Below, piece after piece: positions 1 to 64,000 of a DNA stretch of 64,000 bases. Under the pieces are notes generated by a model, which saw nothing but the letters and a program-made list of their open reading frames with translations, had not been told where the DNA came from and did not search any database. The DNA is from Podarcis liolepis (lineage: Eukaryota): NCBI GenBank assembly GCA_965112155.1, contig OZ218103.1; one strand, given 5' to 3'. The position numbers and the translations under genes were made by a program. Positions within the stretch are counted from its first letter, which is position 1. The number at the start of each line of letters is the position of its first letter.

Positions 1-303
1 GAGATGCTTGGGAAAGAAAAGCACCCCGTTGCATCACCTGCAGCAGTGGAACTGGAAAGAAGCACCTTCCTCAATCACAGCTCCCCCCTCCCCATTGTGG
101 CAGGGGCTTCCAGGTTCCCCCCACCCCACCCCCAGCACCGTCATACAGGGAGAGAGCTAATCTTTGCAAAATGGGGAAGCCCAGAGCATTCTAAAGAAAT
201 GGGGCTGATCCTGACTCCAGTGGCATGGGAATAGTCTGGGTTTGAGGGAGGACCTTGGATTGGCTGGAAAGAGAGCTAACCTTTCCCTTCTCTCTCCTCA
301 CAG

Positions 304-383
304 ATGAGTGTCTTCCTCTACATTCTGGCCACCAAGGCCACTTGTGCTGCTCAGCAACAGGGTTTTGAGAAGAAGGGGACAGT
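304..383 (+). CDS. CELSR2: CELSR2 coding exon (7TM region; MSVFLYILATKATCAAQQQGFEKKGTV)
   Basis: Pyrimidine tract + CAG at 301-303; GTGAGT donor at 384. Matches recalled human CELSR2 MSVFLYILAARASCAAQRQGFEKKGPV. Ends phase 2, which fits the next exon. Confidence 0.93.
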
Positions 384-925
384 GTGAGTCTTAGCACTGC
401 TCTTGCTCCACCACAATAAAGGCACATCACAATCTTCCTGTGTGTCTCCTGCACTGTCTTGCCACTTGATTCCATTGCTTGGTCATCTCTGCTGCTTCTG
501 CTGCCATGTGCTTTTCCCCCACTGCTGTGCCATGTACGCTGCTGCCTTCGCCACACTGCTTTCTCCCAGCTGCAAAATCCCGTTCCCCCTTCCTCATCCT
601 CTGCTCTTTTCTGCGTACAGAACTTTGTGCCCTTTCATTTCCTGCCAAACTCTGGCCAAGTCGTTTTCCCCTTTGTTGACAGCCACCCAGTGTCACACCC
701 AACCCAGCCTTGATACTTCCAGTATTCTTGAGAGCACTGCATAATCCTTCTCCATAAAGCCTAGAACTGATATGGCAAAGCCAAGAGTGCCCCACAGCTT
801 TTGGCACATGGGATCCCTGTGAAGAGCATGTTGCTGGGGACCAGGGATGGCATGTGCCCGTGGACATAGTCCCATGAGGGCTGTGTGGGAGAGACCCCAC
901 TGACTGTGCTCCTTCTTCATTGCAG

Positions 926-1052
926 CTCCGGCCTGCGCTCAGGCTTTGTCTCCCTGCTGCTGATCAGCATCACCTGGCTGCTGGCCCTGCTGTCTGTCAA
1001 CAGCGATGCCATCCTTTTCCACTACCTCTTTGCTGGCTTCAACTGCCTCCAG
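926..1052 (+). CDS. CELSR2: CELSR2 coding exon (TM6-TM7; SGLRSGFVSLLLISITWLLALLSVNSDAILFHYLFAGFNCLQ)
   Basis: TGCAG acceptor, GTATGG donor; 127 nt keeps frame; adhesion-GPCR TM motif TWLLALLSVNSD..FHYLFA. Confidence 0.95.
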
Positions 1053-1654
1053 GTATGGTGGGCACCAGGCAGAGGCTCGGGGGGTGGAGAGGAGCTGGTG
1101 GGAAATCTCCCAAGATCAGTCATGTTGGTCCAGCGGTATTACTAGATTCCACGCACACACTAGAAATCACTTCTGTTGTGCTTAAGTCATGAGGAAGATT
1201 CTAGTTTGGAATATGATCTTTCACCCAAAGGACTGATCTCTAGCTTTGCTTAAAGTAGAATATTCTTTTTTCGCATTTCCCCCTCCAAGCTAACACATGA
1301 ATTATATAAATGAGGTGCTATTTAAGAAAAACAGCAATAATTATCTGTATAGAAATTGTTTACATCTGTATTGATTCATCCATATCAGCCTAATGAAACC
1401 CTGACTGGATTTTGTGGCATCCAGTGCAAACTTTGGATATCATGCTTTTGAGCATGTTTTTGAAGGAAAGTGCTACTCTTTGCTTTTGTGAGTCAGAAGA
1501 AACAGGTGGGAAGAGAACAGCGATGCCATTTGGGTGGAAGGTGGGAATAAGTGACGGGCTTCCCCTTGATGCTGTTGATGTTTGCCTGAATGCAGGCTGG
1601 GATATTCCAGGATAAGACAGTCAAGACTTGTGATCTGTTTGGTTTCTTCCACAG

Positions 1655-1777
1655 GGGCCCTTAATCTTCATCCTCTGTGTCCTCTTGTGCAAAGAAGTGA
1701 GGAAGGCTCTCAAATCTAGTTGTGGCAAGAAGCATGGCACAGACCCCACATTCACCACCAAATCTACCTTGACAGCG
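1655..1777 (+). CDS. CELSR2: CELSR2 coding exon (GPLIFILCVLLCKEVRKALKSSCGKKHGTDPTFTTKSTLTA)
   Basis: CCACAG acceptor, GTGAGT donor, 123 nt phase 0-0; matches GPFIFL..KEVRKALK..TTKSTLT. Confidence 0.95.
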
Positions 1778-2945
1778 GTGAGTGTTTGAGGAAGTGGCAA
1801 CCTAGTAGCCGTTTAAGCACGGAACAGTGAAAATCAGTATGTATGACCAGGCAGTGTTCTATAGCATGCATTTGGACATCATAATAAACTGTGGTTTAGC
1901 TTGATGGGAGGAATCCTAGGCAAACCTCAGGCTTACACACTTATCCCCTCTTCTCCTCTAGTACATCCACAAGGAGCAAATTTGAAGCTTTCATTTACAG
2001 TTTGAATTAATCATTGACTAACCCTAAATTTTGACTAATCTTAGTTCATGGTTTGTGGCTGATTTGTTTTAAACAAACCAAAGTTAAGATAGCCGGTTTG
2101 ATGGGTTTGGAAGAAGCCACAAACCACAGAAGTAAACACTTTGTCATTCCTCATTGTGGCTGTACTGAAGAAGGAGAGGGCAGAATGCATAGGCCCAGGG
2201 TGGGAGAGCACTAGGCTTATTATTCCTATCATGATCAAACCACGGTTTATCATACCAGGCAAATGCAGCCATGCTAGTTGTGTGTTCTGTTATTAAAAGT
2301 CGAAGTGAATCAGATTCCAATTCTATGCCAAGAAAAGAAGCTGGATTTGGCAACCTACATGAATCAATGCAATTAAGCAAATGTGAAGGTATTTGCTTGC
2401 TTTGCCAGATTTATTCTGCTGTTCCTAACCATGTAGAAGGAGCATGAGCATAGCTATCAAGTTTTCCCTTTTATTGCAAGGAATCCTATTCAGAATAAGG
2501 GAATTTCCCTTTAAAAAAGGGAAACATTGACAGCTATGAGCATGAGTGATATACGGCACTGCCACTGGAAATTGTATGCAACCTCCAGTCCACAGACTTC
2601 TGAGGTTTTCACCAGGCATCACCTATACCCTTTCATCCCTGTCTTCACAGTTTTAAAGGTTGGCCCTTTTAAGAGCTGACACCTGAAGCAGAAATCCTCA
2701 CATGGGCCTCTTCCCTTCCCTGGCAGCAAGCATACTATTCAAAAGCAACAATGTGCTGGCCTTTCAGCTGCCTGCGGTGGCCACCTCACTCTGCCTAATG
2801 ATAGGGGCGGCACAGGTGGGGGAATAGACTCCCAGCTCTGGAATGCATTTGCTGAGAAGAAAGGAGATATATACAAGGGGAGGCAGCTCCTGCCTCTCTG
2901 CTGCTCTTAGGGTTTCCTCTCCTCTGATCAGTGTTCTCTCACCAG

Positions 2946-3076
2946 GCTTATAACTGCAACAACACCTATGTTGATGGGCAGCTGTACCACACGCCCTTTG
3001 GAGACTCCACTGGTTCCTTGCACAGCACTGTCCGTTCCGGCAAGAGTCAGCACAGCTACATCCCTTTTGTGCTCAG
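2946..3076 (+). CDS. CELSR2: CELSR2 coding exon (AYNCNNTYVDGQLYHTPFGDSTGSLHSTVRSGKSQHSYIPFVLR)
   Basis: ACCAG acceptor, GTAATT donor; matches SYNC..GDSAGSLHSTSRSGKSQPSYIPFLLR. Confidence 0.95.
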
Positions 3077-3671
3077 GTAATTCCAGTTCCAGGGCCCTTC
3101 ATTGCACAATAGACATGTGAAAATAGGGTGGGAAGAATTAATATTGGGCAGAGGCGGTAGGTAGTATGCCTGTTGCCATTTCAGAGCAACAGTTTGTGAG
3201 ATGTTACCTTCCTAGAACTACTCACTAAACTGAATTCTTATGACCTCAAGGAGAGTTTCCGCTGAGGCTTGCCTCTTCCTTGGTCTTTTGAGGCTTGCCT
3301 CTCTGTCTCTCTTTTTGCTGTACTAAGGATTTTAGTTTGAGGCTGTTTCTTGATGTTGATCACTCAGGGGAGAACAGAGCAAATAGTGTTCCTTCTGGAT
3401 TGCTGAAGTCAGAATAAGGGACAGCCACTTGAGAACTCCTTTTCTGAACCGCTTGTCACTGACATGAGCAAAGGCATGCCTCGAGGGCCTTTGGCTTTTT
3501 TATAATGTTGATGATGCAAGTCTTTCTTGCCCTCAAGGTGAATATGCTCAACACTCACAGGAACATGGTGTACAGAGAATTTATAACAACTTTCCTGCCT
3601 GGCATAAGGCTTGCCCCTCTGCACTCTAGGAGCTCCGAGCAGCTATAATCTCTTCTGCATTATCCTTACAG

Positions 3672-3760
3672 GGAGGAATCTGGCTTGAACAACAGCCAGG
3701 TGCACATTGGGCCTCCAGATCCCAGTTCACTTTTCCTGGAAGCTAAGGATCCGAGCAACG
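3672..3760 (+). CDS. CELSR2: CELSR2 coding exon (EESGLNNSQVHIGPPDPSSLFLEAKDPSN)
   Basis: TTACAG acceptor, GTAAGG donor, phase 2 to 1; matches EESALN..DPGSLFLE. Confidence 0.92.
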
Positions 3761-5274
3761 GTAAGGAGATGAGAACTGGGCAACTTCTAAGCAAAACTGC
3801 AGAACTGTATGAATCTGTATTCAAAAATAGCCTTTAAAACTATGTCATGTGCTGTGATACAGTTATTAATGTCACAGGAGATTTTCAAGATGAAGGGGAA
3901 GGGAGGGTGAGGGAGATGACTGGAATTGTTGTTGTGTCTCAGTGCTTTTTTCACAGTGTGGCTATCTTGCTGAGGATCTGTGTCATTCACAGATAGACAA
4001 AGATTTTAAATGTTTTGTTTCCAATAAGGCTTTTAAACTGAAACTGACTGGGGAAGTTGGCTACTTAATAATGGACAATTGGTAATAGTCACAGTACTCT
4101 GTAAATAGTGAAAAATGTAGGAATATAATTATATCTGTTATGTAAGAGGTGATCATGCCATTTTCAGGAAGACTGAACACAATAGTGTTGCTTCCATAAA
4201 TCGCCATACTGGACTGAGCTAAAACAAATTGAATGAAAGGCAAATTGCCATGGACAGAATTTCAGCAATGATAACATGATCAAAGACAAACAGGTGCAAA
4301 ACAGTGAGCTTCATTTCTAGTGCTTGGTGGTCCCTGGACTAAACAACATTGGACGATCCAAGATGCATGCATTTAGACCCTTTACATCAAGTCACACATC
4401 ACTTGGATGTCCAATATTGTTTAGTTTCTGTAGAAGTAATGGTGGGGGCTGTTTTTACTTTTAAAACAGGCACAAGAAGCTCATGCTTTGATGATTATAG
4501 CAGTGTTGTGGAAGGGGGTGCTTAACCCTTTCTGCTCACACTGTTTCCCTGATCTCCCCTCCTCCCATACTTTCTCCTGGATACTGATAAGAACTTGGGG
4601 GAGGGGTGGCACAGGAGGGAGAGGTTAAAACCACCTCTCCTAGTTCTGCTGATATCAAATTTTGTGCCTGTTTAATAGTTTATTAAAAAGTCAGGTGATC
4701 CATTCACAGATCTCCTGCATTACAGTACATGTAGTCTGGACCCCCAAAACACAGACACCACTAGAATTTGTTTTTGTTCCTAGAAAATTATCCAGATATT
4801 TATTAGAGCCATTTCACACAATCAAACTGACAGAGACTATGAGAGAGGAATAGATTCTGAGCTAAGACGGGCACTTGCTGAAGCAGTTGTGTGATTGCCA
4901 AGAGGAATGCCACATACATGCACAGCTCGAAACTCCTCATTTATGCTGTCACCAGAATGTCGCTTTGATGGAAGCGTAATAAATGTAGGTCACTGTGAAC
5001 TGAGCCTGCAGGGAAGTGAATGCACGAAAGAATTGCTTCCACACATGTCGAAAATCAGCTGATTTGGTTTGTAAGGACTGCTCCAATTCACCATCAGGAC
5101 CCTTGCAAATTTGAGATTAAAACCAACTTGAGTTAGGGATACCAGGTGTTTGTGTGTGGCATCAGTTGGGAGAAGACTGGATGCAACAAGGATGGTTCTT
5201 AGACTGAAAGCCCCCTCCACCTAGGTACAGTGATGAACACACTCTCTCTAACCACCCTCCTCCTTTGGACACAG

Positions 5275-5448
5275 AGCGTGACACTGACTCAGACAGCGAC
5301 CTCTCTCTGGAGGATGACCAGAGTGGCTCGTACGCTTCCACCCATTCCTCTGACAGCGAGGAGGATGAAGAATTTCCTAGGGAGCCCTGCTGGGAAAACT
5401 TGCTGTGCCCCAACAATGAGAAGCTGCCAGCACACAGCACTCCAAAGG
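5275..5448 (+). CDS. CELSR2: CELSR2 coding exon with the acidic SE/D-rich tail (DTDSDSDLSLEDDQSGSYASTHSSDSEEDEE...HSTPK)
   Basis: ACAG acceptor, GTAATG donor; conserved CELSR/Flamingo DSDSDLSLE..SYASTHSSDSEE motif (ORF 5265..5510). Confidence 0.96.
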
Positions 5449-5710
5449 GTAATGCTGGGGATGACTTATTATCATTATTTATTTATTTTATTCATTTATA
5501 TAGACCCTGACCCACCTGCCAACCATAAGCTCTTTGGGTTCTCTACAACATAAAAACAATAGAAACTATTGGAGGGGAAAGCAGATATAAAACACAGCTT
5601 CTGGCAGCTCCAGGGATATCTGAGCCCTCCTATCTGTGGACTGGTGGGATGGGGTCAGAATTTGCAGACCTTGTGTTCAAACCTAGGTTTTTTTTCTCTC
5701 TTTCCCCCAG

Positions 5711-5935
5711 TGGACAACCTCACTGGCCCTGGGAAACCTTACTGGCCAGGTGACTTTGTGACCACCGCTAGCGAGAGCGATGGGCATGTTGGCTCAGAGA
5801 AGCTGCGCGTGGAGCCCATGGGAAAGAACGACCGGCTGGGGCCCACAGAGGAGATGCCCAGAGAGAATGGAGAGACACAGACCAGGGACGGCATCTTGGG
5901 CTCGCTGCCTCACCCCACAGCCCAGCCCCAGAAAG
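5711..5935 (+). CDS. CELSR2: CELSR2 coding exon (DNLTGPGKPYWPGDFVTTASES...PTAQPQKG)
   Basis: CCCCCAG acceptor, GTAAG donor, 225 nt phase 1-1; matches GPGKAPWPGDFGTTAKES..AQPHKG. Confidence 0.94.
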
Positions 5936-6739
5936 GTAAGGTTTGACTGTGGGAGACCCCAACGCCCACTCACCTGCTCACCCATGAAATCTTAGAAGGG
6001 ACCCCCTCCATCTGAGGCACCTTGCAGAATTGCGTCCTGGAATCCCAGTCCTATTCATCATATCAGTTGCAGAATTCAGCATCCTAAAGCCTCAGCCCAG
6101 AAACAGGATTCAAAGCAGTTAGTTACCTGGTGAAATTTCATGGGGGTGAATATGATTTGTGGGGCTCAGGGTGTGGTCAGTACACTGCATAGCTCCTTGC
6201 CCCTTGGCGTGACTGGAAGCTGCTCACACACTTTTTCTTGATTGACATCATAAATGTGGGTGGCAGAAGCACTTTTTTATGTGGTGCAGAATAGGGATCC
6301 TGTGTCTGGAGTGCTGAGCATACTGAACCCTCATGCCAGGACTGTGGAACCTGTGGCCCTCCAGATATTGTTTGACAGCTAATGGTGCAGCAATAAAACT
6401 GCTAGCACATTTGCAAAGCTAAGCAGCGTCTGGTCTGGTTTCAAATTGGATGGGGGACCACGTGCTGAGATTCCTGCATTGCAGGGGGTTGGACTAGATG
6501 CCCCTTGGGATCCCTTCAATTCTGTGATTCTACAACTCCAACTTCCACCAGCCCCCGTTGATGTGGCCAATGGTCAGGAATGATGGGGAATGTTCTCCCG
6601 CAACATCGATTCCCCGCCCCTCCATTGCCCATACCTGGCTCCAGAAAGCCAGGATTGGCCAATTCCCCGTTCCATATTGGCAACCTTGCTACCTGGTGAG
6701 GACATTTCCCTTGACCCCAGAACCTTGTTCCCTCCTCAG

Positions 6740-6983
6740 GCATCCTCAAGAAGAAGTGCTTGCCGCCCATCAGCGAGAAGAACAGCATCCAGCGGATCCA
6801 CAACAAGCTCTCCAGCTGCCGCTCAGGGATGGTGTCATCGCACGGCTCTTCGGGGAGCGACGGCAGCCGTGGGGGAGGGCCCCCGCGCCCCCGCCAGACG
6901 CTACAGGAGCAGCTCAATGGCCTTACGCCCATCACCATGAGCATAAAGACTGGCACAGTGGATGAGGACTCTTCAGGCTCCGA
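6740..6983 (+). CDS. CELSR2: CELSR2 penultimate coding exon (ILKKKCLPPISEK...LQEQLNGLTPITMSIKTGTVDEDSSGSE)
   Basis: CCTCAG acceptor, GA|GTGAGT donor; matches GILKKKCLPTISEK..LQEQLNG..MSIKAGTVDEDSSGSE. Confidence 0.95.
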
Positions 6984-7837
6984 GTGAGTATGGCTGAGCC
7001 TTCTCCCTGGGGGGCGATGCCCTCCACAGCCCACTCGCCTGAGCCCGCCGCCTCTGTGGAGCCCCCTCGCCCACACCATGCCTGGTGCATCGGATCCTCC
7101 GGGCTGCGACTCCGCTGTGTCTCACCTGTCCCCAGGCTGTGCCTCTCTCAAAACGTCTCCCTGTCTGCTGCCTTGTAGCTCCTTAGATCCTTTGTAGCTT
7201 TCGCTAAATGTTCTTGCCGTTCCACTGGACCTTATTTTCACACGGGCTTGCTAAGAATCTCTACTTCTATTTCCTTTGCCTTTTCCACTCACGGGCTAGA
7301 TCCTGACCTGGCACATGGCCAGGAGTGTACCTGTTTCTTCAGGAGCCACCCCATGCCCCACACCCCAATTTGGAAAAGGTGTCAAGGCAGCCTTAAAAAA
7401 CAGGCCGTGTCAGCCGCCCCTTTGCCGCCCCTTGTAGGCTGGGAGGGGGATTTATTGGAATGTGTGGGGAGCATGGGAACCAGTTTGCCCAGTGGGATAT
7501 TGGGAGAAGATAGCATCCCGGGGCTGAGGCTAGAAGCTATAGATGAGACATCCTTTCCTCTGGGCAATGGGCTCTGGTCCTCTCAAATGCCATGTCTTTT
7601 CCTGTGTTCTTGTAAGATGCTCAGGGACTGGGCACAAGCCTGCCTTGCAGATCCTGACTTGAGCAAGTGGGTTGGGCTAGGAGCCATCCTGACCCTGGGC
7701 AGGGCTGGGTGGATGTGGGGGACGGGGGGACGCTGTCCTATTCTAACTTCTTCCTCAGCTCTCTGGCACTAACCCAGCCTCTCCTCCCTTCTCTGTCTTT
7801 CTCTCGTTCTCTCCCCTCTCGCTTCAATCTCGCCCAG

Positions 7838-7865
7838 ATTTCTGTTTTTTAATTTCCTCCATTAA
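7838..7865 (+). CDS. CELSR2: CELSR2 terminal coding exon, canonical (E)FLFFNFLH-stop
   Basis: Long pyrimidine tract + CCCAG; GA|A TTT CTG TTT TTT AAT TTC CTC CAT TAA, identical to the recalled human CELSR2 C-terminus EFLFFNFLH. This identifies the gene as CELSR2 rather than CELSR1/3. Confidence 0.93.
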
Positions 7866-7975
7866 CACGCGAGCCCCAGGGGGGGTGCTTTGCTCAAACC
7901 TGCTCACGACCATGCTCATGTGTTTGTGTTTCCCCCCCGTCCCCCCGTCTCGCTTTGTGTTTGATCACTGAGCAG

Positions 7976-7997
7976 GAGCGATGAAACCTCAATCTGA
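7976..7997 (+). CDS. CELSR2: Candidate alternative CELSR2 terminal exon, (E)SDETSI-stop (class I PDZ ligand)
   Basis: Second pyrimidine tract (7921-7962) + GAGCAG acceptor; phase-2 splice gives GA|G AGC GAT GAA ACC TCA ATC TGA. Confidence 0.65.
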
Positions 7998-10900
7998 CGC
8001 CAACGCCTGCACCAGGCTCTGTTTCCCTTGTGCTTTGGCCAGTCCGGGAGCCAGGATTGCTCTCAAACCGCAGCGAGGAATGTTGTCTCCTTCAGCCCAG
8101 CCCGGCCCAGGGAGCCGGACCCACCATACCTAGTGCCAAATGAAAACCGAGCTGCCGCCCCAGCACCTGGGGGGGAGGGGAACAGCAGGTCCCAGGAGGC
8201 GGACCTACTTGAACCGATGCACTTTGGATCATTGTGAAAACAGACAAACAAGAAACACAAACTCAACCACCTCCACGTCTTCAGGGATTTTCATGCTTTG
8301 TTGCCCAGTCTGGAACTGCTGTGTGTCTGGAATATTTTTCTCTCTTTCTTATCTATCAGAATTGGGCTGGGGGAGCCTCAGCAGTAGCCATGTGCCCAGG
8401 CTTCTTGGAAATGCATTACCTGTGAAGATGCTTGCATATCTGACAATGGGGATGAGCTAGGAGCCTGTGCACTTGAAGATGGCTGCCGCCAGGGGGCACT
8501 GAAAATCGTAGGTTTTAGCATGCGAGGCAAATGTAGATGGCATCTTCCTCCTCAAATGGTAACTTGGAATTAAAGCCTGAGGGCGTGACAGACTTGGCCA
8601 TGCGGGAGGGACCTGCATGAGACCTATGCTACGTGCCGCTTGGAGAAAGTAGGCAGGCTTTGCATTGAAGCTGACTCCTTCGGAGGCTCTAAGACCTCAG
8701 TTGCATATAAACAAAACCAGGAGCGAGCCCTCATCCCCCTGCTCTGCAGTGTGTGTGTGTATCATAATCATGCTTTTTATGACCCAGTAGCATGGGCTTA
8801 AGCACACCTCCCACGGTGCAACTAAGGCACGGTAAAACAATGTGCAGGTCAGTCTCTGGCTATTTGGCACATAGGAAAGTTTGGAGCCCGAGATCTTGGT
8901 TGTGCCGTGCCAATCAACCATAGAACTGAGAAGGAAAAGATCGTCCAAATAGCTTTCCCTGGACTCTGTAGACATACACTAGCGCTCCCTGCAGGTGCGC
9001 AGTACCACCTCATCTCAAGGAAAATAAAAGGCTTTTCCTGATCTTACAGTTTTAACAGAGTGGTTGGATTGTTACAGAAACCCAGAGCCATTGTCGCAGG
9101 ACGCGAATCGCCATGATGCTACCTACAGCCGTGGACTGGACAGATTTGCTGGGTCTGCTGTGGATCTAGCCCCTTCCCTGGGCCAGCCTCAGTGCCCCAG
9201 ACTGCGCAGTGGGGCCAGGGGCTTAGGACCTCCCCAGTGGGCCACTGTTGGCATCCGTGGAAATGCTCCATCCTGGACCAGGGCTAACATCCTTTTCAAC
9301 CGTTTTTTGGTTGCGACAGCCACTCCTCTCCAAGCTCAGCCTGCCAATCCAGTGACTCGGCCCCGTGGGGATGCTCTGAGAGGCAGCCCACCAAGGTGCT
9401 GAGCGCCGTGGGTGTGGCCTGTTGAGCCGTCAGCCCATGCTGCAATTATTTTCGTAGACAATGACAAAAAGAAAAAAGTCCCACCTCCCTGCTCCTCTCA
9501 GCCAATCAGCACCTGGTCCACGTGCTGCCAGGCTGGAGCCGGGATGCTGCCTTGATGTCTCTCAATAGCGCCTGGCTCTCATGCCAACAGGGTGCTGCCT
9601 TTCTGCCTCAGAAGCCTTCATTTTTCTACACTCAGCCAAGCCTGATGCCTGCTCATAATGGGGATTTTCATGCTGGGTCCTTTTGGAAAGTACTTTTTTA
9701 TAACGTTCCTTGGGGTGGGGGTGGGGGGAGAAGAGAGATTTTTCTGATAAGGGAGTTGAGGGAAGAGGGGGAGGGCGGCCGGGGGAAGAGGGGTGAAGGC
9801 ACTGTTTATTTTGATGTTGTGGGTTTTTTTTAAAAAAAATATTTGACCACTGCTGAAGGATGTTCTAATTTAAAAGAGATGGAAAGCCCCTTAGGGGGCT
9901 ACATCTTTAGATTCGTAGCAATGTTAAGTCTCGTTAGCCGGGGCGCAAGATACGATGCGCTTGAACTGACTTGGTCGAGGTTTGCACAATGAGGAGTTAA
10001 TTGAGACTTGACCCATTGCTATGGTCTGGCTTGTCAAAGGATATGGTTCCAAAAAACACACCCCAAGGCTTCTGTGTTCGTTGCCTCTAGGAATCTTGGC
10101 CATTGCCGTCAGGCCTTTTTAGTGGCCTCTGTCCTTGCCAATTCCTATCCTTTTCTTGGAATGTTTTAACATGGATGTGATTCTCATGAACCTGTGTAAT
10201 GTCAGCCTGGCACTTTAGCAGCAGCCGCCCACAACGCTAAGCAGACAAGGGGGCTCAGTTCCAGCCTCTTTAATACATGGATTAGCCAGAGAGAGTCTTG
10301 CTTCCAACTAGTGTCCCCGGTAAGCCCATTTAAGTGAAAGGAGAAACTGGTGTTTCCCTTGCTTCTCTATCCAAAACAATAGTATCTGACTAATTTCCAC
10401 CTGCAAGTCTATGCTGTCTTTGACATCCAGCCCCACTTGGGACAACTTATTCTCATATCTAAAGCAAAATGGAGACCTATATTGAAATAAGGGTGGTCCA
10501 GACAGGCAAGGGCCCACAATTCCCCTTGTGTGATGCTATCTGATGGGTATTCCAGCACTAAACACAGATCAAGCAATCTCTGGACTTCCTGTCTCCTCCC
10601 GTAGGTGACCGAGGCTTCTGAGCACAGGGAACTGGGTGCAGCCCTTGGTCCTTGCTGGTCTACCAAATCATCTAGAACAAAAGCTGCATGTGCTGATCAA
10701 CTTTAGACACACGGAACAATCAGAACCAATTCAGAAATGGACTAGGAGAGGCAACAAGAGGAGCTTACCCTCTCAGACTTTGCATTGCTAACTCCAAGCG
10801 AGAGCAAGCAACGTCCCGGATCTCTAGACTCCAGTGAAGTATCTGCAGAAGTCGAGGAATACCTTCTGTGGTGCTGAATGATGGCTTGGAGGGAGGACCA

Positions 10901-12750
10901 ACAGTTACTGTTACCATGTCTTCCATAACACCGCCCCCTCCCACAGGAAAAGCTGGACGCATCTCTTCCTGCCAGCATTTGCCAAATATTTTCTCTTTCA
11001 AGGTTACATGACAAGCAGCTAGCTAGCAGGTGCAGCCATTCCTATTACTGAAGCTGCATGCTAGGAAAAGCTTCACCTGCTACCTTTTTCGCTTGCCATG
11101 AGACCAGGAAAGACACAGGAGTTGTACTAGGGGGGAGATTTCAACCTGCTCCCCACCCCAATCCCTACAGTACCTCTAACCTAAGGTTTTAGTCTGCAAC
11201 CCCCGTGCACAGAATAGTCTACCGTACCTTCCTATGCAAGCTCTTTCTCACGTGGAGAAAGCGCTAACTGAACAGATCTGAAAAGCAGTATTGAGGAAAG
11301 AATTATTCAGCACAAGCTCTCTCGAAGCAGCTGTTAACTTCTAGAACAAACTGTCTTCTGCCCCGTTACTCTGTCCAAGACGGGGCAGAATTGGAGCGGC
11401 GAGGGCATGTCCCTCCATTTGTGACCAAGTGTTAATGAAACCTTTAAAAGCACCAGAGATTGAGGAGGCAGCAGCTCCTAGACGAAGCACCATGCAAGAA
11501 CTCGGCTTCTGCTCCATTACTGCAATTTGCAAAATCTTTTTGAGTCTTAAACCTGCCGTCCACAGAGAACCAGTTTCGCCCATCGATAGAATTTATGTGT
11601 TTGGCGTGTCTGCATTTTAATTTATTTTTTTTACTGTTATCTTTTTGATGTGTATTCTTATATTTACTGGCAACTATCTGCCTGCTGCTGTGCCATCCTA
11701 GGGGAAGGGCTGGGACAAATTAGAGAGTCAAGGGGGTGAGAGGGGGTGGAGAGAATACCACCACCAAAGTCCTTCGAACCAGAAGTGTTAAGTTAAAAGG
11801 TATGTGAAGTCGGGAAACTTCTAGGGAAGTGCATGGAGAAGCAGCCTACTCCTGGTGAATCATCTTAAGCTGCATCCTATAGAAGGCACAGCCCGCCACA
11901 TGGATCTTCCACCTGGGAGGTTAGGTAGATCGGCTGACCCTGTGGCACTCAGTCAGGGAGGAATGGGGAACCAGTGACTCTACAGATGCCACTGGACTCT
12001 GCCTCATCCCTTACCATTGGCCATGCTGGCTGGGGCTGGTGGGAGCTGGAGCCCAGCAACATCCCTGTTCCTGCACTAAATGGACCATATAATAGGAGTC
12101 GAGAGTCTGAATGAACTGGCACCTGCAGTGAAGTTGCATTTGCTGCAGACTTTGGCTCTGCTCCTTTGCACAGCTCACCACATCCTTCACTTCACAGCCA
12201 CCACCGTCCCCACCTGAGCACATGTCCTTGTGGACTCAGTGTGTCAATATTAGCTCCAAAGCAGCCGACTTGTCAATCCACCACCTTCCTCTGCAATAGC
12301 CAATGGGGTCATTTTCAGCAGAGCTCAACCACAGCTAGATACAGTTGCCTCCTTTTGCTGGTAGGGCAACCAGTGCCTTGGATTGCTGCACGACAGACAG
12401 CAATTCAACAGACTTCTTTTCTGTTATTGTATCTTCAGGCTGGAAGAAGGGAATGCTACACCTGTTGGATTTCTGCCTGCCAGGTAGCTATTGAAGGTGC
12501 TGAAGCGTTACCAGGAAAGAATGGCAACTCTACTTTTCCCTAAGAAGCCTAGCTCTTCTCCCTTTTAGCAAGCCAGGGTGTAGGGGGGAAGATCAGAGGG
12601 GGGAAATGTGGTGGTTTCACCTTTTGGAGGAACAAAATGTTTTAACGACTGCTGTGATGCTGGCTCTTCCCTGGAAACAAAATAGTTGAAGTGTACAGGT
12701 AGGGTTGTTAATGTAAATACTGTAGGGTTCATTCCCCTTACCTACTAAAC

Positions 12751-12756
12751 AATAAA
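12751..12756 (+). terminator. Candidate distal polyadenylation signal of CELSR2
   Basis: AATAAA with upstream UGUA elements and downstream U/GU-containing sequence. Confidence 0.5.
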
Positions 12757-13318
12757 ACCATAGTTCTGTGCAGGTGACTTCATTTCAGTTCCACACCCAC
12801 ACCTTGTGCTAGAGAATTGTGTGTTGGGGGAAACCAATAAGCAAGATTTGGCAGAGCTGAAGCTCTTGAGTTTTCTCACTGCTTGGGTGAATGGGGAGGA
12901 GGCAGACCAATACTGGTCTAATCTTCTGGAAGGAAAAGCTGCAACACACTTTAAATATTGGGAAGCCATTGCCAAGCTCTGATGCTAGCATGACCACTGG
13001 TAATTCGCAAGAAATTCTTCAGCTCCTTGAAAACACAGCAGGTTCCTTAACTGAGCCAGTTTGTCCAGTAGGCTCCATCTGCAAAACCCACCAGTTCCAG
13101 GAAAGGCTGTATGGAGGTTCATCCATACACTCACACCCAGAGGAAGGAGGCAGCTGTTGTTACCTAGACAACAATATTATACATTCTCACCTCCCAGCAC
13201 ATTGCTTGACTAAGGCGGTAATAGATTTTCTGTTCCATTACTTGTGTCTCAGATCCACACAGTCTGATAGCTGTTCACATTACAGTATTCCATGTTCAGA
13301 CTAGGTTTCCTCATTGGT

Positions 13319-13349
13319 TTTATTTTTAAAAAGCTTATTTTGTTTTATT
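13319..13349 (-). terminator. Candidate polyadenylation signals of PSRC1 (two minus-strand AATAAA)
   Basis: TTTATT at 13319-13324 and 13344-13349, about 430 nt past the stop codon at 13772. Confidence 0.5.
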
Positions 13350-13771
13350 AGAAAAGTATATATTTTAACAAACATAAGCACAGTACAGACAGACATACCT
13401 AATCATATAGCAGAGGTCCTACAAGGCTGACCTGTAGTCCCTCCAGGTAATCGTTTTGACTCCCAATTCCCACCAGCCCTCAGCCAGTGATCATGGAGGT
13501 GTGGTTCTCTCTGTCAGCAAAGCCTTGGCAAAGTCTCCCAGGCTGCAGCTCCTCCTTCACCATGCAAGTTTGGGCCATACGTTAAAAGCACCCAGGAATG
13601 TCGTTAAAAGGGAAAGAGCAGGCAATGCTCCGTGGTTTCACACTCATCCAGCCCCAGATCTGTTCACTACAAGGCTGAAACATAACAAAAAACAAAAACA
13701 TGAACCCAGGCCCTGACAGTGATGATCTATGGTAGAAGCCCAGCAGGTATAAGCAGCCTCTGAAAAGAGCC

Positions 13772-13842
13772 TCACCTCGACTTGCCAGAGGTTGCCTTCT
13801 TGGGCAGTCGCAGTCTGCTGTTCTGGGAAGTGCCAGAAGGGA
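13772..13842 (-). CDS. PSRC1: PSRC1 last coding exon (IPSGTSQNSRLRLPKKATSGKSR-stop)
   Basis: Resembles the human C-terminus GATRSNLQPPRKVAVPGPTR. Frame continuity requires the second AG of the tandem acceptor ACAG|ACAG|. Confidence 0.65.
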
Positions 13843-14090
13843 CTGTCTGTTGAAATGCAGGCGCTTTAAGGGGGGAGAGAAATTCAAGAGATCGGCATGT
13901 AGGAGGTCAGAACAACTGTGATGCTTTGGAAAAGGCCCATGTCCCAATAGTAGAACTAATGCATGCAAAAGGTCCCAGGTTGAATCTCCAGCATCTACTG
14001 GTAGGACTGGGAAGGACCTCTGTCTGAAACTCATCCCCAGTGCAGGCGGTTCTGAGTTAAATGGGCCAATAGGCAGTTCCTAAAAGAAGT

Positions 14091-14401
14091 GGGACGCGGG
14101 TGGCACTATGGGTTAAACCACAGAGCCTAGGACTTGCCGATCAGAAGGTCGGCGGTTCAAATCCCCGTGACGGGGTGCGCTCCCGTTGTTTGGTCCCTGC
14201 TCCTGCCAACCTACCAGTTCGAAAGCACGTCAAAGTGCAAGTAGATAAATAGGGAAAGTAAATGGCGTTTCCGTGCGCTGCTCTGGTTCGCCAGAAGCAG
14301 CTTAGTCATGCTGGCCACATGACCCGGAAGCTGTACGCCGGCTCCCTCGGCCAATAAAGCGAGATGAGCGCTGCAACCCCAGAGTCGGACACAACTGGCC
14401 A
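14091..14401 (+). mobile_element. Sauria (POM-type) SINE, near full length, in a PSRC1 intron
   Basis: GGGACGCGGGTGGC..GGTTAAACC..GGCGGTTCAAATCC tRNA-like head and BovB-like tail GAGTCGGACACAACT. Confidence 0.85.
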
Positions 14402-15094
14402 GGACAATTTTAGTTCAGCCATTTCACTCTGTGTTTCCCGGCTTGGTTTGGGGGTTTGTTCATGGTTTCCAGGGATGGAAACGGCTTGGAACAAAGTTGG
14501 AAATTGCAGCTGAAGTTGTTTAGTTGAAACCTGAATGATCTGAAGGTGTGTACACACCCACACACCAAGTGATGGCACCTTGAGAGCCAGTCGTAAATAA
14601 ATATGCAAATAATGGGAGGAAGGGAACACAGTCCAGTGGCAGAGCAGTGTACTGATGCAGGTCATGCTAATGGACCTATATCTGATTGAGCACCAGCATT
14701 TGCTCCACAGGAGTCCAGCCATATCATTCACAGCTGAGGGACGCTTGGGTGTCCTGCCTTCCTAGAAGCACCTTTGCAAACAGGACCACTAGGAAAGGGC
14801 CACAGCAGAGCATCTACCTTGCATGCAGGTTGCCCCAGGTTCAATCCCTGTCACATCCAGGTAGCCTTGGGAAAGATGCCTGGAATCCTAGAGAGCTGCT
14901 TCCATTCACTCTAGGCTGTACTGAGCTAGAAGGACCAGCAGTCTGACTACATAAGGCAGGTTCCTATGTTCCCACCAGCTTCCTTCAAAACCCTCTCAGT
15001 GTTTTCTTCCCTTTCCTCCCAGAAGATCCTTCCTGCCAGAACCCACTCCCAAACCCAGCTTAAGTTGCTAGAACTTCTGGAACTGCATGCTTAC

Positions 15095-15232
15095 TGTTAG
15101 AGTTTAACACCGGCAGTCTGCTTGCCAGCCCAGACTTGGCCGTGTTCCTGGTTCGAATCTCACGACAACTGCTGTGAGGCTTGTAGCTGGCCTGCAATTG
15201 TGGGGCGCTGCCACCCATACTTGTCACCTGAC
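15095..15232 (-). CDS. PSRC1: PSRC1 coding exon (QVTSMGGSAPQLQ...TAKSGLASRLPVLNSN)
   Basis: Strong TTTCTCTTTTTCTCTGCAG acceptor, GTAAGC donor; the only open frame; contains an SxIP-like SRLP. Confidence 0.75.
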
Positions 15233-16004
15233 CTGCAGAGAAAAAGAGAAAGCAGGCATAAACAGATATGTTGATAAGGAGCGACCAGCAGAGGTCGGGC
15301 CCTTAGCAGTCGTGGGAGAAGAGACAGAAGCTGTCTTACGGCACACATAGACTTTCTGAACAAGCATGAAACAAAAGTCAGACAGTTTTCACAGCAGGGG
15401 CAAACAAGCTATGGGAGCCCTCTAAGAATCTGCACAGGGACCAAATCACACATTTCCAAATAAGTTAAATAGTATCTTCTGCTGCAGACACGAAGCCTTC
15501 AAGACCAGACGTTTAAGTACTAAGCACCTGGTAAATAATGGGTGTGCCAGGTTAAGAACTGAATTTTATAATTTTACCGCACGTTCCTATACATATATAC
15601 TCAGAAGTCAGTCCTATTGGGCCTCATTCAAGTGATGAAGTTCCACTAGGAGAAGCTAAAACAACAGGGTTCCCCCCTGTGCCTCCCAAAATTGGCTGGC
15701 AGCTTTGGGGAAACCCCAGAACAGCACATGGTGGGGGCGGACCATTCTGCCCAGCAAGCTGAAAAGCTTGCACTGGCAGAATTATTGCCATAGCACTACT
15801 TTGAATCGAATTCCTCCCAATGGGTTCAATGGGACTTACTGCCAGGTAAGGGTGAATAGGATTGCAAGCTCAGTCTGCATCAGCAAGGCAACTCTTACGC
15901 CCAATTCTGTGCTCTGGTGTCTTCATACTGGGCACTGACCTTTCATGGGAGTGGGAGGGAGAAGAAGACTAAATCCAAATGATGCACCGTCTACCACAAC
16001 TTAC

Positions 16005-16146
16005 TTGCATTTGCCTTTGGGAGATGCGCCACCTTTTCTGGAGCAACAGAGGCCTTCTTCACAGGACCAGTCTTCAGCGGATCCAGCCTGGGGCCCAGCC
16101 TTGCTTTTGCATATGGTACTGGTTTTTTACCTTTGCTAGGTGGATC
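16005..16146 (-). CDS. PSRC1: PSRC1 coding exon (DPPSKGKKPVPYAKARLGPRLDPLKTGPVKKASVAPEKVAHLPKANA)
   Basis: CTTCAG acceptor, GTAAGT donor; phase 0 to 1 fits both neighbours; basic, Pro-rich. Confidence 0.7.
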
Positions 16147-17241
16147 CTGAAGGCCAAGCTAATGCAGCAAGATTTTTAAAAGAAGAGCAAGCTATGTCAA
16201 AAGCAGCCACCACTATGGTTATTTCTCCCTAGTCAAGTGGGGAGAATGCAAAAAAGCAACTATCTCTTGGAAATGGCTGCTTAACATTAACAGCAGTTGC
16301 ACTGGAGTACATCAGGCCTCGCTGCAATGGCTGCATGTGTGTGGACAAACTGAGTTGCACAAGTTAACATGCAGGAGTTCCATTTCCAGAATGTACATTC
16401 ACATTAACAAAGGTAAACAGTGCTAGGCACACCTGTAGAGGTTAATTTAGGGAACCTATATTCTGCATACTGTTAAAGAACATAAGAACCCTCCTAGATG
16501 AGGCCAATGGCCCACCTAGTCCAGCATCCTGCTCTCATCACAGCCAACTTGTGGGAAGACACAAAGCAGGACCTGAGCACAAAAGCGCCCTCCCTGCCTG
16601 CGATTCCCAACCACTGACATGCAGAGACCAGTGTTTGAAACTCCCATTGTTCCAGGCGCATTTCGCGACAGGGAATTTCCTTAGCGTGAGCAGTTTCTGA
16701 GCTCTGGGTGCAGTACTGAGCCTAAGATTTCAGATTAAAACTGCAAAGTAGAAGGAAAGGAGGACCTTTTTCTACCTCCTCAATTCCAGGTACTCTCTGA
16801 AGACTGCAGAAGAGACCCTCTCAAGAATATTAGGGGGGTGGACAGGGGAAGGACTAGAGCATGTGGAAAATGAACTCTGGCTGCAGTTCATTCATTTTCA
16901 GCTTTGTATTCTTGTTATAAAAAAGCACGCCTAGACATTCCGTTGTTGCGCCCCTAACCTAGATTTAAGGAGCCATTTTGCTCCTAGCTTTCATATCTCG
17001 GTTTCATTGGAGGTGGAATCCTAGCCATTGTGGTTAGCAGCCATTAACAGTCCCACCCCTCCACTAATTTGTTAAAGACATCCAAGCAGGTGGTGATCAC
17101 GACCTCGTGTGGGAGTGAATAGTTCAACTATGCACAGTGTGAAGAAGTGCTCTGTCCTGAATATTTTTGCACTGAAAGATATGCCTAATTCTACCCTGCC
17201 TGCTGTGTGTGCCCCTCCTTGGTACCGCCCATCAGAAATAC

Positions 17242-17409
17242 CTGGGATCCCTCCGAAGAAGCGGCCTTGCCAGAAGATTTCTCTGTTTCCCTCCAAGGTC
17301 CCTGCCTGTTGGTTTGAAGGGGAGGCCTCAGACTTGGCAGGGGCTTCTTATTTTGCGTGGGAAGGGTGAGTGGAGTTGATCTTTCCTTCCTGCTGGACCT
17401 GGTAATTGT
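17242..17409 (-). CDS. PSRC1: PSRC1 coding exon (TITRSSRKERSTPLTLP...SGKAASSEGSQ)
   Basis: TCTTTTGTTGCAG acceptor, CAG|GTATTT donor, 168 nt phase 0-0; SGKAASSE resembles human SGRAAASE. Confidence 0.8.
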
Positions 17410-17879
17410 CTGCAACAAAAGACACAAGAAACAGGCTGGAGCTTTGGAAAAGAAGTGGGAACAAGCTACACACCTCTGAGAAGGACAACTTGGAACCCTG
17501 GAGCCTTCTGCATGAAGGTGCCCTTTTACAATCCCCTGGGCCCAGGCTGTTCTCAGCCCTGGGAAATTACTCAACAGAACGTGGGTTGGAGATCAGATTC
17601 AAGAGAAGATCCCTCATCAAATGCAAGTGTAAACAGCATGATTCATAGGGCATTTGCAGCTACAGAAACTGACTGTGTGTCTTATTAGAAACAAGTCCCA
17701 TTTAGTTCAGTAGGATTATGCCAAGCTAAGTGGGCACAGAGTTGCAGACTGAGTCACAGCTAAGAGTAATTGGCACATGCAAGCTCAGGAAGGGAATCGG
17801 GATCAAAGCCAGGGATTCCCTGAGCACACACTTTGTGCTCCAAATGAAATTTGCATTAGTCCCGCTCCTGCCACTGTAC

Positions 17880-18459
17880 CTTTTTAATGTCCAGAGATTT
17901 TGTTGCTGCCAGTGACTTGAGTGGCTGATTGGGCCGGGATTTCTTGGGGAGCTGGGTGTTGGGGATGCAGGCATTTGATTTATTCTCGCGTCTTTTGGGA
18001 ACAGGTGGGTCTGCAACACAGGAAGTACGACTTCCCATGTCTGGAAGCGGAGCCTTGGGGGAACCTACAGAACAGCAGCTTTCGGGTCCCACGGTTGGCA
18101 GCAGGGCTTGCAGAGGGCTGTTGCTCACGTTGAATGTCCTTCGTCTGGGGGCCCTTGAGTCCTTCCTCACCGCATGCAAAGATTCAATGGAGGGCAAAGG
18201 TTCAAAATCTGGAACCATCTCAAGCCTCATCTCAGAGCTGCCGTTCTCCTTCTCCAGCAGCTCACACCCCTCCATCAGTGCAGCCAGCCTGTTGGCTTCG
18301 CTCATCATCTCCTCTAGCTTTTCGGGACTCAGAGGGCTCCACAACAAAGCCTTGCCTTCACTCTCCCCCCCAAAAAAGTTCGTGTCAATTGACTGGGCCG
18401 CACACCTTTCACTGGATTCTGTGGGGCAAATGCCAGAGACCTCCTCCTCCTCCTCTTGT
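17880..18459 (-). CDS. PSRC1: PSRC1 large coding exon with the GTSE1/DDA3 N-terminal domain ([28 protein letters not shown]...PRRRTFNVSNSPLQALLPTV)
   Basis: Matches human [49 protein letters not shown]; TTCAG acceptor, AAG|GTACAG donor; lies next to CELSR2 as in mammals. Confidence 0.92.
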
Positions 18460-18621
18460 CTGAAGCAAGAAAGTCAAAAATCAACAGGGAACTGCATTAG
18501 GCAAAATATACAAGCACTGTGCAAAAAGGAATGCAATGAGAGAGGCTTCCCATCCCACAGAAGAATTCAAAGCATCGGTTTTGGGATAAAATCTGAATAA
18601 AGCTTGGGAACGCTAGTGCTT

Positions 18622-18805
18622 TTTCTTTCTTTCTTTTTATCCATTTTTATTAAATTTTCCACTTTAACAATCCAATCAAATCACATTAAATATTCCAGAT
18701 TATACATATACATATCAAATAATCGGAATATTCTGCCAAATTACAAAATTTTAATAGGACTTCCCATGCTTCAAGTTCGGAGGGTTCTGATCATCTCATA
18801 CTTCT
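18622..18805 (-). mobile_element. 5'-truncated retroposed fragment (L1-like 3' end) with 14-bp TSD
   Basis: GAACGCTAGTGCTT at 18608-18621 and 18806-18819; T-rich tail and TTTATT at the left end. Confidence 0.7.
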
Positions 18806-19377
18806 GAACGCTAGTGCTTCAAATGACTAGTCTTTGATTTCTGATTAGAAATCTATTATTTTATTAACACAGCAATCTGCAGGAGGTTGGACTAGATGAC
18901 CCTTGGGTCCCTTCCAACTCTACAATTCTATGATTCTATGGCACTGGAAGGTTTGGATGTGGCCGGGGTGTCCTTCTGCTTAGCCCCAGCCAGCTGGCCT
19001 CAGCCTCTGCTGCTGGGAGAAGCCCCATCCAAGTGGGGAAGAGAAGCTGCCACCAGCTGCACCCCCCAAAGCCAGCACAAATCCCCAAAGCAGGGAGTTT
19101 CTGGAGCAGGACTGGGCTGGCACAGGGTCTGCTGGTTCCTGTTGGCAATGGACCTGATCCAGCCTCTTTGCTGAGTCAGCTGGCACAGCAAGCAGGCATT
19201 CTCTCCCCTCCCTTTCACCCTGGCTGGCGGAAGCAGCAGGGCTGTGGAAGTGGCAATGACTGAGTCACTCCATCAAGCCCCACCGCTGTGGGCCAGGATC
19301 TTGGACTGGCCCCTTATTGAGAAACAAAACTTATAGACTGCCCTTTACTTCAAAGTAATCACAGGGTGGTTTCCAAC

Positions 19378-20047
19378 CAGGGTGGATAAAAATCAATTTT
19401 TTAAAAAATAATAATAATACTAATCGGATTTTTTAAATATTTAAATTGGATTTTTTAAAAAATAAATAAATCAGATTTTAAAAATAAAATGCTTTTGGAG
19501 GAAAAATCTTTCTAAAGATAGTTTTCTATTTAAGTTACATTATAGTCCAAAGGCTATTCATCAGGAAATAAGGATTTGTTTTAATTTTTCATGTGTGCTA
19601 AAACTCAGTGAGTCTTTTTTTATTATTAATGTTTAACCACATCAGTTAACAAACACGGATACATATGCTATAATGTTATTTTTTAGTTAAATACGTTGTT
19701 TAAATTGTTATTAAGGAAATGATTATTTTTCTCCTTCCAATAAAGTACAGCAGAAAAGTTGTCCAAATATAAACAGTTAATTTATTAAACCTCACAATAA
19801 TTTCATAATTATCTGTCTATGTATTTCTAATAGTATAATCAAACCAGTAATTTTTGATATAACTGTAAAAACTACTCTGAAAATTTATTATTCTAAAAAT
19901 GAAACCTTCCTCTGCTTGTAAATATTAAGATCATACCAGCAAGAATGAGTCTTTCTGTAAAAAACAAACAAAAACGATGACTAGTGATTTAAATCAAGTC
20001 TTACTGACTAGTGATTTAAATTGATTTGATTTAAATCAAATCCACTG
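19378..20047. mobile_element. Non-autonomous hAT-type DNA transposon, AT-rich
   Basis: Ends CAGGGTGGAT...ATCCACTG; 8-bp TSD TTTCCAAC at 19370-19377 and 20048-20055; subterminal GATTTAAATC repeats. Confidence 0.8.
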
Positions 20048-20458
20048 TTTCCAACATAGTGGGAGAGATTCAACGACATGCTATTCAAAGCTTCCCCGCA
20101 TTCCTCCCCATGATCTGGGGGTTCTCCCAATCTGGAGGAGTGGATTTGGGCGAGTTGTGGGGGCCATGGGGAGAAAGGCCTCACTGTGCTGGTGGGAGCC
20201 ATTGTGGTGGCTTCTTCAAGCACATTGGGTTGGATCTGGCCCAATAACTAAAATAATGATACCAATAAATTAACCCATACTAAAATACCCTTATATTACA
20301 GATAAAACAGCAGCCTATCAAACAGACTAAGACTTTAGGTACCAGCTAGTACCAGAGTGACTTAAGTATCTCTAAAACCTTGCGGGAATAAGTATCTTTC
20401 AACCAGGAATTGCAAGCTTCTCCAGGGAGAAGAGTGTTCTAAAGCAGGAAAATGACTA

Positions 20459-20689
20459 CAGTGATACCGTGGTTCCCAAACAGCTTGGCTCCTGAACAAA
20501 TCAGCTCCCGAACGCCACAAACCCAGAAGTGTTGTTCTGGCTTGCGAACGTTTTTGGGAAGCCAAACATCTGTTTTGGCTATCAGGATTGTTTCCAGGGC
20601 CAATCAGAAGCAACACCTTGGTTTGCAAACGTTTTGGAAGTCGAACGGACTTCCAGAACGGATTGAGTTCGGGAACCAAGGTACCAGTG
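20459..20689. mobile_element. Tc1/mariner (Tigger-like) MITE
   Basis: TA-CAGTGATACC...GGTACCAGTG termini; related 5' fragment at 47203-47285. Confidence 0.7.
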
Positions 20690-21024
20690 CACAGCAAAAG
20701 GATGCTGCACATTACATTTGGACCTACAGAAATTGTTTCCATCAGAACCTGCTTACAGCTGTGACACGTCATTCTGTTCCAGTGTCTCCCTACAAAAGGA
20801 AAGGGGCAGGTCTTTCTACGCAGGCGATTGATCCATTGATACATACTAGCAGTGCAGACACACTTTAAAGCACTGCAGCCTTGCTACAGATTCTGACAGA
20901 CCTGCTTAATGAAGCCTTACAGTAGCTATTTACAGATTTGGGGGTGGGACAGGAGAAGTCGCCTGTGTACTGCCACATACCCCAATTTATATCACCAGGG
21001 ATTAGATTTGTCAATGAACCTTAC

Positions 21025-21082
21025 CCGTCAAAAGAAGACGACTGACTAAAATCCAGTCTCTCATCAATAATAAATTTTATAT
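21025..21082 (-). CDS. PSRC1: PSRC1 coding exon 2 (DIKFIIDERLDFSQSSSFDG)
   Basis: TTCTCCAG acceptor, GTAAGG donor; matches human DVRFIVDETLDFGGLSPSDS. Confidence 0.9.
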
Positions 21083-21602
21083 CTGGAGAAAAAGAATAAA
21101 TCATTATTATTACAAGTACTCACTGAGCCCTGACTACCTACCTGCTCATATTACCAACTTTAAGCAGGAATCACCACAATTACCACCTCCATACAAGCCG
21201 GAATCCTCCCAGTGAAAGGTAATTCCTGGCTTGCAGCAGAACTGAGGTTTTCTCAGTTAAAATGCTTGGGTATTGAAGATGCCATTCCCCAAACTGTGTG
21301 GGGAATATTTTGCAGAACAGGAAATTAAAACGCGTGTATATTCTTGATCCACTTCCCATGAATATGTACTGAGAATGGTAGAAAGTCAGAATACCGATGC
21401 TAAGGGAAGCTGAACTTGTACAACTAACAGCCTGGCCCTATGCAGAATTAGATGCGCCCAAGTTAACTGAAATCACTGGATTAGGTGCACCTAGTTCTAT
21501 AGAAGATCTGGCAGCAAGATGTGCTCTAAATATCGCATGACATAAAAATAATAAAACTCCACTTCCTCAAAATATTTCAGTTTACATGCAACCCCTGCGT
21601 GC

Positions 21603-21605
<3 letters not shown>

Positions 21606-21650
<45 letters not shown>
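21606..21650. repeat. (TA)n microsatellite
   Basis: Seen directly. Confidence 0.95.
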
Positions 21651-21656
<6 letters not shown>

Positions 21657-22164
21657 CCGGTACATATTTTTGGGTAGGGAGAAGATTGTTGATATAAAAT
21701 TCAGAAATCAGTTGCTTTGGACCTAAGTAGTATACACTGAACTAGTCAGAAACCAAAATCAATGCATCCAGTTAGAAAGTTGTGAGTAACAATTCACACA
21801 CACACAAAAACTAGGCCAAACCTCGACTTAGCATGAATGAGCAAACATGAGCTGTTCCTTCAGTTCTGCTGCTCTGGGCTAAACCATACTTTGGCTTAGC
21901 ATTACATTCAAACCTTGAACAAAAGTTATAGCTCATGCTTTGTCTGGAGTGATACAAACTATGAGCTTGGATTCAGACCTGGTGTTAAGCCAAACCATAG
22001 CTTAGCCCTAAATTGGTGGCAGCAGCAGGACCAGGGAAGAGGTGAAGAGGCTGTGATCTTTGCTACAGGAACCCAAACATTTGCTTGTTTGCAGTAAGTC
22101 ATGGTTTGCCTTAGTGTTACATATGAATCATGTCATAGAGTGCAACCGATATTCTAGTGCTCAC

Positions 22165-22183
22165 CTTCGTTTGGCCACGCCAT
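22165..22183 (-). CDS. PSRC1: PSRC1 first coding segment (MAWPNE) within exon 22165-22200
   Basis: AAC ATG G Kozak context; G|GTGAGC phase-1 donor joins D-IKF; same length as human MEDLEE-D. Total CDS 1176 nt, 391 aa. Confidence 0.8.
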
Positions 22184-23737
22184 GTTTTTCAGGAACCATC
22201 CTACATGAAAATAGCATGAATTTGGGTTTGGCTTGATAAGTTTGGGTTTGACTTGGTTTGTGAAATTTATGCTGTGAATTGTTTACCAGAAAGTGTTAAC
22301 AAACAAACAAACAGTGAAAGAAAGACAAATACAACATTTTTCTGTAGTTCATTACTAGAAACCTAATTTGGTACATTTTTTTAGAAGCTGCAGATTTGTA
22401 TTTTTCTCTGCATTTTCTCACCTGCTGTTCCTCTCCCTCCACTCCCCCTACTTCCCATATTCTATTTCCATTTGTAACCTACTTAGAAACAGCTTTCTGA
22501 ATTGTAGCAAGGCTAGCCTGCTTAGCAGCAATAACAGTCCTTATGGGATATAAGGTAGCTGTACCTCCGATACGCCTCTCTCTCCTCCGTCTCGAATCAC
22601 CAGTGGCTTTTCTGGTTTTAAAGGGAGAGCAATCACCGGGCGTTCACTCCAACATTAAGTATGCAAAAGCACCTCCCATTGCCGCTGCAAATAAAGCCTT
22701 TTCCGGTCCTCTCTCCCCACGGGTTTGCTTTTTTGTGAGAAGTCTTAAAAAGATGAATTCCAAAGCATGCTCACTGTATGGTGGCTTTGCAGGTAGTCGT
22801 AATTAAAGGTATCCTGGATCCTTCCCGCCACAACTGAATAAAATGCAGATAGCAGGGCTGACATGAGGCGGGACGGGGCAATTAGCAATATCTGCTCATT
22901 TTTCCTTCCCCATTAATTCTGCAATGCAGCCCCATTGCCCGTGAGTTTAAGGTATTCGCCAGCATCCAGACTAACCAGCATCCGCCACCACCAGGCAAAG
23001 TTTATCTCAGTCACCACATTCCTACTTGTCCCACTGCCTTGTTTCAGAAGTGCATTCGTCACTTATCTGCCCTAAGATTGGTAGCCAGAAATGTTTGGGG
23101 CTTCTCCCGCTCAATGCCATAATGTTTTTAAACGCTGGCAGATACTTCTGTGTCGGGACCGATGTCTCTGATCTTCTCTCCTGCCTTAGTCAAACCACTG
23201 ACGGGAGTTTGCTTTCTCCAAGGCACGCTTCATGGAAAGGTGCAAGGCGTTGCTGGCATAGCGCCGATTACTAAAGATGTGCTTCTTTGCTCAGAGGATT
23301 TAGGAGCCTCTGCTATTTGAATACCCGGTTTTACTGCTTCGTGGATGTTAACATGACATTTGGGTTGCTTTATTCTGTCGTGCACAGCATTCCTATCGTT
23401 TTAAGTAAAGGAGTCGAACGTTCTCTCTAAATAAACCCCTCTGCGTTCAGTGAGGACTTCAGTTCCCAGATAAACGTGCACCGGATAGCAGCCCTAACTC
23501 CTGAGTAAAGTAAACATGCTTTTAGGACTGGGCTGTTAAGGGGGAAAGAAAAAAGACGCAGCTGCTGATGGGCGTGTTAGTTTTGCCCGAAAGCGGTTAC
23601 AGGCAAGAATTCCGAATTGCGAGCCCCGCCCCCCCCCCGCTCCGGCCCCAGCGAAATCCAGCGCCGCAGAACCCAGCCGCCATGCGACATGCAACCCCTT
23701 CCCGCCGGCGCGGGCATTTCCTCCCGCTGGCTCTCAC

Positions 23738-23800
23738 CGCGAAGCTCCGGCGCTTTGGCAAGCGTACAGAAGAGGAGAAGCATAAACAAATTCGAATTTC
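23738..23800 (-). other. PSRC1: Probable non-coding exon 1 of PSRC1 (5' boundary approximate)
   Basis: Minus-strand donor CGCG|GTGAGAG at 23738/23737 inside the CpG island, just downstream of the promoter motifs. Confidence 0.55.
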
Positions 23801-23994
23801 CCCTCCCGCCTCGACGTCACAAAGACCCGCTTCGTTCCTGCGCGCTGATTGGCCCGAGGCTTGCGGGAACTTGTCCGCCGCGCCTCGGCCTTCGTTTCCC
23901 CGAGAGCGAGGGGACGGCATACGCAGCTGCACCGGAAGTGTGCTCTGCCAGCTTGGTTCCCCCGGCGGGAAGGTGTGTCCGGCGTGCGTGAAGC

Positions 23995-24050
23995 ATGGCT
24001 GCGGTGCCCCCCGATACGTGGCAGCCGCCCACTGTTTCTTTGGAGACTAC
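23995..24050 (+). CDS. PPIL1: PPIL1 exon 1 (MAAVPPDTWQPPTVSLET)
   Basis: Matches human MAAIPPDSWQPPNVYLETS; AC|GTGAGT donor. Confidence 0.96.
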
Positions 24051-24789
24051 GTGAGTGAGGGAAGGGCCCCGGCTCAGTGGTAAAGTAACGTCGCCCGGTA
24101 GGGCTGGGGAAGAGTCTGGGACCCCGGAAGGCCAGTTAGCACAGATGACGCTGAGTCGGAGGGACCCATGGTCTGACCCGGCACGAGGCAAGGCTGGTGT
24201 TTACATCAGCTGTCAAAAAGCTCATTTGCCTTCAGTTGATTTTTTCCCCCGGCCCGCCACTGAGAACTGATTTCCACATTGGCTAATTATATACTAGCTA
24301 CCAAATTCTGCTTAATTTCTGCTTTCTCTCTCTCTCCAGAAACCTATGAGTGTTTCAACAAAGGGACAATCAATTACAAATATGTATTTAAAAAGGGATG
24401 GTGACAAAGCTGGGTGAACAGCCAGTTCTTGTGCTTGGAGAGATACAGAAACATATCATTATGCTTCTTATTCCCCGCATATGTACAAATCTCATAATCT
24501 CTGATCACTGGCCAGGCAGCCATGGGGACAATAGGAGCTGGAATCCAGTGTCTGGAGACCTATAGGTTCCCTATTCCTCCTTTTTATGCTTCTCTGCCTT
24601 TTGTATATTTATGATGGGCAGAAGCTCAACATATGCAGCTTTGCCTATTATGAAGATGCGGTAATATAATATGTTGTGAAACACACAAGGATGGAGGTGA
24701 GATGGGATAGGTAGGATGGCAAGCCTATTCACACTGAATAGTGTATCACGGCTAAAAGCAATTGCTTACAAGGAAGGGGCAATCTTCAG

Positions 24790-25020
24790 TCACCCTTGGG
24801 TAACCATCAGATTAGATCACCATAGTGTATTATAATTGGGGCTGCCACTGAAGATGATTGAGAAACTGGTGAAAGCTCAAAATACAGCTACAAGATTGCT
24901 ACTGAGACCAGGCTTTGTGATCATGTTACATCCCTGCTTTGTCAACTGCACTGACTCCTTATAGGCCCAGTTTAAAATGCTGGTTTTGACTTTAAACACT
25001 TTCCTGGTACCTGAATGATT
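24790..25020 (+). mobile_element. Degenerate L2-like LINE RT fragment in PPIL1 intron 1
   Basis: Decayed RLD...GLPLK...QN.A.RLL...HVT.LL.QLH pattern typical of the L2 ORF2 C-terminus. Confidence 0.55.
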
Positions 25021-25517
25021 GTCTGTCTCTGTGTTTCTGACCAGCCAGTGCAGCTACATCAGCACCCTGGTCCACTGACCAAGGATATATTGTCAGTTCA
25101 CACAGAGGAGGAGGAACAGGACTACATGGACTGTTTCTGCCAGAGGGCCCTACTCACCCTATCAAATGTGGAGTTCCTGTGTCATCTAGGGTGTGGCTGG
25201 TAGATACCAATAGTGGCAACTGATCTGTATATTCCCCCCCCCTAAATAGGGTGATCTTAGTGCCCTCCTTGATATCATTTCAGTGTTATGCAAAGACCTC
25301 CCACTTTCACAGTTTTTTAAAAAATCTAAGCTGTTTATCTTCATCAGGTTTTAAAGCTGCTATTCTTAATGTTTTGCATCTTGATTAGAAAACAAACCTG
25401 ATAAAATTGATAGATTGTAATATGAAGACACACACTTGTGGTTTTTCACCTCGATGTCATTGAATCAATGTGATGTAACAAATGTGTTTGGAATCCTCCT
25501 CTGCCTGTGTTTTGCAG

Positions 25518-25672
25518 AATGGGCGTCATTGTTGTGGAGCTATACTGGAAACATGCACCAAAAACTTGTAAAAATTTTGCTGAACTGGCCAGACGAGGTT
25601 ACTACAATGGCACAAAGTTTCATCGGATAATCAAGGACTTCATGATTCAAGGGGGTGATCCAACAGGAACTG
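25518..25672 (+). CDS. PPIL1: PPIL1 exon 2 ([51 protein letters not shown])
   Basis: Cyclophilin signature [14 protein letters not shown]; TTTGCAG and GTAAG sites. Confidence 0.98.
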
Positions 25673-26116
25673 GTAAGAATATATTCAAAGTACCTGCTTC
25701 AGATACTGTGTTAATCAGTGCTGATGCAAACTAATGTGAATAGTAAAGGTGATGTTAGGATAGTAGATCTTGCAATCATCACCATCATCATCATCCCCCC
25801 AAATCCTGCATAGTTCTCTTGTTATGTTCTGCAAGAATGGGAGAACACATTTATCACACTTGGTGAGGCCAAATGACCCCCTGCTGTAAGATAACATAAA
25901 GATTTCTGACTTAACAGATGGCTACTCTCCCTTTACTCAGAAGCATTATGGTGATATCCATTAATAGTCAGCACTTCCTCTCTTACCAGTAAAATAAAAG
26001 GAGATCATAAATAAATCTTGATGGTCTGGTACTGCACATTCACAAGGAACTTTCAGTATACCTCTGTTCCATTTGTGACTTTGCAGATTGATTTACCTAG
26101 TCTTGTTCTATGACAG

Positions 26117-26185
26117 GAAGAGGAGGCGCATCCATTTATGGCAAGCAATTTGAAGATGAACTCCATCCAGAACTAAAGTTTACAG
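26117..26185 (+). CDS. PPIL1: PPIL1 exon 3 (GRGGASIYGKQFEDELHPELKFT)
   Basis: GACAG acceptor, GTAGGT donor, 69 nt. Confidence 0.97.
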
Positions 26186-27195
26186 GTAGGTAATCTTTTC
26201 AGAGGTGCTTTGAGTTCTTCAGGCCAAGTCTGTCACCACCTGAATATGGCAGTTTCCAAGCTTACAGATGTAAAGTTGCTTTCTGTGCAAGAGCTTCAGG
26301 GTCATGATGGTTGGCAGAATGGATTCCCCTATTCTCTACCCCCCTTTCCACACTCCCATAATCTGCTCTGGAAGATTGGGGGAGTGCAGGAGACTCGAGT
26401 GGGGAGGAGAGGAACAGAGAGTGCTCTTGTGCAAGCAGAAATCTACTTGCAGTGTTAGATATCACCCTCAGGAGCTGTAAGACTGGCTTGAATCTTAAGT
26501 CAGTAAAACTTGGCATCTAAATCTGTTAACTGCTTATGCTATATAATCATGTATCATTAGGTTTCCACTTTGCATATGAAAAATCATTTTTCAAAAAAAT
26601 TCATTTAGTTATTGGTTCGTGTACAGGAGCAGGAAGGAGATTAAACTGTCCTCATCACAGAGTATAGCTTACATTCTTTTCCCATATTGTTGTTGTAAGA
26701 AATGGGCTTCTGTGTTCAAGTTTATACACCTTACACACACACACCACATACATTTCCTAGCAGCCTTAATTTAGAAGTGAAATCTTCATCCAAATGGATT
26801 TTCCAAGGAAAGTGAATAGATGGACAGTGGTGTGTATGTTGGGCAGGGGAGATGGGAACCATCTGAGCCAACTGGGATGCATGAGCAGTCTTGCATTCAC
26901 TATAGAGAAGTTCCATTGATCTCATAGAGCAGAGGTGGCTAACCTATGGCACTCCAGATGTTGTTGGACCATCTTCCATTAGTCCTAGCCAGCATGGCCA
27001 GTGCTCAGGCATGCTAGAAGTTGCAGTACAGCAATGCCTGGAGGTGTGCAGGTTAGGCACCTCTGTCACAAAGTCCTGATCACTTCTAAGGGTGGGCGTA
27101 ACATTTAAAAAACCAAGGTTTTCCCTTTTACTTTGTCTGTATTTAGGTACCTTTAGACTCCTGAGCCAATTTTAACATAAGATTTTCTTCTCTAG

Positions 27196-27416
27196 GTGCA
27201 GGAATTCTTGCTATGGCAAATGCAGGCCCTGACACCAACGGAAGCCAATTCTTTTTCACATTAGCACCAACTCAATGGCTTGATGGGAAGCACACTATAT
27301 TTGGACGTATTTGCCAAGGAATTGGCATAGTCAACAGAGTGGGCATGGTGGAAACCAATGCACAAGATCGTCCAGTAGATGATGTCAAGCTCTTGAAGGT
27401 TTTCCCTTCAGGCTAA
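27196..27416 (+). CDS. PPIL1: PPIL1 exon 4 ([20 protein letters not shown]...[12 protein letters not shown]-stop); spliceosomal cyclophilin, 166 aa in total
   Basis: The four exons sum to 501 nt (166 aa + stop); [24 protein letters not shown] motif. Confidence 0.98.
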
Positions 27417-30400
27417 ACGAGATTTGAGAATTTTGTGTTGAATCTAATGGTATTCCATTGTGTTTGGTCTCTTAAGATGATAATTGTTTTGTTCTGAAAG
27501 ATACTTGCTAGTTTTTTTAGGTGCAGGATACTCCTGTATTAAAATGTGTCTTCTAAAATTATCGTTAACATTTCTTCAAAAATGTAAAGCTAAATTTATC
27601 AAGAAATAATTTGACCTATTTGAACAGGGCCTGTACCACCAAATTACAGTGCTGTTGCTTTCTAAGCTTTATTCTCTCCCACCCCCCCGCCCCCCAGCGT
27701 CCACTTAGACTGCAGCAAGCCATCTGTATTGTAAACAAACCATCTTAAATGCACCAGAAATAAGACAATATATAGTATTTTGTAAGTCATCAGAATTGCA
27801 TATTGGGTCATGGGTGTCTCTGTGGGTCTCAAGACAGCGCTGCCCTAGACTTCCAAGTATACCTTTTACAAGTTGCACAATTGAAAATCTGTACCTAAAC
27901 AAACAACCCCCCTCATCCGCATGACTATTAAAGTATAAGCACTCTAATCTTGAAAAGCCCCAAAATTTGGGATCCCCTCCAAACCGGTGCCAAAGTTTTG
28001 CAGTCGTTTTGCATCACAAACCCTGTTTGTGGAAGCGCCCCCCAAATTGATACATCAAACCAGGGGTCCTTGCAAAACAACTGCACCAGTTTGGAGGGAA
28101 CCCAAAATTCCAGGGTTAGTGTTTGTTCTCAAGATAATATTGAGGGCAGAATCCAGCACTGCTTGTGTGGACTTTCACGGGTGTAGATGGACTTCAGCTT
28201 TTCTTCCTGCCACGCAACCCCAAAATCTGCTCTTTCCAGAGCCAAATTTGAGGGTGTAGGGAACTGCAGGGGGAGAAGAGTAAGGTGGAGTCCTGCTGTA
28301 TGAGTAGAAATCTCCCATTTGTGCACAAACAACATTAGATACAACCTAACCAAATATTTCAATTTATTCTGGCAAAAAGTAGCTCCAAGTAGTGCATTTT
28401 CTAGCATAGATTTGCGGCAGTGAAGTTCCGACTTCAAATCATACTTGGTACCATCAGTTTCCACAGGCACAAAATTGTTTTTCTAAAGTTGTAACAGCTA
28501 TGTAGAGGGCAATGCTAACTGATTCTAAAGTATTGCTCTATATAATGATGATACTTTAGAAAACCTTACTCCTTTCTCAGCACCTAGCAATTGTATGCAG
28601 CTCCCTGAATATGCTCTCAATTCCTCAAGAGCTCCACGGTTGGTGTCTTCTCTCATTTCTGCAGAAAACTTTTATTTAGAAGCTTCACATAGGGAATCTT
28701 TTGCATGGGCCTGTTGATCCAGGAATTCTGTTCAGCATGGAAGAATCCCAGCTTGGGGGTGAGATTGATGGATGCGGCTCTCCCATATCCAGTCAGTTGC
28801 CAGGAGAGAAAACAGATACATTCCCTTTACATTCCGAATGAAGGCGTTTTTTTTTTTTCTTCAGGCTAGGAAGATCAAAGTAAACCATGGAGCTCAGTTC
28901 CTCCCTGGAGCTGGATTAGCCCATGTCAGCACAGTTTCTGTGGCACCCTGTTGCCTTCAAAGGCAGAAGACTCTGGGTTACATCTGCCTGTGTTTCTTTA
29001 ATGAGAGCTTGGGAGTAAGATTTAGCATTTTATGATCTGCACACAAATTAACTCTGTTCAAGGGCAGCAAGATGAACTTAGGGTAGGACAAAAGGATGCA
29101 AACAGCCCCATCAGTATAACTTCCATGATTCCAGCTGCTCTGGCAAAGGGCACATTCCTTTGGCTGCTAGCAGCCCCTATTCTGGAGCCCATGGCTTCCT
29201 ATTTAATTGGCACTGCCAGAGCTGCTTTTGAACATAACCTTGTTTTTCAGGCATTGGGTTTCTTTGGCCCAGTTCTAGGTGGCTAGATGCAGTTGTATGC
29301 CCTTGATCTTGGCATGTGAGCAATTTTCCCACAGTAGACAACATCAATCAACTTCAAGAGCCAGAGTCGCTATGTGATTGGAATAGTAGTGTAATGAGGC
29401 ATATAGCTTACTTAGTTTTCTGAGAATGGGGCATAACAGAACACTTAACCCATGGCTGTTGCGGCTGCTCAGGGCACAAAGAGTCGGCTAGTGAGGGGGT
29501 GGGACTTTGTCTATGAAAGCCCCATAATATATGCAAGAATGCCATGCTAACCACTAGCCCATGTTAGGCAACTGAGTTGCTGTTGTTCTGTTACATGGCC
29601 CCTCCCAAAATGATTTCAACAGATCACATAACCATTATATACCCATGTTCAAAACACAGAAGGCTGTAAATGGTCATTCTTTTCCTAGTAATCAGATTCC
29701 CAGGAATCAGATTCACATCGTTGGCAATCACTTATTACATGGTTAAAAGGCTTGAAAAATGCCATAAAATTGTTTCTCAAAAAAGGCAAGATTTCATGCC
29801 TTCATGGAAAAGTCCAGTGGTTATGTTGCATCATTGATCTGGGAAGCAGACTTTCATGAGCAATATTAATGAACTGATTTATACTGCCATCAATGCATCT
29901 CTTGGTCTAAAGAAGGTATGCCTTGTTTAAATGTTTTGTGTCCTACACAATAAATTTGATCCCTTCCACTTCTTTAGGGGCTGCCTCTGGCAACTCAAGT
30001 GTTATTTGAATGCATTTTTATAACCAAATAAAATATTTTGTAAGTATTTATACATCCATCTCAGTTCTGTTTTTTTATTATCATTACTTTAAAGTGCAAT
30101 TGTTAATCTATATTTGAGTGGGGATTTAAACCCTGGTCTCCCAGGTCCTAGCCCAACTCTCTAACCACTACACCACACAGGCTCTCTGTAGCACCCCCTT
30201 TCCCAGAGGTTTCATGCTCTCCAGCTCCCCATGTACCTTGGTTACACTTTCTAGAATTCTACTTCCTCTCCTCTCTCTGCATGTATATAATAAATGCTAA
30301 TTATTAGTAATTGGTGGGGCATTATGTGTAATCTCTGCAGCTTTCTTCTCAATCATCTCCGGTATTCTTCTGAAGATTATGAGAATCTTCTTATGGCTTC

Positions 30401-31632
30401 TGCCTGAGAAGGCTAAACATTTCACGATGCTGATTGAACTTTTCCCACCCGCCAGCAACGTGAGCTTGGTGGCTCATGAACTTCACTGTCAGATTAAGCA
30501 GACCAGTTGGCACAATTTCAGGCAAGCCAGCTTGGGTGCTCTGCACTCTTTTTAGCCTTTCTGATTTACAGTTTCCAAGTCGGTATCAGAGTTAGGCTGT
30601 ATTAAGTTTGCTTGCTGCTGCTGCTAGGTGCTGTTCACTTCCCTAAGGCCCTGGGTTTGATATCCTTCGATAGAGAAATCAGTTGGGTTTCATGGTAGTG
30701 CCTGTGGTGGCAAGCAGGGGGAACACTCTGGGCAAAGATCCCCTACCCCACATCAGGTTCCCAGAGAAAGAGGAGACTTTCCACCCCACTAAGCACTTTC
30801 AGCCATTACTCAGCTACAATCTCTGCTTCAAAACACACATGCATTTGTTCACCTACCTTGCATCACTTAGATTGGGATGGGAGAAGTTACCATCAATGTT
30901 CTTCCAGCCTACCTATGAGATAATCTCTGTAGGGGAAACCTATTGCTAAAGAATGTTGCCTGTTGAGCAGGTGGGTCAATTGGTTGCTTCCTCCTTGCTT
31001 ATTGGCACATCCTCATGGGTACTGAATTCTCAAGGGCTTTTGGTTTGCTTTCATGTCTTGATTTGCTGTTTGTGCTTCAGGGATGAATGCTAGCAGGCTG
31101 TGGGAGGATCTGCTTTTGGGCTGGCTGAAAGCTGAGTGCTTGTCAGCAGTAGGACAGCAAGATTAATTAACTATACTAGCTCCATCTGTTAGCTTAAGGT
31201 CACCTGGCAGTTGATGTACCATCCCTCACACTACCTCAGTAATTGCTTCTAGAACAGGTGTGAGACATTTGGATACCAGGCCAGTCAGGACTAAGGGTCT
31301 AAGGTACATAAATCTCTCTGATGGATCTGACTTTTGAGCTTCAACATCAACCCAGACCAGGAGGGTGCTGTGTACTGGGCAGCCAGAGTCTGCTCTCATT
31401 CCCCGGAGCTCCTGAGAACTGAAGGGGTATTTTATCTTCTTTATGCTATTGTTATTCTGCTTGAAGACAGCTTTTCATTCTGCGTTCAAGCCTGATACTT
31501 ATAAAAGTACCGAACTTCTCTCCACTAGGGTTATTAATGCAACAGAATCCAAAAGAACTATTGCATTTTGCAAAACCATCTCCAACTATTTCCCAACCAT
31601 TAGCTCCCATTAATGAAATGTATACCGATCTG

Positions 31633-31961
31633 TTATAATAGGTTAAGAATATAGAGTAAAGATAAATGAAAGAGGGTAAGGATTTGCTGAAAGGACTTTG
31701 TAAACGGGAATACAAAAAGGGGAGGTGTGAGGAGGTCAAGGAAATAAGCAAATGAACCTAAAGATATTAAAAAATGGATAATTTATTTTTTAAGATACTT
31801 TTTTTCTTTTTCTTTTCTTTTTTGAATGTCTGCTTTTTTGTATTATTTCATCACACTGTTTTTCTTTTGTATTATTTCATCACACTGTTTTTCTTTTGTA
31901 TTATTTCATCACACTGTTGTTCTTTTGTGTAAAATCTTAATAAACATTTTATATAAAAAAA
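31633..31961 (+). mobile_element. LINE (L1-like) 3'-end insertion with 18-bp TSD and an internal 3x29-bp tandem repeat
   Basis: GAAATGTATACC(G/A)ATCTG at 31615-31632 and 31962-31979; AATAAA + A-tail; unit TTTTGTATTATTTCATCACACTGTTTTTC at ~31836-31925. Confidence 0.75.
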
Positions 31962-34900
31962 GAAATGTATACCAATCTGGGCTATTAACAATCTTGCTTT
32001 AGAAGGGGCGGGTTGCCCAATAACTGCAACAGTATTTTGTGCTTATTTTAACAGTATGTTGTGTTTAGTTTCCATCGTTCTGCATTGGTGATATGTAGAA
32101 AAGTGGGTGGGGAAGAAACTCCCCACCATACCTATCCTGGTGTTGCGACATCTTTAGCCGGCCCCTAGGCGGCAGTCTTATTCCACAGCTATTCTTCCAA
32201 ATGGACTGGCAAGATAATGCTGGATATTTTACTAGTGGCCGTCATGTGGAGCTAGAACTATGCAAGCAGGTGCTCAGGAAGGAGGAAATGCAAGCAGATT
32301 CACTGAATTGTTCAGGGCTGAAGCGGTTAAAGGTTTAAATCGGACTGCCTTGGCATTTCAAAAGGTATATAGGCAGGGCCAACCCAAGACATGGTGGCAC
32401 TTGAGGTGAACAACAAAATGGCACACACCCTCCCCACCAGGGAAGAAGGAGTGAGTGAAGATCTGCTTCAGGCATAAGATCTGCATTGGCATCTGATGCC
32501 CCTGTGGAATCTAATGCCCAAGCTGGTCGCCTCACCTTGCCTCCTGGGTGAGCTGGCCCTGGGTATAGGCAGAACCTCTCCAGAATTTAATTTACAATAC
32601 TTTTTTAAAAACTGTGATGTGAAGTGTATCAGCACTGCCTGGTAATCAAAGGCTTTTCACATTATGTCTTCACATTATGCACCTGAAAATCTCCAGTTAC
32701 TCCCCCCCCCAATAAATTAATCTCAGATTTAAAGGTTAAAATCTTCATAATTCATCACAGAGAGGTGCAGCATCTCTTTCAGGTCATTCCTGGGTTTCAC
32801 ATATGCATCAGTGGACTGATTCAAAACGCTCTGGTTTCCCAGATTATACACATACAACCATGACTAGGGACGACGGAGAAATTCCATTTTGTTTGCATTT
32901 TAATGAGAAACTATCTAATTCACGCTTCTTGAAACAGTATGCCAACCGAAACACAATTATCCTTAGGAATGTGCACTTCTCCGAATTTTGTGATGCAGTT
33001 TTCCAACCAGCCAGGGATTGTTCCATCAGGGAAATGATCTTGGCTTGTCAGATGAAGCCAACCCTCCCCTCTTTCCCCCACATTCTGTTCTGGAGGTTCC
33101 CCTGAGCCTCCACTGCAGAAGAGAAAATCCTTCTGAAGGGCTTCCACTGACAGGACTCATTAGTTGGATCATACCCAATGTGTGTGGAAATAATATATGA
33201 GGGGAAACGTGTACAAAAATGCACGTGTTAGTGAAAATATTAAAATCTGCATCATATTAGGAAGGAAAGTTTGCAAATATTGGGAGAAATTTGTACTAAA
33301 ATGATATTCTTTTTTAAAAAAAAAGCTTCACAAAATGCAGAAAAACAAATGTGGAAAAATGAGAAATGGAAAGAAACCAAAATTGGCAGACTGAATTTGA
33401 TGACAGTATATTATTTTATTATATTTAATTATCACATTTATATCCCACTTTTTTCTCCAAGGAGCTTGGGGTGGTATAAAACGTTCTCCCTCTCCTTATT
33501 TAATCCCTATAGCACTGCTGTGAGGTAGGTTAGACTGACTGCTCCAAAGTCACCCAGTGACTTCATAGCCGAGAGGATTTGAACCCTCATCTACCAATTC
33601 CTGCTCCTGCCACTATACAGTATCACATTGGCTTGGTTCTTTGGGATGAATTGTGAAGTCAGGGTGGGGGGGGGGGAGAGCTTAATAGAGAGAACAAGAG
33701 GGAAAATAAAGCTTTCTGAAAATCGTGTTTCATTTTTCTCAAGTTACCCCTTCACTCTCCCAGATGTTTTATTACATTCTTCAGTGTCATGAGCTGGGAG
33801 GAAACATTATTTTTTAACATGGTTTGTTTTCTCCTTCCATAAGAAAAGCTTTTGAGGGGCTGCACTGATCTTTTCAGATGATCAATCTGCAATCGGTTTT
33901 AAAAGAGAAAAGCAATCTTAAAGTTTACCTGAAAGCAGCTTGGTTAGTGTATGGATGGAGCTGGCTGCCTAGTAACTGTGGAGTTACTGTGGCTTTGTTT
34001 TCCTGGTGCATAAGGCATACTGTAATTTAAGAAAGCTCAAGGCAGCTGCCTCTTTTGACTCTTGAGTTTTCCAGGATTGACTGGTCACAAAATGGGCAAC
34101 TTCTCCACCCTTATTTGCTGTGGGATGAAATAAGGTTCACCCCATTTTGCCACCTGAAGCAAAACAGGAAGGTGTCCCCCACCCCACCCCCCGTGAAGGA
34201 AAGGAAATAAACATCTATCTGACTTTTCGTCATCTGTACAGGGAGTTTTTAATGTTTGAGGTTTTATTGTGTTTTTCATATTTTGTTGGGAGCCACCCAG
34301 AGTGGCTGGGGCAACCCAGTCAGGGTGGGCAGCAATAATAAAATTGTTGTTGTTGAGATCTCACTGGAATCCAGAACCCACTACTCCTTCTACTGGTTTC
34401 TCTGGTAGGGCCGGGTGGGGGCACAAGGGGCACCTGTGGGGGCACCACCCTATGGATTCCACCGCCCCAGGAGGCTGTCTCAGTCTACCTTATAGGTAGG
34501 CTGTCCCTGCTTTGCTTCAGTAGGTTTGGTGGGAGACAGTTTAAGATTCCTCAGGGACTCTGGGAAATGTAGCACTGGTCTAAGCAATAGGAGGGGATAT
34601 ATAATGCCAGCTCCTGGACTGATGTAGCCATCGGCCTTTTTTGGAAGCTGTGGGGTGGGTGATGCTCATCAAAGAAAGCACATAAGATTTAGGGAATCAC
34701 AACTGGTTCAGTCGCACTGGGCGTGGAGCCGGGGGGGGGGGCAACTATGATTTACATTGGAGCATGAGAGGGGGAGTGTTGCTGAATTTTGGCGTCACAT
34801 TGGGGCACCACTGAAATTTGAGACCCCAAGATCCTTCTCTGAGGAGAGAGAAGGCTTAGGGTCTTGTGCAGGCGTTGCCATTCCTGGAATACCAACTGTT

Positions 34901-37072
34901 TTTGTTTGTTTTTGGCCCACTGCTGGCGGAGCCCCTCTGCACCAGGAAAGCCTCCAGGGACAGATCTTTTGCTCCACTGGCAGAGAGAGAGGTCTTCTGT
35001 ATCAAATGCCCCTTCAGCTTCTCCCTTACTAAAATCTTCAGATGGTCCATGTTGTTCTTAAGGCAATGGATTGAGGAATCTTTAAAGATCAATTTGATTG
35101 TTGGACCTTTTTTTTAAGGATTAGATTTTAGTGTATTTTCTGAACACACTGCTGCATTCCATGCAAACAGGACTTAATTGCTGTTTTTACTTTGACTGAG
35201 AGCAAATAATATATATGCACACTATCTGAAAATAGTTTTGCTTAGACATTTCCTGCCTTATTTTCCAAATCAGTTGCTTGCTGAATGCATTTGTCGTGTC
35301 ATCCCTTGCACCATATAATAGAAACTCGTTTCGGAAACAATTGTGTATCCCCTCACAATAAATCCCAGTGCTAAAATCACCTTATCCTGGTCTTACCAAG
35401 CTGACTCAAATTAAATGCAAAAGAATTCCAGAAGCCCACTTCTACCGCCACACAATAGTTATTAATTTATTTTTTTTATTTTTAAACTGTCTCCGTCTCC
35501 AGTGCTGATTCCTCTCACTCCCCACGGCTGCTTCTTGTTACAAAGGTCTTCATCATGTTTGCTTAATGTAATGTGCAGTTTGGTCCATACTGCTAAACCC
35601 CATTTAACTTGGTGGGTCTTTCTTTTGAATTAATGAGCCCACAATCAGACTGTGAATCTCGGACGAGTAATATAATATTTTCCTTGCACACTGGATGCGC
35701 TATAATCAGTGTCCTTATAATGTAACACAGGAGCTTACCAATAGCTTTTGAACTGAGTGCAAATTACACTATAATTATAATTGCCTCTTATTGGCTTCAC
35801 AGTGACAATGTCTTACAGGAAATGTAATCAGCATCTAATTGCCAATTAACCAGAGAAACGCAGCGTCCCCAGCCCAGCAAACACTTACTAGCCATACAGC
35901 TCCAGAAAGCAGCTAACATGTTATGAACAAGGACTTCTTGATGGGGACTGGGGAGAACCCTGCAATTCGGATATTCATTCCTCAAGACTATCAGTAGAGC
36001 TTATATTTCATTATCTTACATTTATCAACTTCCCCCAAGGGTTTTCAGCTACTCTGTACAGAAGTGAGATTGCTGTTGTTAACGGGAGGGTGGTAAGATT
36101 TATGGCTGAAATGACACAATTTGAGTGTAAGCATCTCAAAGATGTTTCCTGACACTTGTCAGCTTGTACAGAGGTATATATAGGAGTGGGCATGTGTGGC
36201 GACAAGATGGGCATTGATTGGCATTGTGGGCGGTTGTTACTGCCCATGCAGATATTTCTGAGGAAAGAAGGCATTTTGAAGGAGGAACGAGGAGGAAGGG
36301 CAAATTGCGCAAAGGAATATGGAAGATTGTGTGTGGCGGTGGCTCTGGGTTGGATCCAGACTAAGACATTTGCAGTTTAAAATACAGCAATGTCACTTTT
36401 CTCTGCTGCATTGCAAGTCACATGTTTACACTGTTGTACACCATAGAGAGGGGACAGAGATATCTTCAGCTGATTTGCATTGCAGGATTTGTTTCTCTGC
36501 GCCGGCAACATCCACAAACTCCTCTGAAGTTGTCGTCTGCACATGTGCAACAGCTATCTCAAAGGTACACACCTCAGCTTAACTAGTGCTGAGGCTGGTT
36601 TGAGGGAAAGCACCTTGAACAGCAGTATTTCTCGGGAAGCGACAGGGTGTGCAGGGACTGTGGTCAATGTCATGTGTGCTTGACTTTGTACACTAAAGGT
36701 GTGAGTGCCCTGGAGGCAGAGTAAACAGTAATATGTACACAGCCCGAATTAGTTGAACTTGGGTCCACATGAAATCGGTGGGATTAAAGTCAATTTATGC
36801 TTAACTTGTCTGATAACTTGGGATACAACCTGATACGTTCTGAGGTGTTCCTAGGCCAAAAATGGAGAACCTGTGCCCCGGCAGATGTTTCTGGACTCCC
36901 ACCAGCCCCAGCCAGCATGGGCAGTGGTCAGGGATGGGGGGGGGGTAATACTCCAGTACCATCTGAGTCAGGAGGGTAGGCACAGATTTTCCAAACCTAT
37001 CCTAGAAACAAAGGTGCATTAAGGGTGCCTCTAAAGACTGCCATTGCCATTGTTGGGGCTGCCCAACAATGT

Positions 37073-37370
37073 GGGCAGTGTGGTGTAGTGGTTAAGAGCA
37101 GTAGTCTTGTAATCTGGGGAACTCGCGTCTCCGCTCCTCCACATGCAGCTGCTGGGTGACCTTGGGCTAGTCACACTTCTTTGAAGTCTCTCAGCCCCAC
37201 TCACCTCACAGAGTGTTTGTTGTGGGGGAGGAAGGGAAAAGAGAATGTTAGCCGCTTTGAGACTCCTTCGGGTAGTGATAAAGCGGGATAGCAAATCCAA
37301 ACTACTACTCTTCTTCTTCTTCTTCTTCTTCTTCTTCTTCTTCTTCTTCTTCTTCTTCTTCTTCTTCTTC
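37073..37370 (+). mobile_element. Squam3-type tRNA-derived SINE with (TTC)n tail
   Basis: GTGTGGTGTAGTGGTTAAGAGC head, GGGTGACCTTGGGC core, (CTT)n tail. Confidence 0.8.
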
Positions 37371-38764
37371 TGTTCTCAAATGGCCACATTCTGGGGTAGT
37401 GTATCAATTTGCAGTGAGCTTTTATTTTCAGAAGAAACCCTTTTCAGGGGCAAAAAAATGCAATGAATCTTGATTTCGTGTGGATGACATAGACAAAGAT
37501 ATTAATTGTTAGTCTCCATTGATTCTACGATAAAATGCCACGTGTATGCAATCAATGACATCTTACTACACAATTCCACATTCTCTTCCCATATGTTGTT
37601 TGAAGAGATTATGCAAGTCAGGTGTATATAACAGATGCTTCAAATCAGCACTTGTGGTAAACAGCAAACACAGATGTGCCCTTACAATGTCCCTGTGCCT
37701 AAATCCTCATATACACATGCAATTATATAAATTTATAAGCCAGGTAATTTCAGGTCTGCTGTGCAGATTGGAGCTCTGGGGAACAGTTTTATAGAGCCAC
37801 CTCTGCCCTGCGTCTCTTGGGATATCGAAGTTAAGCTTTGTCGCCTTTCAATATGCAAGTTACATCTTGGCTCCATCCAAGTCAGCGGCAAAGCTCTCAT
37901 TAAGTGTGATGGAAGCAAGACTATTTTTGCAAAGATAGCAAAGGGGTGAGATTTTATTTTTTAAGGATTTTTTTGCCACCTTAGAAAGCCAGAATTATTC
38001 CATTCTTGCTTTGCTATCTTGTGCTCACTGCCTGCTTTTGAACTGTTTGGGTTTGAAGAGACTGTCAGATTGTCACTTGGCTCACTGGCAACAGACCAAG
38101 GCTCAGTTCAGAATAATATATCGCCAGAACTACCAATGAGTGTGTGCATTTTGGCTCAGCTTTGATAAGCCAATGAAGATGAACAAAAGCGTGTTCCGTT
38201 GGAGCGGCTGTATGTCTGAGTGTGAACAGAAAAGGAACAGAACACACAATTTGCCTTGAAACATCATTTTCCATCAATGCCGCAACACTGGCCATCGTGC
38301 AAAATGCAGGGGCAACAGCAGCACAGGGCTGCCTCCGCTCCCTAACCCCAATTTAATCATCATTTTGCTGGCAGAATATGTCAGGCGCAATAGGCAGGCA
38401 GTGACAGGGAGTGATGCCCTGCATAGAAATGAATCAGGCCTTGCTATTCAGCAGCGCTGGCTGGCTGGCTTGCTGGGGGGGGGGGGGAGAGCGCTTCTAC
38501 CTGTAAGGTAATTAGGACTGAGAGGGAAATTCAGAATTGGAAAGAGGCAAAAAAGGACACCTTTGAAAGGGATGCAGCGCAGGCCAATATTTCCTATCTA
38601 ACTTGAGCAGCCGAAGAAACATGTCTTGACGTGAGTTATTTAGGGAGGCAGATGTGAGGTGTTGTTACTTTGAAAAATGGGGCATTTGTGGCCATTTGGA
38701 AGCCTTGAGACTGCCTAGGCATAAAGAAACAGTGCATTGCTAATGAAGAACAGTGATTTGGGGT

Positions 38765-39066
38765 GAAGAAGAAGAAGAAGAAGAAGAAGAAGAAGAAGAA
38801 GAAGAAGAAGAGAAGAAGAGTAGTAGTAGTTTGGATTTGATATCCCGCCTTTCACTCCCCATAAGGAGTCTCAAACCGGCTAACATTCTCCTTTCCCTTC
38901 CTCCCCCACAACAAACACTCTGTGAGGTGAGTGGGGCTGAGAGACTTCAAAGAAGTGTGACTGGCCCAAGGTCACCCAGCAGCTGCATGTGGAGGAGTGG
39001 AGACGCGAACCCGGTTCCCCAGATTACGAGTCCACCGCTCTTAACCACTACACCACACTGGCTCCC
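38765..39066 (-). mobile_element. Squam3-type SINE, inverted relative to the 37073 copy
   Basis: Highly similar reverse complement with a (GAA)n tail; both copies translate to the same pseudo-ORF (ANIL.SLPPPQQTLCEVSGAERLQRSVT). Confidence 0.8.
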
Positions 39067-42000
39067 ACAGTCTGGCTTTAACTCTTTTGTAAAGAAGGGA
39101 GAGCGGGGAACCCCTTCTAAATAGCCACAGTTCTCATAGGTGTGCTCTTGGTTCTGAAGGCATGGTTCATTGGAGCCAATGGAAGTGTCATTCTGGTGTC
39201 TTATAGTAGGGATGTGTGAGAGATTTCCATCAGGACTGCAGATCCTCCAAGCTTTCCTATTTTCCAGGGAAATTGCTGGATTTACAGAAGTCTTCCTGTT
39301 TTTTGGTTTGATCCCAGAATACCCTGCTTTTCCTTAGGGCATCCCTCTTTTCACTGGAGAAATGTTGGAGGGTAAACAGTTATCCGACACCCAAACCATC
39401 TGATGGCAGCCCTGTATAGGGAAGTCTTTAAATGTTTAATATTTTATTATGTTTTTATATATGTTGGAAGCTTCCTAGAGTAGCTAGGGCAACCCAGTCA
39501 GATGGGCAGGGTATTATTATTATTATTATTATTATTATTTATTATTATTGAATAGGCTGTCCCTATTTTCATCGGAGAAATGTTGGAGGGTATGGGATTG
39601 CAGTGAGGGGAAAGGGTTAACATCACCTCCCTGGACACCATGAGCTAGGTATTCAAAGGGGACCCCTGCAACTGCTATTTGAACTTTACAAAACAAAGTA
39701 CATTAATGGCATTCACACCATTAACATAATGTGGGGCTTGACCCTTAGACTTGATGCTCCTAATGTAAAATGCTCTTAATTTAAAAGACCCCCCCATCTT
39801 CTTCCCAGCAGCAAAAAATGCCCACATTGACACCTACTGATTTAGATAGCTGCTGATGCACCTGCTGTATGTCACTCAAACACATTCAGATTGTTTGATA
39901 TTCAGTGCAGGTTTTTGGGGAAATAAAACATAATAACCATCATCTGTAATTGACCGTTGCTCTTGCAGGCTTTGCAAACACACCGAGTCCTCTGCACAGC
40001 TCTCTTTGGTATATAGCTCTTGTATTGTGCTCTGTCTTTGTGAATGTTGATAAGGCAGCATGTTAATTTCAAGCCCCGCTACAAACAGGGGATAGGGACA
40101 CCAGCAGCCATCCGTATTTGCCCAGCTGAAAATGGCCAGGAATTTCAGGTGCTTGAAAGGCGTACCCCACACCTCCAATTAGTTAGATTTAGTATCTGGC
40201 ACATGATGAGCTTCTTCACGGCCAATGGCAATAATGATGATTTCAGAAGCCTGCGCAGGATAGAGAAAGTGGGCCAGGATTTTTGAACCAGCTGGATTGT
40301 TAAAGCAGAAATCATCTATGTAAGCTAAATATAACAGCTAGTACCTCTTTGTAAATAATAAATTGAGCAGTCTCATCCACCTCTTTCTGCTCCACCACAG
40401 CAACCATGCTGGGAATCTCCACTCTGATCAAATGGTAAGTGCAAGCAGTGCTGAATTTCTAAAAAGGAGGAGAGAGGGAGCTGAGGACTCTATGCTGGGC
40501 CAGTCCTACCGTTAGATAGGATAAGGCAGCCTGCTTCAGGTGGCAAATCTGGGATGGAGGAGACGACCCATTATTGAAGGCAGAACCCAGTGTTGCCTTC
40601 CATTCACGCAGAGGGCCTTTACCTTCTTCTCTTCCCCTTATACCCCTTCACAATCCCCCCCCCCCCCCACTCTGGAACATATTTTTAAGGGCATATGGGA
40701 AGCTGGTGGAGAAGCAAAAAACCAGACTATTTGCGGTAAGGAAAGTGATGGGGAAAACACACTTCCCCACAAACAAATTGGAGTGAATGTTCATTAAATA
40801 GCCAGCATCATCTAATCTCCTCACAAACAAAACAGGCTGAATTCTCAATAAACAGGTTGTCTGGAAGTGCCTTGATTCTCAAGTTGCCCGGTCCTAACTG
40901 CAATTCACTTGAATGCTATCTATGTATATGATGAGAGCAATGGGGAGACTGCCTTCATGTTAAACATAATGGCATTTATCATTTGCTTTAGCTTCTTTCT
41001 GGTTTAAAATTAGCCTTTAGCATCTTTGTTTCCAGGGATGCTCTGCAATTCCACTCCAGGTCCTCCAAGGACTTTTGCTTTTCTCTTGCTTTGCATTTTT
41101 ATTGGATGCCATATATGACAAATGTAAATAATCAAGTATATAAAGAGAGAGGGGTGTATAAAGGGAGGCCTTTTCTATGGAACAGCCAGCTCTTTTTAAA
41201 TTTTAATGCAGGCACAACCAGGAAGATAAGAAGGATTTCCAAAATCTGTCTTGTGGCCGGCAGTCTCATCAATAGGCTATGCTCCTAGTGAGGAAATAAG
41301 TCCCATTGACTTCAAAATGAATTCCAAGCGCACACAAACTTAGGATCAGGCTGTAAAAAAATCTCAGCACTAATTTAAAATGCTAACTTTTCTTTTATAC
41401 ACACACACACACACTTTAGTTTGTCTGTGCATGCTGAGTGCTTTTTAGTTTTTAATGCATCCAGAGTCATGAAGATGAAATCACCCCAAACTTTTAATGC
41501 ACGCTCATAAAGTGGGTTTTCAAATCCATGTTAGTTTAGGGTGGTTGCAGCTATTCTGCATTGACTAAAACAGGGTCGTGACTGTATTTCAGGAACAGCA
41601 AGAATGTGGAGCCTTTCCCCTTATTACCAGAGTACTGGAGGGCTTGTGTATTGCTTGTTGGCAGCATAGGCGTAGCCAGGATTTATGTTGGGAGAGGAGG
41701 TGCAGAGCCTCAGTTACAATATAACCTGTTCCTACGGATTACAAAAAAAAATCAGTGGCCAAAGGTGCCACGAACCTCCACCCTTAGTGGCTGGACGAAA
41801 TAATTGACCCCTTCAGCAAGTCATGGCAAGGTTGAGAAGGTTCCAGCTTTTGGTTCCTTGTGAACTGTTTCTGGGGAGAAGGCACTTTTAGATAAACTAG
41901 CCTGGGTTTAAAACATGCTTCCTGCTCCTGAATAATTGACTGAAATAATCAAGACAAAAATATTCTGCTCCGAGTGAGCTTGACTTTCTGCAGCTCCACG

Positions 42001-42517
42001 CCAAATGCTCTTTACTTTGCTGGGAAGGTGCAGAGATGCTGCAGAATTAGATAACGTGTCCTACTTTTAACATCTTTGCCATGGAAGAGAATAATTGCCC
42101 TATTAATAAACACACTGTATGTATCATTAACAGTTCATTATTATGTAATATTTTATATTTGTTTTAAGCCCCCATTGCTTTTTAAACTGTGTGGAGCTTT
42201 TAAGGGTAACTACTGTTTGGTGTTCTTCACTGCAGATACTGACTAATAAGGCACTTGGAGAAAAGGAGAAAGAGACTAGCTGTGTATGTAACTTGGATGC
42301 ATGCTCCCCCTGCAGCATCCTGCTGTATTAAATTTCCTGAAGCTACTATTTTCATTGAGGGAAAGGGGTGGTGGTACTACCACCACCACCCCCTTTTAAA
42401 TTAGGGACTAAGTGAGGTGAGACAGTTTCACAGGTGCTCTGGAGACCAGCAGACTCCTTTGTTTCCCTGAAACGTCATCCTTCCCTGTAGAAGAGATAAG
42501 CAAAGAGGGTTGTAAAA

Positions 42518-43044
42518 TATGGTTACCAGATTTTGTCAATGAATCAGGGGACATTTTTTATTTTTATTTTTGAAGCTGAGTAGCAACAGTGAGCTAGTAG
42601 TGGGCATGGTGAGGCAAAAGAACCTGGGCCCAAGCACACATGCATATTGTATAAAGGTGCAAAGCCCTTCTTTCACACCCTGTGAAACATAAATGCACAG
42701 AGTTTTTAAAAAAACTGGGCAACGGCACGCCACCCACCTGTGACTCCCAAGCCTCCCCCAATCAGTCAAAACAAAAGGGGGAAGGGGGCAGGAGATTGGG
42801 GAAGGCTTGGGAGCCTCCTGGACAATGGCCAGCCACCCGCAACTCCCGAGCCTCCCCTGATCTGTCAAAACAAAGGGGGAAGGAGGCAGGAGATCTGTAC
42901 CACCAGACAGCCAGAAGCCAGCCAGAGCCAACTGCACTACCAGGCTGGCTCTGGGCTGCTGAGGCTGCCACTGCCACATTTCCTGGGGACAGATTTGCAA
43001 ATCCGGGGACTGTCCCTGGGTACCGGGGACGTCTGGTAACCCTG
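42518..43044. mobile_element. Non-autonomous hAT (Blackjack-like) element, copy 1
   Basis: TIR (A)GGGTTACCAGA-like; 8-bp TSD TTGTAAAA at 42510-42517 and 43045-43052. Confidence 0.75.
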
Positions 43045-43517
43045 TTGTAAAAAGAATCAAATGTTGTCTGGATGCCAGTCCACCTGAGATGGACAACAGG
43101 TCTACCCACAGGGGGGGGGGGAAACAGTGGAGGGGTAGACCTGGCATACAAGTTTCTCAGGCCAGGTCTACCCAGGTCTTGCTATCATTCAGGAACCAGA
43201 ATCTAGTAAAGGCATGTGCTTTGTTGAAATTTCAGCCTTCACGACATAGGAAAACGGCCAAGTAAACAGCTATTTTTGTGGAGGAGGGTCAATATATTAA
43301 CTGATATTAACTGATATGCATGAAATTTCATATGTACAGTAGCTATATAATCCCTAGTGTAGTAAGATAAGACCTTTGGAGCAGGCATTAAAAAAAAAAA
43401 TGTTTTTTATGAACCACCCTAGTAGGGCAGTAATTGTTCCTTGATAATTTGTACCCCCCCCCCATGATGGCACCTGGGACGGACTGCCCCCGCCCCCCTT
43501 TCCTACGCCCCTGGACA

Positions 43518-43613
43518 GAGCAACGGGAGCTCACCATGTTGTGTGGATTCGAACCGCCGACCTTCTGATCAGCAAGCCCAAGAGGCTCAGTGGTTTAGAC
43601 CACAGCGCCACCA
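43518..43613 (-). mobile_element. Sauria SINE 5' fragment
   Basis: Reverse complement of the head of the 14091 element. Confidence 0.75.
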
Positions 43614-46600
43614 GCCAATAAGATGTGTAATGACATCAGTCTAAGCATTAAAGTACTGGGGGACCTCCTACTTTGTTGTTTTAAACTGTCTCCAAGGAAA
43701 TGATCCCAGGGCTTTGATGTCACTGAATAGGCAGTTGTGTATTATGACTGTATATGGAAAGAAAATTAGGAAGTTCATCTGAATGTGACTCAGTGGGCTA
43801 TTTTTAGGAATTAATATTAAAAGACATTATAATCCATACTTAAACAGAGAATTTTAATTAGTGTGCATTTGTTCATTTCTGGGGGTGGGGTGGGGGAAAA
43901 GCACCTTAATGATAGTGAACATATTCATGTACATAATAAATGATAATGTAAAATGAAAAGGCAGAGCATATTGTCATTATGCAGAAACATTGGTGGAGAC
44001 TACAATGCAGCACTTCATTAAAAGAATCCTGTGCTATTTTCTAAACCCAGTAGCATAAAAAGTATTTTAAAAAAGAAAAGAAAAATGTCACAAGTTTCAA
44101 AATGTCTTTATATTATAAAAAACGAGGAAAGGTTAAAATGAAAGTTTACTTTCCTTGGTGTTCCCAACCCCCCCCCCCCCAACCCTGCATTGCACAACTT
44201 TCTCCAAGCTTACAGGCAACGCTGTTGGCTTCCTGGGTGCAAGACCAGGACCAAGCCCACAATGATCTATGTCAGTGCCAGGTGATTGGGGGGGAAATGC
44301 ATAGGTTGCTGGTTAAAAAATAGTTGCCAATTAGGAGCTGACTGTTTTAGTGACAGGAGATTGAGTGGAATTGAACTGACTGACTTGGTTTGGTTAGAGA
44401 TCCTGGCTGGGACAGCCAGCCTACCTGAGAGCATTCTGATTCTCACACAACTATCTCAGAGTTTATACACACAACACTTCAGTGCATTTTCACCACTGTT
44501 CTTTGAATCTGTGTACACATGACATTGCACACAATTACCCACAATCCCCTGGTTTCTTCTGAAATATTTTGCATTTTGATGGGCTTTGTCCAAAGTCAGT
44601 TTCACTCTGACTTCACAACTGAGTGATGAATCCTAGGTGTATACCATGGAACTATATCCTGGGAGTGATCCTACATGTCTGAAATCAGTGTTTTATGTTC
44701 ATAAACGAAACAAACGCAGTTTTTTTTTAAAGGGTTTGTTCTGGTCTATACGATGTTCATACATAATTTTTTTCATGCTCTTCAAAAATCAATCTCCACA
44801 TCTTGCAATATGGCTTACCTACTACTGCCACTTTGATGGAAGCTTCATTTATAATCCTATTTATTGCTTCCTATAAAATATCCTGACGTGATTTCACAAT
44901 AAAAAAAACTGCAATAAAAACAATTCTGCAACTTCATCTATAAAAGCAATTATACATATTTTTATTTTAAACCAAACATTTTCTTATGGAAAAACAACTT
45001 CATAAGTTAAAAACAGTTTAAAATTCAAAAAATGACTGACCCATTTGCCCTAGGTTTTCTGGAATGGGTGCTTTTGGGAAATTGCCCTTATGGAAAAACT
45101 AGCCCAGCAATCTGGGCAGGCAGTAGGAGTCTAGGTGGACAACTAGCCTGACTTGGTACAAAATAGGATCCTGTGTCCCTCTGTTATATAGAGATTTTAT
45201 AAACCAGAATGCTTCTTACTGAACTGCTTCAATAGAGCACCTTTTGTTATGTGACCTCCTTTGCAACAGAAGACTTTTTGGATGGATTTAATCACCTTAT
45301 ATAATAGAAATGCAACACAGGTGATCTTTGTAACTGGTAGAACCATAAGCCCTTTACTTTATGAAGATATTTTCATGCTTAGGTAATAGATGATTCTTAT
45401 ATTCCGTTATTGTTTTCCTTCTTTCCCCTCTCGTTATAATGTTGCTAATATCCCAAAAGGATAGCTTTGAAGCTATGTTTTCCCTGCAGCAAAAATGGCA
45501 ACTGGCAGCTGATAACATGCACCCTTTGAACACAGCTATTCACAGGAAGAGATCAGCATTTGTCCTGATTAAAATAACCAGGGTTCTAGGATCTGTCATT
45601 TTTAAAAGATAAAAATAAAAAAGAGATTGCTGGCCACATTATCCACACTCACAACTTCTTTAAAAATTACATTAGGGTGAACAGATATTCTTGCGTTATT
45701 TCTGCAAATGCCCAGTTCATCCCAGTGTAAATATCAGTTATTAGTATCACTTAGGTTTTTTTATTCCGCCTTTTCTTCCAAAAGAACCCACTTCAATCTA
45801 GTATTCTTGTGACCCGCTAACTTTGAGACATTGACTAGGAATAATGAGTACAGAGGAATCTTGATGTTGAGAGGTGAAAAGGCCCTCATCATTTGGTGTG
45901 GACTTCTAGAGCAGGACTTCTGAAGAGAATCTTAAGGTTCAAGTGGGTAAATATGGAAGGAGGAGGCTCTTAGGTAAGTCAAGTCCCAAATAACCAACAT
46001 GCTTAAGTCTAATGCATGAAGGGGTTAATACCATGGAGTAAGCTGTCCTGCTAGGCTTAGCTATGTCCACTTCACTTATGTTGGGATCAAATGGACAATC
46101 AAGCCTATTGAGGAGCTCAGTGTGTGAGGTCAGAGCTGGTTGCTGCAGTTCAGATCACAGGGGTCTTACAAGCCCCTCTCAAGTCTCTATATCAAAAATT
46201 TAGGAGATTTCACCACTGTGACTGAGCCAAGTTTTATTGCATGTGCAACATTTTCTGAATGTTGCATGGAAAAGCAGAGTTTGTAAGTAAACCATTTTTA
46301 ACTTACCGAACTTTTTCTGAGCTAGGGGAAGAGGGAAACTTTAGAACTCAAAAGGGCATATTTCAAAGATCTAACAACCTATATTTACGTGCTTTACTTT
46401 GCTGCATATTTTGTGATTTTTAATCTCTGGGGTTGTCTTGCCAAAGTTCTTGCCCCAAACTTGGATGTTCCTTGCCACTAACAAAAGCCAGTCCAGAGGC
46501 AAGCACATATATAATGGTCAGGACCAACTGTAGTTTCTAGACCATTTTAAAAGGTAGTCCCATGTATTACAAGAATCTATATGTGACTGTGGCCAACCAA

Positions 46601-48172
46601 TCTCCATTCAGGTAAGGTCACAACTGGCATATCTGCTGAAGATAAAAGGCTCTTCAGGTTGTATAAGTCACTTGAGCATCTAATAACAATGTTTGATCCA
46701 GAAGGATCACCAAACTGTGAACCCTGGCGCCTTAGGAGAAAGGCAGCCCCATCTAGAACAGGTTGAATATAATTCACCAGGGTGGGTGAACCACCAGTCA
46801 ACAGTACTGCCATCTTGTCTGGATGTTGTCTGGATGTCAATCTGGAGTCTCAGATTGTCCCCCTTCATCCAGTCCCATTACCCAAGCAGTGCTTTTGGAC
46901 AACCACAGCCTTAGCATTCCTTATATGCGAGCTTATTTTCAAGTGGTGTTTTTTTTAAAAAAACTCTGTGCTTATCCAAAGCTAATATAAAGCAAGCAGA
47001 GCTCTTTTTCTCAAAAAAGAAGTGCCGGGACTTGCCATGAATGCTTCTCTTATAACGGCAATGGTGCCTACCTGAGAGGTGCCAGAACTGAGTTCCAATG
47101 GGTTCCTGAAGGGGTGGGGGGGAGTCCTGAATGTGAAGCAGTTCAATGTAAACAAGTGTAAAGTGATGCATATCAGGGCAAAAAAAAAATATTTCACATA
47201 TACAGTGGTACCTCGGGTTAAGTACTTAATTCATTCCAGAGGTCCATTCTTAACCTGAAACTGTTCTTAACCTGAAGCACCACTACACCACACAACATTA
47301 ATGCTAATAGAATAATAAAAAACTTAAAATAATTTACAAATTAAATAATAGAGATCTATTGGTTGTAGTGACACCTAGTGATATGAGGAGGAAGTCCCTT
47401 TCTAGACTGCCTCTTTCTTTCTTTTTCTTTTTTGTTAAACATGATGAGATTTGTTCTCAGTCATTACGAAGAGCAAATGCCAGTGAACTGCAAGCAAGAC
47501 AACAAAAGGGTCTTTGTTGGAGAAGAAGCCCGAGGCTTCAACTGAATCTGAAGAGCTAATCTTGGACAACTCCTGAAAGATGAATAAAACGCCCCCCTAG
47601 AGGCATCTAAGAAGATACGTCCATTCCTCGTTCAAATGGTTCCCCATGTTATCATGGTCACAAAAGCTTACCCACTGGAAGAGAGTAACTCCACATAATA
47701 AGGTGCCTGGGATATGATGCCAAGGGAGCCATGACCAGCCTTCTATGCTCAGTGGCAAAATGATGACTTCAGAAGGTCCATCAGCAATTCATGCGGCAAC
47801 CACTTTATTCAGATTAACAGGCTGCCAACACAACATACATTTATACTGTTAGTTATGGATTCCCCCAAAGAATCTTGGGAACTGTTTACCCCTCACAGAG
47901 CTACAATTCCCAGCACCCTTAAATTACAGTTCCCAGAATTCTTACCAGGGTTTGTGTGTGTGTGCTTTAAATGCATGGCTTGTGCGCAGCCTTTGTACGG
48001 TTTATATGTAAACATGGAAGTGTGTGCATGTATATATGAGTGTGCAGAGAGAGAGAGATGGAGAGTTAAGGGCTTCTCCTTCTCCCAGGGGATAAACCAT
48101 GTTATTTGAGACTGTATGCTCTTCATGGCAGGGACCTGTCATATTGCATTCTGCAAAGCACACTGATGGTGG

Positions 48173-48203
<31 letters not shown>

Positions 48204-48536
48204 TAATTAATTAATACCCCGCCCATCTGGCTGGGTTTCCCCAGCCACACTGGGCAGCTCCCAACAGAATTTTAAAAACACAATAACACATCAAACATTT
48301 ACAACTTCCCTAAACATATTACTACTATTACTGTTATTACAACTATTATTTCCAGAGGAGTGGTCACATTATACTGTGTAATATTGTTGGAGACAGGTTT
48401 TAATAACTGCCAGATTTTATATTTTCAAAATATGCGGGGACAGATATTGTTAATTCTTTGTCCCAGCAACCCCAAGTGCAACCTAAAACCTGTTTTGCAT
48501 CCAGTAGAAAGAAATCTAATCAAGGCTGCCTAACTG

Positions 48537-49035
48537 TAGGATTACCAGATTTTTTTCAATGAATCCGGGGACACTTCTTTTTTTTTGAAGCTGAGTAGCA
48601 AAAGACCCTAGGCCCAAGCATACATGCATATTCTATAAATGTGCAAAGCCCTTCTTTCACACCCTGTGAAACATAAATGCACAGAGTTTTTAAAAAACTG
48701 GGCAACGGCTGCCTGCCCACGACTCCTTAGCCTCCCCCGATCAGTCAAAACAAAAGGGGAAGGGGGCAGGAGATTGCACAAAACACATCATATGCGCACA
48801 AGACCCATCATATGGGGACTTCTGGTGAGGAAAAATGGCGGGCGCCATGGCAGCGAGCAGCTCCTGAAGCCAGCCAGAGCCAACTGCGCTACCATGCTGG
48901 CTCTGGGCTGCTTCCGCCACATTTCCCAGGGACAGATCTGCAAATCTGGGAACATTCCAGGCATGGAATTTGTCTGGGGACAGATTTGCAAATCCGGGGA
49001 CTGTCCCCGGGAACTGGGGATGTCTGGTAACCCTA
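48537..49035. mobile_element. Non-autonomous hAT (Blackjack-like) element, copy 2
   Basis: Same termini (TAGGATTACCAGAT...TCTGGTAACCCTA) and internal sequence as 42518-43044. Confidence 0.75.
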
Positions 49036-49320
49036 GGGCCTAACACCGCCTACATGTCATCTTGGCTGTTAGAAATGGCAGATTTTGGGGTTCCTAGATC
49101 ATGTCCAGCTTTTTCCTTCTGTCCCTCCTTCCCCCCACCCCAGCTCCCACAGCCCTCATTTAGTTTAGCATCCAAACTGAAGAGGAACTGCTTGCGCATT
49201 ATTTTGCAATGTACTTGTTGGTTCTAATAAAAGTATTGCCTGGTTTTTGGATTCCTGCCTTTCAGACTCTAAAATGGTTTGTTACAAGACAATAACAACG
49301 CCCACATTCTGCTGCCATGA

Positions 49321-49322
<2 letters not shown>

Positions 49323-49362
<40 letters not shown>
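49323..49362. repeat. (GT)n microsatellite
   Basis: Seen directly. Confidence 0.95.
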
Positions 49363-49364
<2 letters not shown>

Positions 49365-52015
49365 CATATATCCCAAGGGATGTTGACTATTTTTTGCATT
49401 TAGCCCTTTTCAGGGAGAAAAATGTCCCCCACTTTACTTGTTCTAAAAAACCACACAGCAAATCCAAGCTGAAGCACAACTTCATTACTTTTGAAAACAT
49501 GCCACCATTATCTATCTTTGTATCTTTCTATCTGTACTCTCTGCCCAGGGGCACCAGAGGCAACATTTGTATGTTGAAGCTGCCAATATAACTCATAAAA
49601 GTAAAACTCAGCAAACAGAATCAATGTATATTTATTTAATTAAAAGTCCGCATTAAAGGAATGTACTATCATGTTATTTCTCATCTCTAATTTGGTTTTT
49701 AAAAAGTTGAATTTAGATAAGCATATATTTAGCTTGCATATATTTTTGCTGACGCATGTAGCATGAACATCATGTGATGAAGGGCACTATATAAATTTAA
49801 TACATAATCACAATCACAATAATTTCTTTGTGGACTGCAGATTTTCAAAGGTAGAATAATAGTTAACTAACACATTCAGTGTGCAGCACAATATTATTCA
49901 TATCTATTGAGAAGTATGCCCTGCTGGGTTAAGTAGCTTTACTCTCAGGTAAGCAAGTTTAGGATTGCAGCCAAAATCAGCAAAGCTGGAAATTAAACTT
50001 CTTGGGTTATATGTGAGACACACCAACATGCCAGATTTTCATTTCTTGTTTGCGCAGCAAAACAAAACACAAATACACATCACAAATTACCCTTCAAAGC
50101 TACAATTGATTAGCTGGCTACAAAATTTCAAAATTGCTCCCCACCTCTCTCACTCTCTCGATCTTTTCCAAAAACTCTTCTGCACAGAATTGCATTCAAT
50201 TATTTAGTACAAATATTTGCTCTGGGGCTGTTTTGTGTGGGTGGTGGTTGGAGGGTGGGCGGGGAGAGAGAAGGCAGAATTACTTGCATTATTCACAGTT
50301 TGTCCTTGTTTTTTCATAGCCTAGTGCTTGGGCTCTGCCTAGTAGCATTAGGGCATGTAGTGAATGGGGCATGAAGAACATTGCACTGTATAATAAATGA
50401 ATGGAAAAGGTGGAGTTAGAGATCTGGACAACGCTGATTGGGGGGGGGGTGAGATTCAGGCTCTGGGCCAAACCTGGTCCCCAGGCCTCTCCATTTGTCC
50501 CTTGGGAATCTCCCGAGGCCACACTGCCTCCCACAGCTCCGAGGCTCCTTGAATGCTCCTAGAAGGAAGATTGGGTGATATGTCTGTGTGCAGAAACCAC
50601 TGATTTTGACATGGCTGGAATGTCACCTTAAGAGTCCTATCCATTGCCCTATTGCGTCTGACAGCACCCACATCTGGTTGGTGGCCCCTAGAAGTTTGCT
50701 CACAGGTGGATGTGGCCCTCGGGCTGCAAACGTTCCCCCATTCTTGGGCCTCAATCCTCCAACCATCTTTTCCTAGCATTGCAAGGTTGTACATCTGGAG
50801 CCTGAATAGTTCCAGAAATACTTCGCCAACTCTCCAAATCAGGGCACAGCTCCTTCCTCTGACTATCCTGGAAACTTTTGTTAGGCCATTTGCAAGAGGG
50901 CATTGGCTTGTTCAAGAAACAAACAAAAAAAAGTGACTGGAGACTTTTAACATGGTTTGGATTAGGCAGTGGTGATGCTGTCTGAGAAATCTGCCCTACA
51001 TCTTAGTACAACCATCGCTGCACGTGTTGGGAGCAAGTAGCAGGGTTTGTCAGATACTTGGTCATGGGCCAGGATTTGTGGTTTGGGGGGGTTGGCTTTA
51101 TGTTAGGGGGTGCAGAACACAATTATCTGTGATGCAATCAGTCAATTAAGTATTTTTATTTATTTACTTGGGGCGGGGGCAGCTGGAACCTGGCCTGGCC
51201 TTGCCACTGCACCTCTGGCCCCCTCATTGAATGGCTGCCTGGCTGGGCTCCCCCCTGCACAGGCAGGCAGGGTGGAGTGGGGTGGCCCTATGGACCTCCC
51301 ATGCCCTGCACCCGAGATGGTGAGGGTTGGGTTGGCATAGCAGGTTTAGTGTGCTCTCCGTGCCCAGCTCCTGGGCCCCCCTGGTGCATGTGTGTACACC
51401 CTGGGTGCCAGCAAAGGATGCAATGCTGCTGGATGGGACCACACCCCTTCTACTTTGGGGGAGGCACCGGCTGCTACAGAAAGTTGGCTGTCCTCTATGG
51501 TTTTTATCTCCATCACAACCACGTAGATTTCTATAGTCCTCGCATATGAGAGTGTTTGCACGCTTGTCCACTCAGCCCATATGAATGCCTGCATTGGCTT
51601 ATTTGAGTTGTTCATATTTTGTATATTGTTACTGTATATGGAGTTACCCATAAATGTTTATCATGTGACATATATGTGCCTGTATGAGCTTGTCATGGTC
51701 CTATGTGTCACATGCATGGTTCCTTGGAGTAGAGCAGTGGTGCAGCAGAATGTGACATGTTTCATTTATGGGAAGGGCCATCTCAGTGGTAGAGCATCTG
51801 CTTTTGAGGCCCCAGATTCAACCCTCGCATTTCCAGGCAGGGCTGGGGAAGACCCTTGTCTGAAACCCCAGAGAACCTTCTCCCAGCCACCATAGACATT
51901 ACTGAGCTGGATGGGCCAATAGTCTTACTCAGTACAAGGCAGCTTCCTATATTTGTGCCAGAAGCCAGAGTCCCTGTGGGAAAGCCCCCCCCCCCCATTT
52001 GCTCAGTCAGTAGAG

Positions 52016-52254
52016 CATGGGTAGGGACACTAAGGCCCGAGGGCCGGATCTGGCCCAATCGCCTTCTAAATCTGGCCCGCGGACTCATGTTTTTACATGA
52101 GTAAAATGTGTCCTTTTATTTAAAATTCATCTCTGGGTTATTTGTGGGGCATAGGAATTCGTTCATTGTGTTTTTTTCAAAATATAGTCCGGCCCCCCAC
52201 AAGGTCTGAGGGACAGTGGACCGGCCCCCTGCTGAAAAAGTTTGCTGACTCCTG
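52016..52254. mobile_element. hAT-Charlie-like MITE nested in a tRNA-derived SINE (host ~52001-52377)
   Basis: 8-bp TSD CAGTAGAG/CAGCAGAG; the host GCTCAGTCAGTAGAGCAT...GGTTCGAGCC resumes after the insert and ends in a CR1-like tail. Confidence 0.7.
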
Positions 52255-52439
52255 CAGCAGAGCATGAGCCTCAATCTCTGGGTGGTGGGTTCGAGCCTCA
52301 CGCTGGGCAAAAGATTTCTGCTTTGCAGGGGGTAGGACTAGATGACCCTCGGGATCCCGTCTAACTCTACGATTCTAGGATCCCATCAGCCTCAGCCCCA
52401 TGCGCATCCTTTCCCACATGCCTGAACGTAGACAAACCC

Positions 52440-53330
52440 TCTCACTCGCAAGACGCCGGCGGCAACTCCCTCGAGACAGCGCCACGGGGTGACGGAGAAG
52501 AAACAGAAACCCCTGCTAGACCCCGCGCAACGAAGCGACCGCCCCGTCTGGCAAACTCTCCCCGCGCGGTGTCTGGATTCCGGAGCCTTCCTACTAGTCC
52601 CAGCCTCCCTCCCCTGTGCTGGGCGCAGGAAACTGGGGAAGCGGCTCCTTCTCCCTCCCGCCGAAGCGCGGCTGGGCTGGGCTGCTGCTCCCCCGTGATT
52701 TTGTTTTTGCGAGGGGGCGGAGCTCCTTCGAAATCCCACTCCGCGGACTCCAGGAAAGAAAGAGAGAACGGGATCGCCGGGGAGAGGGAGGGTCGGTGTA
52801 TTTGTGTGCGCGTCTTGGTGTTGCGGGGAGAGCGCGCTCGGATTCTCTCTCCAAGCCCCGGGGTTGTTTCTCTCGCACACCGCCCACCCTCGCCTCCAGC
52901 GCCGAGGCAAAGCGAGGAGGGCGAGCCTGCTGAGCCGACGAGAGCTCCCTGCGAGCAAGATCGGACTCTCCACGCCCCGCAAGCCGGCGCCCGGGAGCCT
53001 CGTCGAGCCCCGACAGCTGCCCTCTCCGGCGTGGTCCCCATGGAGGAGGACGTTCTGGACAAACTCGAGGACATGGCGTCGGTGCGGGACTTCGACCCTC
53101 TCACCGGCAGCATCCCCGCCACCAAAGTGGAGGTCACCGTCTCCTGCAGGTAAATGGGAGGCCGCGTGGGCTCGTGTGCAAGGTGTACGCGTGTGTCGGG
53201 GTGGTGTTGCCTTTGGGGGCGCGCACAGCTCCAAGTCGAGGAAGGCGGCAAGTTTCTCCTGGCGCAGCTAGCAGCTGCTGGCAAAGATTTTCAGCGAGGG
53301 GGGGGGAGATGTGCGATTTGCCGCTTGCTT
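52440..53330 (+). promoter_or_regulatory. CpG island: promoter and 5'UTR of CPNE5
   Basis: Marked CpG/GC enrichment with a GC box (GGGGGCGGAG, ~52713) around the first coding exon. Confidence 0.8.
53040..53149 (+). CDS. CPNE5: Copine-5 exon 1 (MEEDVLDKLEDMASVRDFDPLTGSIPATKVEVTVSCR)
   Basis: Matches human CPNE5 MEQPEDMASLSEFDSLAGSIPATKVEITVSCR; AG|GTAAAT donor; downstream of PPIL1 on the same strand as at human 6p21. Exon 2 not seen in the window. Confidence 0.9.
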
Positions 53331-55593
53331 GCTCAAAGTTTCTACTTCTCCCCATCATTCGGCTGGGATTCTGAAAGGCCGATTGGAAAGCGTTTGGAAA
53401 CTTGAGAGAAAAGGCGCGGTTGAGTTAAGGGGGAAGCACAGTCACAGAAGATAGAAATAATCCAGGCATCAGTTGCCTTGTCTGAGAACTTGAGATGGTA
53501 GATGTTATTGCGGGTCTCTGTTGCACATTACCTGTTCTTGAGTAGACAGCCCATGGTCCGGATCCCAATAGCAAGGCTATTGGTGAAGGAGGAAAGGATG
53601 CCTCAGGAATCACTGGATCAACTTTTGTAGGTGAGGCACTGCATATATCTCAAGAAGTATACTGAGCTCAGAACTCTTCACAAAAGGAGGCAGATTGTGA
53701 TGGAGGTGTTTGGGCTGTTTCTTCTTGCTCTCTAGACCTGTGATAGCTGATTTTCATCCTGCTGGAACTGTGTGAAGCTGTACCTTGAGAACTGACCCAC
53801 ATCTCTGTGGCGGAGCCTCTGCTCATCATTGAGAGCAGAGGCTCAGTTCTTGGCATCGCTGGTGGTGAGGCTAGGCAAGACCACCTGCACTCTATATTGA
53901 AAGCAGTATCAAAGCACCTTAAACAGTCTAGGCTTCCCCCAAAGAATCCTGGGAACTGTAGTTTGTTTAAGGGGCTGAGAGTTGTTAGGAGACTCCTATT
54001 CCCTTCCACAAGCTACAATCCTCAAGATGGTATAATATTCAGTTCTTCTTTCCAGGGAACTGTAGCTCCGGGAGGGGATTAGGAGCCTCCTAATGACTCT
54101 CAGGATCCTTAACGGACTACACTTCCCAGGATTCCTTGGGGGAAGCCATGACTGTTTAAAGTGCTATGATACAGCTTTCAATGTATACTGTGGATGAGGT
54201 CTGGGAGAGCAGCTTCCAGGTGGAGAAGACAAGGGTTGGGGCCTCTGTGGTCCCCCAACAGTTGTTGGACTTCCAACTCCCATCAGTTTCAGCCAGTGTG
54301 GCAAGTAGTGAGTGATGACAGGAGTGGTAGTCCATCAGCATCTGGAAAGCCACATGTTACCCAAACCTGCTGTAGATCAACATCTGGAGTGATGCTAGAT
54401 GGACCAGGGGCTTAACTTAGTCTCTAAGGAACCTTTTTATCAAACTGTAGCTTCCACACTGCTGCAACTGCAACAAATTAATTTAAGGAAATATCTTACC
54501 TATGTTATTTTTGTAAACCCTGGGAGAAAATTTCTCTTATTTGATAATGTAATGAACATGTATCCAGTGAGGAATAAATTCCTCTTCTACTAAGCTCCAC
54601 AAATACAACATTTATATAGAACATCAAAACATGAGTGGTTTTACCATATGTAAATCTTACTGCTATATAAATATAGACAGCACCTTTAAGATTTCACACA
54701 TTATTTTTGTTGTTGTTGGGAAGCTCATGCTGATCAAGGGCAGCAGGGAATTGTTCTGCACAGATGTCTAAAACTGAACTACTTTTACACAAAACGTTTC
54801 TCAAACTATAGAATAGGGGGACTCTCCCAGGTCCTATCAATCCCAGCCAGCATGGCTAATGGTCACAGATGATGAGCATTATAGTTCAATAACATCTGGA
54901 GGACTGCATTTTATCCACCCCTGCCATAGATCCATCCTTTTAACGTTTAATGTTGCAAAATGCTGCTAGATCTCTTAATATGAGACTGAAAAAGTATAGG
55001 AAGCCATTTTTGTCCATAAGCGAAAAATAACTACCACCAAAGTCAACAGCTGGGCAATATATTTATTAGGACCAACTGAAATGGTCCTGGTTATGAACAA
55101 GCTTTTGAGTTCTGTAGCCTTCATCAGGTTGCTTGCTTCATGTGCAGGCTGATGAAAAGTTCCGCTCAATTTGAAAAGCTTACTCGCTATTTTGAGACAT
55201 TTTGCTTGGACTTAATAAGGGTATTGCCCAGCTGTGGATTTTGGAATTAATGCAAGATAGTTATGCTGTACGTACAATTGGTAGGGAGAAGGAGGTGAGC
55301 AGTTGGGGGCAGAAGGTGGGAAAGAGAAGTCACTCTGCTTTACTTAACAGATACGGTCTTGTGATGTGCTCCAGGTTAGCAGGGATGGGGGACCTGTGGT
55401 AATTAATAATAATAAGTTTATTATTTATACCCCATGTTGCTGGACTACAACTCCCATCAGTGCCTTCGTGATTTCCCAGAAAGCAGAGCTTTTCCCTTGT
55501 ACACTGATATCCTTTGAGCAGTGTATCATTTTGGATCTTCATTTCAGCCTGGAGAAGATACGGGGGTTTCTGTATGTTTTGTAGCTGCATATA

Positions 55594-55851
55594 CCGTATT
55601 TTTCGCTCTATAAGACGCACCAGACCACAAGACGCACCTAGTTTTCGGAGGAGGAAAACAAGAAAAAAAAATTCTGAATCTCAGAAGACAGAACAGCAAG
55701 AGGGATCGCTGTGCAGTGAAAGCAGCAATCCCTCTTGCTGTTCTGGCTTCTGGGATAGCTGCGCAGCTTGCATTCGCTCCATAAGACGCACACTCATTTC
55801 CCCTTACTTTTTAGGAGAGAAAAAGTGAGTCTTATAGAGCAAAAAATACGG
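55594..55851. mobile_element. Tc1/mariner (pogo/Tc2-like) MITE in CPNE5 intron 1
   Basis: TIR CCGTATTTTTCGCTCTATAAGAC / GTCTTATAGAGCAAAAAATACGG flanked by TA on both sides. Confidence 0.85.
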
Positions 55852-58800
55852 TAATAAGCAGGCCTATTACGAAGGAAGCATCAGACTGAATCACATGCCG
55901 TCATGCTTTCTTAACAGTGCAAGCCAAGTGGAGTGAATGGGTTCAGAACTGAATCGGAATGGAACTTTGCATGCAGCATTCCTTCAGCCATCCATGCCCC
56001 ACTTTCTGAGGGAGAGCACGCATTTGCGCAAGGCAGCAAGGCCCCCTTAGTGTTAAACATGTTCAGATGGAAGCAGAGAGTGAGAGGAGGCCCTTTCAGG
56101 TGCTTTGCAGGTTTCAGGTTGTAGTCAGGCCTCCTGGGAAGGAGAAAATACAGATGCTGTGAGGGCTTAAAAAACAAAATAACTGGTATATAAATTTGAT
56201 GAAATGAATAAAAAACAAATAAACTTTTCCAGCTGTAATTCTTGTTTGTATTGCATCATAGATGGAAACAAATCTCTGCATGCAGAATTAAGGAGAACTA
56301 TCTGTAGCTCTGGATGTTTCTTTCATATATAAAATAGCCTTGCTTAGAACATAACTTGTGATTAGATTGCTTTCTTAAAGGGGAATTAAAAGAGGCTTGT
56401 AAGTTGTAAATAACCACTCACCTGGTGACCTGTGGTGAATAGGAATTGCCTCCAGGTGACCAAGCAGAGAAACAGGCAAAGCTCTCCCTCCTTTCCTTTC
56501 CAATAGACACAGTTATCTGTTTGTACGTTAACTAGTAAAATTGTTTCTGGTTAATTAAATTGCAAGAACAAATGAAAAGTATACCTGATTATAGTGGTTT
56601 ATTTGGAAATGTCTGTAATTCACTTGTGGAATGATGCATACATAGTACTGGAAATTTGTTGCTGTTTGGTGGAATGCTTCCGGGAAAATAATAGATCTAA
56701 ATACAATCAGTAATGTTTAATGTCTGCACCTGAAAAGTGCCAAGTTGTGATTGGATATTAGAAAGTGCCTTATTGGGAGGCTTTACTGATATGCTCCTAC
56801 TGAAACGCATCTCCTTTCATTCATCAGATGGCTTGCAGATAACTCAATTTGCAGATCAGCCTTTGGACAGTGTGAATTCATTCCAGTGAATCAGATGTGT
56901 TGGTTTCAGAGTGGTCTTGATGAAAGCTCACCGGTTTCTCAATGGAACAAAAGATGTGGGTCGTGACATGAATCTTACTCTATTTTTCCTGCTAGAGATA
57001 GGGGCACAACTTCCAGTAAAGTTTGTTCTTTGTATACCACAGGGAATTTGGTTCATAAGGATAGATTCTTCCCTTTTTTTAATGATGAGGAAATGAAGAG
57101 CTTTTCAATGTGCAGTTGGGGAGAAAACCTAGCTGTTGGGTCCATTCAGCCATCGACTGACTCTTCTAGTTGGAAACACACGTGGTCTATACGTATGCTC
57201 ACAATGGAATTGTGATATTTTGCTACATGCATTTGCATTCAATTTCACAGTGTGGAATTCAGGCTATAGCAGCAAGGATTAGAGCAATCTTTTGGCAAAT
57301 TAACAGCAATTACATGATGCTAGAAATTCATCCAAACCCCAGCTGTTTCACATAGCTCCTGTTTTCTGAGATTCTCATCGTGCACTCAACATCTGGAATA
57401 ACAGCCCAACAGGTGAAACCGAGGCTCCTTTATCTTTTTGCTTGTAGTTCTCAGGCCCAGAAAAAACTCTAGGCAAAGAGGGTTATACGTATATCTATAA
57501 CTCCCATAGGGAAGAATCTCTTCCTCCACAATTTCCAGCAGCCTGGCGTCCTGCTGGGCTATAGCTTAGAGTTCCAGGCACTGGGATTAGGTGCCTGAAG
57601 ATCTAACTACAGCCCACTGTGAAGGAGGATTGCTGGATCTTTCAAAGCAGTGTGTTCTTTTCATAAGAGTTTTGTAACCACAAAGCGGTTTCTTAGTGGG
57701 CTCCTGACTAGTTGAGATCTGGTCCTTGCACTGCCAGCCACACAAAAACCCAGCAGGAGGGAGGCCAGTCTGCTTCTGGGTGTATCTGGGTCAAACTATG
57801 TGAATGCAATAGACTTGCATATGTTTTAAACATGTAAAATAGCAGCCATGGGGGGCCTGTGTAGCAGTGGGAGCACAGGAGTTGCGGAGGGGAAGTTTGA
57901 TTCTCTCCCCCTTCCCATGTGGTCCCAACAACTGAAACTGCATTAGGAGGGAAGCCTCTCGACTATTGATGGGACAAAACCCACTAAGTCAAAGGCATGC
58001 AGGAAAGAGTTAATAGTCTGGATTGTACATTTAAACTAAGGAACCTCAGTGCTTCCTAACCCAAGGAAGCTAGAGCACAAGGATCATTAACCTTTCAGCA
58101 TTGATTGTGCAGAAGAGGGAAGTGGCAGCAGGGTTCTGCCCACCCCTCCAAACAACTGAAGCTATGTGATATGATGAGCACCAACCACAGACATTCTCTC
58201 TTCCACACAACCATTAAATGGAACCCTTTTACTGAAAGATAGGCCAGCTGTAATACGTTTGTGAACCATGATCAATGCGGCAATGCATTACTCTGAGTTA
58301 ACCCATCTATCTCTCTATCTGGTATTGTCATCTTCTGACTGACACTTGCTCTCCAAAGCGTCAGCTAGAAATCTTTCCTAGCACCTAAAATTATGGAATT
58401 CACTACCACACAGGCCCTTTGCAAGCATTTGGCCTGAACACACAGGGGTAAAATGCATAGAGTGGGGCAGGAATGCCACCCCTGCCCCCAATATCCCATG
58501 CATGCTGGCCCCACCCGACTTCATTCCTGTCCTTTGCACAAAGGTCTGAAGGGGGTATGTACACAGGTTCAGTTGAATGTGTTTGGAAACCTGCCCACAA
58601 TGTGTTTCCAGTTGCAAGGAGGCGTCAAAGTCCATTTGTTGATCCTGTGGAGGAGCTCAGGGGACAAAGGAGATCAGTTGCCTTAGCACCATGGAGAGCT
58701 CTTAGTGGGCAACTTGCTTTGACAAGGGTTGGAAGGAAACTGAGGCCTTCAAGCTTCTGCCTCCACTCCTAGGCTCTGTTCCCTTTTGGAGAACTAGGGA

Positions 58801-59336
58801 CTGCAATAGTGCCAACCTTTTGTCCTGGAGAAGGGCACATATTCTGCATCCCATGGTCTCCTGCTGCTGTGCTCCCTGTGCTGTTGGACTGGCAAAGTAC
58901 TGTGGGAGACACTCAGTTACCCAGGCCCAAGAGAAAGTGTTTGTGATGGTCCTGGCCCTGCTTCTAAAGACCCTGGTGATGTTATCTAACTGGGCTCCTT
59001 CTAGCCTTGAGTTTCTGGTCTTCTAATCACCAGTATCAGGCTCAGAGCCAGGAACCTGGGTTGGCTACATAGCCAGCAGCACCATAGCCTCTAACATAGT
59101 ATCTGAAGTAATGACAAATTCACCCAACATGCTTGGAAGCCCCCTTCAGACCATCCCATGCAGTGTACAAAGTTCAAGGTGGATTTGATACACCCAATGT
59201 TCATGGGCCTCTTGAGGTAAGGGCTGGCACATGTAGGGCTTCCCCCTAGAGGTTCCCTGCCCCCACCCCTGCCCAAATGCTGGGAGAGGGCTAAAATCTG
59301 GTAATAGCTGCTAGCCTAAATGGCTTTAAAGTGAGG

Positions 59337-59859
59337 TGGTTGTTGTTGTTTAGTCGTGTCTGACTCTTCGTGACCCCATGGACCAGAGCACGCCAGGCAC
59401 TCCTGTCTTCCACTGCCTCCCGCAGTTTGGTCAAACTCATGTTTGTAGCTTCGAGAACACTGTCCAACCATCTCGTCCTCTGTCGTCCCCTTCTCCTTGT
59501 GCCCTCCATCTTTCCCAACATCAAGGTCTTTTCCAGGGAGTCTTCTCTTCTCATGAGGTGGCCAAAGTACTGGAGCCTCAGCTTCACGATCTGTCCTTCC
59601 AGTGAGCACTCAGGGCTGATTTCCTTAAGAATGGATAGGTTTGATCTTCTTTCAGTCCATGGGACTCTTCATGGATCACTGCTTTGCCGTGGCTTGAATA
59701 ACTCAGAGAAGCTATGAGCTATGCCGTGCAGGGCCACCCAAGATGGACAGGTCATAGTGGAGAGTTTTGACCAAACATGATCCACCTGGAGCAGGAACCG
59801 GCAAGCCACTCCAGTATCCCTGCCAAGAAAACTCCATGGACAAAGACAACAGGCATATA
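59337..59859 (-). mobile_element. RTE-BovB LINE insertion: 3' end on the minus strand plus an inverted 5' segment
   Basis: ORF 59291..59587 (KLRLQYFGHLMRREDSLEKTLMLGKMEGTRRRGRQRTRWLD) is the RTE C-terminus; (CAA)n tail; TSD AAAGTGAGG at 59328-59336 and 59860-59868. Confidence 0.85.
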
Positions 59860-60289
59860 AAAGTGAGGCTAGGCAAATGCATGTAGGAAAGGGCTATTGG
59901 TCACCACTAGCTATGATGGCTATATACCACCTCCAGAATCGGAAGCATCATGCCTCAATACTGGTTGGCTATGACAACAGGAGAAGGCCATTGTACTCAT
60001 GACCTGACCTATAAGCATCTGGTCAACCATTCTGGAAAACAGAATGCTGGACAAGATAGGCCTTTGGTCTGATGCAGCAAGTCTCCTCTGATGTGCTCAG
60101 CCACTGAGTTATGGGGCCTTCCCCATGTTGAGTTTTCTTCAACATGTCGCTTCTATTCAAGAATTTCATCTCTTCTTCGTCGTCGTCGTCGTCTTCTTCA
60201 ATATGCCACTTCTACTCAAGAATTTCATCTCTCTGCTTCTAGTGATCATTACTGCTATCCTCCCTGCCCTGCATTTACATCAGATGTTA

Positions 60290-60520
60290 CTTAAGAAGAT
60301 TTGTGTGGCATTGTCTGCCTTCCAGTTCTTTGATACCAAGATAGATGCTGTCTTGCGTTACAAACAGGAATGAGCAGTTCAACGATTTTTCGTATCTGAA
60401 CTCTCTGAGCCCCTGGGTGAATATTGTCTGGAACGGGTCTCTTATTACTGTTTAACCTATCAATTTGCTCTGAAACCTTTTCTGTTGGCACTTCCATTTG
60501 TGATGGGATTTTTTCTTTCT
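60290..60520 (-). mobile_element. Degenerate CR1 LINE RT fragment
   Basis: EQIDRLNSNKRPVPDNIHP resembles the CR1 KSPGPDGIHPRVL motif. Confidence 0.65.
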
Positions 60521-63500
60521 TTCTAGATTTAACACCGGGGGGGGGGGGGGGAAAGAAAAAGTCAGATGTTGGTATTTCCTTGGCGACATCCTTCATTCAG
60601 ATATCTGTCATTTGTGCTGTGTAGTTTTGTGGCCCTTCTTTTCTGCAATAGGTTGCATATTTTTAATGCATTATTTTAACCATTTCCTTTTTTGTACATT
60701 TCAATGTTTTTTTTTTTAAAAAAGAATTCTCTTGTTTAAGCAGTTTATTATTCAGTGTGTCAAACTGGTGATCTTTTGGTTTTCCATGTTTAGAACTCGA
60801 CATCTTGGTAAACTTTTTTCCCCCTTGCTACTTCCACCTTTCCTCCCATATTAATAGTTCTAACACATTTCTTTTCTACAACAGCAATGGCAAGAGTATA
60901 AAACATTGATAAGGGAGAAAAAAAATGTGCATTATGAAAATCTTTGGAAATCTTTGTTTCTCACTCTTATTGAGGGGAATAGATTGAAATTTTGGAACTT
61001 AATTCAAGGAGGTTTTGGAGACAAACCTTTTGAGTCTGCACCTCTCATAATACCTGAAATATGAGTTGCCAATTTTAGTGCCATCTTTGGAAGAAAAATA
61101 AATATAAACCCCTCTGTAATGGAGAACCCTTTGAATCTCCCTAATTGGCCACCTGTTTGCACCACTTTTAAAATGTGGTTTTTTTTGGGGGGGGGGTTAT
61201 TGGGTTGCTGTTTTTATTTTGATTATGTATTTTGTGGTTTTATATTTTGATTTTATTCTGTGAACCTCCCCGAGACATCCGGATATAGGACACCATATAA
61301 ATTCAATAAATAATAATCATAATAAATAATAATTCTGACACTTTGGCCTGGGAAAGCACTGGGAGAAGATATGATTCCTCCTGCGATTTACCCTTTTCTC
61401 CCCTAATCATAGTTCTAACAAATGTATCAATAAAAATGCACAATGGGATTGATTAAATAATGTGCCTTCTTTATCACAAGAAATCAGACCAACCATGCCT
61501 TCGCTCTTGCAACGATATCCCGTGGAGTTTGAGCTGGAAAACAAACACACAAACAAATTAAACCACAAAAGGAACGGCTGGCCAAGATCAGCTTGGACAA
61601 AAAAAGAGAACTCCTCTTACTGTTATCAACCCAAGCTGTCAGTGTTGAAGAAGATATTTCATATGTGATTCCTGGTGTTAATTTATATATGATACAACCA
61701 CTTTGTGTGCCTGAGGAGGAGGAGGATATATACTACACAGTCATCTGTGTATGTATATTGGCTGTTATAGTTGAATCAGCCCCAGCCGGAGCTAGTGTGC
61801 ATAGAGTGTTCTGAGGAGAGTCCTGTAGTTTATAAGTTTATATGTTTGTTCCGTTATGAGACAGCTTGAGTCCTTTTGGGGCACGTCACTCTCATAGAGT
61901 CATTTGACTCATACCAGTAGTGGCTGGTGAAGCCATTCAATGAGAGAAACCCTTGACTGCTATAGCAGGTCATTCTGAGGTGGAGGAAGATTCCTGCCTA
62001 CATTGGTAGCAGACAGCAGGTGGCAGAAGCAGTGGTGGTTCTTTGAGCATGGCGCAGACACATGGTTGCTCACTGTCTAGTCGCCCTGGCATAACCATGG
62101 GAGGCATTCAACTAGGTTTTCCTCAGAGTAGATCCACTGAAATTAATGAACATAACTATGTTAGAGCCACTGATTTCAATAGGTCTACTCTGAGTAGACC
62201 TAGTTGAAAACTGCCCAGAGGGTGGATTTCAACTAATGAGCCCTCCCTGTGCAAGGACTCAGTGGCGGAAGAAAGCCTCTTGGGTATCTGGGGCAGTGCG
62301 CCCAGGGGCAGGGCAAACCACCCATAGGGAGGGACGGGACGGGGGTGCGGCACCCATTCCCATCCCCCTTTGTTATTTGCTTGCCTGCCTCCTTCCTGCC
62401 CTCTCCCCTGCCTGCCTGCCTGCCTCCTTCAGTTGGGAGCACAGGGTAATGGTTCGCTGCCCGCCTGTTACTCCCAACTCAGGGGGCAGGGTGATCCAGC
62501 GTGGCTGGGGGGCGTGATCCAGCGTGGCGGCCAGGCCAGGGGGGATGTGATCCGGCATGGCGGCTAGTCTGGGGGTGCAATCTGGTCCGGCCACGATTGG
62601 GCCCGGCCGGGATTTTGTCACCCCTCCCTCAGGGATGACACCTGGGGTGGACCGCCCTCACCTTGCTCTGCCTCTGCAAGGACTTAGAATTGTAGAGTTA
62701 TAAGGCAGCTCCAAGTGTCATCTGCTCCAACCTCCTTCAAAGCAGGAATCAAAACTAAAGAATTCTGAGAGATGGCCATCCAACCTCTGTCTAAAAACCT
62801 CTGTTGAAGGAAAATTCACCACCTTCCACTCATGTAATGGGGCTTTCTCCCCTCCTCCCACATGTCCCCTGCACCCCCTCAGTTGTCTTGAGGACAGATT
62901 GGGAGTACAGCCTGCAGGGGGAGGAGAGGGCAGCTCACTCCATCAGGGCAAACATTTCTGCTGGCACGATCGAAAGAGCTGCCCGGCGCTCTGTTGAATT
63001 CCTTCCAATGTGCTTGCCCTGTGCTGCCTGAACTGCCACTCAGCGACTGTGTGCATGCATGGTGCTGTCTGAGACATATCCTGCCTCTGTGGCTGCTTCT
63101 GACTGCTACTGGTAAGCAAGGGAAATCTAGCTGCCCCCTCCATCACGCCACTGTGGCAGCCAGCAACTCCTATTAGCTACTGGCTTCTCAGTCACAGAGG
63201 TGGTGACTGAGCTTTGGAGGAGAAATAATGTGTAAATGTAGCTGCTATCAGGTCTGGACCTGCCAGAGGCATTGTCTCCTCCGTGTTTCCCCAAAGAATG
63301 AATGCAGAAAGATGATGGGGTTTTTTGTTTTTGTTAGCAACTCTGAGGTTTACCCAACCAACAAAGTACAGGGAAACCCCAAACTAGGTCAACACCGTCA
63401 GCTCTTCGTCTACTCCACTTTTAGTCTTGAGTTTCATCTTTCTTGAAAGTCGTTTGTGCCATGAGCCCCACAAAAACTCCTTGGCAGGACTGGTGGGGGT

Positions 63501-63821
63501 GGGGAGAGGAATGGGATGATAGTGGCAGGAAGGAAAATAAGAAGGGCCTGTTGGATTGGATCAGGCCAATGGCCCATCTGGTCCAGCCCTCTGTTCTCAC
63601 AGTGGCCAACCAGATGTCATTGATGAGGGAGGCACGAAGGAACCAGCCCCTGCTCTGGCTCCTGCTAGGAGATCTTCATGGCAACTAGGGAGGGGCTTGC
63701 ACCTGCGAACCAGCTGAGTGGACTCCACCTCTGTCCCCTAAGAGGCACCATCACATGGACAGGCACGAGCAGATCCAGCCTCCTCACAAGAGTGCCCACT
63801 TACTTGCCCAATCCCATTGCT

Positions 63822-64000
63822 CAGAGGGGATGGAGAAAATGGACAGAGAAATGTTTTCGTCCCCCTCTCCCAACACAAGAACGCATGGGCGTCCAGTGAA
63901 GCTGAAAGTTGGAAGACTCAGAAGAGATGAAAGAAAGTGCCTCTTCAGACATAATTAAACTAGGGAACTTGCGCAAACTGGAGGCAGCGATGGCCTCCAG
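63822..64000 (+). mobile_element. CR1 LINE ORF2 C-terminal fragment
   Basis: NTRTHGRPVKLKVGRLRRDERKCLF resembles CR1 TRGHPMKL..RFRTD.RK.FF. Confidence 0.7.

What the first reader, a model, noticed from the sequence alone, without database searches (positions are those of the whole stretch)
6983..7997. Alternative CELSR2 terminal exon encoding a PDZ-binding tail (-SDETSI*)
Seen: the phase-2 donor at 6983 can join two acceptors. 7838 gives the familiar EFLFFNFLH*. 7976, with its own pyrimidine tract, gives GAG AGC GAT GAA ACC TCA ATC TGA = ESDETSI*. Intron retention gives a third end, SGSE* (GAG TGA). Established: E-T-S-I at a C-terminus fits the class I PDZ ligand (S/T-x-hydrophobic), and I recall ETSI-type ends on CELSR1 isoforms. 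Inference: splicing may switch PDZ-scaffold binding of this planar-polarity receptor on or off, possibly retaining an ancestral Flamingo/CELSR tail.
Basis: partly seen in the sequence, partly recalled or inferred. Interest (0 to 1): 0.7.

Follow-up and report, generated by a model that had tools for sequence, protein, structure and literature searches.

The report
Ancient docking tail spliced onto CELSR2
This reptile's gene for the cell-polarity receptor CELSR2 can be spliced to an ancient tail, shared with sharks, birds and many mammals and already in automatic gene annotations, that likely docks the receptor on scaffold or recycling proteins, while its two other possible endings lack that docking tip.

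Summary
Confirmed. The window holds the 3' end of a squamate CELSR2. The phase-2 donor after 6983 gives EFLFFNFLH* (acceptor 7838), ESDETSI* (7976) or SE* (intron kept). The 6983^7976 GT..AG junction appears in 3 of 8 RNA runs laid (three studies, one coded organism); 6983^7838 in 0 of 8 (tissues unknown); the intron is covered in all 8. Both spliced tails are annotated from cartilaginous fish to primates (112 FLH, 92 ETSI among 303 redundant records). ETSI is the old ending: the CELSR1-like paralog in this genome has the same intron and EGSNETSI*, invertebrate Flamingos end ETSV/ETSL/ETEV, and fly Flamingo has a PDZ-tail isoform whose tip binds Snx27. So FLH, not ETSI, is likely the CELSR2 novelty. 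Binding and function of the CELSR2 tail are untested; SNX27-retromer recycling is my best guess. Extras: a CU-rich tract at 7838 suggests PTBP1-type repression; tandem acceptors shift the -5 residue between S and D; the mouse record reads DSDEPSI. Ten paper searches found no description for CELSR2; the scan had no earlier CELSR note. Known kind, in databases, modest interest.

The parts
6740..6983 (+). Penultimate coding exon of CELSR2 (GILKKK...DEDSSGS), ends in phase 2
   Evidence: 95% identical to Gekko and Varanus CELSR2; one strong match in the own genome; upstream junction spliced in all 8 runs (loose ends at 6738)
6984..6989 (+). Splice donor GTGAGT; read-through gives GAG TGA (stop 6985-6987), ending SGSE*
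   Evidence: junction start
6984..7975 (+). Last intron (992 nt to the distal acceptor), often kept in RNA
   Evidence: covered in 8 of 8 runs; in the raw stranded runs X23 and X24 at about exon depth and on the gene's strand only; unbranched contigs run from spliced upstream exons into it in X8, X10, X14
7767..7837 (+). Branch-point-like CACTAAC (7767-7773) and very CU-rich pyrimidine tract of the proximal acceptor; candidate PTBP1-type silencer (inferred)
   Evidence: 17 overlapping TCTT/CTCT/TCTC/TTCT motifs in 60 nt, reached by 2 of 2207 YAG sites on the + strand; no substitution listed in 7726-7866
7838..7865 (+). Proximal last-exon start, encodes (E)FLFFNFLH*
   Evidence: tail annotated from chimaera and sharks to primates; junction not seen in 8 runs
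7881..7978 (+). AG-free stretch with branch-point-like CTCAC/CTCAT, pyrimidine tract and tandem GAG-CAG-GAG of the distal acceptor
7976..7997 (+). Distal last-exon start, encodes (E)SDETSI*, a class I PDZ-binding motif by sequence
   Evidence: junction 6983^7976 GT..AG in X2, X24 and X3; same tail in frog, caecilians, lungfish, rays, birds, mammals
7998..9700 (+). Shared 3' UTR, end not mapped
   Evidence: laid only to 8400; contig lengths in X1, X2, X3 imply continuation to about 9700 (inference)

Best explanation
The last intron of this reptile CELSR2 gene has a distal splice acceptor at 7976 that RNA reads show in use and that ends the receptor in an ancient ETSI tail, which likely binds PDZ domains such as that of the recycling adaptor SNX27 and so would keep more receptor at cell junctions, while the FLH ending and the kept-intron ending lack the motif. 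Shown: acceptor, junction, reading frame, conservation, same intron in the CELSR1-like and CELSR3-like paralogs. Inferred: (1) ETSI is the ancestral last exon and FLH a jawed-vertebrate CELSR2 addition 138 nt upstream; (2) the tail binds SNX27-retromer as the fly Flamingo tail does, with E at -3 and a phosphorylatable S at -5; (3) the three-way choice is regulated, probably by repression of the CU-rich proximal acceptor, which pushes splicing to the distal site or leaves the intron in. Odds by step: real isoform about 0.95, binds some class I PDZ domain about 0.85, SNX27 recycling as the main consequence about 0.5, regulated by tissue about 0.55.
For: Junction 6983^7976 with GT..AG ends: contig bubbles in X2 (depth 12.9 against 29.7 for the kept intron) and X3 (11.4 against 27.6), one raw read in X24 with 72 nt on the shorter side; three studies. 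One strong copy of the exon in the own genome. 30 of 120 full-length cluster representatives end ETSI, 46 FLH-type, 9 SE, 35 other; 92 ETSI and 112 EFLFFNFLH among 303 redundant records, 38 without the anchor. Among related lizard reads 27 substitution sites fall in 6984-7725 (742 nt) and 2 in 7726-8158 (433 nt) (boundaries chosen after the fact). Paralog at G000:C11:58383788(-) has GA|GTGAG and an acceptor 556 nt on giving EGSNETSI*; annotated CELSR1 of elephant, eel and mormyrids ends GSNETSI. Hemichordate and crinoid ETSV, Ciona ETSL, brachiopod ETEV, nemertean ETCV. Fly Flamingo: PDZ-tail isoform ends DDETTV and is pulled down by Bazooka (PMC3899232 passages); its motif binds Snx27 and sets junctional level (PMC6370945). 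SNX27 prefers acid or phospho-S/T at -3 and -5 (PMC8313361 passage).
Against: No binding or trafficking test for CELSR2 exists in what I found, and I ran none. The junction is absent from 5 of 8 runs, including X1, the one RNA-like run laid from the organism whose DNA matches the window best; the two contig bubbles have only 29-30 nt a side, under the tool's 31-nt bar, and no DNA run was laid as control. The 7838 junction was not seen, so a switch between two spliced forms is not shown in this lineage. The mouse record ends DSDEPSI and Perognathus DSDPAAT, without T at -2, and most teleost records lose E at -3: the motif is dispensable in some lineages. In the fly, deleting the motif lowers junctional level but not asymmetry, so the effect may be modest. 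Nearly all records are automatic predictions.
Confidence: 0.55

Rival explanations
1. The ETSI tail is real but serves polarity or synaptic scaffolds (Par3, DLG/MAGI/Scribble type) rather than SNX27; splicing decides whether CELSR2 is anchored, not whether it is recycled.
For: The fly PDZ-tail isoform is pulled down by Bazooka/Par3 (second-hand); other adhesion GPCRs use their motifs for DLG1 or SHANK. The -5 residue is S, not acidic, in the lizard form.
Against: PMC5022056 calls the Bazooka link of unclear physiological relevance; the Snx27 link has in vivo genetic support in the fly; CELSR1 was found with SNX27 in a proteomic screen as cited in PMC6370945.
Confidence: 0.3
2. The regulated event is mRNA dosage: the last intron is held back (nuclear, not translated) and the two spliced tails are secondary; SE* is not a real protein end.
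For: The kept intron is the commonest form in the runs laid while the upstream intron is spliced; the read-through stop is an automatic product of the donor consensus and is not conserved in all records (ECVSDH in turtles, EG in some mammals); PTBP1-controlled retention of last introns is known (Yap et al. 2012; only its reference line seen, content recalled).
Against: Does not explain why both ETSI and FLFFNFLH are kept nearly letter for letter from sharks to primates. It can hold together with the best explanation.
Confidence: 0.3
3. ETSI is a constitutive ancestral end, and the function under selection in CELSR2 is the newer hydrophobic FLFFNFLH tail (a gain of a trafficking or degradation signal), not loss of the PDZ motif.
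For: EFLFFNFLH is identical in 112 records with 5 variants, stays where ETSI decays (mouse, several teleosts), whereas read-through would remove the PDZ motif without any new exon.
Against: No known ligand for this tail was found; its F/L/N codons are pyrimidine-rich, so part of the constraint may act on the RNA; I had no DNA of other vertebrates to test synonymous change (one search found none).
Confidence: 0.25
4. The distal site is a chance cryptic acceptor or the junction an artefact.
For: Loose class I ends arise from 2.3% of AGs; few junction reads.
Against: Same junction in three studies; same peptide in 92 records and in the paralog.
Confidence: 0.02

Closest known systems
RefSeq/GenBank predicted CELSR2 isoforms, e.g. 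Anolis carolinensis XP_062834482.1 (ESDETSI) beside XP_062834481.1 (FLH); Lacerta agilis X1/X2/X3 (FLH/ETSI/SE); chimpanzee PNI54331.1 (DDETSI)
   Same: Identical tails and the same three-way choice.
   Different: Automatic models without described function; no human record was among those listed.
Drosophila Flamingo/Starry night isoforms with and without a PDZ-binding tail (Wasserscheid et al. 2007, seen only as cited in PMC3899232 and PMC5022056; Strutt et al. 2019, PMC6370945)
   Same: Same receptor family; isoform-specific acidic E-T-x-hydrophobic end (DDETTV); binds Snx27 and Bazooka.
   Different: Binding is shown in the fly, not for CELSR2; the fly tail has D at -5, the lizard form S; how the fly isoforms arise was not seen; FLH has no fly counterpart that I saw.
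Vertebrate CELSR1 GSNETSI ending
   Same: Same phase-2 last intron, read-through stop and ETSI micro-exon with a tandem acceptor.
   Different: No FLH-type exon in the CELSR1-like intron of this genome; the CELSR3-like paralog has the intron but ends RSEGHS without the motif.
Tail splicing of other adhesion GPCRs (latrophilin-3 and -2; PMC10830413, PMC12236479 seen as listings, PMC10592476 as passages)
   Same: Alternative C-termini with or without a PDZ-binding motif.
   Different: Those swap long tails and alter G-protein coupling; here only the last 1 to 9 residues change.

Membership tests
CELSR2 (ADGRC2) orthologue | Closest named relatives are CELSR2; CELSR1-like and CELSR3-like genes lie elsewhere in the genome | tested here: met
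   (87-95% to squamate CELSR2); paralogs on C11 and C2
Alternative 3' splice site event | Distal acceptor joined to the donor in RNA | tested here: met
   3 of 8 runs
Alternative 3' splice site event | Proximal acceptor joined to the same donor in RNA of this lineage | tested here: inconclusive
   0 of 8 runs, tissues unknown, contigs drop rare forms; annotated in other squamates
Class I PDZ-binding motif | S/T at -2 and a hydrophobic last residue at a free C-terminus | tested here: met
   T-S-I-stop, conserved; motif definition from established knowledge
Class I PDZ-binding motif | Binds a PDZ domain | not tested
   no assay possible; no complex prediction run
SNX27-retromer cargo | Acidic residue at -3 | tested here: met
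   E at -3; rule from PMC8313361 passage
SNX27-retromer cargo | Acidic or phosphorylated residue at -5 | tested here: inconclusive
   S in (E/D)SDETSI, D in the DDETSI variant (7 records); phosphorylation unknown
SNX27-retromer cargo | Surface level depends on SNX27 and the motif | not testable with these tools
   shown for fly Flamingo only
Regulated last-intron retention | Intron kept in strand-specific RNA while neighbouring introns are spliced | tested here: met
   X23, X24 raw reads and contigs; only the one upstream intron boundary was in view
Regulated last-intron retention | Level changes with tissue or a splicing factor; fate of the RNA known | not testable with these tools
   run tissues are not given
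PTBP1-repressed splice site | Dense CU-rich tract at the repressed acceptor | tested here: met
   motif set recalled
PTBP1-repressed splice site | PTBP1 binding and derepression on knockdown | not testable with these tools
   none

The most novel reading that the evidence does not exclude
The reference CELSR2 ending (FLFFNFLH) is a neuron-biased form made when a PTBP1-type block on the proximal acceptor lifts; most other tissues make the ancestral SNX27-binding ETSI form or hold the intron back. A tandem acceptor conserved in CELSR2 and CELSR1 further tunes the tail between a phosphorylation-dependent (S at -5) and a constitutive (D at -5, fly-like) binder. Mouse Celsr2 has lost the motif, so mouse work and reference cDNAs have missed a trafficking control that primates keep.
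Probability: 0.25. Interest if true: 0.65.

Novelty: new member of a known kind. Interest (0 to 1): 0.42.

Why it matters
CELSR2 is tied to neuronal wiring, cilia and human disease, and its cytoplasmic partners are poorly known; a paper comparing Celsr1 and Celsr2 names unknown cytoplasmic partners as a possible cause of their different junction stability and does not mention PDZ (PMC9878842 passages). If the ETSI form is common, studies with the FLH cDNA test a receptor without its ancestral docking tip, and the fly Flamingo-Snx27 mechanism becomes directly testable in vertebrates with three short peptides. The apparent loss in mouse would mark a mouse-primate difference. It is a known kind of control (spliced PDZ tails on adhesion GPCRs) and the isoform is already in databases, so the surprise is moderate.

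Tried and rejected
Metagenome scan for vertebrate DNA of the donor region: 0 matches, so no codon-level comparison across vertebrates. Logan ORFs ending SGSE (13 of 15 examined) mostly carry upstream intron sequence and so are genomic; rejected as evidence of retention in mammals. No RNA holder on record was listed; 8 of 24 listed runs were laid, the two single-cell runs and six DNA-like runs were not. The 100-nt skip 7542-7643 (AT..TG, CCA between) is an indel between organisms, not splicing. Acceptors 7973 and 7979 were not seen in RNA. A third protein search for more rodent tails gave no new muroid distal-exon record, so the mouse loss rests on one predicted protein. No solved structure matches the exon. 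The own-genome PDZ search (78 matches) was not followed up; no complex prediction was run because a class I peptide would dock by likeness to solved pairs and could not pick the partner. The human transcript table (PMC11039983) gives no exon coordinates in the parts searched, so its dominant unannotated variant cannot be assigned to a tail. In one search the rows for 927 and 1652 are tblastn starts, not true acceptors, and were ignored; the 6741 row is one base off. Yap et al. 2012 is not held. Earlier notes of this scan: none on CELSR.

Full report
Gene and anatomy. The first 8 kb of the window carry the last exons of a CELSR2 on the + strand (exon map). The exon 6740-6983 is 95% identical to Gekko and Varanus CELSR2 and has one strong match in the 1.57-Gb own genome. 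It ends in phase 2 (GA|GTGAGT). The two best-looking acceptors of the intron are these two: 7838 has a CACTAAC branch-point-like site and 87% pyrimidines in 60 nt, 7976 follows 91 AG-free bases. The distal site is a tandem GAG-CAG-GAG.

Chance. 209 of 9142 AGs in the window give an S/T-x-[ILV]-stop and 23 give [DE]-[ST]-x-[ILV]-stop within 20 codons. The motif alone is therefore weak evidence; the case rests on RNA and conservation.

RNA. 24 runs were listed, none of the holders on record as RNA; I laid 8 (six contig sets guessed to be RNA, two raw stranded RNA-seq runs read at about 12%). The joint 6983^7976 with GT..AG ends appears in X2 (contig depth 12.9) and X24 (one read, 72 nt on the shorter side) and in X3 (11.4): 3 of 8 runs, three studies, all coded organism B, which differs from the window by a few percent. 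The bubbles in X2 and X3 have 29-30 nt a side, just under the tool's bar for bridging. The joint 6983^7838 appears in 0 of 8. The intron is covered in all 8: depth 29.7 and 27.6 in X2 and X3, unbranched contigs in X1, X8, X10 and X14, and in X23 and X24 at about exon depth on the gene's strand only, while 5 and 8 reads show the upstream junction spliced. Contig depth is a poor measure, but it points to roughly 30% distal splicing where it is seen. Tissues are unknown, no DNA run was laid, and X1, from the organism whose DNA matches best, shows only the kept intron at low depth. Substitutions among these relatives number 27 in 6984-7725 and 2 in 7726-8158 (p about 3e-4 with boundaries chosen after the fact), so both acceptors sit in a constrained block.

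Conservation. Of 120 full-length cluster representatives (best 120 of 180 hits) 46 end FLH-type, 30 ETSI, 9 SE and 35 otherwise. Adding cluster members (at most 15 listed per cluster) gives 303 redundant records: 112 EFLFFNFLH, 39 ESDETSI, 30 DSDETSI, 15 DSSDETSI, 7 DDETSI, 1 DSSGETSI, 16 E, 38 without the anchor, the rest scattered. Both tails occur in sharks and rays, salamanders, turtles, squamates, birds, marsupials and primates; ETSI also in bichir, gar, lungfish, caecilians and tailed frog. Anolis, Podarcis, Lacerta and Crotalus have both as RefSeq predicted isoforms. Exceptions: mouse DSDEPSI, Perognathus DSDPAAT, hedgehog DSDGTSI, Carettochelys ESDETST, and teleost ends such as CNTSM that keep T-x-hydrophobic but lose E at -3. 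Guinea pig, squirrel, marmot, porcupine and gundi keep ETSI. No human record was listed.

Which end is old. In this genome the CELSR1-like gene (G000:C11, donor at 58383788, - strand; identity inferred from tail similarity and the GSNETSI end of named CELSR1 records) has the same phase-2 donor with a read-through stop and an acceptor 556 nt on that gives EGSNETSI*, with a second AG 6 nt further that would give DNETSI*. The CELSR3-like gene (G000:C2) has the same intron position and a last exon ending RSEGHS*, without the motif (identity inferred). Named invertebrate Flamingos end SNETSV (Saccoglossus, Antedon), SNETSL (Ciona), HETEV (Lingula), SNETCV (Tubulanus) and HATEV (Terebratalia), and a Solemya model stops at SSDSE, the read-through point; several other CELSR-like representatives end otherwise or are truncated. 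The PDZ tail is thus bilaterian-old, and FLFFNFLH was seen only in CELSR2 of jawed vertebrates.

How it likely works. Fly Flamingo has an isoform ending DDETTV that Bazooka PDZ domains pull down (PMC3899232 and PMC5022056, passages citing Wasserscheid 2007). Its motif binds Snx27; deleting it lowers junctional Flamingo and makes it insensitive to Snx27 loss, without changing asymmetry (PMC6370945, passages and second half of Results). High-affinity SNX27 cargo has acid or phospho-S/T at -3 and -5 (PMC8313361 passage). ESDETSI has E at -3 and S at -5; the DDETSI variant made by a tandem acceptor has D at -5 like the fly. I infer that ETSI-CELSR2 is recycled by SNX27-retromer and that the FLH and SE forms are not. 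This is inference; scaffold binding is a live rival, and the FLH tail may have a gained function of its own.

Regulation. The proximal acceptor looks stronger yet was not used in these runs, and its tract is extremely CU-rich (17 motifs in 60 nt; 2 of 2207 YAG sites reach that), the pattern recalled for PTBP1 silencing. A human survey (PMC11039983; passages, one section, supplement part 1 and Table S5 rows) reports that an unannotated CELSR2 variant with a changed protein dominates. NM_001408.3 (FLH ending recalled, not from a call) is 46-95% of transcripts in nine brain sample groups but 4% in cerebellum, 6% in oesophagus, 17% in stomach and about 0-1% in intestine, where the 34-exon NSTRG.3707.1 makes 77-100%. 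The table does not say where the variants differ, the datasets differ between tissues, and neuron-rich cerebellum goes against a simple neuronal rule. It is a lead only.

Literature. Ten full-text searches found no description of a PDZ-tail isoform of CELSR2. Passages read in reviews and CELSR papers (PMC13197933, PMC10592476, PMC9878842, PMC13604961, PMC13080459, PMC11446786, PMC4110287, bioRxiv 2023.04.12.536513 and 10.64898/2026.07.03.735260) do not mention it. Subscription papers, theses, figures and bioRxiv supplements were not searchable; PDZ or SNX27 interactome tables there could list CELSR tails.

Verdict. Real, used and ancient; present in automatic annotation; a vertebrate member of a known kind (spliced PDZ tail of Flamingo and of adhesion GPCRs); function untested. 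Interest 0.42.

Noticed in passing
window 7542-7643: A 100-nt stretch of the last intron is replaced by three letters in organism B contigs (X2, X3, X8, X10), and X14 lacks 7563-7599; indels between related lizards, not splicing.
   Followed up: partly
G000:C11:58383788 (-), loci L011-L013: CELSR1-like paralog with the same last intron, read-through stop and tandem acceptors that would give EGSNETSI* or DNETSI*, the same S/D change at -5; use in RNA not tested.
   Followed up: partly
G000:C2:83879167 (+), loci L014, L015: CELSR3-like paralog with the same intron position; last exon ends RSEGHS* and the nearest fitting AG is an AAG at +486.
   Followed up: partly
proteins P0142, P0094, P0182, P0067: Lineage decay of the motif in predicted isoforms: mouse DSDEPSI, pocket mouse DSDPAAT, hedgehog DSDGTSI, pig-nosed turtle ESDETST.
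   Followed up: partly
window 7838-7865: EFLFFNFLH is identical from chimaera to primates and has no known ligand that I found; it may be a motif in its own right.
   Followed up: no
window 8569, 9023, 12751: Poly(A)-signal hexamers; RNA contigs appear to run to about 9700, past the first two, so the 3' end is unmapped.
   Followed up: no
window about 6450-6530 and 14090-14410: Stretches that look like squamate interspersed-repeat fragments (resemblance recalled, not tested).
   Followed up: no
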